Source: an uncultured virus (IMG/VR IMGVR_UViG_3300030118_002829) (lineage: Duplodnaviria > Heunggongvirae > Uroviricota > Caudoviricetes). Taken from it: 32,290 nt of DNA. The notes under the pieces are model-generated. The model was not told the DNA's origin, made no database searches, and saw only the letters and a list, made by a program, of their open reading frames with translations. Location of the stretch: positions 62,001 through 94,290 of IMG/VR virus record IMGVR_UViG_3300030118_002829. One strand, given 5' to 3'. Both the position numbers and the translations under genes were made by a program. The number at the start of each line of letters is the position of its first letter. The stretch's first letter is position 1. Below are positions 1 through 32,290 of the stretch, piece by piece.

Positions 1-148
1 CTTTTCCTTCTCCACCACTACCTGTTCTTTTGTAGAATAAGACCTTCTCATCTCCTAAGTCTGCAAGTAAAATTGGCCTACCATCTATCTCCATTAGCCA
101 CTCATAAGAAATATCTTGTTTAAGAATAACCATCCATTTGGGTAGCAT
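1..148 (-). CDS. hypothetical protein, partial (runs off window start): MLPKWMVILKQDISYEWLMEIDGRPILLADLGDEKVLFYKRTGSGGEGK...
   Basis: Manually translated open frame from ATG at 148 (minus), preceded by AGGTGAG Shine-Dalgarno; no stop before position 1. Confidence 0.7.
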   Translation of the reverse strand, partial: MLPKWMVILKQDISYEWLMEIDGRPILLADLGDEKVLFYKRTGSGGEGK

Positions 149-243
149 ATTTCTCACCTAACTTTTTCAAAAAATGACCTGTAATTTGTGTGGGACTAGC
201 AAAAATTTTTTGGGGCTTATCGTCTATTTCCAGCCAAATGCCT

Positions 244-540
244 TTAATCCTCCAATAACATTTTACTTATATCGTCTAACGATAACAGTTCGCTTATTCT
301 TTTATGAGCAACAGTTTGGCGTTTAGCGACAGGCACATTCAATCCGTTATCGCTACTCGATTTAGTAGCAAAATCATCTAAGGAAGTCTGTGTAGTCTTT
401 TTCCTTGTTGCATCTAACAATTCTTTTAGCAATCCTTCAGCGTCCTTTAACGCTTTATTGGCAATATCCGTTTTTACCTTTGCTTCGTGCATTAATTTAT
501 TGATTTCCCTTACGGCCTCAAAAACATCATCATCATCCAT
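244..540 (-). CDS. hypothetical coiled-coil protein
   Basis: 98 aa ORF, helical charged composition, same strand as neighbouring gene. Confidence 0.7.
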   Translation of the reverse strand: MDDDDVFEAVREINKLMHEAKVKTDIANKALKDAEGLLKELLDATRKKTTQTSLDDFATKSSSDNGLNVPVAKRQTVAHKRISELLSLDDISKMLLED

Positions 541-690
541 TGGAAACGCCTACTGATGCAAGCCTACTGTCGTTTAACTAATGAAGATATTGTTTATTCA
601 TTAAATTTTAATGGTGTAAGGCTTATCGTTTAACGACTATCAAATAAAAAATTTTTTCACAAAGCCATATGGTTGTAGGCTTTGCAAACA

Positions 691-721
691 ACCTTGATAG
701 GTAATCCGCAAACCTACTATC
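691..721 (+). promoter_or_regulatory. module promoter signature ACCTT...CTACTATC immediately before ATG (leaderless)
   Basis: Same bipartite motif with 31-33 nt spacing at the head of all six A/B modules. Confidence 0.65.
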
Positions 722-922
722 ATGAATGCAGAGGATATAGCAAGCCACATCGTTAATCTTACTATGAGATTAGATAACCAAAAAGAATTGAAAAAGGCAT
801 GGCAGGTTATTAGTAAAGCACTATTATATCTAAGTGCTAAAGATGACTTCTTTACAAGAGAACAAGAGTCATTAGAAATAATAGGTAGAATGAAAGAAGA
901 ACGATTGGAGGATTTAGTATGA
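722..922 (+). CDS. hypothetical protein
   Basis: 66 aa ORF directly after module promoter; ATGA overlap with next gene. Confidence 0.75.
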   Translation: MNAEDIASHIVNLTMRLDNQKELKKAWQVISKALLYLSAKDDFFTREQESLEIIGRMKEERLEDLV

Positions 923-1170
923 GTGATGAAGTAGCGGAATGGTGTGGTTATAATTCTACATGGGATATGCTCACATATCATCTTGACAAAGAAGAATTAA
1001 TGAACCTTCTTCAAGAGTTTGTCTATGAAGATAAGCAAGGTTGGATAGCAGAAATCATTGAAGATTTAGCAAAACAACATTATGAATGGGTAGACCATGA
1101 AAGGATTAAAGCAGACCATGAAGATAGAATGTATCAAGAATACAAAGACAAGATAAGAGGGATAGAATGA
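919..1170 (+). CDS. hypothetical acidic protein
   Basis: 83 aa ORF, GGAGG RBS, translationally coupled. Confidence 0.75.
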   Translation: MSDEVAEWCGYNSTWDMLTYHLDKEELMNLLQEFVYEDKQGWIAEIIEDLAKQHYEWVDHERIKADHEDRMYQEYKDKIRGIE

Positions 1171-1274
1171 CACAAGCAGGGATAATTAGATGTTTCAACT
1201 GCAAACGCTCAATAGGATATTGTGTATCCTTTGGGTGTGAACCAATAGAGGATAATCCTCGCCCTTCGGGGTAG
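1167..1274 (+). CDS. 35 aa Cys-rich microprotein (MTQAGIIRCFNCKRSIGYCVSFGCEPIEDNPRPSG)
   Basis: ATGA overlap, GAGG upstream, CxxC...Cx4C. Confidence 0.45.
   Translation: MTQAGIIRCFNCKRSIGYCVSFGCEPIEDNPRPSG
1261..1272 (+). terminator. GCCC-TTCG-GGGT hairpin ending module A1
   Basis: cUUCGg tetraloop stem just inside the right arm. Confidence 0.5.
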
Positions 1275-1352
1275 TTTACAAAGCACTACCATATGGTGAG
1301 GCAACTTTGAGATGACACGAACCTCATAACGAATTAGTGTTTACTACTATTG

Positions 1353-1478
1353 ATGGTAACTACTAGTTATTCGGATGATTGTGCATGTTGTGGAAAAGAA
1401 ATACACATTGACATGGATGGAGGATACCTTTGGGAAGGTTCTTTCGCTTGTGAGGAATGTATTGAGGAGATGGATTAA
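1353..1478 (+). CDS. 41 aa zinc-finger microprotein (MVTTSYSDDCACCGKEIHIDMDGGYLWEGSFACEECIEEMD)
   Basis: ATG directly after module promoter; CxxC...CxxC. Confidence 0.7.
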   Translation: MVTTSYSDDCACCGKEIHIDMDGGYLWEGSFACEECIEEMD

Positions 1479-1549
1479 TGGAATTAGTAATTAGGATAGA
1501 AACGGAAGAATGGATATACGAGGAGTGGATTGAAGATGAAAGCAAGTGA
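1478..1549 (+). CDS. 23 aa acidic peptide (MELVIRIETEEWIYEEWIEDESK)
   Basis: TAATG overlap, GAGGAG RBS. Confidence 0.45.
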   Translation: MELVIRIETEEWIYEEWIEDESK

Positions 1550-1667
1550 ATTAATGACAATGACATATAAACAAGTAGAAGAAATTGAACAACAATTATG
1601 GAAAGATTGGGAAATCGCAAGTAATGTTTTGAAAGTATTGAAGGCAATGAATAAGGAGGAAGAATGA
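1536..1667 (+). CDS. 43 aa helical microprotein (MKASELMTMTYKQVEEIEQQLWKDWEIASNVLKVLKAMNKEEE)
   Basis: GAGGAG upstream, ATGA overlap with next ORF. Confidence 0.6.
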   Translation: MKASELMTMTYKQVEEIEQQLWKDWEIASNVLKVLKAMNKEEE

Positions 1668-1840
1668 TGTTTCAAAGAAGACATATGCAAGCCGTAGCAG
1701 ACGAGGTAATGACATGGGACAAAACCATGAGCAAGAAACAGATAGTGGATAACCTCTGTTCGCTTTTTGCTTATTACAACCCAAATTTCAAGCCTGACAG
1801 ATTTAGAAAAGCCTGTTCAGCGTTTGAAGGGGAGTTGTGA
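1664..1840 (+). CDS. 58 aa protein with NPNFxxxRFxxAC motif
   Basis: MMFQRRHMQAVADEVMTWDKTMSKKQIVDNLCSLFAYYNPNFKPDRFRKACSAFEGEL; AGGAGG RBS. Confidence 0.7.
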   Translation: MMFQRRHMQAVADEVMTWDKTMSKKQIVDNLCSLFAYYNPNFKPDRFRKACSAFEGEL

Positions 1841-1847
1841 GGCGGTT

Positions 1848-1869
1848 GGAGTGGGGTAACGCCCACTCC
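1848..1869 (+). terminator. GGAGTGGG/CCCACTCC hairpin ending module B1
   Basis: Perfect 8 bp GC-rich stem 7 nt after the stop. Confidence 0.55.
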
Positions 1870-1921
1870 TTCTGCTATTCCTCAAAGTTAGCGAAGGAGT
1901 TCTAGCATTACCATATGGTTT

Positions 1922-2065
1922 TGAAATATGTGGGTATTCCTGAAGAAAAAAGACAGGATTTCTTCGGAAGCGTTAATTAATCTCAAATCTCTAGCAAGTT
2001 AGACTACTGATTTCAGATTATAATTTCCCATAACCCTTTGGTGTCCTTTCCGAACACATTTTTCA
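1922..2065 (-). other. module C1, non-coding, bounded by TGAAATATGTG / CACATTTTTCA
   Basis: Arms 1922-1932 and 2055-2065 (10/11); interior resembles C2 in opposite orientation. Confidence 0.7.
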
Positions 2066-2113
2066 CTACCATATGGTATTGGGCTTTGTATCAATACCCC
2101 AAATCGAATTTCA

Positions 2114-2202
2114 GTCCCCACCATCACATCTGCTAAGATGCTGAGACTCAGAACGGCCTATTCTGATTAAGGGGGTTTCCCTTATCTCTAGATGGTGGGG
2201 AC
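2114..2202 (-). terminator. branched stem-loop at the 3' end of module A2
   Basis: Perfect 12 bp stem GTCCCCACCATC/GATGGTGGGGAC enclosing sub-hairpins. Confidence 0.5.
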
Positions 2203-2233
2203 CTACTGCCGATACCTTTCATTCAATCAACCC

Positions 2234-2431
2234 CTACTCATGTTGGAGTATCTTGAAATCTTGGAGGGCTATCTGTAAGTCGGCAATGCACTTTTCTAGT
2301 TCATCACCACTCACACGAAGTTTCTTGATAATCAATTCATTGTTTCGATTATGACCAACTTCTATGACGAAGCGTTGTTCTTGGTTCGCTATATGTTCTT
2401 CAATTGTATTCTTTTTGTTAAACCATTTCAT
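2234..2431 (-). CDS. hypothetical protein
   Basis: 65 aa ORF with AGGAGTGA RBS on the minus strand. Confidence 0.75.
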   Translation of the reverse strand: MKWFNKKNTIEEHIANQEQRFVIEVGHNRNNELIIKKLRVSGDELEKCIADLQIALQDFKILQHE

Positions 2432-2790
2432 CTATATCACTCCTTGAATTTAAGCCGAAGTATTGCCTCCTTGACTAGTATCGGAGGCTGAGAACTTATG
2501 TGTCTACAAGTCGGAGGGATTTTCTCAGCACATTACTTGGTCTGTTCCTGTTGCATCCTTAACCTCCTAGGAAGAATAAGGCAAGATGAGCCGTTCATGG
2601 TGATAAACAAATATCGCACTTAGGTTTCGATTCTCTACTTCTATTACCAACCAAATCAACTGCCTACGAGGACAGTATATTTTCGATTGGTCGTGATAGT
2701 AGGATTTGGCTAATGTATTTCAAGGTAAGAATACAAAGCCCTTACCATATGGTTGTTTAACTTTGAGGCTGAACAACCATGCTAAAAGTC

Positions 2791-2827
2791 GCTCCCCCCG
2801 CTTAAGAGGCTGAAGGTGGGGGGGAGC
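2791..2827 (-). terminator. GCTCCCCCC/GGGGGGAGC hairpin ending module B2
   Basis: 9 bp GC stem downstream of the minus-strand stop at 2856. Confidence 0.5.
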
Positions 2828-2855
2828 ATTTTGTTGAAAACCTTCCGTTGGGACA

Positions 2856-3107
2856 TTAGCGTGTAAACCTGTTAAATGTCTTCAATTCTGCTTTGGTGCG
2901 TTTTGCAAGTTCTCCTCTCCAACTTTGTAGGTTAGCGAGAACATATGGGATTTGTTGTTCCAATCCCTCATCACCATACATGTGATATGCTTCTAATGAC
3001 GCATTAGCATAGGTCTTTGCATAATCAGCAAAACCCCCTGTGGCATTGTCAATCACTATTTGCATTAATTCAAAAATTCGTTCTACTTGTTCATCTGTAT
3101 ATTCCAT
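2856..3107 (-). CDS. hypothetical protein (MEYTDEQ..., 83 aa)
   Basis: Start reassigned from 3134 to ATG 3107: AGGAGG RBS and TGATG overlap with upstream ORF. Confidence 0.75.
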   Translation of the reverse strand: MEYTDEQVERIFELMQIVIDNATGGFADYAKTYANASLEAYHMYGDEGLEQQIPYVLANLQSWRGELAKRTKAELKTFNRFTR

Positions 3108-3220
3108 CAATATTCCTCCTTGTTCTGCAACCAATCTTTACCTTTGCAATCTGCAATGGCTTTCAATAGGTCAATTTCTTCTCTTGTTAGGTATTTGTTC
3201 CGTAACTGTGTCCTGTTCAT
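3107..3220 (-). CDS. 37 aa microprotein (MNRTQLRNKYLTREEIDLLKAIADCKGKDWLQNKEEY)
   Basis: ATG directly after the module promoter signature; coupled to next gene. Confidence 0.65.
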   Translation of the reverse strand: MNRTQLRNKYLTREEIDLLKAIADCKGKDWLQNKEEY

Positions 3221-3285
3221 CAATAGATAGCACTACAATTTTGACATAAGGTATCTTTCCTCAAAGTTCGATACCATATGGTTCG

Positions 3286-3437
3286 ATGAAAAAACTTTAG
3301 TCGAGGGTATATGAAGGTGCGACTTGAAAATAATCTCAGATGAGTAGCGATATGCTAGAATATTGACATTGTTTTCTGTTTTCCGCATATTCTCAAGTAA
3401 ATTGACATTTTTCACTAAATTATCCTACATTTTTCAT
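3286..3437 (+). other. module C2, non-coding, bounded by ATGAAAAA / TTTTTCAT
   Basis: Arms 3286-3293 and 3430-3437; length similar to C1; internal similarity to the reverse complement of C1. Confidence 0.7.
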
Positions 3438-3535
3438 TACCATATGGTTCGGCTTTGCACAGAACCCTACAAATAGATTCAACATTCTCTACTATTGCAA
3501 GTCAAGAACGATTGAATCAGATTGATTAACAGGAG

Positions 3536-4075
3536 ATGAAAAGAATGGCAGACTATACAATGGATGATGACAAGTGGAACTCACGGGTTGCTTTGATTGA
3601 ATCCCACATCAAGAATAACGATGTTGGAGACATGGAAGCACCTTTGATGTGGAACCTAAAACAAGGAACAGAAAAACCCGAATACCGTAAGCGATATTGG
3701 AACAACATTACCAATATGTTCGCAACTGTGGATAACTCACCGATTATTATCGGCAAGAGAAGTTCACTCCCCCAAGCAGTGCAGGACTCTATGGAGATAC
3801 TATGTGCGGAATATGCAACTGGCCAAAGTGCGCTTTTTGCTAGCCACCCAATGTATGCTCAAGTGCTTCGTGCAAGAGGTATCGCTGGATACACTCCTTA
3901 CGAAAATGCGGAGTCCTATGCAAAGGCTCAAGTTGCAAACTTGAAAACAAGGCTTACAGGATACTACAAGAACTACACCGACAAAAACGCTGAATTGATT
4001 CAGTGGGATGGAACACTAAGTAAGGATGGTTCACCAAACCTTACTGTTCCAGCAGTTGAGGAGGCTGAAGTCTGA
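3536..4075 (+). CDS. hypothetical protein (179 aa)
   Basis: Long ORF, AGGAG upstream (start could be ATG 3545). Confidence 0.85.
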   Translation: MKRMADYTMDDDKWNSRVALIESHIKNNDVGDMEAPLMWNLKQGTEKPEYRKRYWNNITNMFATVDNSPIIIGKRSSLPQAVQDSMEILCAEYATGQSALFASHPMYAQVLRARGIAGYTPYENAESYAKAQVANLKTRLTGYYKNYTDKNAELIQWDGTLSKDGSPNLTVPAVEEAEV

Positions 4076-4096
4076 GCCTAATCGTTCTTGGCTTGC

Positions 4097-4134
4097 ACCT
4101 CACAGGATTTGCCTTCGGGCATTTCTTGTGAGGT
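4097..4134 (+). terminator. long hairpin with cUUCGg loop ending module A3
   Basis: ACCTCACAGGA..GCC-TTCG-GGC..TCTTGTGAGGT. Confidence 0.6.
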
Positions 4135-4167
4135 ATGTTTACAAAGCAACATACCATATGGTAACAA

Positions 4168-4599
4168 AACTTTGAGGATTATGTTACCTTATGAAAAATG
4201 ATTAAACCTTACTATCATGATTGATTGGGAAGACATGGTTAAAGAATACAAGAAGCAATATGATGATGAAGACGGAATTAATGAATTTATTGATAGTTTA
4301 CTACCTGTATATTATGGAGATATATATTCAACCTATCATGAAGAAATTGGGACACCTATGAACATTGAAATTGAGGAGCATCACCAAGGTATGCAAATTT
4401 GGCAAATAATGAATATAGATATTTTTAATTCATTTTTTGAGAGTTTTCACTCTGCATGGACTCCTTTTGATGAGGAGGAGTGAATTTGAGATACTGGGGA
4501 GTGGTTTTGTATGTTTACCACAGGCAAGGGAGCCTCGGCAGATATGCCAAAAAGCCGAAAACTAAACATTCACCCTTCGGGGTCATTCTTCTCAAAGTT
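4168..4599 (+). other. module B3, bounded by AACTTTGAG / CTCAAAGTT
   Basis: Arms 4168-4176 and 4591-4599 (9/9); promoter signature 4186-4216; cUUCGg hairpin 4572-4583. Confidence 0.8.
4217..4483 (+). CDS. very acidic hypothetical protein
   Basis: 88 aa ORF directly after the module promoter signature. Confidence 0.8.
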   Translation: MIDWEDMVKEYKKQYDDEDGINEFIDSLLPVYYGDIYSTYHEEIGTPMNIEIEEHHQGMQIWQIMNIDIFNSFFESFHSAWTPFDEEE

Positions 4600-5008
4600 A
4601 TGACCATATGGTTGGTAGAGACTTAAACTTGAAATTATTTTTCTTAAAGTTAAGTTTTTGATGCTCGACTTGCAAATATGCCAGTTTAAATAGTTTCCAA
4701 GAATCCCAATACTGAGAATGATTCAATATTCATTCTTAGATTATCTCGCATGGAGATTGACTTCTTCAATGCGACTAATACCTAACCTTAGTATATCAAC
4801 GCAGTATCACAAGGTAGTCAATTTTACCACCCATTTTTGTATGGATTTATTTGGGTTACATTCAATTGACATATACAGTATAATATAATGTATAGGTATT
4901 AGATAATTAATACATAATATTTGATTTGATAATATGGATTTTTCTTTATTTTGCAATTATTGTAGTGAACTACAAAATCAAAAATGGGGAAAAACCGAGG
5001 GACGCAAA

Positions 5009-5140
5009 AGAGAAAGTAAGTATTATTGTAATATTGTAAATATTGTAATAATATAATATATATTATACTCTCTTTCTTTTACTTACTTTCTTTCTCTATG
5101 GGAAGTGTTACAATATCTACAATATTACAATATTCTACAA
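5009..5140. repeat. AT-rich iteron-like repeats; candidate replication origin
   Basis: TATTGTAA at 5024, 5032, 5041; inverted (T/C)TACAATA at 5108, 5117, 5125; (AT)n core between them. Confidence 0.55.
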
Positions 5141-5285
5141 AATGGCTCGCAGTGTCATCTTTGCATTTTTTACAAAGACTGCATAATGCGAAAATATACT
5201 ACAATAATGAAAGAAGCAGGAAAATTCCAGATTTTTTTCATATGAGTTTTTTAATGTGAAACTACTAGCATAAACAGGTGATGAT

Positions 5286-5546
5286 ATGGATACACAAAAG
5301 AAAATAAAAGACACAATCAAAATGATAGAGAAGTTACTACTATCAAAGAATAAGCAATACGGAGATTCCGCAATGAATCCCCTTGGCATATTTGCTAATG
5401 GTTCAGCAGAGGAATTGATTCGTGTTAGAATAGATGATAAATTAAATAGATTACTTCAAGGAGATGAATCTATAGAAAGTGATACAGATGTAATATTAGA
5501 CCTAATCGGTTATCTTGTATTACTTCTAATATCAATGGAAGAATAA
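5286..5546 (+). CDS. DUF1599 / nucleotide modification-associated domain (Nmad1-like) protein
   Basis: KNxxYGDS...IRVRIDDKLNRL...DLIGY pattern; AGGTGA RBS. Confidence 0.7.
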   Translation: MDTQKKIKDTIKMIEKLLLSKNKQYGDSAMNPLGIFANGSAEELIRVRIDDKLNRLLQGDESIESDTDVILDLIGYLVLLLISMEE

Positions 5547-5566
5547 GATTTGAATGAGTCCCACCA

Positions 5567-5756
5567 CTATCTATAGAGCGAGTAACCAAAAGGTATGAGT
5601 TAAAAGGGTTAAACTGGATAACGGTCTGAGTAATGAAAGCGAAGTAGATGGGTTCAAAACTATTGTTTGAGAATAGATAATCTTGAATGCACTCAAAACT
5701 ATTGGGCTGGCCTAATAGACCTCTGCATGAAGGGCGGGGCATCGTTCTATAGATGG
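5567..5756 (+). ncRNA. candidate structured RNA
   Basis: 15 bp closing stem (5567-5581/5742-5756, two G-U pairs), internal hairpins, duplicated TCAAAACTATTG. Confidence 0.4.
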
Positions 5757-5766
5757 AGATGAGATT

Positions 5767-5991
5767 ATGAATGATGAAGAAAGAAATAGATTACTAGAAG
5801 AAGTTCAAAGTGTAATTACTGAACAATGTGAAAGTTTGAGAAATTCAGTTGATGATTTAATTAGGGGCATGGTTGGTATGACATATGCGGCTCTAATGCA
5901 TTTAGATAAAGACGATTATGAAAGTGCTAGGCAACAATTACTTGATATTATAGTTATATTAGAAAAAAGAAAGTTGGAGATGGAAGAATGA
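5767..5991 (+). CDS. hypothetical protein
   Basis: 74 aa ORF, GGAG RBS, ATGA overlap. Confidence 0.75.
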   Translation: MNDEERNRLLEEVQSVITEQCESLRNSVDDLIRGMVGMTYAALMHLDKDDYESARQQLLDIIVILEKRKLEMEE

Positions 5992-6683
5992 ATATTTTTG
6001 CACTATCAAAATGTCCTCATAAATCAGCAAAAGAAATGATAGATAAACATGTAGTAAAGATGCCGACAGAGACTTGTCAGATGTTACATACAAATATTCT
6101 ATACATGCAATTTGTTGATGTGAAAGGTAGAATACCTAAATTGCGTGACCTTAAAAAATACCATGAAGAAATTAACTCAGTGTTGATGAAACCTGCAATG
6201 TTAAATCACCCCTCAACGATATGGTCTAGACAGTCGAAAGATAATTTTGATTGGCTCTTTCAACACGGTAAGGCTTTGTGCAAAGAATACTCTTATCGCT
6301 ACAATGGTAAAGAACATGGTTCAGAAAAACGAATACTCGATTGTATGATTTATGAAGATTTAATTTATAACCAACACAATTACGAATATCAAAGACTTAC
6401 TCCTGTGCTAATCGCTATGGATGATAAGTATCGAATTGAAAGAAATTTCGATATGGTTTTTGCTGACCAAAACTGGTATGACGAGAGAGAATGGAAATAT
6501 GTCATCAAATCATACCGTCATTATTATTTAGAAGGCAAGTGGAGATTTGCAGAGTGGAAAATGAATAGGCAACCTTCTTGGTGGCCTAAAGACCATATAC
6601 AGAAAAAAGACCAAGAATGGAATGATTGGTTAGAATCAGAAAACGAAAGAATAAGGAGGGCAAATGAATGTCTAAACATATAA
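5988..6683 (+). CDS. pyrimidine-dimer DNA glycosylase (T4 endonuclease V-like) family protein
   Basis: MNIFxL...DKHVVKMxxExxQML, NHPSTIW, LCxEYxYRY, YRxYY motifs. Confidence 0.7.
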   Translation: MNIFALSKCPHKSAKEMIDKHVVKMPTETCQMLHTNILYMQFVDVKGRIPKLRDLKKYHEEINSVLMKPAMLNHPSTIWSRQSKDNFDWLFQHGKALCKEYSYRYNGKEHGSEKRILDCMIYEDLIYNQHNYEYQRLTPVLIAMDDKYRIERNFDMVFADQNWYDEREWKYVIKSYRHYYLEGKWRFAEWKMNRQPSWWPKDHIQKKDQEWNDWLESENERIRRANECLNI

Positions 6684-7045
6684 ATGGAAAAGTCTTGAAA
6701 TTTAAGAAACAACTAGAACAAGAGGGCTTCAATGTAGATATTGGAGACAACTGTTGGAGGATATACAAGATAGGACAACCGTTCTATTCTTTCCATCCTG
6801 CCGAGAAAGGTATCCGACCTTGCATATCTTGGATAAAAGCAAACTACAAGATTGACCTTAACAGGCAACAGAATAAACCAAAGAAGAAGATGTGTAGCAA
6901 AGAACTTGCTAAAATGCATCATGAGAAAATTCAATCTTTGGAACAACGGCTAAAATTATCTAGTGATAGATTTACAGAATTAGTCGCATTTTTACGAAGG
7001 AAACATATTGATGTTTTTGAAGAATTTATGGAGAGATACGAATGA
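6668..7045 (+). CDS. hypothetical protein, N-terminus possibly HicA-like
   Basis: KQLEQEGF...WRIYK...YSFHP alpha-beta-beta-beta-alpha pattern, then coiled coil; ORF is solid, fold is a guess. Confidence 0.6.
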   Translation: MSKHINGKVLKFKKQLEQEGFNVDIGDNCWRIYKIGQPFYSFHPAEKGIRPCISWIKANYKIDLNRQQNKPKKKMCSKELAKMHHEKIQSLEQRLKLSSDRFTELVAFLRRKHIDVFEEFMERYE

Positions 7046-7284
7046 AAAAGAAAATCAAGAAAATGGTAATTTATTACGATGATGATTCAACCATCATTCT
7101 AGAAAATGGAATGGTTGGTAGGACAGGCAATTGGGATAATCACTGTGCAATATGCGGTGAAAAAAGTGAACAAAGTATCTGTTCTGATGAATGCCAAGAA
7201 GAAGCATATGAAATTCTATCTCAAATCAGAGAAGAAGAATACCAAAACGAATTGCTTTATGATAAGATGAGGGATAACCTATGA
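7042..7284 (+). CDS. Zn-ribbon protein (DUF2116-like)
   Basis: HCAICG...ICSDEC. Confidence 0.65.
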   Translation: MKKKIKKMVIYYDDDSTIILENGMVGRTGNWDNHCAICGEKSEQSICSDECQEEAYEILSQIREEEYQNELLYDKMRDNL

Positions 7285-7520
7285 AAGAGAAATACTTTAG
7301 CACAATAGAAAAAGAATTGAACACTATGATTAACAAACTAGCAGAGAACATGCTTAATGCAGTAAGGGATGAAGAATGGGAAGCCGTTCTTCTATCAGCA
7401 GGTGCAATTATGGATAATGTAAAAACTATTTATCCAGTTGCAAGTGGTAACTTACATAGAATCATGAGTGGTAAATTTAATGGCGATAAGCCAGTAGAGA
7501 ATAACCATTTATTTGGTTAA
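7281..7520 (+). CDS. hypothetical protein
   Basis: 79 aa coupled ORF. Confidence 0.75.
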   Translation: MKEKYFSTIEKELNTMINKLAENMLNAVRDEEWEAVLLSAGAIMDNVKTIYPVASGNLHRIMSGKFNGDKPVENNHLFG

Positions 7521-7530
7521 AATCATACAT

Positions 7531-7602
7531 GGGCGTATGGTGTAACGGATAGCATGTTGGCCTTCTAAGCCGAAGATAGGGGTTCGATTCCTCTTACGCC
7601 CG
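7531..7602 (+). tRNA. tRNA-Arg (anticodon TCT), CCA not encoded
   Basis: Acceptor GGGCGTA/TACGCCC, anticodon arm TTGGC-CTTCTAA-GCCGA, T-loop GGTTCGATTCC. Confidence 0.95.
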
Positions 7603-7625
7603 TATGATAAAACGGAGATGATATA

Positions 7626-7865
7626 ATGACACAAATAGAATTTAGATTAATAGAAGAAAATGATATGCCACCAATTGTAATTACTTACGGTGATGACTTA
7701 GAACCAAAAGTAGTTTTGAATACTCATCATAAGATTTGGCTAACTTGGAAAAGAAAGATTATTGGTGGAGTAGCAAAGAGTCTTTACGATAAGATTGATG
7801 AGTTACTAGATAGTTACTTAGCCGACCAATACCAATTACAGGAGATGGATGCATGGGAAGAATGA
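7626..7865 (+). CDS. hypothetical protein
   Basis: 79 aa ORF, GGAG RBS. Confidence 0.8.
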   Translation: MTQIEFRLIEENDMPPIVITYGDDLEPKVVLNTHHKIWLTWKRKIIGGVAKSLYDKIDELLDSYLADQYQLQEMDAWEE

Positions 7866-7972
7866 AAGAAATAGCAATGTTACTAGAAGATGGTAATAGC
7901 GTTTATGAAGTCGCTAGAATCATGAAAGTAGATGTAAAGGTCATTAAGGCTTTAGTAAACAGGAGGAAGTAA
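7862..7972 (+). CDS. 36 aa helix-turn-helix microprotein (MKEIAMLLEDGNSVYEVARIMKVDVKVIKALVNRRK)
   Basis: ATGA overlap; GxSxxEVARxMxV HTH pattern. Confidence 0.6.
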   Translation: MKEIAMLLEDGNSVYEVARIMKVDVKVIKALVNRRK

Positions 7973-7973
7973 T

Positions 7974-8321
7974 ATGCCATATGAAGATAATAGATTTTGG
8001 GACCCGAAGAAAGGTTGGGTTAGACCAAAGAGAGGACTTGTAATTAAAAGACGCAGACCTCAATTGACTATTGATGAACAATATATAGATGATTACGATA
8101 ATGCTCCAATGAATGAAAATTGGGACTTAACAGATGATAATACTGACTTTAAACAAGGCTATGATAAAAATACTAAACCATTAACGATATTATCTAATTA
8201 TTACTATGAAGTGAAGTCATTTCACTTCTGGAATAAAATATTAAATTTGATTCCTTTCATTTCAGTAGAAGAAATAGTAGAGGAAGACACAACCAAAAAC
8301 CCATTCACAAGGAGAGATTAA
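7974..8321 (+). CDS. hypothetical protein
   Basis: 115 aa ORF, AGGAGG RBS. Confidence 0.75.
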   Translation: MPYEDNRFWDPKKGWVRPKRGLVIKRRRPQLTIDEQYIDDYDNAPMNENWDLTDDNTDFKQGYDKNTKPLTILSNYYYEVKSFHFWNKILNLIPFISVEEIVEEDTTKNPFTRRD

Positions 8322-8322
8322 A

Positions 8323-9615
8323 ATGAATTACAATAACAGACTAAGAAGCGAAATACTAGCAAGAGGAGGAGAGTTTATTGCCACAGGTAATCTTATTCAC
8401 GATATGGTGAGTAAGAAGTGGGATAATCCTACAGGAGCATTCAACATAGCATTGAAGAATAATCTTGTTGAAATGTCCGTTGCTGATGATTGGAAAGAAG
8501 CGAGAAAGGAATGGAAAGCAACAGGGAATGTTTGGTATATTCCTTTAGCCGATGATGCTACTGAGGTTCTACCCGAACCACATAGAAGTAGCCATCCTCA
8601 TTACTGTGTTTGTGGCCATCCAATTGCTTGGCACTTTGAAATCGAAAATACAGAAAACGGTAGAGTAGAAGTTGTTGGTAGTGAACATATTGGATTTTGG
8701 ATGATTGTCAGACACTTAGTAGAAAATCTAGAAATGGACCCCGAAGAAGTTACTCAAGAAAGAGTCCAAGAGTGGGTCAAAGAATCTATCAAATCTATGA
8801 AAGCCGAATGGTGGTGGAGTCAATACGGAGAGGAATTTGAAGAATGGTTTACTGCTATCAGAGAACAAGATTTAATTCTCAATGTAAGAGATGGTCCTCA
8901 ATATTATGATAACGATACTAGAAGATATGAATACAAGAAATTGATTCGTAAGAAAGGTGTAGGAACGAGAGGAACCAATGACTTCCAAATGCCTTCTATT
9001 GTTTGGAGATGGAACCATCCCGATAACGATAAGACGGCTCAGATAAACACGACAGGTTATCCTAATCGTGATTTGTGGAATGACCTACAAATGTTCTACT
9101 TTAATCTAGATAAGCACAATGCTAAGATTGCGGAGATGCATCAAGAGAGACAAGATAGAATCGAACAAGTCATTGAAGAAAGGAGACTTGCAGACGAAGC
9201 ACAGGCTCAAAGAGAAAGGGAACAAAGAGCAAGGGCTGAAGCAAGAGCCGAAAGGATTCGTCTAGAAAGAATCGAACAACAGAGACTTCTTGATACTGCC
9301 TTTGAAAGAACATGTTCTGAATGGGGTATTGTTCAATTCTCAGCCGAAGATGGTAGAGATGATTGGGAACAAGATTTCCTACTAAAGATGATTGGCAAGA
9401 TTAATTCTATGGCTTACATTTCTGAGAAGCAAAAGCAAAGAGTCATCAAGATTATCAATCGTGAAGATGAACCTGCTACTGAAAAACAACTTGCTTACAT
9501 TCGTGCTTTAGGAGGAGAACCAAACCCTAATCTAACTAAGAGAAAAGCGAGTGATATGATTGACCAATTGAAAAATCCTCAAAATTCTGTTCTTGCAGGA
9601 GAGGAGGAGGAATGA
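8323..9615 (+). CDS. large hypothetical protein with metal-binding motif, coiled coil and C-terminal ATEKQ helical motif
   Basis: HYCVCGHPI...VGSEHI; PATEKQLAYI...LTKRKASDMIDQL. Confidence 0.85.
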   Translation: MNYNNRLRSEILARGGEFIATGNLIHDMVSKKWDNPTGAFNIALKNNLVEMSVADDWKEARKEWKATGNVWYIPLADDATEVLPEPHRSSHPHYCVCGHPIAWHFEIENTENGRVEVVGSEHIGFWMIVRHLVENLEMDPEEVTQERVQEWVKESIKSMKAEWWWSQYGEEFEEWFTAIREQDLILNVRDGPQYYDNDTRRYEYKKLIRKKGVGTRGTNDFQMPSIVWRWNHPDNDKTAQINTTGYPNRDLWNDLQMFYFNLDKHNAKIAEMHQERQDRIEQVIEERRLADEAQAQREREQRARAEARAERIRLERIEQQRLLDTAFERTCSEWGIVQFSAEDGRDDWEQDFLLKMIGKINSMAYISEKQKQRVIKIINREDEPATEKQLAYIRALGGEPNPNLTKRKASDMIDQLKNPQNSVLAGEEEE

Positions 9616-9651
9616 AGTCAAATCACTGGCTTAAAGTAGACAAAAAGGAGA

Positions 9652-9915
9652 ATGAATAAAATGTTGAAAAAAGAATTACAGGAAAAGATAGAAGCATTAG
9701 AATTAGATAATGCGGGAATGAGACAAGTGGCTGAAAGGCTACATGAACAGAATGAAACCTTACAGATGTATGTGAACCAATTAAGAGGTAAACTACAAGA
9801 AGTAAGTAGTAACATGGTTACATACGAGAGCAGTATGTTGGTCATGACAAGTCGCCTCAAGGAATTGGGCGCATTAATAAGTGAACAAAACATAGAAAAT
9901 AATAGGAGCGAATAA
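9652..9915 (+). CDS. coiled-coil protein
   Basis: 87 aa heptad-rich ORF, AGGAG RBS. Confidence 0.8.
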   Translation: MNKMLKKELQEKIEALELDNAGMRQVAERLHEQNETLQMYVNQLRGKLQEVSSNMVTYESSMLVMTSRLKELGALISEQNIENNRSE

Positions 9916-9917
9916 AT

Positions 9918-10121
9918 ATGAAACTAAGAATTTTGAACGAAACAGGACACACCGAACTTTCAGTAGCGGCTAGTGAAATCGTAGACCACATTAACGAACA
10001 CGCAACTCATTGGGTCTTCGTAGATGGTGAGATGATTAGCAGAAGTGACATTAACGCAGTTAATTGGGATGATGTTTCTGATGTTGAACTAGTTCCTGCC
10101 ATTGTCGGTGGAAACTGTTAG
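9918..10121 (+). CDS. ubiquitin-like beta-grasp protein (ThiS/MoaD/SAMP-like) with GG-NC tail
   Basis: 67 aa; VFVDGE and DVELVPAIVGG signatures of ThiS/MoaD/SAMP; AGGAG RBS. Confidence 0.85.
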   Translation: MKLRILNETGHTELSVAASEIVDHINEHATHWVFVDGEMISRSDINAVNWDDVSDVELVPAIVGGNC

Positions 10122-10147
10122 ACGGAAATAATATTCCGCATTCGCTT

Positions 10148-10258
10148 TCTTTGGCGGATTGTGGTGCCTAAAGGCGTAAGTCCTGACGGGGTAACACAGG
10201 CTTAATCGAGATTGAATACAAGTGCGTAGCCTATCTCTCGGCCACAATCTGCTAGAGA
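10148..10258 (+). ncRNA. candidate multi-branch structured RNA
   Basis: 17 bp closing stem 10148-10164/10242-10258 (three G-U pairs) enclosing three hairpins; GC-richer than flanks. Confidence 0.45.
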
Positions 10259-10436
10259 TTTGAGATTACAATTTACAAAATCGAAAATGTTCCAAGGTGA
10301 GAACATTTTTCATAACACAGAAGGGCATAGTCGTAGTCCTTCACTATTTGACCGTTAAACTTCATATAGTGAAAATTCATGACAAGAAATACCTGTCTTC
10401 GTTTGTCCGAAACGGGTGATTATGGAGGTTTTAACA

Positions 10437-12320
10437 ATGAATAAAGCAAGTGAAATAATGAGTGAAATTACAGTGCATATGAAATACGCTAGGTATCTAT
10501 CTACTTTGAATAGGAGAGAAACTTGGGATGAGTTAGTAACAAGAAATTACAATATGCACGATGAAAAAATAAAGAATTTAGATACTGTTGATGCTGATAA
10601 AGAGACATTGAAGAAATGGTTAGATGATTCTTATCAACTGGTGTATGCTAAGAAAGTATTACCATCAATGAGGAGTTTACAATTTGCGGGAAAGCCTATC
10701 GCTTTAAGCCCTAATAGAATGTATAATTGTGCATATATGCCAATTGATAATATTGCGGCTTTTCCCGAAGCAATGTTCCTTTTACTTGGAGGCACTGGTG
10801 TAGGTTACTCAGTGCAAAAACACCATGTTGCGGAATTGCCACCCATTTTTCAACCAATTAAGAAAACAAAAAGATGGAAGATTGGAGACTCAATAGAGGG
10901 ATGGGCTGATGCGATAAAAGCATTGATGAAATCATATACCAAAGCAGGTAGTAGGACTATCGTTTTCGATTACTCAGATATTAGACCGAAAGGAGCAAGA
11001 CTAGTTACTAGTGGAGGTAAAGCACCTTCCTCTGCCCCATTGGAACAATGCCTAGTAAAGATAAAACACATATTGAGTGATAAGCCAATGGGTAGTAAAT
11101 TATCTACCATCGAGGTTCATGATATTCTTTGTCATATTGCTGATGCGGTATTGGCAGGTGGTATTCGTAGGGCCGCTTTGATTTCTCTATTCAGTGCTGA
11201 TGATGATAAAATGATTGCTTGTAAATCGGGCAATTGGTGGGAGTTAAATCCACAAAGAGGTAGAGCAAATAACTCAGCCGTATTACTTAGACACAGAATC
11301 ACTAAAGATTACTTTATGGATTTGTGGAAAAGAATTGAGTTGAGTGGAGCAGGTGAACCTGCGGTTTATCTTTCAAATGACAAAGATTGGGGAACCAATC
11401 CTTGTTGTGAGATTGCGCTTAGACCATTTCAATTTTGTAATCTAACTGAGGTAAATGTTAGTAACATTACATCTCAAGAGGATTTGAATATTAGAGTCCA
11501 AGCGGCTTCGTTTATTGGAACATTACAAGCGAGTTATACTGACTTCCATTATCTTAGAGATATATGGAGAGAGACAACTGAAAAGGATGCGCTTATTGGC
11601 GTATCAATGACAGGTATCGGCTCTAACAAGTTAGAGGATATGGACTTACAAGAAGCGACAGATATTGTTGTTAATACTAATCAGATGGTTGCTGACCTTC
11701 TAGGAATAAACCATGCGGCTAGAACAACTTGTGTTAAACCTGCGGGAACCACATCATTAGTTGTAGGAACATCTAGTGGTATTCACGCTTACCATAATGA
11801 TTACTACATTCGTAGAATCAGAGTAGGAAAGAATGAAGCAATTTACAGTTATCTTATTGATAACCATCCCGAAATGCTTGAGGATGATTATTTTAATCCT
11901 ACAACCCAAGCAGTTATTTCAGTCCCACAGAAGGCTCCTAAAGGGGCTATTCTGAGAACCGAATCTCCAATTGATTTGCTGAATCGTGTGAAACATGTCT
12001 CTGAAAACTGGGTAAAAACAGGACACAACAACGGGCAGAATACACATAATGTTTCAGCAACGGTATCTATTAAGAAAGATGAATGGGAGACAGTCGGTAA
12101 ATGGATGTGGGATAACAAAGAATCCTATAATGGATTATCGGTTTTACCTTATGATGGTGGAACATATGTTCAAGCACCATTTGAAGATTGCACCGAGTAT
12201 AAATACAAAAAGATGATGAAGACATTATCTGAAGTAGACCTCACTAAAGTTATTGAGTGGGATGACAACACTAACCTTACAGGAGAACTTGCGTGTGCAG
12301 GTGGACAGTGTGAGATATGA
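10437..12320 (+). CDS. nrdJ: class II (adenosylcobalamin-dependent) ribonucleotide reductase
   Basis: KYAR..RRETW, PSMR, YNC, GGIRRAA, GTNPCCEI, TCVKPAGT, C-terminal ACAGGQCEI; start set at ATG 10437 after GGAGG. Confidence 0.95.
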   Translation: MNKASEIMSEITVHMKYARYLSTLNRRETWDELVTRNYNMHDEKIKNLDTVDADKETLKKWLDDSYQLVYAKKVLPSMRSLQFAGKPIALSPNRMYNCAYMPIDNIAAFPEAMFLLLGGTGVGYSVQKHHVAELPPIFQPIKKTKRWKIGDSIEGWADAIKALMKSYTKAGSRTIVFDYSDIRPKGARLVTSGGKAPSSAPLEQCLVKIKHILSDKPMGSKLSTIEVHDILCHIADAVLAGGIRRAALISLFSADDDKMIACKSGNWWELNPQRGRANNSAVLLRHRITKDYFMDLWKRIELSGAGEPAVYLSNDKDWGTNPCCEIALRPFQFCNLTEVNVSNITSQEDLNIRVQAASFIGTLQASYTDFHYLRDIWRETTEKDALIGVSMTGIGSNKLEDMDLQEATDIVVNTNQMVADLLGINHAARTTCVKPAGTTSLVVGTSSGIHAYHNDYYIRRIRVGKNEAIYSYLIDNHPEMLEDDYFNPTTQAVISVPQKAPKGAILRTESPIDLLNRVKHVSENWVKTGHNNGQNTHNVSATVSIKKDEWETVGKWMWDNKESYNGLSVLPYDGGTYVQAPFEDCTEYKYKKMMKTLSEVDLTKVIEWDDNTNLTGELACAGGQCEI

Positions 12321-12625
12321 CAATTTTCAAAGATATATATGAATTAAAAATGTGCGTTCTTGAAATGGAAGAATATTTCCCAAACGAGTATCATTCCATT
12401 TTAGGAGAAATAGAAAGAATAAAACAATTAGACTTAGACGACAAGACTAAACAGAATATCTGTAATGGTGAATTAAGGAAAGTCCTAATAAAGAATAAAG
12501 TAACCCCTAGTTATAAGATAGTTGAATGGCTCTCAGAGAGGAGAGAAGAATACTTAGATAGACTGGCTTATTTCCAGAGGGAAAATGAATGGAAGAAGAA
12601 GAAACTCACTTCAAATACCGATTAA
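12317..12625 (+). CDS. hypothetical protein
   Basis: 102 aa, ATGA overlap. Confidence 0.7.
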   Translation: MTIFKDIYELKMCVLEMEEYFPNEYHSILGEIERIKQLDLDDKTKQNICNGELRKVLIKNKVTPSYKIVEWLSERREEYLDRLAYFQRENEWKKKKLTSNTD

Positions 12626-12768
12626 GCATTTGTAAAGCGAATGGTAGCGTATGGATGGAGGAGTTTGATAATATAACTTCCATATTAGAAGAAATAAAAG
12701 GGCTACTTCTTAAACATCCACACCTTGTTGTCTCTAGACAAAAGGTAGTTGATAGAAATGAAAGATAA
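12589..12768 (+). CDS. 59 aa hypothetical protein (MEEEETHFKYRLSICKANGSVWMEEF...)
   Basis: Manual translation, fills gap in the operon, GAGG upstream. Confidence 0.6.
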   Translation: MEEEETHFKYRLSICKANGSVWMEEFDNITSILEEIKGLLLKHPHLVVSRQKVVDRNER

Positions 12769-12910
12769 CCCCGATTATACAAAAGACAGAAAAGGAAATT
12801 CGATAGCAACTCGTTGTCGAATATGCGGTGGTCAATTGACACACCCAAATGAAATAAAAGCCGAAATGCACGATAGATGTGTTAAGGCTTACAAGAGCAA
12901 AATAAGGTGA
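12758..12910 (+). CDS. 50 aa zinc-finger protein
   Basis: RCRICGGQLTHP...HDRC; GTGA overlap with next gene. Confidence 0.7.
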   Translation: MKDNPDYTKDRKGNSIATRCRICGGQLTHPNEIKAEMHDRCVKAYKSKIR

Positions 12911-14166
12911 TTAAGATGCCCGAACTATTATTACAAAGAGCAGACGACTCAGGAAAATACGATTCTACATTAGTTAGATTTCAAGGAGAGACTACATATA
13001 CATCTGTAACGCTTTATCCAAGACAATATCGTAATACAAATAATCCAATGATGGAAGCGATAAAGAATTGGCTAACAGGTAAATTACAGATTAGTAGGAG
13101 AAATCTCTACAGGAAATCTTGGTATAATAATACCAATAACTCTAGGGGATATTATACTCCTAGAGCATCAGAAGAAGAAAAGGAACAACCCAAAGCCGTA
13201 GAGTTTTCCCATGTCATTACTATTGGTGAAGAAGGATTCATGGTTTATTTCAACAAGAAAGGAACAAGATATTTCATCAATGGTATCATGGGTAATAAGT
13301 CAGTATTGATTGCGGCATTAGCGAGAACAATATTCAAATCGTGTTTTACAGATGATGCTATCGAGTTAGAAAACTTCTTGATTAAACATATTCAATTGCC
13401 CGAAAATGTATTTTATGCAATTGAGAATCGTGCGCCTTATTATTTCCATCTAGATAGAGGAGATGGTCAATCAGCAAAGAGAATCGAATGTAGATTGAAA
13501 GTTAGACTGATTGCCGACAATAAGGTAGCAATTGAAGTATCGGATGGTATTTGGGGAGAGATGACTGTAAGGCAAATGAATACTTACATGAATACTTATC
13601 TCAAAAAGAAAAGACAGGGGACTTGGGCTAATCTAAGTCCGTCTGAGTTATGGGAGAAAGTAATGAAAAGATACCCGACAGAAAGTGAAGAACACTTGAT
13701 GGTTGCTTTCCTTCATCAAAATAGAACATCTAAAGTTGTTAAAGAAAGAGCAAGAGATTTGATGGTTCACATGGAATCTCGTTATCCCGACAGAATCAAG
13801 ATTAATTGGGGTTCACCCGATAAAATGTTAGATGTTTCAGAGAAGCCTACTATCATGTATGTGCATGGTAAATGTGCTGATTGGAAACTAACTGATAGAG
13901 GATTAAAATCTCAAGGGCAACAGAATGTCTCTACTTTCGTTTATGTTTGTGATACAGACGGTTCAAACGGAACATGGCAAGGCCCAATTTGTGTAGATAA
14001 CTTAGATAACAAATCACCGACAGGCGACCAATTTGTTACAAGAGCATTGGGATTATTGAATGATAATCTGTTGGTCGAAAGGGTATCAACTATCAAGGGA
14101 AGATTAAATAGTAGACATAAAGTAGGTCAGACCGACCAAAGAATTTCGCTTTTCCAGCAGGAATAG
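12907..14166 (+). CDS. 419 aa hypothetical protein; C-terminal GPICVDNL resembles the E2 active-site motif
   Basis: Long ORF (start may be ATG 12916); E2 similarity limited to a short motif. Confidence 0.8.
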   Translation: MIKMPELLLQRADDSGKYDSTLVRFQGETTYTSVTLYPRQYRNTNNPMMEAIKNWLTGKLQISRRNLYRKSWYNNTNNSRGYYTPRASEEEKEQPKAVEFSHVITIGEEGFMVYFNKKGTRYFINGIMGNKSVLIAALARTIFKSCFTDDAIELENFLIKHIQLPENVFYAIENRAPYYFHLDRGDGQSAKRIECRLKVRLIADNKVAIEVSDGIWGEMTVRQMNTYMNTYLKKKRQGTWANLSPSELWEKVMKRYPTESEEHLMVAFLHQNRTSKVVKERARDLMVHMESRYPDRIKINWGSPDKMLDVSEKPTIMYVHGKCADWKLTDRGLKSQGQQNVSTFVYVCDTDGSNGTWQGPICVDNLDNKSPTGDQFVTRALGLLNDNLLVERVSTIKGRLNSRHKVGQTDQRISLFQQE

Positions 14167-14200
14167 AGAAAAGAAACGGTCATCCTACGGGGTGACAAAA

Positions 14201-15067
14201 ATGAAATGCAAAGAATGTAATGGTAAAATCGTAGATATTGACGGAGAATTATCTTGTGAAGTATGTGGTGTTGTTCATAGTATATCTTTAGAGCCACCAA
14301 GACCTCAAGCCATCAAAAATCAAAACTCTCATGAGTTTCTTAATCATGAAAATGATAATGCCTATGGTTTAGGTAGTATCATTGGTCCCGAAAATTTCAA
14401 GGGAGCATCAAGATTGAGAAGATTGGCTAGTAGACAAAGTGGAGAGGATAGAAAAATGAAAAAAGCCATGTTTTTCATAAATATCGTCAAATCTGAATTT
14501 GGATTACAAAACTCTGCCAAATTAGATATGAGGAATTATTATTCTACTTTATCATCTAAGGGAATTTTCACTTCTAAAATGTCCTATGAAGAAAGGGCGG
14601 CTTCTATTGGTTATATTACAATCAAGGAATATGGTTATGGCTATACTCTCAAAGAAATGTGTAAAACATTAGATGTTCCTATGAAAAGAGTAGGAAGAAA
14701 TGCTAGATTGTATGCTAGACATTTAGGTAAGTCTCATGTTTTTGCTATGGCCAATCCCGAAGGGATGATTGAAAAGTATTGTTCAAGGATTACCGAGAAT
14801 AGAAAGTTTATGAATGATATTCTCAATATGTATCACTATCTAGATAATATAGTTAGTAGCCATCCTTCAACCCATTACTTAGCAGGTATTACTTATTTTG
14901 TCGAAGGACTAAAGATGCAAAAGGAACATACGAGAAAACAAATCGCTGAAGCATTTGAAACAAATCCTAGAAGAATAACGGAAGTCATTAAAAGAATAAA
15001 GAATATGCTAAATATCAAAGATACTTTTGGTTTAACAGTTGAAGATATATTGGAGGGAGTTAGATGA
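14201..15067 (+). CDS. tfb: transcription initiation factor IIB (TFB)-like protein
   Basis: N-terminal CKEC-x13-CEVCG Zn ribbon, GLGSII linker, two helical cyclin-like repeats (TLKEMC, TRKQIAEAF). Confidence 0.8.
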   Translation: MKCKECNGKIVDIDGELSCEVCGVVHSISLEPPRPQAIKNQNSHEFLNHENDNAYGLGSIIGPENFKGASRLRRLASRQSGEDRKMKKAMFFINIVKSEFGLQNSAKLDMRNYYSTLSSKGIFTSKMSYEERAASIGYITIKEYGYGYTLKEMCKTLDVPMKRVGRNARLYARHLGKSHVFAMANPEGMIEKYCSRITENRKFMNDILNMYHYLDNIVSSHPSTHYLAGITYFVEGLKMQKEHTRKQIAEAFETNPRRITEVIKRIKNMLNIKDTFGLTVEDILEGVR

Positions 15068-15348
15068 ATTACATGTTAATAATCAATGATGAATTATCAG
15101 AATGGGCTAATCAAATACATAACCCCAAGGTGATAGCGAGTCTAATAATTTTAGAGGATGTATCAGCGTCATATAAAATTATGAATCATTATTATAAACA
15201 AGGATGGAATGTTTTACCTAATAATACAGTAAAAGTATTTCCAAGTTTAATTAATCTAAAGATTAAACATCCACAAACGGATGTTATTGAAGGTAAACTA
15301 AACATAGAAGAATTTCTGTATATGCTAGAATTGATGGAGGAGTATTGA
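15064..15348 (+). CDS. hypothetical protein
   Basis: 94 aa, coupled. Confidence 0.7.
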   Translation: MNYMLIINDELSEWANQIHNPKVIASLIILEDVSASYKIMNHYYKQGWNVLPNNTVKVFPSLINLKIKHPQTDVIEGKLNIEEFLYMLELMEEY

Positions 15349-15470
15349 TGAAAATATTAATTGTAATCATACTCATGATAGGGTTGTATATCTTAGGTAA
15401 ATTCCTTTATCCCGATATACCACAAAGACCTATCCAACAAGAATTAATTAAATGGGAGGAGGAACAATGA
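15348..15470 (+). CDS. 40 aa single-pass membrane protein (MKILIVIILMIGLYILGKFLYPD...)
   Basis: TGATG overlap, GGAGGAG RBS, hydrophobic N-terminus. Confidence 0.65.
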   Translation: MKILIVIILMIGLYILGKFLYPDIPQRPIQQELIKWEEEQ

Positions 15471-15709
15471 GAGCAAAAAGCACTATTCATGTAGAATACG
15501 AAGTATGTAGAGCGATACTAGAATCACCCGAATTGGCAGTAGTAATAGGTCAAGTCAAATCAAGGTTAGTCCCTATGGGAGATGATGTTGCAGAAAAAAG
15601 ATTCAATGTGGGAACAAAGAGTTTATCACAACTCTTACAGAATATAGTTGATAGAAGATTACATCGAATACCTAAAGACCATCCCGATTACACACCAAAG
15701 GGTGATTAG
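15467..15709 (+). CDS. hypothetical protein (MRAKSTIH...)
   Basis: Start reassigned to ATG 15467 after GGAGGAGG. Confidence 0.75.
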   Translation: MRAKSTIHVEYEVCRAILESPELAVVIGQVKSRLVPMGDDVAEKRFNVGTKSLSQLLQNIVDRRLHRIPKDHPDYTPKGD

Positions 15710-16024
15710 ATGGATAAAGAGGACTTAGGTTCTCTTAGGAAAGAATGGAATGAAACTGTGAGAGCAAAAATGCTCAGAGAGATATTCCCTAATGCTCCTA
15801 AGAGAAGTAAATGTAGGATATGTAAAGTCTCTTATCCTAACTCGATATTGAACGGTAGTAGCATTGCTCATTCAATGTGTCCCGAATGTATCAATGCAAG
15901 AATAGGAAATAAGAGACTAAAGAAAATGAAAGAAAAGCCCAACAAAGTTATTGAGGCTAAACCAATGGAAATCAAAGAAGAAGATTTGATGACATTGAAA
16001 GAATATTTGGAGATGAAAATATGA
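15710..16024 (+). CDS. zinc-finger protein
   Basis: CRIC...CPEC. Confidence 0.75.
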   Translation: MDKEDLGSLRKEWNETVRAKMLREIFPNAPKRSKCRICKVSYPNSILNGSSIAHSMCPECINARIGNKRLKKMKEKPNKVIEAKPMEIKEEDLMTLKEYLEMKI

Positions 16025-16299
16025 CATTTGGATATAATGATGGAACGATAGAATGCGCCATGTGTGGTTGCAAGATGAAAGAATGGGAGAGTAATAATCC
16101 TCAACCTCTATTATCTGATTTTGAAGATAGGGTATGTAGAGATTGTAACGATTATGTTACTGCCTCTAGGATTATCCTTAGAGGTATGGATGAAGAAACG
16201 CTAAGACATACTTGTAATATTATTGTAGGTATTATTAGTATGGCTTCGGGATTAAAAAGAAGTCGAGAACATTGGCTAAAGAAAATGGAGGAGGAATGA
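16021..16299 (+). CDS. zinc-finger protein
   Basis: CAMC...NNPQPL...CRDCN. Confidence 0.75.
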   Translation: MTFGYNDGTIECAMCGCKMKEWESNNPQPLLSDFEDRVCRDCNDYVTASRIILRGMDEETLRHTCNIIVGIISMASGLKRSREHWLKKMEEE

Positions 16300-16559
16300 A
16301 TATGGTTAGTAGAGAAGAATGGATAAGAAAAGCAGAAGCCGTTGGTAGATTCGGTTCAAATGCCGCAACATCAGAAAAAGGAGCATACGAGGGTATGCCG
16401 TTATTGTATCAAGCACTAGGATGCTTTGATAACTTTGATGATTCTCATCGTAAGGCCGTGTTATCATTAGTAACACAATGGGCTAATCGAGAAGGCACAG
16501 GACTATGGAGTTTAGTAACAGATATGCGTGTTGCACACAATAAAGCAAAGGAGGAATAA
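16296..16559 (+). CDS. hypothetical protein
   Basis: ATGA overlap at 16296 after GGAGGAGG (ORF track start 16272). Confidence 0.7.
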   Translation: MNMVSREEWIRKAEAVGRFGSNAATSEKGAYEGMPLLYQALGCFDNFDDSHRKAVLSLVTQWANREGTGLWSLVTDMRVAHNKAKEE

Positions 16560-16561
16560 AT

Positions 16562-17125
16562 ATGAAAAGAAAAGTAATGATTATAGGAACAGGTGGAATT
16601 GGAAGTTTTCTAATCCCTCTTTTAGATAAGACGGGATTGTATAAGATTACGGCACATGACCCCGATATTGTAGAAAAGAAGAATATACCTTATCAGAATT
16701 TTGAATTAAACGAGATTGATGATAAGAAAGTATTTGCTATGAAGAATAGATACAAGTCAGTGGCTAAGGCTGAACCTTTTTTGGTTCTAACAGAAAAACA
16801 AATTCAAGGTTATGACTTAGTTATCTGTTGTGCGGATAATTTAGATGTAAGAAGGCTACTTTATAGGTCATCAGTTAAATGGTTAGACTTGAGAGCGCAA
16901 GGTCGTAATGGTGCTTACATTAGTTATCTAACGCCTAAGAACATGTATGATGTTGTGCTTGCAGGACCCGATGGAAGTTTTTCATGTCAAGGAGATAGTT
17001 GGAAAGGCAAGAAAGAAGGTTTGCACTTTACTCATGTAGCAATAGCAGGTATGGCGGCTGAATGGATGCAAAGATGGTTTGTTGATGAGAATGATGTTTC
17101 AGATTACAAAGTGGTGAATATTTAA
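16562..17125 (+). CDS. ThiF/MoeB/E1-like Ubl-activating enzyme
   Basis: IIGTGGIGS, DPDIVEKKN, YDLVICCADNLDVRR, WLDLR. Confidence 0.9.
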   Translation: MKRKVMIIGTGGIGSFLIPLLDKTGLYKITAHDPDIVEKKNIPYQNFELNEIDDKKVFAMKNRYKSVAKAEPFLVLTEKQIQGYDLVICCADNLDVRRLLYRSSVKWLDLRAQGRNGAYISYLTPKNMYDVVLAGPDGSFSCQGDSWKGKKEGLHFTHVAIAGMAAEWMQRWFVDENDVSDYKVVNI

Positions 17126-17661
17126 TGGATACTAATCAATTAGTAGAGGATTACCTAAAGAATACTCCCCATTATACAAATTCAGAAGATATTGTTGTCT
17201 TGACTGATTGGAAAGAAAGAATAGAATGGTCCTTTGACCATCCAAAGAAAGCATCGGGATTACTGTCAATCTTCCAAGAGAAAAGAGGTGTTTTCCTTGA
17301 AACTATTTGGCAGATGAGTATGACTGCTTTTGATAAACCAAGAGAAGTCCAAGTGGTGATAGACAATAACGATAAGTTGTTTATTTCTTTTGGGACATTT
17401 TCATTTGTTGAATTTATGGAAGACCCTGTTGGAATGAAGTTGCCGATTAAATGTTGGATACATACTCATCCTTTCGGTTCAGCGTATTTCAGTGGAACAG
17501 ATATGAAAACAATCAACACATGGAAACCTATCATGATTAGTGCTATCGTTTTAGGAGATGGAGAACATCAAACTTGGATGAACACTTCTTCCAATAAAGC
17601 GACACATTATACTTATGCCAAGAAAAGGCTAGTAGAATTAAATGGAGGAGAAGAAGAATGA
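17125..17661 (+). CDS. JAB/JAMM (MPN+) metalloprotease
   Basis: E (REVQV) ... HTHPFGSAYFSGTD = HxH-x7-S-x2-D; TAATG coupling to the E1 gene. Confidence 0.9.
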   Translation: MDTNQLVEDYLKNTPHYTNSEDIVVLTDWKERIEWSFDHPKKASGLLSIFQEKRGVFLETIWQMSMTAFDKPREVQVVIDNNDKLFISFGTFSFVEFMEDPVGMKLPIKCWIHTHPFGSAYFSGTDMKTINTWKPIMISAIVLGDGEHQTWMNTSSNKATHYTYAKKRLVELNGGEEE

Positions 17662-17888
17662 AGTTAGAAGCAATAGGAGAATTTGTAGTATTGAAAGAAT
17701 CAGAATCAAAGGTTGGTTCATTTGTAATGAGTGAAACCCACAAGGGAGAAGTTGTCTCCGTTGGTCCTGATGTAGAAGGAATAGATGTTGGTGATGAGAT
17801 TTATTATCAACCGAATAAGAAGATTAAACTCGGTGAATTTTTCGCAGTTCACAAACATGTAATTTGTAGTAAGGTGGTGAAGGAATGA
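17658..17888 (+). CDS. groES: co-chaperonin GroES
   Basis: GEVVSVGPDV..VGDEI; directly upstream of GroEL. Confidence 0.85.
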   Translation: MKLEAIGEFVVLKESESKVGSFVMSETHKGEVVSVGPDVEGIDVGDEIYYQPNKKIKLGEFFAVHKHVICSKVVKE

Positions 17889-19405
17889 TAGTAATAGGAG
17901 ATGAAGCAAGAGATAAGATGTTGAAAGGAATTAACCTAGTGGCCGATGCAGTTAAACCTACACTTGGTCCTATGGCTAAGACTGTGGTTTTGAAGGAACA
18001 TGGTAAACCGATTATTGTTAATGATGGTGTGACCGTTGCTAAGGCAGTTAGTCATGAAGATGAATTCGTAGATATGGGTGCTAAATTGCTAATAGAAGTA
18101 GCAACACAAGCCCAAAGTTTAGCAGGTGATGGAACAACTACTGCCTGTGTTTTGGCCCAAGCCTTTTGTGAGAAAGGAATGGAACTCATCAAGAATGGAA
18201 GTAACCCTGTTCATGTAGCGAATGATTTGAAGAAGAAAGTGGATGAAATATCTACCGAACTTCTGTCACTGGCAAAACCAATCTCAGAATCTAATGAAAT
18301 CGTGAATGTAGCAACAATAGCCGCTAATAACGATAAAGACATTGGAGAGTTAATTGCGAAAGCAATAGAGACTGTTGGTAATAGTGGAGTTGTTACTGTT
18401 TCAGAATCTCAAGATATGAATACATCATTAGAAGTTGTTAATGGTTTAGAGATTGAAAGAGGATATAGGCATCATCATTTTACTACTGATAAAGAAAAGA
18501 ATCAAACAGTTATGGAAAACCCATTGATTTTAGTATCCAATTTACAGATAGTTAGATTTCAAGAAATGGTTCCATTACTAGAAAAGGTCGCTGAAACTAA
18601 AAGACCTCTTGTATTGATTTCAAGATTGTTAGAAGAACATGCTATGGCTAATCTAATTGTTAATGTAATGAATGGTATTGTCAAGGTATGCCCTGTTGAA
18701 TCACCAGATTACGGACATGTATCTGATGCACTTCTAGAGGATATTGCAATTGTTACAGGTGCTAAGTTTGTTGATTATCATGCTAATCATAAATTGGAAG
18801 AAGTGGAAATCGAAGACTTAGGAACGGCTGATAAAATTACAATCAAAGAAAATAAGACTATCATCGTTAATGGTGGTGGAGAAAAAGAGATGGTTGAAGC
18901 AAGGGCTAAGATGATTGAAAGTCATTATGAATTGGCTGACAATGATTTCCAGTTAGATAAGATGAAAACTAGAGTTGCTAAACTACTAGGTGGAGTTGCC
19001 GTATTAAAGATTGGAGCGTTATCAGAGGTAGAGATGAGAGATACTATGGAAAGAGTAGATGATGCCTTGAATGCTACAAGAGCCGCTATGGAATTAGGGA
19101 TAATAGAAGGAGGAGGATTGACTCTTGCTAAGTTATCTAAGAATACTGACCAATGGAAAGATTGTTTCAAGGGACCATACTATCAGATATTAGAGAATGC
19201 AGGTATAGCAAAACCAAGAAAGATTACATCAATAAATGCTAGAACAAACAAGAAGTGTGACTTCCATAAAGAAGGAATCATAGACCCAGTGAAGGTAACA
19301 CTATCTTCATTGAATAGTGCATCCTCTGTAACTGCGCTGGTTCTTACATCAGAAGTATTAGTGGGAGATGAAGAAGATGCTATGTCAAGTCAAAGGATGC
19401 TTTAA
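17885..19405 (+). CDS. groEL: group I chaperonin GroEL
   Basis: AVKPTLGP, NDGVTVAK, AGDGTTTA, GGVAVLKIGA, DDALNATRAA, GIIDPVKV. Confidence 0.95.
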   Translation: MIVIGDEARDKMLKGINLVADAVKPTLGPMAKTVVLKEHGKPIIVNDGVTVAKAVSHEDEFVDMGAKLLIEVATQAQSLAGDGTTTACVLAQAFCEKGMELIKNGSNPVHVANDLKKKVDEISTELLSLAKPISESNEIVNVATIAANNDKDIGELIAKAIETVGNSGVVTVSESQDMNTSLEVVNGLEIERGYRHHHFTTDKEKNQTVMENPLILVSNLQIVRFQEMVPLLEKVAETKRPLVLISRLLEEHAMANLIVNVMNGIVKVCPVESPDYGHVSDALLEDIAIVTGAKFVDYHANHKLEEVEIEDLGTADKITIKENKTIIVNGGGEKEMVEARAKMIESHYELADNDFQLDKMKTRVAKLLGGVAVLKIGALSEVEMRDTMERVDDALNATRAAMELGIIEGGGLTLAKLSKNTDQWKDCFKGPYYQILENAGIAKPRKITSINARTNKKCDFHKEGIIDPVKVTLSSLNSASSVTALVLTSEVLVGDEEDAMSSQRML

Positions 19406-19484
19406 TCTCTCACATAGAGGTTTCAGAAAATGCCTAGCATGTCTCAAAGGATTAACACCCGATAAAAGGAGCGAAGAAGAATGA
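19368..19484 (+). CDS. Cys-rich microprotein (MKKMLCQVKGCFNLSHRGFRKCLACLKG...)
   Basis: Cx4C...CxxC; overlaps the GroEL 3' end, ATGA coupling downstream. Confidence 0.55.
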   Translation: MKKMLCQVKGCFNLSHRGFRKCLACLKGLTPDKRSEEE

Positions 19485-19618
19485 CTAAAATTATGATTTG
19501 TGTTTTTTGTAATGAAGAAGCAGATGAAGAAATAGGCTATTGGTCATGTTCTACTTGTAATGACTATGATGGTATAGAAGAAGTAAATGAAAAGGAATGG
19601 AGAGATAAAAATGAGTGA
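19481..19618 (+). CDS. 45 aa zinc-finger microprotein
   Basis: CVFC...CSTCNDYDG. Confidence 0.65.
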   Translation: MTKIMICVFCNEEADEEIGYWSCSTCNDYDGIEEVNEKEWRDKNE

Positions 19619-19823
19619 AGAATTAATGTTCCCAACATTAGCAATACAGTTGAAGAACGAAAAGGGTATCCCATATGATATGCCCGATGATTGGTTGGAA
19701 ACCGCTTTGATGGTGGCCAACATGATTTATCAAAAATACCAAGTTGGTGTTGATGTTGTTTATGGGTCAGCATCAAGAGAAGGATTTATTATTTTAGAAA
19801 AGGAGTGTCACAAAAATGAGTGA
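19611..19823 (+). CDS. hypothetical protein (MSEELMF...)
   Basis: Start reassigned to ATG 19611 after GGAG. Confidence 0.7.
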   Translation: MSEELMFPTLAIQLKNEKGIPYDMPDDWLETALMVANMIYQKYQVGVDVVYGSASREGFIILEKECHKNE

Positions 19824-20349
19824 AGAAGAAAAGAAGGAAGAAAAGAAAGAAGAACCAAAACTAGAGGTTAATCTCGTCAAAGGCGAGGAAGATGTTTCTA
19901 AGTTGAAGAAGTGCGTAGAACTAATTCTGAGTGAAAAGGGTAAACTAGCACTAGGCCAAGCATTGACGAATACAATACAGTCAATGGAAAACAGGGAGCC
20001 TGAGATGTGGAGAGAGTATGATAAGTCATTGAAAGATATGAAATATCTTCTCAGAAATCTGGATATTGAAAAGTCATTTCGTGTGGCTGACTCTATCAAT
20101 AAAGATACTAAGTATTATGTTAAAAAGAATGGAGAGGTCATTGCCGAATATGATGATACGATTCATAATAGCATAGTAGCAGTTGAAGTTGCAAAGAATA
20201 TGCATTCAGTAGATTCTAACAATTATTATTCAGCAAGCGTAGAAGTTACTTTTAGCCCTGTATTGATTGAAGGTGGCAGTAAAGAACCACAGGAAATTGG
20301 TATATGGTCTTCTGATTCAGTAATCAGCGAAGATGAGTTTAACTTTTGA
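19816..20349 (+). CDS. hypothetical protein
   Basis: 177 aa, AGGAG RBS. Confidence 0.8.
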   Translation: MSEEEKKEEKKEEPKLEVNLVKGEEDVSKLKKCVELILSEKGKLALGQALTNTIQSMENREPEMWREYDKSLKDMKYLLRNLDIEKSFRVADSINKDTKYYVKKNGEVIAEYDDTIHNSIVAVEVAKNMHSVDSNNYYSASVEVTFSPVLIEGGSKEPQEIGIWSSDSVISEDEFNF

Positions 20350-20358
20350 GGGAATATT

Positions 20359-20682
20359 ATGGGAAAGAAAATATGGGTCCAAATTAAAGTAGATGATAAC
20401 TGCTTGTGGGATTTAAACGGTAAAGTATTCAAAAAGAAACCTTCACTAAAAGATATGCAAGATAGTGTAGGCGGTCTTATTGAATACATGCCTCAAGTGT
20501 ATCTCATGCCCGAAGTAAAAGAAATGATTGTAAATGAAGAAGGACTTTTACACGGATTAAGAGATAATTACTTGGCTAATATGCAACTTAAAACACATGC
20601 TCCTAGAGTTGTAGGAGATGTTCTAGTTAAAGTAGATGAAGCATTCATTACTAAGGATTTTTGGTTAAAGTTGGAGGAATAG
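20359..20682 (+). CDS. DUF3846-like protein
   Basis: LKDMQDSVGGLIE...MIVNEEGLL..L..N..A...VVGDVLV. Confidence 0.7.
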   Translation: MGKKIWVQIKVDDNCLWDLNGKVFKKKPSLKDMQDSVGGLIEYMPQVYLMPEVKEMIVNEEGLLHGLRDNYLANMQLKTHAPRVVGDVLVKVDEAFITKDFWLKLEE

Positions 20683-20684
20683 AT

Positions 20685-20963
20685 ATGAATCAAAGAGAAG
20701 AAGCAATGATGGAAGAAATCCTTAGATTAGAAAGAGAATTAAGTAAGTATAAGTGGACCGAAGAAAATCCTTGGTGGCTTTTGAATTACAAATTTAAAGT
20801 AGAATTCTTTTGGGATGAAAATGAAAAGGGAGTAAATGCTTTTAATCCGAAAGTTCGCATTCATACTCATAATCCTAAAAAGAAACAACAAATAGATAAG
20901 ACATTACCATTGTTTACTTTAGCAATGAGATATGCTCAGAAACTATTAGAGGAGGAGGAATAG
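20685..20963 (+). CDS. hypothetical protein (MNQREE...)
   Basis: ATG 20685 after GGAGG (ORF track start 20661). Confidence 0.7.
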   Translation: MNQREEAMMEEILRLERELSKYKWTEENPWWLLNYKFKVEFFWDENEKGVNAFNPKVRIHTHNPKKKQQIDKTLPLFTLAMRYAQKLLEEEE

Positions 20964-21271
20964 TGGCTGATGAAGAATTGTTAGGTCGTATCCCTAGAGA
21001 TGCCAAGAATGAATTCAAAGTAACTAGAGGTAGATATTGGAATACCGACTATGTAGATATTAGATTACATACAAATGGTAATCACACAAAGAAAGGCATT
21101 CGACTTAACTTAGATGAACTACTGGTTCTAAAACAGATATTAGAGAAAATACAATTAGGAGATGAAGAAGATGGAAAAATTGAACAGGGAACAGAGATTA
21201 AACCCGATGGACAAATTAACGAAGAAAGAGATACTAAGCAAGGCAGTTCGCTATTTGCAAATCGTGGATAG
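20963..21271 (+). CDS. PC4/YdbC-like ssDNA-binding protein
   Basis: YVDIRL...TKKGIRLNLDEL. Confidence 0.75.
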   Translation: MADEELLGRIPRDAKNEFKVTRGRYWNTDYVDIRLHTNGNHTKKGIRLNLDELLVLKQILEKIQLGDEEDGKIEQGTEIKPDGQINEERDTKQGSSLFANRG

Positions 21272-21404
21272 TATGGAAGCCTCTAATTGGGAATGGTATC
21301 TAAATGAATTTAGAGGGCATGAAGATTGGGAAATAGGATTAACTACAACAATTGTTGAACTACAAAAAATGCTGAGAAACGAATTAAAAAAGGAGATGGA
21401 ATAA
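21162..21404 (+). CDS. hypothetical protein
   Basis: 80 aa; AGGAG upstream; overlaps the tail of the PC4-like gene. Confidence 0.65.
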   Translation: MKKMEKLNREQRLNPMDKLTKKEILSKAVRYLQIVDSMEASNWEWYLNEFRGHEDWEIGLTTTIVELQKMLRNELKKEME

Positions 21405-21794
21405 ATGGTATGGATATATGATGAAGATGGATATGATGATTGGAGCGTAACACACGCTAAATGGATGAGAGAAAATTTACCTATTCAAATGGTAGAAGCG
21501 TTTGAAGGAGAATTACAAACACTAGTGACTGACAAAGATAAGCATGGATTTATGATTTTTCATTTGCTACACATGTCTACTCTTACAAATAATGATGGAT
21601 ATGAATATTGGAAACAGGCACAGGATGTTTGGAATTTAGCATTGCCAATGATGCAAGCATTCAACACTATGATGATGGGTCTTGCTCAAAGAGCAAATGA
21701 CGATAAGACGCTTCATGCTATTGGATTGGCTAATGCGCTAATGTTGCAAATGTTTGCTACACCACAAGAACCTCCAAGGGATGAGGAAGAATGA
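21405..21794 (+). CDS. hypothetical protein
   Basis: 129 aa coupled ORF. Confidence 0.8.
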   Translation: MVWIYDEDGYDDWSVTHAKWMRENLPIQMVEAFEGELQTLVTDKDKHGFMIFHLLHMSTLTNNDGYEYWKQAQDVWNLALPMMQAFNTMMMGLAQRANDDKTLHAIGLANALMLQMFATPQEPPRDEEE

Positions 21795-22036
21795 ATGACC
21801 ACCAAGATAGTGAGAACTTTTCTTACACTAGGTCTTGGGATGATATAGAAGCCATGCTCCATGAAGCCGAGCGTGAACAGAATGCCTGTTATATGCAAAT
21901 GCAGAGATGCAAGAAGAAAGACCGCATATATTGGATGAGAAAATACAAGGGACTCCAAGGCGTAATTAACGGCTTGAGATGGGTCCTTGGAGATTTAAGA
22001 GTTAGTAAGAAAAAGGTATTGGGGAGAGAAGAATGA
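21791..22036 (+). CDS. hypothetical protein
   Basis: 81 aa coupled ORF with LRWVLG motif. Confidence 0.8.
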   Translation: MNDHQDSENFSYTRSWDDIEAMLHEAEREQNACYMQMQRCKKKDRIYWMRKYKGLQGVINGLRWVLGDLRVSKKKVLGREE

Positions 22037-23562
22037 AATGGATAGAGTTTTGTAGATTAATGCAAGCAGTAGAAAATAGAACACCTACTAAGACAATTAG
22101 TTTGATAGCGAAGGATTATGAACACAATTCTCAATTCATTAAGATTCTAGCCCTAGAATTAGACGCTAATAATCTTGCTAGTAAGAAAGCATTCAGATGG
22201 GTAGTTAATGCACTAGAAGTATTTGATGATGAAGTAGAGTTGGCCATATACCAACATGGCGATATTGGAGAAGGTGTGTATCATTTTGTTCAAGATGGTA
22301 AAGACTCAGAAATGAATCTTAATACCATTCTACATCTATTATCTATGGATTGTAGCAAGAGTGACGGTCAATCTTACAATGCATTCTATGTAGCCTTCAA
22401 TTCAATGTCGGCATTAGAGAAGAAATGGTTCTTGAGATATTGGCTTAGAACACCGAGGAATGGTATCAATAATGGAACGGTAAGAAAGTTACTTGCTAAG
22501 ATTTACGATAAAAAAGAAGCGGAAGTAAAGAAGCATAATCAATTACATAGTTTACAGGATATTTCTATTTTCTATTCTAAGGGAGAAGAACCTCCTAATG
22601 ATTTGAAAATAGGTAGATACATTGCACCAATGTTGGCCAAGGCAGTGCCTAAAGAGAAATGGCCAAAGCAACACATTGTTGAATACAAGTATGATGGTGC
22701 TAGGTATCAAATTCATTTTAGGAGGAAAATAGAAACTACCGTTATTATTTTCAATCGCAAAGGAAAGGTAGTTACAGATAAGTTTCCCGATATTGTAGAG
22801 GAGATTCTTAGTTGGAAAATAGAAGAACCATTTATTATTGATACTGAAATCTACCCTGTTGAAAGTGATGGTAGACCTGCTCCCTTCAAGAAGATGGGGA
22901 CTCGTATTCACTCAAAGAATGTGAAGGAAGCCGTTGAAAAATGCCCCGTAGAACTGGCAGTATTCGATTGTATGATGTTCAATGATGAAAACCTAATGGA
23001 TTCGCCACTGAAAGATAGAATCAATATTATCTATAAATTTCCAAAGCAAGCAGTTAGAAGCACAATAAAAGAAGATAATGATATATTCTATAATCTATCT
23101 ATTAATGATGGCTATGAAGGTATTATGATTAAAGACCTTAATGCTACTTATCAAAGTGGTAAAAGGTCAGTTGCTTGGGCTAAGTATAAACCGCCTAGAT
23201 TTGAATTGGATGTAGTAATTACAGGAGCAAGATATGGTGATGGAAAAAGGTCGAGCGTATTTGCTTCCTACGATATTGCCGTAAAAGACGATAACGAATA
23301 TATATCAGTTGGTAGTATAGGAACGGGCTTTAGTGATATTGACCTTTTGTATTTGACAAACGAAGGTAAAAAGATTGTTTCAGGAATAAACGATAAAACA
23401 CACAAATGGCTACCAAGGATAGTTTTGGAAGTAACTTGTGATTTAGTAACTAGAGATGCTGATGGTAATCTTGGATTAAGATTTCCTAGAATGCTTAGGA
23501 TAAGAACAGATAAGCCTGTATCAGATATTAATACACTGAAAGATGTTGAGGGAATGATATGA
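22033..23562 (+). CDS. lig: ATP-dependent DNA ligase
   Basis: PMLA, EYKYDGARYQIH (motif I), EGIMIKD, WAKYKP, LRFPRMLRIRTDK. Confidence 0.95.
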   Translation: MKWIEFCRLMQAVENRTPTKTISLIAKDYEHNSQFIKILALELDANNLASKKAFRWVVNALEVFDDEVELAIYQHGDIGEGVYHFVQDGKDSEMNLNTILHLLSMDCSKSDGQSYNAFYVAFNSMSALEKKWFLRYWLRTPRNGINNGTVRKLLAKIYDKKEAEVKKHNQLHSLQDISIFYSKGEEPPNDLKIGRYIAPMLAKAVPKEKWPKQHIVEYKYDGARYQIHFRRKIETTVIIFNRKGKVVTDKFPDIVEEILSWKIEEPFIIDTEIYPVESDGRPAPFKKMGTRIHSKNVKEAVEKCPVELAVFDCMMFNDENLMDSPLKDRINIIYKFPKQAVRSTIKEDNDIFYNLSINDGYEGIMIKDLNATYQSGKRSVAWAKYKPPRFELDVVITGARYGDGKRSSVFASYDIAVKDDNEYISVGSIGTGFSDIDLLYLTNEGKKIVSGINDKTHKWLPRIVLEVTCDLVTRDADGNLGLRFPRMLRIRTDKPVSDINTLKDVEGMI

Positions 23563-24080
23563 ATGTATGTAGATGGAAAGGAACAAAAAGAAATGGAAGA
23601 ATCCTTTGCGATAAACCTCTTAATGAAGTAGAGAGTATTACTACTGATGATTCGGTAATAACTTGTAAAGAGTGTTTATTGTTATCGGGTAAAAGAACGG
23701 GAGTTAAACAGACCCATCTTAATGCTGATTTTCTTTCCTTTGCTAATATAGGTGAAAATGGCCTTCTTGATTTTCAAGATTACAAAAAAGAAAAAGATGG
23801 AAGGTCAAAAACGGGTTACAAAGATTCGTTTATCATGTGTCGTAGTGAGAGTCCTAATTATTTTGTTCCCGAACATAGAATAACAAATGACCCTAAAGAA
23901 GTATCTTGTTCTCACTGTTTGAACATGTGGGGTAAAAAGGAAACCAAGAAGTTTGTTTTGACTGGTGTAATGTTAGAAATAGGTTTACCTATGAAAAAGA
24001 TAAGAGCAAAAATAGACAACGCTTCGTCAGCAACATTGACAAGCATGTTAGATAAGATGCTCTATGGAGACAAAGTATAA
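23559..24080 (+). CDS. Cys-rich protein with two repeats
   Basis: LC...ITTDDSVITCKECL and MC...ITNDPKEVSCSHCL. Confidence 0.75.
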   Translation: MNVCRWKGTKRNGRILCDKPLNEVESITTDDSVITCKECLLLSGKRTGVKQTHLNADFLSFANIGENGLLDFQDYKKEKDGRSKTGYKDSFIMCRSESPNYFVPEHRITNDPKEVSCSHCLNMWGKKETKKFVLTGVMLEIGLPMKKIRAKIDNASSATLTSMLDKMLYGDKV

Positions 24081-24106
24081 ATTGGTGATATTAATACCAC
24101 CGAAAC

Positions 24107-24364
24107 ATGATACAATGGTTGTTAAAATCTATCCTGTATATTATGGGATGGATGTATGTGATAATAGATAATTTCGTGAAATACCCTACTGATGAAATAT
24201 GCGGTATAGAAATAGATGAAGATATAAGAAAGTTAGATAGAAAACAACTTTGCACACTATTAGAATTAAAGTATGATTTAGGAGAAGATGAATTTTGGAA
24301 CTTGCCTTCAACATCAAAAATACGCCTTGGTTGCCAACTGGCATTGAACCAAAAGAAAAGATAG
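24107..24364 (+). CDS. hypothetical protein with N-terminal hydrophobic helix
   Basis: 85 aa ORF. Confidence 0.65.
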   Translation: MIQWLLKSILYIMGWMYVIIDNFVKYPTDEICGIEIDEDIRKLDRKQLCTLLELKYDLGEDEFWNLPSTSKIRLGCQLALNQKKR

Positions 24365-24735
24365 TGTGGGAATCTAACATGGAATACTACACTGATGAAG
24401 ATATGAAGCGCAGATGGTCAGAGAAACATGGTAGAATAACAACTATCACTTACATGGTCTATGGTGATTTAGGAAAAAGAACCAACCTTTCAATTAATTA
24501 TGCTATTCGTGAGACTATATCGAGCAAGAAGTTTGCTCAAGTATTAGAAGAAGTAGATTATGAAATGGCAGAATTGTATGGTCTTTACCAAGGGACATGT
24601 ATCCAATGGGTATTTCCCGATAAATTAGAAGAATTAAATGAGATATTAGGATTGATTGAAAGTGGCTTAGACCATTTTAGAATCAAACATGAATGTATAG
24701 GAGCGACAGTAGATGTTTACGCAAGGACAACTTGA
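24295..24735 (+). CDS. hypothetical protein (true start probably downstream, e.g. ATG 24379)
   Basis: ORF in operon; start uncertain. Confidence 0.7.
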   Translation: MELAFNIKNTPWLPTGIEPKEKIVWESNMEYYTDEDMKRRWSEKHGRITTITYMVYGDLGKRTNLSINYAIRETISSKKFAQVLEEVDYEMAELYGLYQGTCIQWVFPDKLEELNEILGLIESGLDHFRIKHECIGATVDVYARTT

Positions 24736-25117
24736 AGGAGTAATTTATTCATTAGCATATCCCGAAATTGAAATCACAAAAGATGATAGACAATCAATAG
24801 GATATAGGATAAGATTGAGAGTCAATTTTAGAGCAAAGAATAATTTATTTCTTCTTAAATTACAAAGAACCCTAGAGGACAAGGGAATACAGTCCTATTA
24901 CAAAGCAAAGGAGAAAGAAGGTAGGCCCTATCCTTTGCTAAGATTGACGAATGTAGATAATCTGATTCAGTTTTTCAGATTAATAGATTCAGATGAGCCT
25001 ACATCAAATGATAGATTCAATTCCTTTGAAGAAGTTTTGACGCTTGTTTCTAATAAGCATCACTTGAAACAAAAAGGTTTTGAGCGCATATTAGAAATAA
25101 AGGGGTTATTGACTTGA
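24713..25117 (+). CDS. single-motif LAGLIDADG-fold protein, probably nuclease-inactive
   Basis: QLEGVIYSLA motif position, GYRIRLRVNF strand, KHHLKQKGFERILEIK tail. Confidence 0.65.
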   Translation: MFTQGQLEGVIYSLAYPEIEITKDDRQSIGYRIRLRVNFRAKNNLFLLKLQRTLEDKGIQSYYKAKEKEGRPYPLLRLTNVDNLIQFFRLIDSDEPTSNDRFNSFEEVLTLVSNKHHLKQKGFERILEIKGLLT

Positions 25118-25965
25118 GTTTAATGGATATGAGTAAAAAAGAAAGACCAATATTAATTACAGGAAAAAGCGGAACAGGAAAAACAACAATTGCTAAATCA
25201 ATGTCTAGAGAAGATTCTCTTATCTTCTATGCAAATGAGATAGAAGACAGAGATTGGAAAAGTGTTACAACCGATGTTATCATTGAAGAAGTTCATTACA
25301 AGCCTAATAAGGATGTAATAATGAATGTCATTAGAAATTGTAAACACCAGATTGTTCTTACATCAAATGATGAAAAGAGTATTCCGACTGAAATTAAAAA
25401 CTGTTGTAGAGTAAAAAGAGCAGGTAGTGTTTGTCATTCACTTGATGCACTAAAACAATTAGCACCTAGAAGTAATAAACCTCATAATATAGAAATGAGT
25501 ATTTTTGAATTGGTAAATGATTACCTAAAGAATACGAATCGTTCTCAAGTGCTTGAAAACTTCAAACATAACAGACCTGCTGATACTCAAATCATGACTT
25601 GGCTCGGTCTAAATATTCACCCTAACAAATTAGTGTTTGTAGATGGTAGAGTAAAGAGAAGATGGTCAAGTGATTATTTTTACGAGTTATTGACTTACTC
25701 ACATGATGGAAAGATGTATTCTAAAACTACCTTTCCAAAAAGAGGCAACTATTCAAAAGTCCCGAATATCCTCAGAAAGTTAAAGATAAAACCGAATCAA
25801 GGCTATTTACTGCCTCAATTGTTACAGGATTCGGAGTTTGAAGAATGGGCGACAAAGAGATTGAAAAGTGAAGAAACTAGAATTGTTGGTATCAAGGATA
25901 AGAAAAGAGCGAGGAATGCTCCAATTACTCCTGATAGAACATTAAGATTAGAAGGATGGTTTTAG
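25114..25965 (+). CDS. AAA+ ATPase, divergent clamp-loader (RFC large subunit-like)
   Basis: ILITGKSGTGKTT, VIIEEV Walker B, IVLTSN; adjacent to RFC small subunit. Confidence 0.7.
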   Translation: MSLMDMSKKERPILITGKSGTGKTTIAKSMSREDSLIFYANEIEDRDWKSVTTDVIIEEVHYKPNKDVIMNVIRNCKHQIVLTSNDEKSIPTEIKNCCRVKRAGSVCHSLDALKQLAPRSNKPHNIEMSIFELVNDYLKNTNRSQVLENFKHNRPADTQIMTWLGLNIHPNKLVFVDGRVKRRWSSDYFYELLTYSHDGKMYSKTTFPKRGNYSKVPNILRKLKIKPNQGYLLPQLLQDSEFEEWATKRLKSEETRIVGIKDKKRARNAPITPDRTLRLEGWF

Positions 25966-25967
25966 AA

Positions 25968-26906
25968 ATGTTATGGACTGAAAAATATAGACCCAAGAGA
26001 ATACACCAATTGATTGGCCAAGAGATGTTTAAACTCGATGCTGAGAATTGGATAGAGAATAAAGAAATGCCGAATCTACTATTGTATGGTGGTGCAGGAG
26101 TTGGTAAGACTACTGCCGCAGGTATTCTAGCAAATGAGATGTTAGGCTCAGAGATTGATTCAAACTACTTTGAAATCAATGCTAGCGATGATAGGAGATT
26201 AGAAGTAGTAAGGACTACTATCAAAGATATTGCTCAACAAAGAGCAATAGGTGAAGTTCCCTTTAAGATAGTATTACTAGATGAAATGGATGGTATGACA
26301 CCCGATGCTCAAAATGCATTGAAAAGAATTATGGAAAGATACGAGAATAATGTTAGATTCATTATTACCGCTAATGATAGAAGTAGGATTATCTATCCAC
26401 TTCAATCTAGATGTGCTAATTACTTCTTTTCTAATCTTGAGAATGCTACAATTTTGAGTTTATTGCAGACGATTCTGACGAATGAACAAATTTCAAATCC
26501 TCCTTCCGAGGATGATTTGGGCGGCTTTATAACCTACTACAACGGTGATGTTCGTAGAACAATAACGGAAATGCAAGCCGCACTTGCAAGTGGATTAAGT
26601 TTGAGAAAACAATCTGAAAAGAGTTTAGAGAAATATGATAAAATCTTAAATTTGTTAATCGAAGGAAACCACAACAAAGCATTAGAAGAATTACACAATG
26701 CCCTATATTCTGGAAAAACTGTAAAAGATATTTGTAATGGATTACATGAAGTTATTGTAAATGGCGAAATGGAAGACAATTTGAAATTCAAATATCTTAG
26801 AGCAGTTGGTGAATCAGAATGGAGAGGCAATTCAATGACCCCAAGAGTGCTAGTATCTTGGTTGGTATCCCAAATGAGAACTCAAGATTCTCAAAGGAGA
26901 GTATAA
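25968..26906 (+). CDS. rfcS: replication factor C small subunit
   Basis: WTEKYRP, GGAGVGKTT, EINASDDR, LLDEMD, AQNALKR, LQSRC, GDVRR. Confidence 0.95.
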   Translation: MLWTEKYRPKRIHQLIGQEMFKLDAENWIENKEMPNLLLYGGAGVGKTTAAGILANEMLGSEIDSNYFEINASDDRRLEVVRTTIKDIAQQRAIGEVPFKIVLLDEMDGMTPDAQNALKRIMERYENNVRFIITANDRSRIIYPLQSRCANYFFSNLENATILSLLQTILTNEQISNPPSEDDLGGFITYYNGDVRRTITEMQAALASGLSLRKQSEKSLEKYDKILNLLIEGNHNKALEELHNALYSGKTVKDICNGLHEVIVNGEMEDNLKFKYLRAVGESEWRGNSMTPRVLVSWLVSQMRTQDSQRRV

Positions 26907-26967
26907 TCCTTAATGGATAATTAGCGAGAGCAAGACGAAAGAACAAAAACAAAATGGAGGAAAAAAC

Positions 26968-28200
26968 ATGGAAATGAATAATGAAATTGAAAAGTATGCT
27001 GAAATTATCGGTGTTACTGTTGAGGAGGCAACCGCTATCTTCAATGGTATTGTCACTGATAATAACTTGGATGTGAATACGGAGAATGGCCTAAAGGTGG
27101 CTAGAAGCGTATTTAGGTCTAAGTTTAGTCAAGCAAGAACAAGAATGATGAACGAACAAAAGACAGGTGAAACTCAACAAGAATACACTGGTCCTACTTA
27201 CACACAAAGGGCTAATGGTTTCTTTTGGGCGGCTGACAATGCTACCAATTGGGAGGAGAGGAATAGAAATACTCTTTTAGCCGAATATCAAAGAGATGCA
27301 AATACCGCACTTAACAGTGGTAAAATTGCAGTTGCAGTTCTACTTAGTGATGGTCGCTACGAGGTTAGCATTCTTCGTGATGGAGAAGTCACATCGAAGA
27401 TTATGGAGAAATTACCTAATACTGAACCTATGCAAGTTGATGATGATAGGTGGATTATACCTGTTGATAACAGAAAGGCTTTCCAAAGCGGTCAAGCAAA
27501 TCCTAACTACGGTAGACCTCTACCTGCTGAAAGATGGTCTAAGACTCTATACTTCGTAGGAAAGTTTGAAGATAATGCAGAATATTCCGAGTATCAACTG
27601 AGATTGAACGGAGAAATGGCGAAGAACTTCTCACCGAATACCTTTGTTTGGTGTTCATTAGATGTTGTTCCTAATTCTAATAATCCTAAGATTCTAAGTG
27701 CTAGAAAGGATGGAAGCACTGCTGACTCTTTGCAATATCTAGATAGTGATGAAAGTCTACTTGAAGTGATTCAAAATGTTCTAGGTGATAAAGTATCATC
27801 TCTAGTATCATTAGACGATTATCATTCAGAGAATTCACATAAGGCTTATGCTGATAAGTTGGTTATTACTGATGGTAATGTCGCTAACATGAAGTTGGAG
27901 CCTAACTCTAACGGAACAAGAGTATTACATCTAAGTGATTTGAATGCTGATTTTGATTATGAAGGTGAAGGTTATTCATCTGTAACTGCTTGGATTCCCC
28001 CGTCAATTGATATTGACTTTGGTATCGGTAGTAATGTAATCGTAAGTGGAAGGACTTCACAAGGAGTAGATGAAGAAGGTCAAATTAGACCCGCTACTAT
28101 CAATGTCCTAGGACTACATGTAGTAGATAGACATGGTTCGGCTGATGTTTACAGTGAACCTGTTGAAGATTCTAATGATGACTGGTTCAGTTGGGATTGA
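26968..28200 (+). CDS. probable ssDNA-binding (RPA/OB-fold-like) replication protein
   Basis: Position in the replisome cluster, beta-rich C-terminal half, acidic-aromatic tail EDSNDDWFSWD; function inferred. Confidence 0.55.
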   Translation: MEMNNEIEKYAEIIGVTVEEATAIFNGIVTDNNLDVNTENGLKVARSVFRSKFSQARTRMMNEQKTGETQQEYTGPTYTQRANGFFWAADNATNWEERNRNTLLAEYQRDANTALNSGKIAVAVLLSDGRYEVSILRDGEVTSKIMEKLPNTEPMQVDDDRWIIPVDNRKAFQSGQANPNYGRPLPAERWSKTLYFVGKFEDNAEYSEYQLRLNGEMAKNFSPNTFVWCSLDVVPNSNNPKILSARKDGSTADSLQYLDSDESLLEVIQNVLGDKVSSLVSLDDYHSENSHKAYADKLVITDGNVANMKLEPNSNGTRVLHLSDLNADFDYEGEGYSSVTAWIPPSIDIDFGIGSNVIVSGRTSQGVDEEGQIRPATINVLGLHVVDRHGSADVYSEPVEDSNDDWFSWD

Positions 28201-28317
28201 AACTAAATTACTCACAGGGTTTATCGAATAATAAGAGAAAAAAAGAAAAGCATATCGAGATAGTGTTGTTAGCATGAATCTCTTTCCCTATGAGTAATAA
28301 CTAAAGGAGAAATTAAT

Positions 28318-29202
28318 ATGAGTTTAACAAGTATGAAAAGCACAAAGAAAGAAGGAGCAGTAAAGTCTGAAGTCCAAAAGGAATTGCAATATCAGCAATG
28401 GAAAAAGGCTACTGCTGAACAAAGGAAGGCACAACTAAAGAGGAAACATTCTCATCTAGTGGTATCTATTGCCGCTAAAGCAAAGAATGGTAAATCGGGT
28501 TTAGCCCTAGACATTAGAACTCCCGAAGAAGTAAAGAACGGACATGTTATTCGTTTTCTTGACTTTGACGATGGAGCAGAAGTAACATGGAAAACCTGTT
28601 GGGATTCAGACCCTAACATCTATGTTTACTGTCCTAATCATTACAACTCTGATGGAACAGAGAATTATGCATTGACCATGCAAAATGCTCTTAACTTCGT
28701 TAGAGAAACAGAAGAAATGATTGAAGATAAAGATACAAATGTCAGAGCGTTTGTAGTTGATGGAATGGATAAGTGGAACGACTGTGCCACTAACAAACTT
28801 CGTTATGAAATTAACAAGGGCGATAGGAAGAAAATGACAAACCCTATTGCTCCTACTGCTTATGGAGCAAGGAACATTGACCACAATGAGTTGTTCATTA
28901 GTGTGCTAAGATTGGAATGTGATAAGGTATTTATTACCCATCTAAAGCCAACATTTAGTGACCACATGAACCCTACTCCAACTGGATTTGTTCCTAATTG
29001 GAATAAGGATGTTCCCGATAAGATGCTACAAATGATTGCTATCAAAGATGAATCTGTTGGTAACAATACTAAGTATGTAGCAAGGCTTCAAGCAAGTAAA
29101 ACTAACCCAAATATGGTTGGAAGAACATGGACTATCTTTGAGTCCAATGCTAAAGAAGCGAAATGGAATGGTCTTCCCGAACTACAAAAGAGGGAAATTT
29201 AA
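28318..29202 (+). CDS. RecA-superfamily / Sak4 (AAA_24)-like ATPase
   Basis: AKAKNGKS Walker A variant, FLDFDDG, FVVDG Walker B, FITH. Confidence 0.65.
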   Translation: MSLTSMKSTKKEGAVKSEVQKELQYQQWKKATAEQRKAQLKRKHSHLVVSIAAKAKNGKSGLALDIRTPEEVKNGHVIRFLDFDDGAEVTWKTCWDSDPNIYVYCPNHYNSDGTENYALTMQNALNFVRETEEMIEDKDTNVRAFVVDGMDKWNDCATNKLRYEINKGDRKKMTNPIAPTAYGARNIDHNELFISVLRLECDKVFITHLKPTFSDHMNPTPTGFVPNWNKDVPDKMLQMIAIKDESVGNNTKYVARLQASKTNPNMVGRTWTIFESNAKEAKWNGLPELQKREI

Positions 29203-29320
29203 GACTCATTCGTGAGTAGGGTTTTGTTGGGTAATAAAACGAGAAAGTGTTGGTAGGGGTTTACCTCCTTCAACAAGGGCAGGGGTGTCCTTCTTTTTCC
29301 CTATGAGCGAAAGCAAGGTG

Positions 29321-30103
29321 ATGAAAATGCAAATACAAGTAAACAAACAAGACATAGTAGAAGCAATGAAAAATGTCGAACTAAAAGGAAAATGGGCGAC
29401 AACGAGTGGACTATCTTCAAAGTCTTTGGGTAAATATATTCATTTTCAATTAAACGATAATCAGTTATTGTTAATCAATTCAGATGAATCTACTACTGCG
29501 ATAAAATCTATTCCAGTAGAAACAGAAGATAACGGCTCATTTGTTTTAGATATTGATATGATGAAAAAGTATCTAAGTAAAATGAATGATGATATTCTTT
29601 TTGAGATTGGAGACACTATCGTAATGAAATCAGATGGTAAAAGAGCAACAATGCCAATTGTTGTTGAGCATCCTTTTCATGGTAGAATTGAAAGATTTGT
29701 TGCTCAATGGCCGATAGCCTTTGAAGAAGATTTAACAAGAATACCTACAATTGGCAGTATAGATTTTAGTTGTGGAATACAATTAACAGGTGAAGAACTT
29801 CATAGTGCTATTGATGCATGTGAGATTGTAAACAATGGAATCTATAAATTAGATTTCAATGAAGGAGATGAAGTTAGTCGGCCTAAATTTATTATATCCT
29901 CTGAGCAAACGATTTCTTCTTATAGAGAAGAAGTTGCCTTTTCAAATATTATCGGAGAAGGAGCAACAGTATTGTTTAGTGGACCTATGCACAAATTCTT
30001 TGGAAAGAAGGAAGTTGTAAATATATTTCTTGGGGATGACCAACCCATAGTAATGATAACGGAAAATAGCGCATTGGTTCGTGCGCCAAGGTTAGGGATT
30101 TAA
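29321..30103 (+). CDS. pcn: DNA sliding clamp (PCNA-like)
   Basis: About 260 aa two-domain beta-rich pattern, C-terminal DDQPI...ALVRAPR; next to RFC and PolB; start ATG 29321 or 29327 after AGGTG. Confidence 0.75.
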   Translation: MKMQIQVNKQDIVEAMKNVELKGKWATTSGLSSKSLGKYIHFQLNDNQLLLINSDESTTAIKSIPVETEDNGSFVLDIDMMKKYLSKMNDDILFEIGDTIVMKSDGKRATMPIVVEHPFHGRIERFVAQWPIAFEEDLTRIPTIGSIDFSCGIQLTGEELHSAIDACEIVNNGIYKLDFNEGDEVSRPKFIISSEQTISSYREEVAFSNIIGEGATVLFSGPMHKFFGKKEVVNIFLGDDQPIVMITENSALVRAPRLGI

Positions 30104-30104
30104 T

Positions 30105-30296
30105 ATGACAATCTATATAGATGAAGAATGCGATATTTGCGGATTAAAGATGAAGGAAAATGTTGTAGGGATTCATTATCATAATGTATGTGTTGGTTGT
30201 TTAGAAACTTTGGTAAAAAACGCAGTTCACTTTCAGAAATTCATTAAAGGTAGAAAAATGCTTGGTCAAATATATGATAAGGAGATGAAAAAATGA
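30105..30296 (+). CDS. zinc-finger microprotein
   Basis: CDIC...CVGC. Confidence 0.7.
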   Translation: MTIYIDEECDICGLKMKENVVGIHYHNVCVGCLETLVKNAVHFQKFIKGRKMLGQIYDKEMKK

Positions 30297-31960
30297 TTAT
30301 CAGTTATATAGAATCAGATAAGACTATCAAGATTAGATGGAGGGATGAGAATAGAGAAAGAAAGGAGAAGTCTATTGAAGGTTTTAATCCTTATTTCTTT
30401 ATTCGTTCAACGGATAAAAGACCTGAAACTTACAAAACATCTCATAAGATTATAGGTGGTAAGTCAATAAAGCAAACTGGATTCTATGAATACAAAACTG
30501 GTGATTACAAAAACCTTCAAGGACAATCTTTGACTAAGGTTTTCTATTCTCACCCTAAAGATAAATACAATGCAATAAAGCCTTTTGTCGCTACATGGGA
30601 AGGAGATGTTCCTATCTGTCGTAGATATTGCGTAGATGAATTAGAGAATGTCCCCGAATATGAAATGAGAAAATGGTATTGGGATATGGAATGGATGCCT
30701 AAAGGTAGTGAGCATGAAGATGCTATTACTACTATTGCGGTGTATGATAATTACAGTAATCAATCTCAACAATGGGCGTGGTTGCCCGATGCTCCTTCTC
30801 ATTTACATTGGAAACAATCAGATAAGATAGCGATATTTAATAGTGAAAAAGATATGCTTGAAAATTTCGTAAATGTATTACAAGAAGAAGACCCCGATAT
30901 GCTGATTGCTTGGTGGGGATTGAAATCTGATATTCCCCAATTGATTAAAAGATTATTTGCTAACAAGATTGACCCAAGAAAATTATCTCCACATAAGGAA
31001 GTAAAGAATGTAGGATTTAATGCTTTAGGTAGTGTTGAGTATTCTAACATCGAACAACCGATTCGTGGTAGATTATGTCTTAATCTTGACTTAGCATTTG
31101 AAAGACAATGGATGGATGCTCAAAGAGGAACACTACCAAGTAACTCATTAGATTACTGTGCAAGTGTATCTGTTGGAGAAACTAAGAAGAAAGAATCTAA
31201 GTTTACTGATAGGAATGAATTCTTTAATCGAGCATGGCTAGAAGATACTCAAAATTACCTAGAGTATTGTCTTCAAGATGCAGAATTACTACATAAGATA
31301 GATGAAGAAATGGGATTGAGTGAAGGCGTATTGGCAGTTCAAAAGATTGTGAAAGCACCGTTTGAAGATTGTTTCTTCGTTACTATGATAGCCGCACCTT
31401 ATTTCATGAGAAACGCAACATGGAAAGCCCCTACTGGTAAAAAGGGTAGTAAGGAAAAATACGATGGTGCAATGATTTACAATCCGCTAGAAGAAGAAAC
31501 GAATGGATTACATCTAGGCGTTGCCGCTTTTGATTTTAGTTCGCTATATCCGTCAGTTGCCGTAGCAAGGAATATTTCATGGGAAACAAAATCCATTGAA
31601 CCAACCGAGTTTGCAGTCAATATTAGGACTCCAAGAAGTCTCGGAGAAACTATTACTGAGGATTGGAAATATTACAAAACGGATGAATTAGGATTACTAC
31701 CAAGAATGATTCTAACACTAAAGCCTCTTAGAAAACAATACAAGAGTAACATGTTAGAAGCACTACAAGAAGGTAATAAGAAAGAATATGTTAAGTGGAA
31801 TTCAATGCAAATGGCAACCAAGAGACTTTTAGCATCTCTATACGGAGCAACTGCGGCAGTTGGTTTTGGTTGGTATGATTTAGATTTAGCCGCTAGTATT
31901 ACTGCTAGTGCTAGAGAAGCAATTAGAGAAGCCGCATTTAAAGTGAGGGAATTGGAATGA
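30293..31960 (+). CDS. polB: family B DNA polymerase, N-terminal part (exonuclease + motifs A and B; no motif C)
   Basis: ExoI DMEW, ExoIII YCLQD, motif A FDFSSLYPS, motif B KRLLASLYG; stop soon after ITASAREAI. Confidence 0.9.
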   Translation: MIISYIESDKTIKIRWRDENRERKEKSIEGFNPYFFIRSTDKRPETYKTSHKIIGGKSIKQTGFYEYKTGDYKNLQGQSLTKVFYSHPKDKYNAIKPFVATWEGDVPICRRYCVDELENVPEYEMRKWYWDMEWMPKGSEHEDAITTIAVYDNYSNQSQQWAWLPDAPSHLHWKQSDKIAIFNSEKDMLENFVNVLQEEDPDMLIAWWGLKSDIPQLIKRLFANKIDPRKLSPHKEVKNVGFNALGSVEYSNIEQPIRGRLCLNLDLAFERQWMDAQRGTLPSNSLDYCASVSVGETKKKESKFTDRNEFFNRAWLEDTQNYLEYCLQDAELLHKIDEEMGLSEGVLAVQKIVKAPFEDCFFVTMIAAPYFMRNATWKAPTGKKGSKEKYDGAMIYNPLEEETNGLHLGVAAFDFSSLYPSVAVARNISWETKSIEPTEFAVNIRTPRSLGETITEDWKYYKTDELGLLPRMILTLKPLRKQYKSNMLEALQEGNKKEYVKWNSMQMATKRLLASLYGATAAVGFGWYDLDLAASITASAREAIREAAFKVRELE

Positions 31961-32202
31961 AATTAGAAGGGAGAAAATGCAGTTTTAAAAAATGTAAAAG
32001 AAGAATACTATCTGAACCAGTATTAATGGGCTTTTCACCGCAATGGATGGTCGAAGGAGCAATCAAAGGGTATTGTATCAAATGTTCTCTAAGAGAATGT
32101 TCTAATCTTATACCCGTAATAAATCCTCATCCCAATGATGAATTTGAACATTGGGCTATGATAGACGGGCAACTTACTCCATTAGTCCCAAAGGAGGAAT
32201 AG
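31957..32202 (+). CDS. Cys-rich hypothetical protein
   Basis: CSFKKC...CIKC; ATGA overlap. Confidence 0.7.
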   Translation: MKLEGRKCSFKKCKRRILSEPVLMGFSPQWMVEGAIKGYCIKCSLRECSNLIPVINPHPNDEFEHWAMIDGQLTPLVPKEE

Positions 32203-32203
32203 A

Positions 32204-32290
32204 ATGAAATTAAACGATTATCAGAATGAAGCAAGAAAGACCGCAATATATCCTATTGATGATGGGCTTACCTATACTGCATTAGGATTA
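32204..32290 (+). CDS. MazG-like nucleotide pyrophosphohydrolase, partial (MKLNDYQNEARKTAIYPIDDGLTYTALGL...)
   Basis: N-terminal YQxxAxxTAxYP...ALGL pattern; AGGAGG RBS; runs off window. Confidence 0.7.
   Translation, partial: MKLNDYQNEARKTAIYPIDDGLTYTALGL

Follow-up and report, generated by a model that had tools for sequence, protein, structure and literature searches.

The PeSLs of T4-type phages are short composite motifs, each a promoter plus a stem-loop, that flank small genes of unassigned function in a plastic region of the genome (Arbiol et al. 2010, PMC2839356; Comeau et al. 2014, PMC4122927). As far as the excerpts of these two papers go, insertions, deletions and replacements between relatives end at the motif, and shuffling needs no dedicated recombinase. 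The cassette array that we describe here in a magrovirus shares all of these features, with an archaeal TATA-type promoter where PeSLs have a sigma-70 promoter. Unlike the PeSLs of the excerpted accounts, it is built on an invariant palindrome of 10 bp flanked by two hairpins, a joint that therefore reads the same on both strands; its units take both orientations and flip between them; its hairpins lie outside promoter and terminator, with the ends of a unit matching each other; and all copies sit in one locus. Mini-circles have been shown for PeSLs.

The haloarchaeal myovirus HGTV-1 has a conserved TATA-plus-inverted-repeat motif before most ORFs of its left arm, which its authors likened to PeSLs and genome shuffling (PMC3950731). 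Like the magrovirus, HGTV-1 is an archaeal tailed virus combining a TATA-like box with an inverted repeat; compared by description only, the excerpted text mentions no palindromic core, twin hairpins or inversions. The primary paper on this motif is reportedly Sencilo et al. 2013.

In integrons, cassettes are bounded by attC sites that are conserved more in structure than in sequence, and the magrovirus array likewise consists of small cassettes whose boundaries keep structure above sequence. Unlike integrons, it comes without an IntI-type integrase, its cassettes carry their own promoters and lie in both orientations, and each joint has a symmetric core flanked by a pair of hairpins, where an integron has one attC per cassette. 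In shufflons, such as that of plasmid R64 with its recombinase Rci, segments invert in place between short repeats, as segments of the magrovirus array do. Here, unlike in shufflons, no tyrosine recombinase was found, no population heterogeneity appears in four low-depth metagenome contig sets, and each segment is a complete transcription unit, where those of shufflons are alternative 3′ ends of a single gene. Our literature search found no paper describing a palindrome-jointed cassette architecture.

Nine palindromes delimit a cassette array in a magrovirus

The window, that is, the whole stretch of DNA analysed, comprises 32,290 nt (positions 62,001–94,290 of record IMGVR_UViG_3300030118_002829), and coordinates below follow its numbering. 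Nine copies of the palindrome CCATATGG (0.44 expected; 0 of 100 shuffles reach nine) lie where a first-pass annotation had placed them and split about 4 kb into eight modules, six of classes A and B and two of class C (Table 1). Far from being common genome-wide, CCATATGG is confined to these nine copies in the entire 94,290-bp record, in which it is the top over-represented palindromic 8-mer and ACCATATGGT, with eight copies, is the sole palindromic 10-mer present three or more times. The array (62.6–66.6 kb of the record) sits at the divergence point of a leftward, minus-strand structural block and a rightward, plus-strand replication block. A boundary form, in which CAAAG directly precedes CCATATGG, is present in 22 arrays and stands at one end of the palindrome series in 21 of them.

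The virus is a tailed magrovirus, abundant in the ocean, whose hosts are marine archaea of the Poseidoniales. Its thermosome-type chaperonin, RFC clamp loaders, split family-B polymerase and ATP ligases, together with head, portal and terminase genes, agree with its earlier designation as an archaeal virus. It also encodes its own TFB homologue and general recombination genes (a PD-(D/E)XK nuclease, an ERCC4-HhH nuclease and ligases). Relatives were found by patterns requiring CCATATGG and CTTTG, so that motif and stem frequencies among them are partly ascertained. There are at least 186 matching stretches in viral contigs and at least 51 sequence groups with three or more palindromes, and such arrays occur on at least 40 related viral contigs. 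A search of 185,579 species genomes returned 45 motif stretches, none of them under a record title that names Poseidoniales. All were single sites except two overlapping loci on one contig, and the one array among species genomes lies on a 14.7-kb contig of a marine MAG. Judging by this distribution, the motif appears to be viral and not a host feature.

Table 1 Features of the cassette array and the LAGLIDADG-fold gene (window numbering)
Feature	Position	Strand	Details
Palindrome 1	665–672		Array boundary; CAAAG directly abuts its left side
Palindrome 2	1289–1296		A1/B1 joint
Palindrome 3	1911–1918		B1/C1 joint
Palindrome 4	2069–2076		C1/A2 joint
Palindrome 5	2745–2752		A2/B2 joint
Palindrome 6	3274–3281		B2/C2 joint
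Palindrome 7	3440–3447		C2/A3 joint; left end-point of in-place inversion in G036
Palindrome 8	4154–4161		A3/B3 joint; right end-point of inversion in G036
Palindrome 9	4604–4611		Last copy; AT-rich non-coding stretch follows
Module A1	673–1288	+	Hairpins: 5′ 671–693, 3′ 1270–1290, CCCTTCGGGG 1262–1271; TATA-like CCTTGATAGG 692–701; genes 722–922 (66 aa), 919–1170 (83 aa), 1167–1274 (35 aa, Cys-rich)
Module B1	1297–1910	+	Hairpins: 5′ 1297–1326, GC 1848–1869; genes 1353–1478 (41 aa, Cys-rich), 1536–1667 (43 aa), 1664–1840 (58 aa)
Module C1	1919–2068	none	150 bp, gene-less
Module A2	2077–2744	−	Hairpins: promoter-side 2724–2746, long 2114–2202, end 2075–2098 (the last two closing); TATA-like ACCTTGAAATAC on minus strand; gene 2431–2234 (65 aa), leftward
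Module B2	2753–3273	−	Hairpins: promoter-side 3250–3275, GC 2791–2827, end 2751–2778; genes 3220–3107 (37 aa), 3107–2856 (83 aa), leftward
Module C2	3282–3439	none	158 bp, gene-less
Module A3	3448–4153	+	Hairpins: 5′ 3446–3466, UUCG-tipped 4098–4133, 3′ 4132–4155; gene 3536–4075 (179 aa)
Module B3	4162–4603	+	Hairpins: 5′ 4160–4188, CCCTTCGGGG 4573–4582, 3′ 4581–4605; TATA-like CCTTATGAAA; gene 4217–4483 (88 aa)
Class A arms at module ends	679+, 1277−, 2083+, 2732−, 3452+, 4140−		GCTTTGYA
Class B arms	1303+, 1881−, 2759+, 3260−, 4168+, 4591−		AACTTTGAG
Class C right arms	2056, 3427		TGAAAAATGT, exact
Class C left arms	1922, 3287		One and two mismatches, respectively
LAGLIDADG-fold protein	24713–25117	+	134 aa, single domain; canonical catalytic acid replaced

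Each A or B module is an autonomous transcription unit

Every A and B module forms an archaeal transcription unit of its own, and the hairpins, TATA-like boxes and ORFs located in these modules uphold the initial description of promoter, small genes and hairpin. A TATA-like box lies about 27–32 nt inside the palindrome. The distance from the palindrome to the first ATG is about 57–64 nt in four of these six modules, but 96 nt in A3 and 321 nt in A2. Between one and three small genes precede a GC-rich, often UUCG-tipped hairpin, and mirror-image end hairpins, whose stems vary and compensate and whose loops carry CTTTG, enclose both promoter and terminator. Modules A2 and B2 do point leftward, with minus-strand ORFs, a TATA-like box at their right ends and GC-rich hairpins at their left ends. 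The A2 cassette family (D) is oriented alike in arrays L210 and L154 but reversed in L213, the B3 family (G) is oppositely oriented in L199, and the A3 gene represents the most widespread family. The 3′ arm of B1, with CTCAAAGTT, exceeds the arms of other modules in complexity. Modules C1 and C2, which are weakly similar to each other, are indeed of about 150 bp and non-coding; C1 has neither an ORF of at least 28 aa nor a CTTTG arm, an anchored hairpin or an Rfam match, and its RNA fold z-scores were −1.6 and −2.2.

Unit anatomy was counted on 198 modules from the arrays, each oriented by its longest ORF; because this orientation is wrong for some modules, such as B1, the 5′/3′ statistics are blurred, with GC-stem/TTCG hairpins in sense at 21% of 3′ ends, against 0% for antisense hairpins or for 5′ ends, and with CCTTA, CCCTA, CCTCA or CCTTG after the hairpin at 142 of 198 5′ ends versus 59 of 198 3′ ends. 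Many 3′ ends have a GC hairpin and then a T-run; against a terminator role, hairpins are not known as a requirement of archaeal termination.

The joint consists of two hairpins around an invariant core

Both the class A and the class B arms are enriched over expectation, as proposed: class A has seven matches in the window (2.05 expected), six of them at module ends, and all six class B matches (0.45 expected) are at module ends. The proposed class C arms fared less well, in that the right arms are exact but the left arms imperfect, the A/T-rich word, when up to two mismatches are allowed, is about as common in the window as chance predicts (99 matches versus 95 expected), no anchored hairpin forms, and the class is not statistically distinct. 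Across arrays the arms vary continuously around xxCTTTGyy, yet within a module both ends match above chance, and arms travel with their modules. Identical CTTTG flanks at both ends of a module were found in 31 of 177 cases, compared with 15.6 ± 2.9 in within-genome shuffles (0 of 5000 reach 31) and, leaving the window out, in 27 of 171 compared with 13.9 (1 of 5000).

Every A or B arm folds locally into a hairpin that takes the palindrome's GG as the start of its stem, or the CC as its end, and holds the conserved CTTTG in its loop. Perfect stems of at least 5 bp anchored on the palindrome GG occur at 230 of 652 half-sites, compared with 52 of 3260 shuffles, and CTTTG lies in the loop in 195 of 196. 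In one cassette family 21 of 27 5′ ends have such stems, in 18 different sequences (16 of 540 shuffles), and compensatory stem changes are seen between orthologous modules. Stem mismatches, in small numbers, show no bias for G-T over A-C and hence no RNA-specific signal. The modules are joined as hairpin, ATAT, hairpin with an invariant ACCATATGGT, so that the joint looks like a DNA-level boundary signal. These anchored hairpins had been missed in the first reading.

Such a joint might be purely regulatory or insulating, with palindromes and hairpins as operator, roadblock or promoter-upstream sites; rearrangements would then end at the palindrome because exchanges elsewhere break a unit and are lost by selection. 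The fixed distance from palindrome to TATA-like box is consistent with this explanation, as are the viral TFB homologue and the conserved arrangement of near-identical genomes, and the greater likeness of CTTTG flanks within a genome (15.6 matches expected in within-genome shuffles versus 4.2 in global shuffles) fits co-evolution with a genome-specific reader. However, the identical joint also occurs at terminator ends and at gene-less C modules, without a promoter, and a module's two ends are more alike than the average for the genome. Moreover, several independent events, one of them an inversion, end within 1 nt of the palindrome, which is sharper than selection alone predicts. We therefore regard this explanation as possible but rather unlikely.

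Whole modules are rearranged between relatives

Comparison of related viruses shows gain, loss, relocation and inversion of whole modules, with breaks at the palindrome. G036, the nearest relative found that is not identical (its clamp-loader protein is 96% identical), has A3 inverted at the same position, and homology begins and ends at the two flanking palindromes, in keeping with the earlier suggestion that modules are exchange units that flip in place. L163 and L166 differ by the transposition of one module, whose ends lie no more than 1 nt from palindromes, and L216 has one module more than L193. The 18 cassette families vary in order and orientation, and families occur in both orientations relative to the conserved array boundary. 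Content and order are thus not fixed among relatives, G036 included, whereas in near-identical genomes (a second assembly and contigs of other studies) module order and orientation are unchanged. Metagenomes gave no sign of inverted or excised junctions: across four runs neither circles nor inversions nor excisions turned up, in a weak test on low-depth contigs and not reads. Module shuffling is probably a slow, evolutionary process and no fast switch.

The order A-B-C-A-B-C-A-B does hold within the window; of the 560 ways to order three A, three B and two C modules, just 2 are strictly periodic. The first-pass annotation had attributed it to three orthogonal junction types (C/A, A/B and B/C), which would enforce the order and allow like-for-like exchange. 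We consider this highly improbable. Two whole extra modules in G036 (order A, B′, B, C, A, B, C, A-inverted, C′, B) break the cycle, so that neither strict period 3 nor three junction types is a rule; the cycle is absent from other arrays, L148 and L197 have a single arm flavour, and L154 has mixed-arm modules. Nor are gene-less modules tied to orientation switches (4 of 10 spacer-flanked pairs versus 25 of 90 direct joints).

We suggest that the locus is probably a cassette array in which a boundary signal doubles as a slow shuffling point, a counterpart of PeSLs and neither an integron nor a shufflon. The joint would most likely dock a dimeric protein that insulates or co-regulates the units. 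Since the core is its own reverse complement, each copy is both a direct and an inverted repeat of all others, and break-and-rejoin or short-homology recombination at the core, whether targeted or tolerated there and presumably by the general recombination and repair enzymes of the virus, would delete, insert, move or flip intact units. Comparison of relatives demonstrates this outcome, while the mechanism is our inference; against it, an identity of 10 bp offers little to homologous recombination. The hairpins occur at both promoter and terminator ends and are therefore not simply PeSL-type terminators.

A LAGLIDADG-fold protein is a candidate palindrome reader

The window had been noted to contain no recognisable recombinase, and a search of all six frames of the complete genome (E ≤ 1) likewise gave no match to tyrosine recombinase (PF00589), serine recombinase/resolvase (PF00239) or Y1 HUH transposase (PF01797), although the controls gave matches. 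Together with cassettes that have their own promoters and near-identical genomes that are unchanged, this argues against the integron- or shufflon-like site-specific system proposed at first.

LAGLIDADG-family enzymes cut across the central four base pairs, and single-motif LAGLIDADG homodimers read palindromic DNA. A single-domain protein of this fold is present in 14 of the 15 array-bearing records that are at least 90% complete. Its predicted fold matches I-LtrI, I-OnuI, I-TnaI and I-Vdi141I (E about 1e-8) and its family profile matches I-PnoMI (E 1e-19). Members of the family carry L, G or V in alignment with the GEG motif's catalytic Glu, making canonical cleavage unlikely. A symmetric dimer model through residues 2–14 had an ipSAE of 0.75, compared with 0.00 for the best of three controls, and its pass may rest on likeness to solved LAGLIDADG dimers; in the calibration, 20 of the 30 proteins with structures solved as pairs reached the mark, as did 1 of the 23 with single-chain structures. 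Contacts agreed 100% between runs, with partner pLDDT of at least 88. This conserved, apparently inactive, predicted homodimer could be the reader of the palindrome.

Alternatively, an unrecognised virus or host enzyme might cut and rejoin at the ATAT centre with the hairpin arms as structural recognition elements, like integron attC sites, and the LAGLIDADG-fold homodimer could be its site-recognition or nicking subunit; with a symmetric core, one reaction would insert, excise or invert cassettes. Consistent with dedicated exchange of this kind are the rearrangement end-points inside the 8–10 bp core, the hairpins that vary in sequence but keep their structure, the matching ends of a module, as in transposons, the occurrence, fold and profile matches and dimer model of the LAGLIDADG-fold protein, and the ATAT at the joint centre, which fits a central four-bp cut. 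We nevertheless consider it distinctly unlikely, given the lack of an integrase, resolvase or Y1 transposase, the replaced catalytic Glu, the identical arrangement, with no rearranged joints, in the second assembly and other studies' contigs, and the conservation of 5 bp per half-site, fewer than LAGLIDADG proteins usually read.

As a candidate reader of a boundary signal, the viral protein shares fold and profile with homodimeric LAGLIDADG homing endonucleases (I-TnaI, 5gkk; I-Vdi141I, 3e54; the I-OnuI/I-LtrI family) and, like them, is predicted to dimerize through its N-terminal helix. Unlike them, it has its catalytic acid replaced, and its gene belongs to the conserved core of these viruses and is not a sporadic mobile one.

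A palindrome confined to the array divides it into modules

The source virus record, which is 94,290 bp long and 100% complete according to CheckV, has the gene set of a magrovirus (a name attributed to Philosof et al. 2017), one of the tailed viruses that infect marine group II (Poseidoniales) archaea. Genes in the window encode a thermosome-type chaperonin, two RFC clamp-loader subunits, a sliding-clamp-like protein, a split family-B polymerase, ATP-dependent ligases and a class II ribonucleotide reductase, and the remainder of the genome holds capsid, portal, terminase, tail-tube and prohead-protease genes. Few viruses of surface-ocean archaea are as abundant as magroviruses, for which we know of no cultured host. 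Genes run leftward at 7.8–62.5 kb and rightward from 66.6 kb on (genome coordinates), which places the array, at 62.6–66.6 kb, at the point of divergence.

The first-pass annotation had described nine palindromes that split the array into eight modules (A1, B1, C1, A2, B2, C2, A3 and B3 from left to right), and these are indeed present where it had placed them: CCATATGG occurs nine times in the window against 0.44 copies expected. A palindrome common throughout the genome would have counted against the proposed cassette system; the genome holds the nine window copies and no others. CCATATGG is the most over-represented palindromic 8-mer of the genome, and ACCATATGGT is its only palindromic 10-mer with at least three copies. 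The arms that flank the palindromes had been sorted into three classes, two of which hold up, with six of the seven window matches to GCTTTGYA (class A) and all six matches to AACTTTGAG (class B) lying at module ends. The third is statistically weak, as the A/T-rich word of class C, allowing up to two mismatches, matches the window 99 times where 95 matches are expected by chance, and class C arms form no hairpin.

Modules C1 and C2 are non-coding, as had been proposed, in that neither contains an open reading frame (ORF) of 28 aa or more. The two are weakly alike. We considered them as small RNAs, but found no Rfam match at E ≤ 1 over positions 1–5600, and fold z-scores of -1.6, -2.2, -0.6 and -0.5 are not notable. 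We also considered them as buffers at orientation switches, an idea that fits the window and its closest non-identical relative but fails in other relatives: with orientation calls that are noisy, 4 spacer-flanked module pairs switch orientation and 6 do not, and 90 direct gene–gene joints include 11 convergent and 14 divergent ones.

Features of the array and of the genes discussed with it (window coordinates; G036 is the closest non-identical relative found and L440 its array)
Feature	Coordinates	Strand	Basis or remark
Palindromes of the array	665, 1289, 1911, 2069, 2745, 3274, 3440, 4154, 4604		
Gene of A2, its only convincing one	2431-2234	-	
Stretch of A2 between promoter-side palindrome and first ATG	2432-2744	-	about 320 nt; inside a 1.5-kb block aligning with G036 at ~74% identity
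Gene of A3, 179-aa protein	3536-4075	+	
G036 difference 1	after A1		extra 384-bp module
G036 difference 2	between A3 and B3		extra 83-bp module
G036 difference 3	3439-4172		A3 inverted, same position; reverse complement of L440 4978-5711, 85.8% identity
Candidate replication origin	4612-5285		just right of the array
tRNA-Arg (TCT) gene	7530-7603	+	among the early rightward genes
Transcription factor B homologue	14192-15067	+	N-terminal TFIIB zinc ribbon (Pfam E 2.9e-4, below cut-off); NCBIfam TFIIB, residues 72-275, E 1.3e-7, far below the model's cut-off
ThiF-like (E1-type) and JAB-like genes, adjacent	16562-17661	+	JAB match below Pfam cut-off
PC4-like single-stranded-DNA-binding protein	20963-21271	+	in the replication block; PF02229, 29.2 bits, above cut-off
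LAGLIDADG-fold protein, 134 aa, single domain	24713-25117	+	weak LAGLIDADG_3 match, then model and profile

Differences between related arrays end at the palindromes

Pattern scans of viral contigs returned at least 132 and at least 186 matching stretches, and the loci with three or more palindromes fell into 51 sequence groups among the matches listed. A boundary form, with CAAAG directly abutting CCATATGG, was present in 22 of 41 sources and was the first or last palindrome in 21 of these 22. Among the 152 modules of 22 oriented arrays we recognized 18 recurring families whose order and orientation vary: the A3 family occurs in both orientations, the A2 family is reversed in one related locus (L213) and the B3 family in another (L199).

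Pairwise comparisons indicate that the differences between relatives end at palindromes, as had been anticipated for a cassette system. Loci L163 and L166 share their flanks and differ by one module that has moved (L163 7097–7798 corresponds to L166 4632–5332), the ends of which lie within 1 nt of palindromes, and locus L216 has exactly one module more than L193. The array of G036, an 87,650-bp genome with a clamp loader 96% identical to that of the source virus, contains 11 palindromes and is colinear with the window apart from three differences (see table), one of which is an inversion of A3; there, the first base inside each palindrome marks the onset of similarity to the window, and there is none outside. 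In a second assembly of the same virus (L177) seven of the eight modules are 100% identical to those of the window and the eighth is 99.8% identical, with the module order unchanged. Contigs of another study (X6) bridge joints 1911/2069/2745 and 3274/3440/4154 in the arrangement of the window, and X9 shows loose ends at 3434 and 3466, as expected of a relative with just the joint in common. In the contigs of four public runs, which as assembled contigs provide a weak test that applies to the covered parts, no circles, inversions or excisions at joints were seen. Inversion and exchange among relatives, together with unchanged order in near-identical genomes, indicate that flipping and exchange do occur, but slowly in comparison with the divergence of strains.

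The joint pattern is not a feature of the host. Among 185,579 species genomes we found 45 stretches with the pattern, no Poseidoniales genome being among their record titles, and each was a single site except for two overlapping loci on one contig. These two loci (L362 and L363) lie on NZ_NZTP01000027.1, a 14.7-kb contig binned in a marine Altibacter metagenome-assembled genome, where they form the only array, with five joints; the contig is probably a magrovirus contig placed in a bacterial bin. We also considered lone palindromes outside arrays as empty sites, but the four found in relatives all lack arms and hairpins.

Hairpins anchored on the palindrome form the joints

The arms of classes A and B are local hairpins; the stem of each starts with the GG of the palindrome or ends with its CC, and the loop carries CTTTG (e.g. 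GGTTGT-aggctttgcaa-ACAACC at 671–693). With both arms forming hairpins anchored on the palindrome, the joint has the form hairpin–ATAT–hairpin. We examined 652 half-sites from 42 sources, namely the window plus 41 loci that include L177, a locus of the same virus. A T follows the GG in 90% of these half-sites and CTTTG lies within 30 nt in 436, frequencies that are partly ascertained because the relatives were retrieved by patterns requiring the palindrome and CTTTG. The stem statistics are free of that ascertainment: a perfect anchored stem of at least 5 bp is present in 230 of the 652 half-sites as compared with 52 of 3,260 shuffles, and CTTTG is in the loop in 195 of 196 cases. Moreover, in one cassette family of 27 homologous modules, 21 promoter-side ends have such stems, in 18 different stem sequences (shuffles, 16 of 540), and paired changes of the stem distinguish orthologous modules (e.g. 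GGTTGTTT/AAACAACC versus GGTTGATT/AATCAACC).

Stem mismatches were considered as a means of telling an RNA-level from a DNA-level hairpin, but the counts of G-T versus A-C mismatches (4 versus 4 at 5′ ends, 6 versus 2 at 3′ ends) are small, with no G-T bias, and too few to decide. Some related arrays (L043, L205, L193 and L216) contain long runs of gene-less modules of 75–170 bp; the arms there differ from CTTTG, with loops containing ATGCTAACGC, for example, or AATTTGT in L043, and across these arrays the palindrome is constant while the flavour of the arm varies by lineage. An RTTAA pentaloop is absent from positions 1–5400 of the window.

Modules resemble self-contained transcription units

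For 198 modules oriented by their longest ORF (an imperfect procedure, by which B1 of the window is mis-called), hairpins with a GC stem and a TTCG loop are present in the sense orientation at 21% of 3′ ends, as compared with 0% for the antisense orientation and for 5′ ends, and at many 3′ ends a GC hairpin is followed by a T-run. A TATA-like box (CCTTA, CCCTA, CCTCA or CCTTG) follows the hairpin at 142 of the 198 5′ ends as compared with 59 of the 198 3′ ends. The distance from the palindrome to the first ATG is 57 nt in A1, 64 in B1, 61 in B2, 63 in B3, 96 in A3 and 321 in A2. The box after the 5′ hairpin and the GC hairpins at 3′ ends place promoter and terminator inside the two end hairpins, and the joints therefore probably lie outside the units' own transcripts, as judged from these motifs.

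None of the eleven small ORFs of the array matches a Pfam family. The protein of A3 represents the commonest cassette family, with 27 modules in 18 of the 22 oriented arrays and often two per array. We considered it as the missing enzyme, but the protein, which has 45 database homologues, belongs to no Pfam family. Its model is helical and confident (pLDDT 87), with no Foldseek match at E ≤ 0.001 and a best VIA Z of 6.6, to generic helical bundles. The long stretch ahead of the gene of A2 contains, on the minus strand, no ORF of at least 28 aa with an ATG start, nor one of at least 40 aa with any common start, and may be a long leader, a tiny gene or an RNA. Just left of the array boundary a minus-strand ORF of 70–100 aa is usual; BLASTP links the small ORF at this position in the window to L213 and to no other related array.

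Modules have matching ends, and their order is not fixed

By simple arithmetic, 2 of the 560 possible orders of three A, three B and two C modules are strictly periodic. The strict A-B-C cycle claimed for the window is found there but does not extend to other arrays: the order in G036 is A, B′, B, C, A, B, C, A-inverted, C′, B, and elsewhere there are arrays with a single arm flavour and modules whose arms are mixed. What does recur is a likeness between the two ends of a module. Identical CTTTG flanks occur at both ends of 31 of 177 modules, as compared with 15.6 ± 2.9 when arms are shuffled within genomes, and none of 5,000 shuffles reaches 31; with the window left out the count is 27 of 171 against 13.9 (1 of 5,000 shuffles). 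Flanks that match across a palindrome show a small excess (8 of 155 against 3.4 expected), and CTTTG flanks are far more alike within than between genomes (15.6 versus 4.2 expected matches). Matching ends and the likeness within genomes indicate that arms travel with their own module and drift together within a genome.

The array is most similar to the PeSL cassettes of T4-type phages

The array had been interpreted as an integron- or shufflon-like system whose recombinase is not recognizable in the window. The second part of this claim extends to the complete genome, in which six-frame searches gave no match at E ≤ 1 to tyrosine recombinases (PF00589; control positive in 14 of 14 genomes), serine recombinases (control positive) or Y1 HUH transposases (PF01797; control positive); Pfam scans of 114 different ORFs (E ≤ 0.001, partly E ≤ 0.01) likewise found none of these families. 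The first part is not supported by the same searches, in which the defining enzymes were not found. An integron depends on an IntI-type tyrosine recombinase and collects promoter-less cassettes in one orientation behind a common promoter, whereas here each unit has a TATA-like box of its own and both orientations occur. A shufflon or invertase switch uses a site-specific tyrosine or serine invertase and produces mixed orientations within one population, and the hairpin elements of the IS200/IS605 or REP/RAYT type use a Y1 HUH transposase, so that membership in each of these classes fails for want of its enzyme. The genome does encode general tools, namely a PD-(D/E)XK nuclease, an ERCC4-HhH nuclease, ligases and a PC4-like single-strand binder.

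By analogy, the closest known system is the promoter-early stem-loop (PeSL) of T4-type phages. Passages in PMC2839356 and PMC4122927 describe PeSLs as a promoter and stem-loop on the flanks of small genes in plastic parts of the genome, where exchange takes place and mini-circles form at the motif, and a passage in PMC3950731 describes a TATA-plus-inverted-repeat motif of the haloarchaeal virus HGTV-1 that is likened to PeSLs. The array resembles PeSLs in its composite of promoter and adjacent stem-loop, in its small genes of no known function within a variable region, and in that differences between close relatives stop at the motif. PeSLs contain a sigma-70 early promoter of T4-type phages, whereas the array belongs to an archaeal virus and has TATA-like boxes, which makes it an analogue rather than a member. 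The joints described here stand apart in four respects: the core is symmetric and invariant, covarying hairpins lie in pairs outside promoter and terminator alike, units are found in, and change between, the two orientations, and the ends of each unit match. With this locus the PeSL idea reaches archaeal viruses, in a form more symmetric than that of T4-type phages. The text of two magrovirus papers mentions no palindrome, hairpin, promoter or inverted repeat (PMC5434244, PMC11706807), nor any repeats (PMC5434244) or intergenic features (PMC11706807), and a full-text literature search for CCATATGG returned unrelated subjects among the matches listed.

The locus suggests a simple, testable rule for how magroviruses acquire and regulate accessory genes, namely as self-contained promoter-to-terminator units that are exchanged at one 10-bp palindrome in either orientation. 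ACCATATGGT with CTTTG hairpins could also serve as a metagenome marker for the variable gene pool of these viruses.

A LAGLIDADG-fold protein is a candidate reader of the joint

The family of the LAGLIDADG-fold protein has at least 222 members of about 131 aa. The model of the protein (pLDDT 91, pTM 0.83) matches LAGLIDADG homing endonucleases in Foldseek (E about 1e-8, TM 0.8), including the single-domain I-TnaI and I-Vdi141I, and the family profile matches I-PnoMI (E 1e-19). In homing endonucleases a catalytic Asp or Glu ends the motif helix, whereas five viral copies have L, G or V at the aligned position and the family profile has "l" there, which indicates that the canonical active site has been lost. 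G30, Y31 and R40 are among the invariant residues; the model puts Y31 and R40 in a predicted β-strand, and E67 and R71 in a segment between two others. A symmetric dimer modelled through residues 2–14 scored 0.75, as compared with 0.00 for the best of three controls. In the calibration the mark was reached by 20 of 30 proteins whose solved structures are pairs and by 1 of 23 whose structures are single chains. All contacts (100%) agree between the runs, with a partner pLDDT of at least 88, although likeness to dimers already solved may account for the pass.

LAGLIDADG homing endonucleases are sporadic and mobile, whereas this gene belongs to the core set of these viruses. Of 15 array-bearing records with a completeness of at least 90%, 14 contain it (28 of 35 when all records are counted); the one without it is a 130-kb record that has only four palindromes, all scattered. 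This co-occurrence is non-discriminating, because every sufficiently complete relative reached has both the array and the gene. A conserved, apparently inactive, dimeric DNA-binding fold would need a conserved palindromic target, and from this we infer a link to ACCATATGGT, which makes the protein a concrete and testable candidate reader of the joint. PMC11706807 counts the LAGLIDADG homologues of these viruses among possible repair enzymes. We considered the neighbour of the gene as a mini-TFB, but neither Pfam nor PDB sequences nor a comparison with the TFB homologue of the window gave a signal.

We regard as rather improbable, yet worth stating, a reading in which the ACCATATGGT joint is the docking site of a domesticated LAGLIDADG-fold homodimer that, with the viral nucleases and ligases, constitutes a recombinase-free cassette-exchange machine. 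The symmetric core would allow any unit to be inserted, excised or flipped, the covarying hairpins would present the ends of each unit, and matching ends would be the footprint of repeated flipping. If true, this would be a new kind of gene-cassette system, built on a homing-endonuclease fold, in a highly abundant group of surface-ocean viruses.

Other features of the genome

The virus-encoded homologue of transcription factor B could steer host RNA polymerase to viral promoters, e.g. those of the cassettes. The adjacent ThiF-like and JAB-like genes suggest a ubiquitin-like modifier pair. At the strand-switch point, the non-coding stretch proposed as a candidate replication origin has 28% G+C and contains clustered TATTGTAA words (5024, 5032 and 5041) with inverted copies at 5108–5133, the 25-nt arms being 96% complementary.

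Follow-up and report, generated by a model that had tools for sequence, protein, structure and literature searches.

Several prokaryotic systems that combine a ubiquitin-like protein (Ubl) with an E1-like enzyme and a JAB/JAMM protease have been described. In type I Bub of bacteria (formerly 6E.1; BubAB, BubCD and BubE), as presented in the relevant sections of its report, a Ubl-E2 pre-protein is cut by a JAB-E1 fusion, and the crossover loop of the E1 is free of cysteine (PMC11601596). The same sections describe Bil (BilABCD), in which a Ubl, a JAB, an E1 and an E2-type cysteine carrier occur without an E3 in a setting of virus-host conflict. Sampylation in archaea (SAMP/UbaA/HvJAMM1) is portrayed, in the passages concerned, as using a beta-grasp modifier with a Gly-Gly (GG) end, one small E1 and a JAMM protease for processing and reversal, with no recognised canonical E2 or E3 (PMC4443979, PMC4895103). 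For bacterial gene neighbourhoods, the pertinent text of Iyer, Burroughs and Aravind (2006) mentions two or three tandem Ubls ‘reminiscent of poly-ubiquitin’, a Ubl at the N-terminus of a ThiF-like E1, and a JAB whose predicted cleavage site is the last Gly (PMC1779556). In archaeal viruses, ThiF/MoeB was listed as an ‘auxiliary metabolic gene’ in the RaFAH paper (PMC8276007), and E1-like genes were reported in Asgard viruses (bioRxiv 10.1101/2021.07.29.454249). The relevant passages of both works indicate that archaeal viruses often have a ThiF-family E1 and suggest a ubiquitin-type link; these passages note only the E1, and mention no viral Ubl, trimming protease or host homologue.

The window analysed here, a stretch of 32,290 nucleotides, makes up the final third of a magrovirus-like genome of 94,290 bases. 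The locus and its host relatives share with sampylation, Bil and the neighbourhoods of Iyer et al. the traits listed above, the cysteine carrier being a candidate in our case. Judged by sequence comparison, the viral system is homologous to a widespread, undescribed system of the host order Poseidoniales (Marine Group II), and this relationship is new. We think that the virus encodes its own Ubl modifier pathway, homologous to the lineage-wide one of Poseidoniales, and that protein conjugation is the best reading of it, one that we hold with some confidence.

Results

Gene layout and conservation in related viruses

A sequence-only reading of the window had placed a 67-aa protein, an E1 and a JAMM protease in a single ubiquitin-like system. 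All three open reading frames (ORFs) are present on the + strand. The Ubl precursor (9918..10121, 67 aa) ends in VPAIVGGNC, the A(I/V)VGG motif being followed by an NC cap. The minimal E1-like adenylating enzyme (16562..17125, 187 aa, Pfam ThiF) and the JAMM/MPN+ metalloprotease, or JAB (17125..17661, 178 aa, full JAMM motif), are coupled as that reading had claimed, with a TAATG junction in which the stop codon of the E1 gene and the start codon of the JAB gene have one base in common. Its placement of groES-groEL also stands: a GroES-like gene and GroEL lie directly downstream, with ATGA overlaps at both the JAB/GroES-like and GroES-like/GroEL junctions. A fourth gene between those of the Ubl and the E1 (12907..14166, + strand) encodes a conserved 419-aa protein, a candidate E2-like carrier with the invariant C-terminal cysteine motif W.GPIC(I/V)DN...GDQ...R...LND. 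The Ubl/E1/JAB set is located inside the replication and expression module, and the tail module is elsewhere in the genome. Thiamine, molybdopterin and tRNA-thiolation families, said to be absent from the window, were found neither in its 42 ORFs nor in the 66 ORFs of the remaining genome, and none of these 108 viral ORFs matched a MoaE, ThiG, rhodanese or cysteine desulfurase family.

The co-occurrence across related viruses that had been proposed as a check was found in 80 related IMG/VR loci searched by tblastn. The E1 is present in all 80 and the JAB in 79, the single miss being a locus whose sequence continues for just 1280 nt past the E1. A Ubl ORF was detected in 53 loci, including 42 of 42 with at least 7905 nt of upstream sequence, and the 27 loci with no Ubl match all have 4593 nt or less upstream. 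The 419-aa protein has a match in 67 of the 80. Direct adjacency of the E1 and JAB genes is confined to the subclade of the window, most relatives having inserts between them. This recurrence of the gene set is more than chance. Conserved synteny within a single viral lineage may reflect inheritance alone, and the host fusions described below are the main basis of the functional link.

The Ubl and the JAMM protease

The AF2 model of the Ubl (pLDDT 84.2) has the topology b-b-a-b-b-a-b. In a Foldseek search of the PDB, all 47 matches listed (ranks 1-50) are ubiquitin or NEDD8 entries with probabilities of 0.84-0.99 and TM values of 0.38-0.50; the best E-value is 1.4e-3, with no match at E<=1e-3. 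The viral protein is thus predicted to be a beta-grasp, with ubiquitin and NEDD8 as its top matches in fold, in line with the earlier assignment. No Pfam, PHROG or NCBIfam family was found for it. Searching with a profile gave E<=1e-3 for at least 150 representatives, tandem repeats and E1 fusions among them; as far as searched, the Ubls are a separate sequence family confined to Poseidoniales and magroviruses. Invariant in a 26-sequence alignment are N7, G10, H11, T12, H28, T30, H31, W32, A61, V63, G64 and G65. AIVGG or AVVGG is kept in 54 of 54 viral copies, and the number of residues after GG varies from 0 to 9: none in four copies, one in three, two in 44, and four, eight and nine in one copy each. 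Read from the alignment, an invariant GG with a variable tail is typical of Ubl precursors that undergo processing. In four of 53 related viruses (L005, L019, L020 and L074), the Ubl already ends in GG and the JAB is still kept, so trimming cannot be the only role of the JAB.

The JAB scores 21.0 bits against Pfam Prok-JAB, under the cut-off of 25. Its JAMM motif (E...HxHx7SxxD) is nevertheless intact, as the sequence-only reading had it: all 14 homologues in the alignment, including one from a host, have E74, H113, H115, S123 and D126. The profile built from this alignment matches the deubiquitinase AMSH-LP (E 7.6e-5) as well as Sst2, STAMBP and Rpn11-like proteins. The JAB is predicted to cut after GG, removing caps and processing poly-Ubls, and possibly also deconjugates. 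Positions 17201-17360 within its gene are identical to a contig of 160 nt from a metatranscriptome library, with DNA carry-over a possible source.

The minimal E1 and the cysteine protein

The viral E1 scores 53.6 bits against Pfam ThiF (PF00899, cut-off 28.1). It begins at the Rossmann strand and has neither the N-terminal helices and C-terminal sheet of MoeB/ThiF nor zinc CxxC pairs, a crossover-loop cysteine or a rhodanese domain. In a 26-sequence alignment the invariant residues are G9xGGxG14, D33, D35, N41, Q45, K56, D92, R97, W107-R111 and S141-C142-Q143, and the nucleotide-binding and Mg residues are intact. In the PDB its profile matches UBA5 (2.8e-10, over positions 5-142), with further matches to Uba1, Uba4, Cap2, MoeB and ThiF. 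The sequence-only reading was right that there is no CxxC pair, and it had singled out the lone cysteine in GSFSC. This residue, C142, is the sole invariant E1 cysteine, and in the alignment with UBA5 it falls on the second cysteine of that enzyme's first zinc CxxC, not on a crossover-loop catalytic cysteine. C142 thus occupies the place of a degenerate zinc-site Cys. With no crossover-loop cysteine and the invariant one at a zinc-site position, an E1~Ubl thioester seems doubtful.

UbaA has its active-site cysteine in the crossover loop, unlike the E1 described here. The locus also departs from sampylation in its scores against the NCBIfam models of UbaA (25.3 bits, cut-off 450) and SAMP1 (21.9 bits, cut-off 60), in the separate canonical E1 that Poseidoniales hosts keep besides the short one, and in the occurrence of poly-Ubl and fusion precursors. 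In contrast to Bil, the E1 is a single 187-aa adenylation domain.

Prediction of the Ubl-E1 complex, another suggested check, gave a weak pass: E1 with ATP and Ubl(1-65) scored 0.46, and the best of three controls 0.01, with at least 97% contact agreement between runs and a partner pLDDT of at least 84. Of 157 solved complexes, 116 reach the mark used, as do 2 of 215 mismatches, and those reaching it at scores of 0.60 or less comprise only 18 of the 157 and both passing mismatches. The prediction is weak support for the pairing, and since solved E1-Ubl complexes exist, the pass may reflect likeness only.

The 419-aa protein has no Pfam family and no PDB sequence match, and none of its 38 homologues carries a Pfam domain. 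In a 29-sequence alignment G359, I361, C362, D364, G373, D374, Q375, R379, N385 and D386 are invariant, the cysteine lying within GPIC(I/V)DN. At motif level, hhalign links the protein weakly to the domain that follows the Ubl in host fusions (probability 12%, E 0.0024, 49 columns).

A homologous system in Poseidoniales

Genomes of the Poseidoniales hosts encode the same three families. Host Ubls occur as tandem poly-Ubls, two- or threefold, with every repeat ending in VGG (P0002, P0005, P0006, P0013, P0019 and others), in front of a Cys-bearing domain, and as Ubl-Ubl-E1 and Ubl-E1 fusions (P0014 and P0045; ThiF 62.7 and 61.5 bits), whose E1 halves are 31-34% identical to the viral E1 (E 1e-17 and 2e-18). 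The short E1 adjoins or is fused with a JAB in 24 of 24 host loci, among them three E1-JAB and two Ubl-Ubl-E1 fusions; six further loci have a single Ubl gene within ~3 kb of the E1-JAB pair, forming Ubl/E1/JAB operons. Among 151 sampled genomes the short E1 is found in 85 and the Ubl in 77; by a hand count from two tables, 75 have both, 10 the E1 only, 2 the Ubl only and 64 neither. A separate canonical E1 of 390-441 aa is also encoded by host genomes. In a quick tree, viral and host E1 sequences form two separate groups (SH-aLRT 88 and 81), so the viral set is old and diverged rather than a recent copy. The host E1-JAB neighbourhood is conserved (TYW1, Dus, FadB-like, GDP-mannose dehydratase and an ABC transporter) and is housekeeping-like, not an obvious defence island.

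Discussion

The analysis establishes the four gene families, their viral conservation and synteny, the predicted Ubl fold, the catalytic motifs, and the fusions and operons that connect Ubl, E1 and JAB in hosts; adenylation, transfer and protein conjugation are inferred, as are a carrier role for the cysteine protein and any targets, whether proteasome, defence or assembly. The 67-aa beta-grasp would be made with a short cap after Gly-Gly, which the JAMM protease would take off; in hosts, poly-Ubl and Ubl-fusion precursors would be further substrates of this protease, cleaved behind every GG. The minimal E1 would then bind the mature Ubl and adenylate its C-terminal glycine using ATP. Since the crossover loop of the E1 is cysteine-free, direct transfer of the activated Ubl is expected: the 419-aa protein, through its invariant cysteine, would most likely be the carrier, or else the Ubl would go straight to a target lysine. 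The JAB could undo the linkage. The virus, which is abundant in the ocean and infects Marine Group II archaea, thus probably tags proteins during infection.

The main rival, which we judge unlikely, is a sulfur carrier: after trimming, and adenylation by the E1, the Ubl would receive sulfur from a persulfide donor of the host and, as a thiocarboxylate, deliver it to a cofactor, metabolite or tRNA, as in MoaD/MoeB and ThiS/ThiF. QbsE/QbsC/QbsD, in which a JAMM enzyme takes off two residues beyond GG, and CysO/Mec+ are sulfur carriers of this kind. An E1 with no crossover-loop cysteine also fits the MoeB type, some host Ubls are marginally similar to ThiS, MoaD and SAMP1 (Pfam ThiS 27.0 bits for P0013, cut-off 22.5, and 22.4 for P0016), and one source names a host Ubl cluster ‘sulfur carrier protein ThiS’. 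In several host genomes TYW1, a tRNA wyosine gene, lies beside the E1-JAB pair, but its orientation differs (co-directional in G002, convergent in G001) and there is therefore no conserved operon link. Against sulfur transfer, the viral ORFs scanned hold no partner of such a pathway, the E1 carries no rhodanese domain, the hosts keep a separate MoeB/UbaA-like E1, and the JAB is retained even where GG is already free. Tandem poly-Ubls and fusions of Ubl with a Cys-bearing domain are more in keeping with a tag that is consumed than with a carrier that is recycled. The host Ubl-Ubl-E1 and E1-JAB fusions and the Ubl/E1/JAB operons, with the predicted beta-grasp, its invariant GG and the missing sulfur partners, uphold the grouping of Ubl, E1 and JAB as one ubiquitin-like system.

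Interference with the host seems quite improbable as the main function. Here host Ubl on viral or host proteins would be removed by the viral JAB, and the viral Ubl and E1 would compete with those of the host; should infection be restricted by the host system, this would be a counter-measure. The prevalence of the homologous system in the host order, the long divergence of the viral E1 group and the description of bacterial Bil and Bub relatives as antiphage in the sections cited (PMC11601596) agree with such a role. The housekeeping-like host neighbourhood does not, and the virus keeps a complete set, more than a deconjugase. We give very little credence to a non-enzymatic role in assembly, with the Ubl as a processed chaperone-like domain and no transferable tag, as proposed for lambda tail I (Ubl) and K (JAB). 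Ubl and JAB do occur in phage tail modules, according to the relevant text of Iyer et al. 2006 (PMC1779556), one host member of the Ubl family (P0015) exceeds the Pfam Lambda_tail_I cut-off (25.7 vs 23.8 bits), and the GroES-like and GroEL genes are immediately downstream. The viral genes are nonetheless away from the tail module, they invariably come with an E1 whose nucleotide-binding and Mg residues are intact, and cellular genomes have the system with no adjoining virion genes.

For protein conjugation, type I Bub, as far as covered by the sections cited, provides a biochemical precedent for this design (PMC11601596). The neighbourhoods of Iyer et al. are bacterial, and those with tandem Ubls also encode a recognisable E2-like domain in the text concerned (PMC1779556). 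Unlike in type I Bub, no DUF6527/BubE family occurs in any viral or host ORF scanned, the Ubl has no Pfam family match, the candidate carrier has an invariant cysteine where BubB is described with a serine, and the system belongs to archaeal hosts and their viruses in a cellular context that is not defence-like. Shared with the type I Bub of those sections (PMC11601596) are a Ubl of one to three beta-grasp domains, a Ubl pre-protein fused ahead of a second component with a JAB/JAMM cut after a conserved Gly, and an E1 that is a minimal adenylation domain with no catalytic crossover-loop cysteine. Peptidase and E1 can share one polypeptide in both, in the order E1-JAB in the hosts studied here and JAB-E1 in Bub.

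Gene organisation of the viral Ubl, E1 and JAB

The viral record is 94,290 bases long and is rated complete by CheckV; bases 62,001-94,290 form the window. Family searches found an archaeal-type replication and expression module in the window, with genes for a class II ribonucleotide reductase, a TFIIB-like protein, PC4, an ATP-dependent DNA ligase, an RFC-like clamp loader, a family B polymerase, GroEL and a tRNA-Arg. The major capsid protein, portal, terminase, prohead protease and tail tube are encoded in the remainder of the genome. Ribonucleotide reductase, GroEL and tRNA-Arg are described as traits of the group B magroviruses of Marine Group II archaea (Philosof et al., PMC5434244).

An ORF check placed the three genes of interest exactly where the sequence-only reading had put them, all on the plus strand: the 67-residue Ubl at 9918-10121, the 187-residue E1 at 16562-17125 and the 178-residue JAB protease at 17125-17661. 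The E1 and JAB genes, described as translationally coupled, overlap by 1 base. Their position directly upstream of groES-groEL also stood: the JAB gene overlaps a GroES-like ORF (76 residues, 17658-17888) by 4 bases, and this ORF in turn overlaps the GroEL gene by 4 bases, coupling it to both. The 76-residue ORF scores 15.0 bits against Pfam Cpn10, below the 21.1 cut-off, matches the PHROG co-chaperonin GroES with an E-value of 0.0031, and in a 10-row profile has 'Chaperonin 11' as its top PDB match (E 0.027). It looks GroES-like from these matches. Philosof et al. (PMC5434244) considered magrovirus chaperonins to function without GroES.

ORFs that end in ...EEE or ...GEEE at the start of the next gene are frequent in the window and in related viruses, for example at 17640-17661, 9598-9615 and 16285-16299. 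These tails are encoded by purine-rich GGAGGAGAAGAA, which resembles a ribosome-binding site serving the coupled gene downstream.

With the E1 as query, 202 relatives were confirmed in IMG/VR, and 80 loci were retained. The three genes co-occur across these viruses, with tblastn matches to the E1 in 80/80 loci, to the JAB in 79/80 and to the Ubl in 53/80. The single JAB-negative locus has 1280 nt of downstream DNA. The Ubl is present in all 42 loci whose upstream DNA is 7905 nt or longer, and the 27 loci without a match all have 4593 nt or less; the median Ubl-to-E1 distance, 5178 nt, is longer than the upstream DNA of every one of them. The E1 and JAB genes are contiguous in the window's subclade only, and 0.5-2 kb of variable genes intervene in other relatives.

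The Ubl C-terminus and fold

Every viral copy of the Ubl carries an A(I/V)VGG terminus, and the GG is invariant in all 54 copies, including that in the window. The residues behind it are freely variable. It is followed by two in 44 copies, by one in 3 and by none in 4; longer tails of four, eight and nine residues occur in one copy apiece. As in Ubl modifiers, the conserved C-terminal Gly-Gly is predicted to be exposed by processing.

The beta-grasp fold that had been assigned to the Ubl was recovered by AlphaFold2 (26-row alignment, pLDDT 84.2, pTM 0.65). The modelled topology is strand-strand-helix-strand-strand-short helix-strand, followed by a disordered tail. In a Foldseek search against the PDB, all 47 matches listed (ranks 1-50) come from ubiquitin or NEDD8 entries, with probabilities of 0.84-0.99. 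Because the best E-value among the matches listed is 1.4e-3 and TM scores are 0.38-0.50, we regard the predicted fold match as qualitatively good and quantitatively modest. Searches of Pfam, PHROGs and NCBIfam gave no family for the viral Ubl, and its profile retrieved nothing from the PDB by sequence below an E-value of 0.48.

A minimal E1 with a Cys-less crossover loop

The E1 scores 53.6 bits against Pfam ThiF (PF00899), over the cut-off of 28.1 (E 2.2e-14), and the E1 parts of host proteins score 42.7-62.7 bits; on these scores we assign it to the ThiF/E1 adenylating superfamily. It extends from the first Rossmann strand to shortly past the helix that follows the crossover loop. In an alignment of 26 E1 sequences, the glycine loop G9xGGxG14, D92-N93 and R97 vary hardly or not at all, and D33, N41, Q45, K56, the WLDLR motif and S141-C142-Q143 are invariant. 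We take D92 to be the Mg-binding Asp. A profile search against the PDB aligned the nucleotide-binding and 'DN'-Arg region with that of UBA5.

The E1 has no CxxC zinc pair, an absence that had been remarked on earlier. The lone Cys in GSFSC that had been singled out with it, C142, is indeed invariant, but in the alignment it falls on UBA5's first zinc motif (...CFAC), at the second Cys, and not in the crossover loop. No Cys is present between residue 143 and the following helix in 26/26 sequences; the E1 therefore lacks the catalytic crossover-loop Cys of the canonical E1s UbaA, UBA5 and Uba1. Because its nucleotide-binding motifs are invariant, its CxxC pairs absent and its crossover loop Cys-less, the E1 looks able to adenylate and unable to form the usual E1 thioester. 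Its scores are far below the NCBIfam equivalog cut-offs for ThiF (45.4 bits vs 275), MoeB (26.3 vs 376) and UbaA (25.3 vs 450), and it has none of the marks of MoeB/ThiF sulfur-carrier adenylyltransferases, namely the CxxC pairs, an equivalog score and partner genes among the 108 viral ORFs scanned.

The closest sequence matches to the E1 in the PDB are 9EGB, 9EGC and 9EGD, for which a full-text search returned no paper. The proposed pairing of E1 and Ubl received a weak pass in complex prediction: E1 with ATP and Ubl residues 1-65 scored 0.46, compared with 0.01 for the best control, a level at which a pass is wrong more often than right unless the pairing is likely beforehand. Solved E1-Ubl complexes exist and may account for this pass.

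The GenBank phage collection contained no close relative of the E1. The best matches there are ThiF-like genes of crAss-like Bacteroides phages (e.g. hit H1), annotated 'thiamine biosynthesis protein', which are 32-34% identical to the first 100-109 residues of the E1, about half of the query.

The JAB protease

The JAB scores 21.0 bits against Pfam Prok-JAB (PF14464), under the cut-off of 25 (E 3.2e-4). The active-site motif of JAMM/MPN+ metalloproteases, which had been described as intact, is complete in it (E...HxHx7SxxD), and E74, H113, H115, S123 and D126 are invariant in 14/14 sequences. In the PDB the JAB profile matches JAMM deubiquitinases: AMSH-LP with an E-value of 7.6e-5, and Sst2, STAMBP and Rpn11-like entries below 0.03. 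All four viruses whose Ubl GG is free retain the JAB.

A related system in Ca. Poseidoniales

A search of 1.84 billion representatives with the Ubl profile retrieved at least 150 proteins at E ≤ 1e-3 and, among the matches listed, 49 at E ≤ 1e-10. Members of these clusters are annotated as hypothetical proteins of Ca. Poseidoniales; their contigs reach 789 kb, and 1.66 Mb in the case of the Ubl-X cluster. The family includes proteins of two or three tandem Ubl copies, each repeat ending in VGG; Ubl-Ubl-E1 and Ubl-E1 fusions, whose E1 part is above the ThiF cut-off; and proteins with the Ubl in front of a domain of 230-310 residues, here called X. The E1 of the host fusions is 31-34% identical to that in the window (E 1e-17 and 2e-18), and both share the WLDLR and SCQ motifs. 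A host Ubl-Ubl-E1 fusion (P0014) used as query found no relative in viral contigs.

Scanning species genomes for the triple Ubl gave 32 loci, 30 of them labelled as archaeal MAGs of Marine Group II/Poseidoniales type and 2 with bacterial labels. At one host locus (L111), a Ubl-Ubl-E1 fusion is followed by a JAB gene, with ordinary cellular genes around; this JAB and its viral counterpart share 38% identity (E 7e-13). We rejected the explanation that the host loci are misbinned viruses, given the cellular neighbours of L111 and of a further locus, L126, and contigs of 37-143 kb.

The short E1 lies directly before the JAB or is fused to it in 24/24 host loci examined. These include three E1-JAB fusions with a single Ubl gene ahead of each, two Ubl-Ubl-E1 fusions and one Ubl-E1-JAB operon. 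Where present, the triple Ubl is on a contig other than that of E1-JAB. In each of four host genomes, one short E1 with a strong match (E 1e-40 to 1e-59) is accompanied by one canonical E1 of 390-441 residues that matches more weakly. Among 151 sampled Poseidoniales genomes, the short E1 was detected in 85 (E ≤ 1e-25) and the Ubl in 77 (E ≤ 1e-5); by hand count, 75 have both, 10 the E1 alone, 2 the Ubl alone and 64 neither, figures that describe a pattern and not independent events because the genomes are incomplete MAGs and related to one another.

In a quick maximum-likelihood tree, rooted at the midpoint only, one branch separates the short E1 domains of the viruses (80) from those of the hosts (24), with SH-aLRT values of 88 and 81, and four canonical host E1s fall outside the short E1 groups (99). 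With the viral and host short E1s split by this one branch, their exchange between virus and host looks old.

An ORF of about 77-99 residues follows the JAB in the 7/7 host loci looked at, for example at L139:5173-5403, L145:3153-3389, L111:11586-11828 and L126:7317-7607. By BLAST, six of the seven belong to two families and the copy in L144 matches none; no Pfam family or viral counterpart was found for these ORFs. One host genome (G105) has the system twice on its contig 1, as diverged copies separated by about 20 kb (174603-175172 and 196413-196979; L140 and L139). One copy consists of a Ubl and an E1-JAB fusion, and the other of a Ubl, a JAB, a 74-residue ORF, a free-standing X and an E1.

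TFIIB-ribbon proteins are neighbours of the system in the virus and in several host loci. The virus encodes one between Ubl and E1 (14192-15067), and several host loci have them immediately downstream of the Ubl/E1/JAB cluster: L145:1922-3001 scores 29.7 bits against a cut-off of 29, and L144:6404-7534 and L138:5485-6576 score more weakly. The similarity between the host neighbours and viral TFB-like genes is weak (E 3e-6 to 5e-4 over about 75 residues). The TFIIB-ribbon protein could be a target or a regulator, or its position a coincidence.

A candidate carrier protein and the host X domain

A 419-residue ORF (12907-14166, plus strand) sits between the Ubl and E1 genes and has a tblastn match in 67/80 loci. 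In an alignment of 29 of 30 rows (L005, with a stop in the reference, was left out), C362 is invariant within a W.GPIC(I/V)DN motif that is followed by GDQ...R...LND. The protein and its profile have no match in Pfam, nor in the PDB at E ≤ 10; its 38 database homologues contain no Pfam domain, and the top score in an atlas look-up was 0.88, under the 0.9 threshold. Because the support comes from position, conservation and the cysteine motif, we treat a carrier role for this protein as a lead.

A Cys in a comparable context, W..IC(L/I), is invariant in the host X domain. This domain occurs fused behind the Ubl and, once, as a gene of its own, between JAB and E1 in L140. X has no match by sequence in Pfam or the PDB and none in the atlas look-up, and its AlphaFold2 model from a 6-row alignment (pLDDT 41) is too poor for use. 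The domains fused behind host Ubls matched none of the window ORFs by BLAST or phmmer. Comparison of the 419-residue family with the X family by hhalign gave a weak match over 49 columns around the Cys (probability 12%, E 0.0024), a lead to a possible relationship that falls short of demonstrating homology.

Discussion

We favour, with moderate confidence, a role of the viral genes in protein conjugation. Hosts encode polyubiquitin-like precursors and Ubl-X pre-proteins, the JAB is kept in viruses although free-GG Ubls need no trimming, a protein with a conserved Cys (419 residues) is encoded nearby, and hosts possess a canonical E1 separately. The main alternative, that the Ubl is purely a sulfur carrier, would agree with an E1 that is Cys-less. 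The bacterial BubCD E1 also has a crossover loop without Cys, yet it supports conjugation (PMC11601596). In favour of sulfur transfer, too, some host members show marginal similarity to ThiS, MoaD and SAMP1, and one is annotated as ThiS in its source. Against ThiS/MoaD (PF02597), P0013 alone among the host members passes (27.0 bits vs 22.5) and P0016 reaches 22.4; a host member scores 21.9 bits against NCBIfam SAMP1, where the cut-off is 60. The viral Ubl itself matches neither PF02597, even at E ≤ 5, nor the SAMP1 equivalog. The TYW1 gene that adjoins the host E1-JAB pair also counts towards a sulfur role; it is co-directional with the pair in one genome and convergent in another. The sequence-only reading had seen no thiamine, molybdopterin or tRNA-thiolation partner in the window, and the search of 108 viral ORFs agrees, with no MoaE, ThiG, rhodanese or like family, which speaks for conjugation. 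We consider a pure sulfur carrier quite improbable.

A more specific form of the conjugation reading, which we put forward tentatively and regard as doubtful in its entirety, is that a two-step cascade of ubiquitin type, so far undescribed for archaea, is common to magroviruses and their Poseidoniales hosts, and that the virus runs a private, orthogonal copy of it. The JAMM protease would cut the polyubiquitin-like precursor, and the minimal Cys-less E1 would pass the Ubl-adenylate straight to the cysteine of the new carrier protein. The viral copy may then retag host or viral proteins early in infection; one possible target is the TFIIB-like factor that virus and host each encode next to the system.

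Among known systems, type I Bub of bacteria is closest in the logic of its design, and archaeal sampylation in its small size and the domain of its hosts; the genes described here reach the curated thresholds of neither. Type I Bub is marked by a Ubl-E2 fusion, a JAB-E1 fusion and the DUF6527 protease BubE. The hosts have Ubl-X and E1-JAB fusions, which may or may not be comparable, and no DUF6527 match was found among the ORFs scanned in the viral genome and host loci. Bacterial tandem Ubl proteins, Ubl-ThiF fusions and JAB partners have already been described (Iyer et al. 2006, PMC1779556), and a ThiF/MoeB gene, of a family linked to ubiquitination, is counted as one of the commonest auxiliary genes in viruses of archaea (RaFAH paper, PMC8276007). 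Our literature search found no published description of the viral Ubl or JAB, or of the hosts' poly-Ubl system. Full-text searches returned no paper for 'magrovirus' with 'ubiquitin', and only one on an unrelated enzyme for 'Poseidoniales' with 'ubiquitin-like'. The words ThiF, JAB and ubiquitin are absent from the main text of those magrovirus papers that were searched, whose supplementary tables may list the ThiF gene. The present analysis adds the poly-Ubl and fusion architectures of the hosts, counts of how often the genes occur together, an anatomy of the E1 and a tree of viral and host E1 domains.

To our knowledge, neither magroviruses nor their hosts have been cultured. If our reading is correct, a complete viral Ubl pathway has a polyubiquitin-like counterpart in over half of the host genomes sampled, which would extend ubiquitin-type signalling to a major archaeal lineage of the ocean. 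It would also be an archaeal case of a virus supplying its own modifier machinery beyond an E1 alone, and would offer a very small E1 (187 residues) and Ubl (65 residues) for studying Ubl transfer from Cys-less E1s. Magroviruses are ranked third in abundance among marine viruses, behind SAR11 phages and cyanophages (Philosof et al., PMC5434244).

Occurrence and other features of the viral genome

Marine metagenome runs from 12 studies contain the stretch; three of these studies are possibly its source. One metatranscriptome library contained four contigs of 160-172 nt identical or nearly so to the window, one of them inside the JAB gene (17201-17360); DNA in the library is possible, and the contigs carry no information on transcript ends. 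Metatranscriptome run X20 covered 6/30 bins, the Ubl not among them, and runs X21 and X22 gave no coverage of the window; the uncovered parts are uninformative.

The family B DNA polymerase is split. The end of the record (window 30293-31960) encodes the exonuclease and the first part of the polymerase domain; the beginning of the record (genome bases 367-1293; L114) encodes a second piece of 309 residues, which matches later polymerase positions. When the record ends are joined, a MazG gene and an 81-residue ORF separate the two pieces. The structural half of the genome also carries a gene for an Arf-like small GTPase (genome bases 34632-35306; L115:15632-16306, minus strand), which scores 22.7 bits against Pfam Arf (cut-off 22.3).
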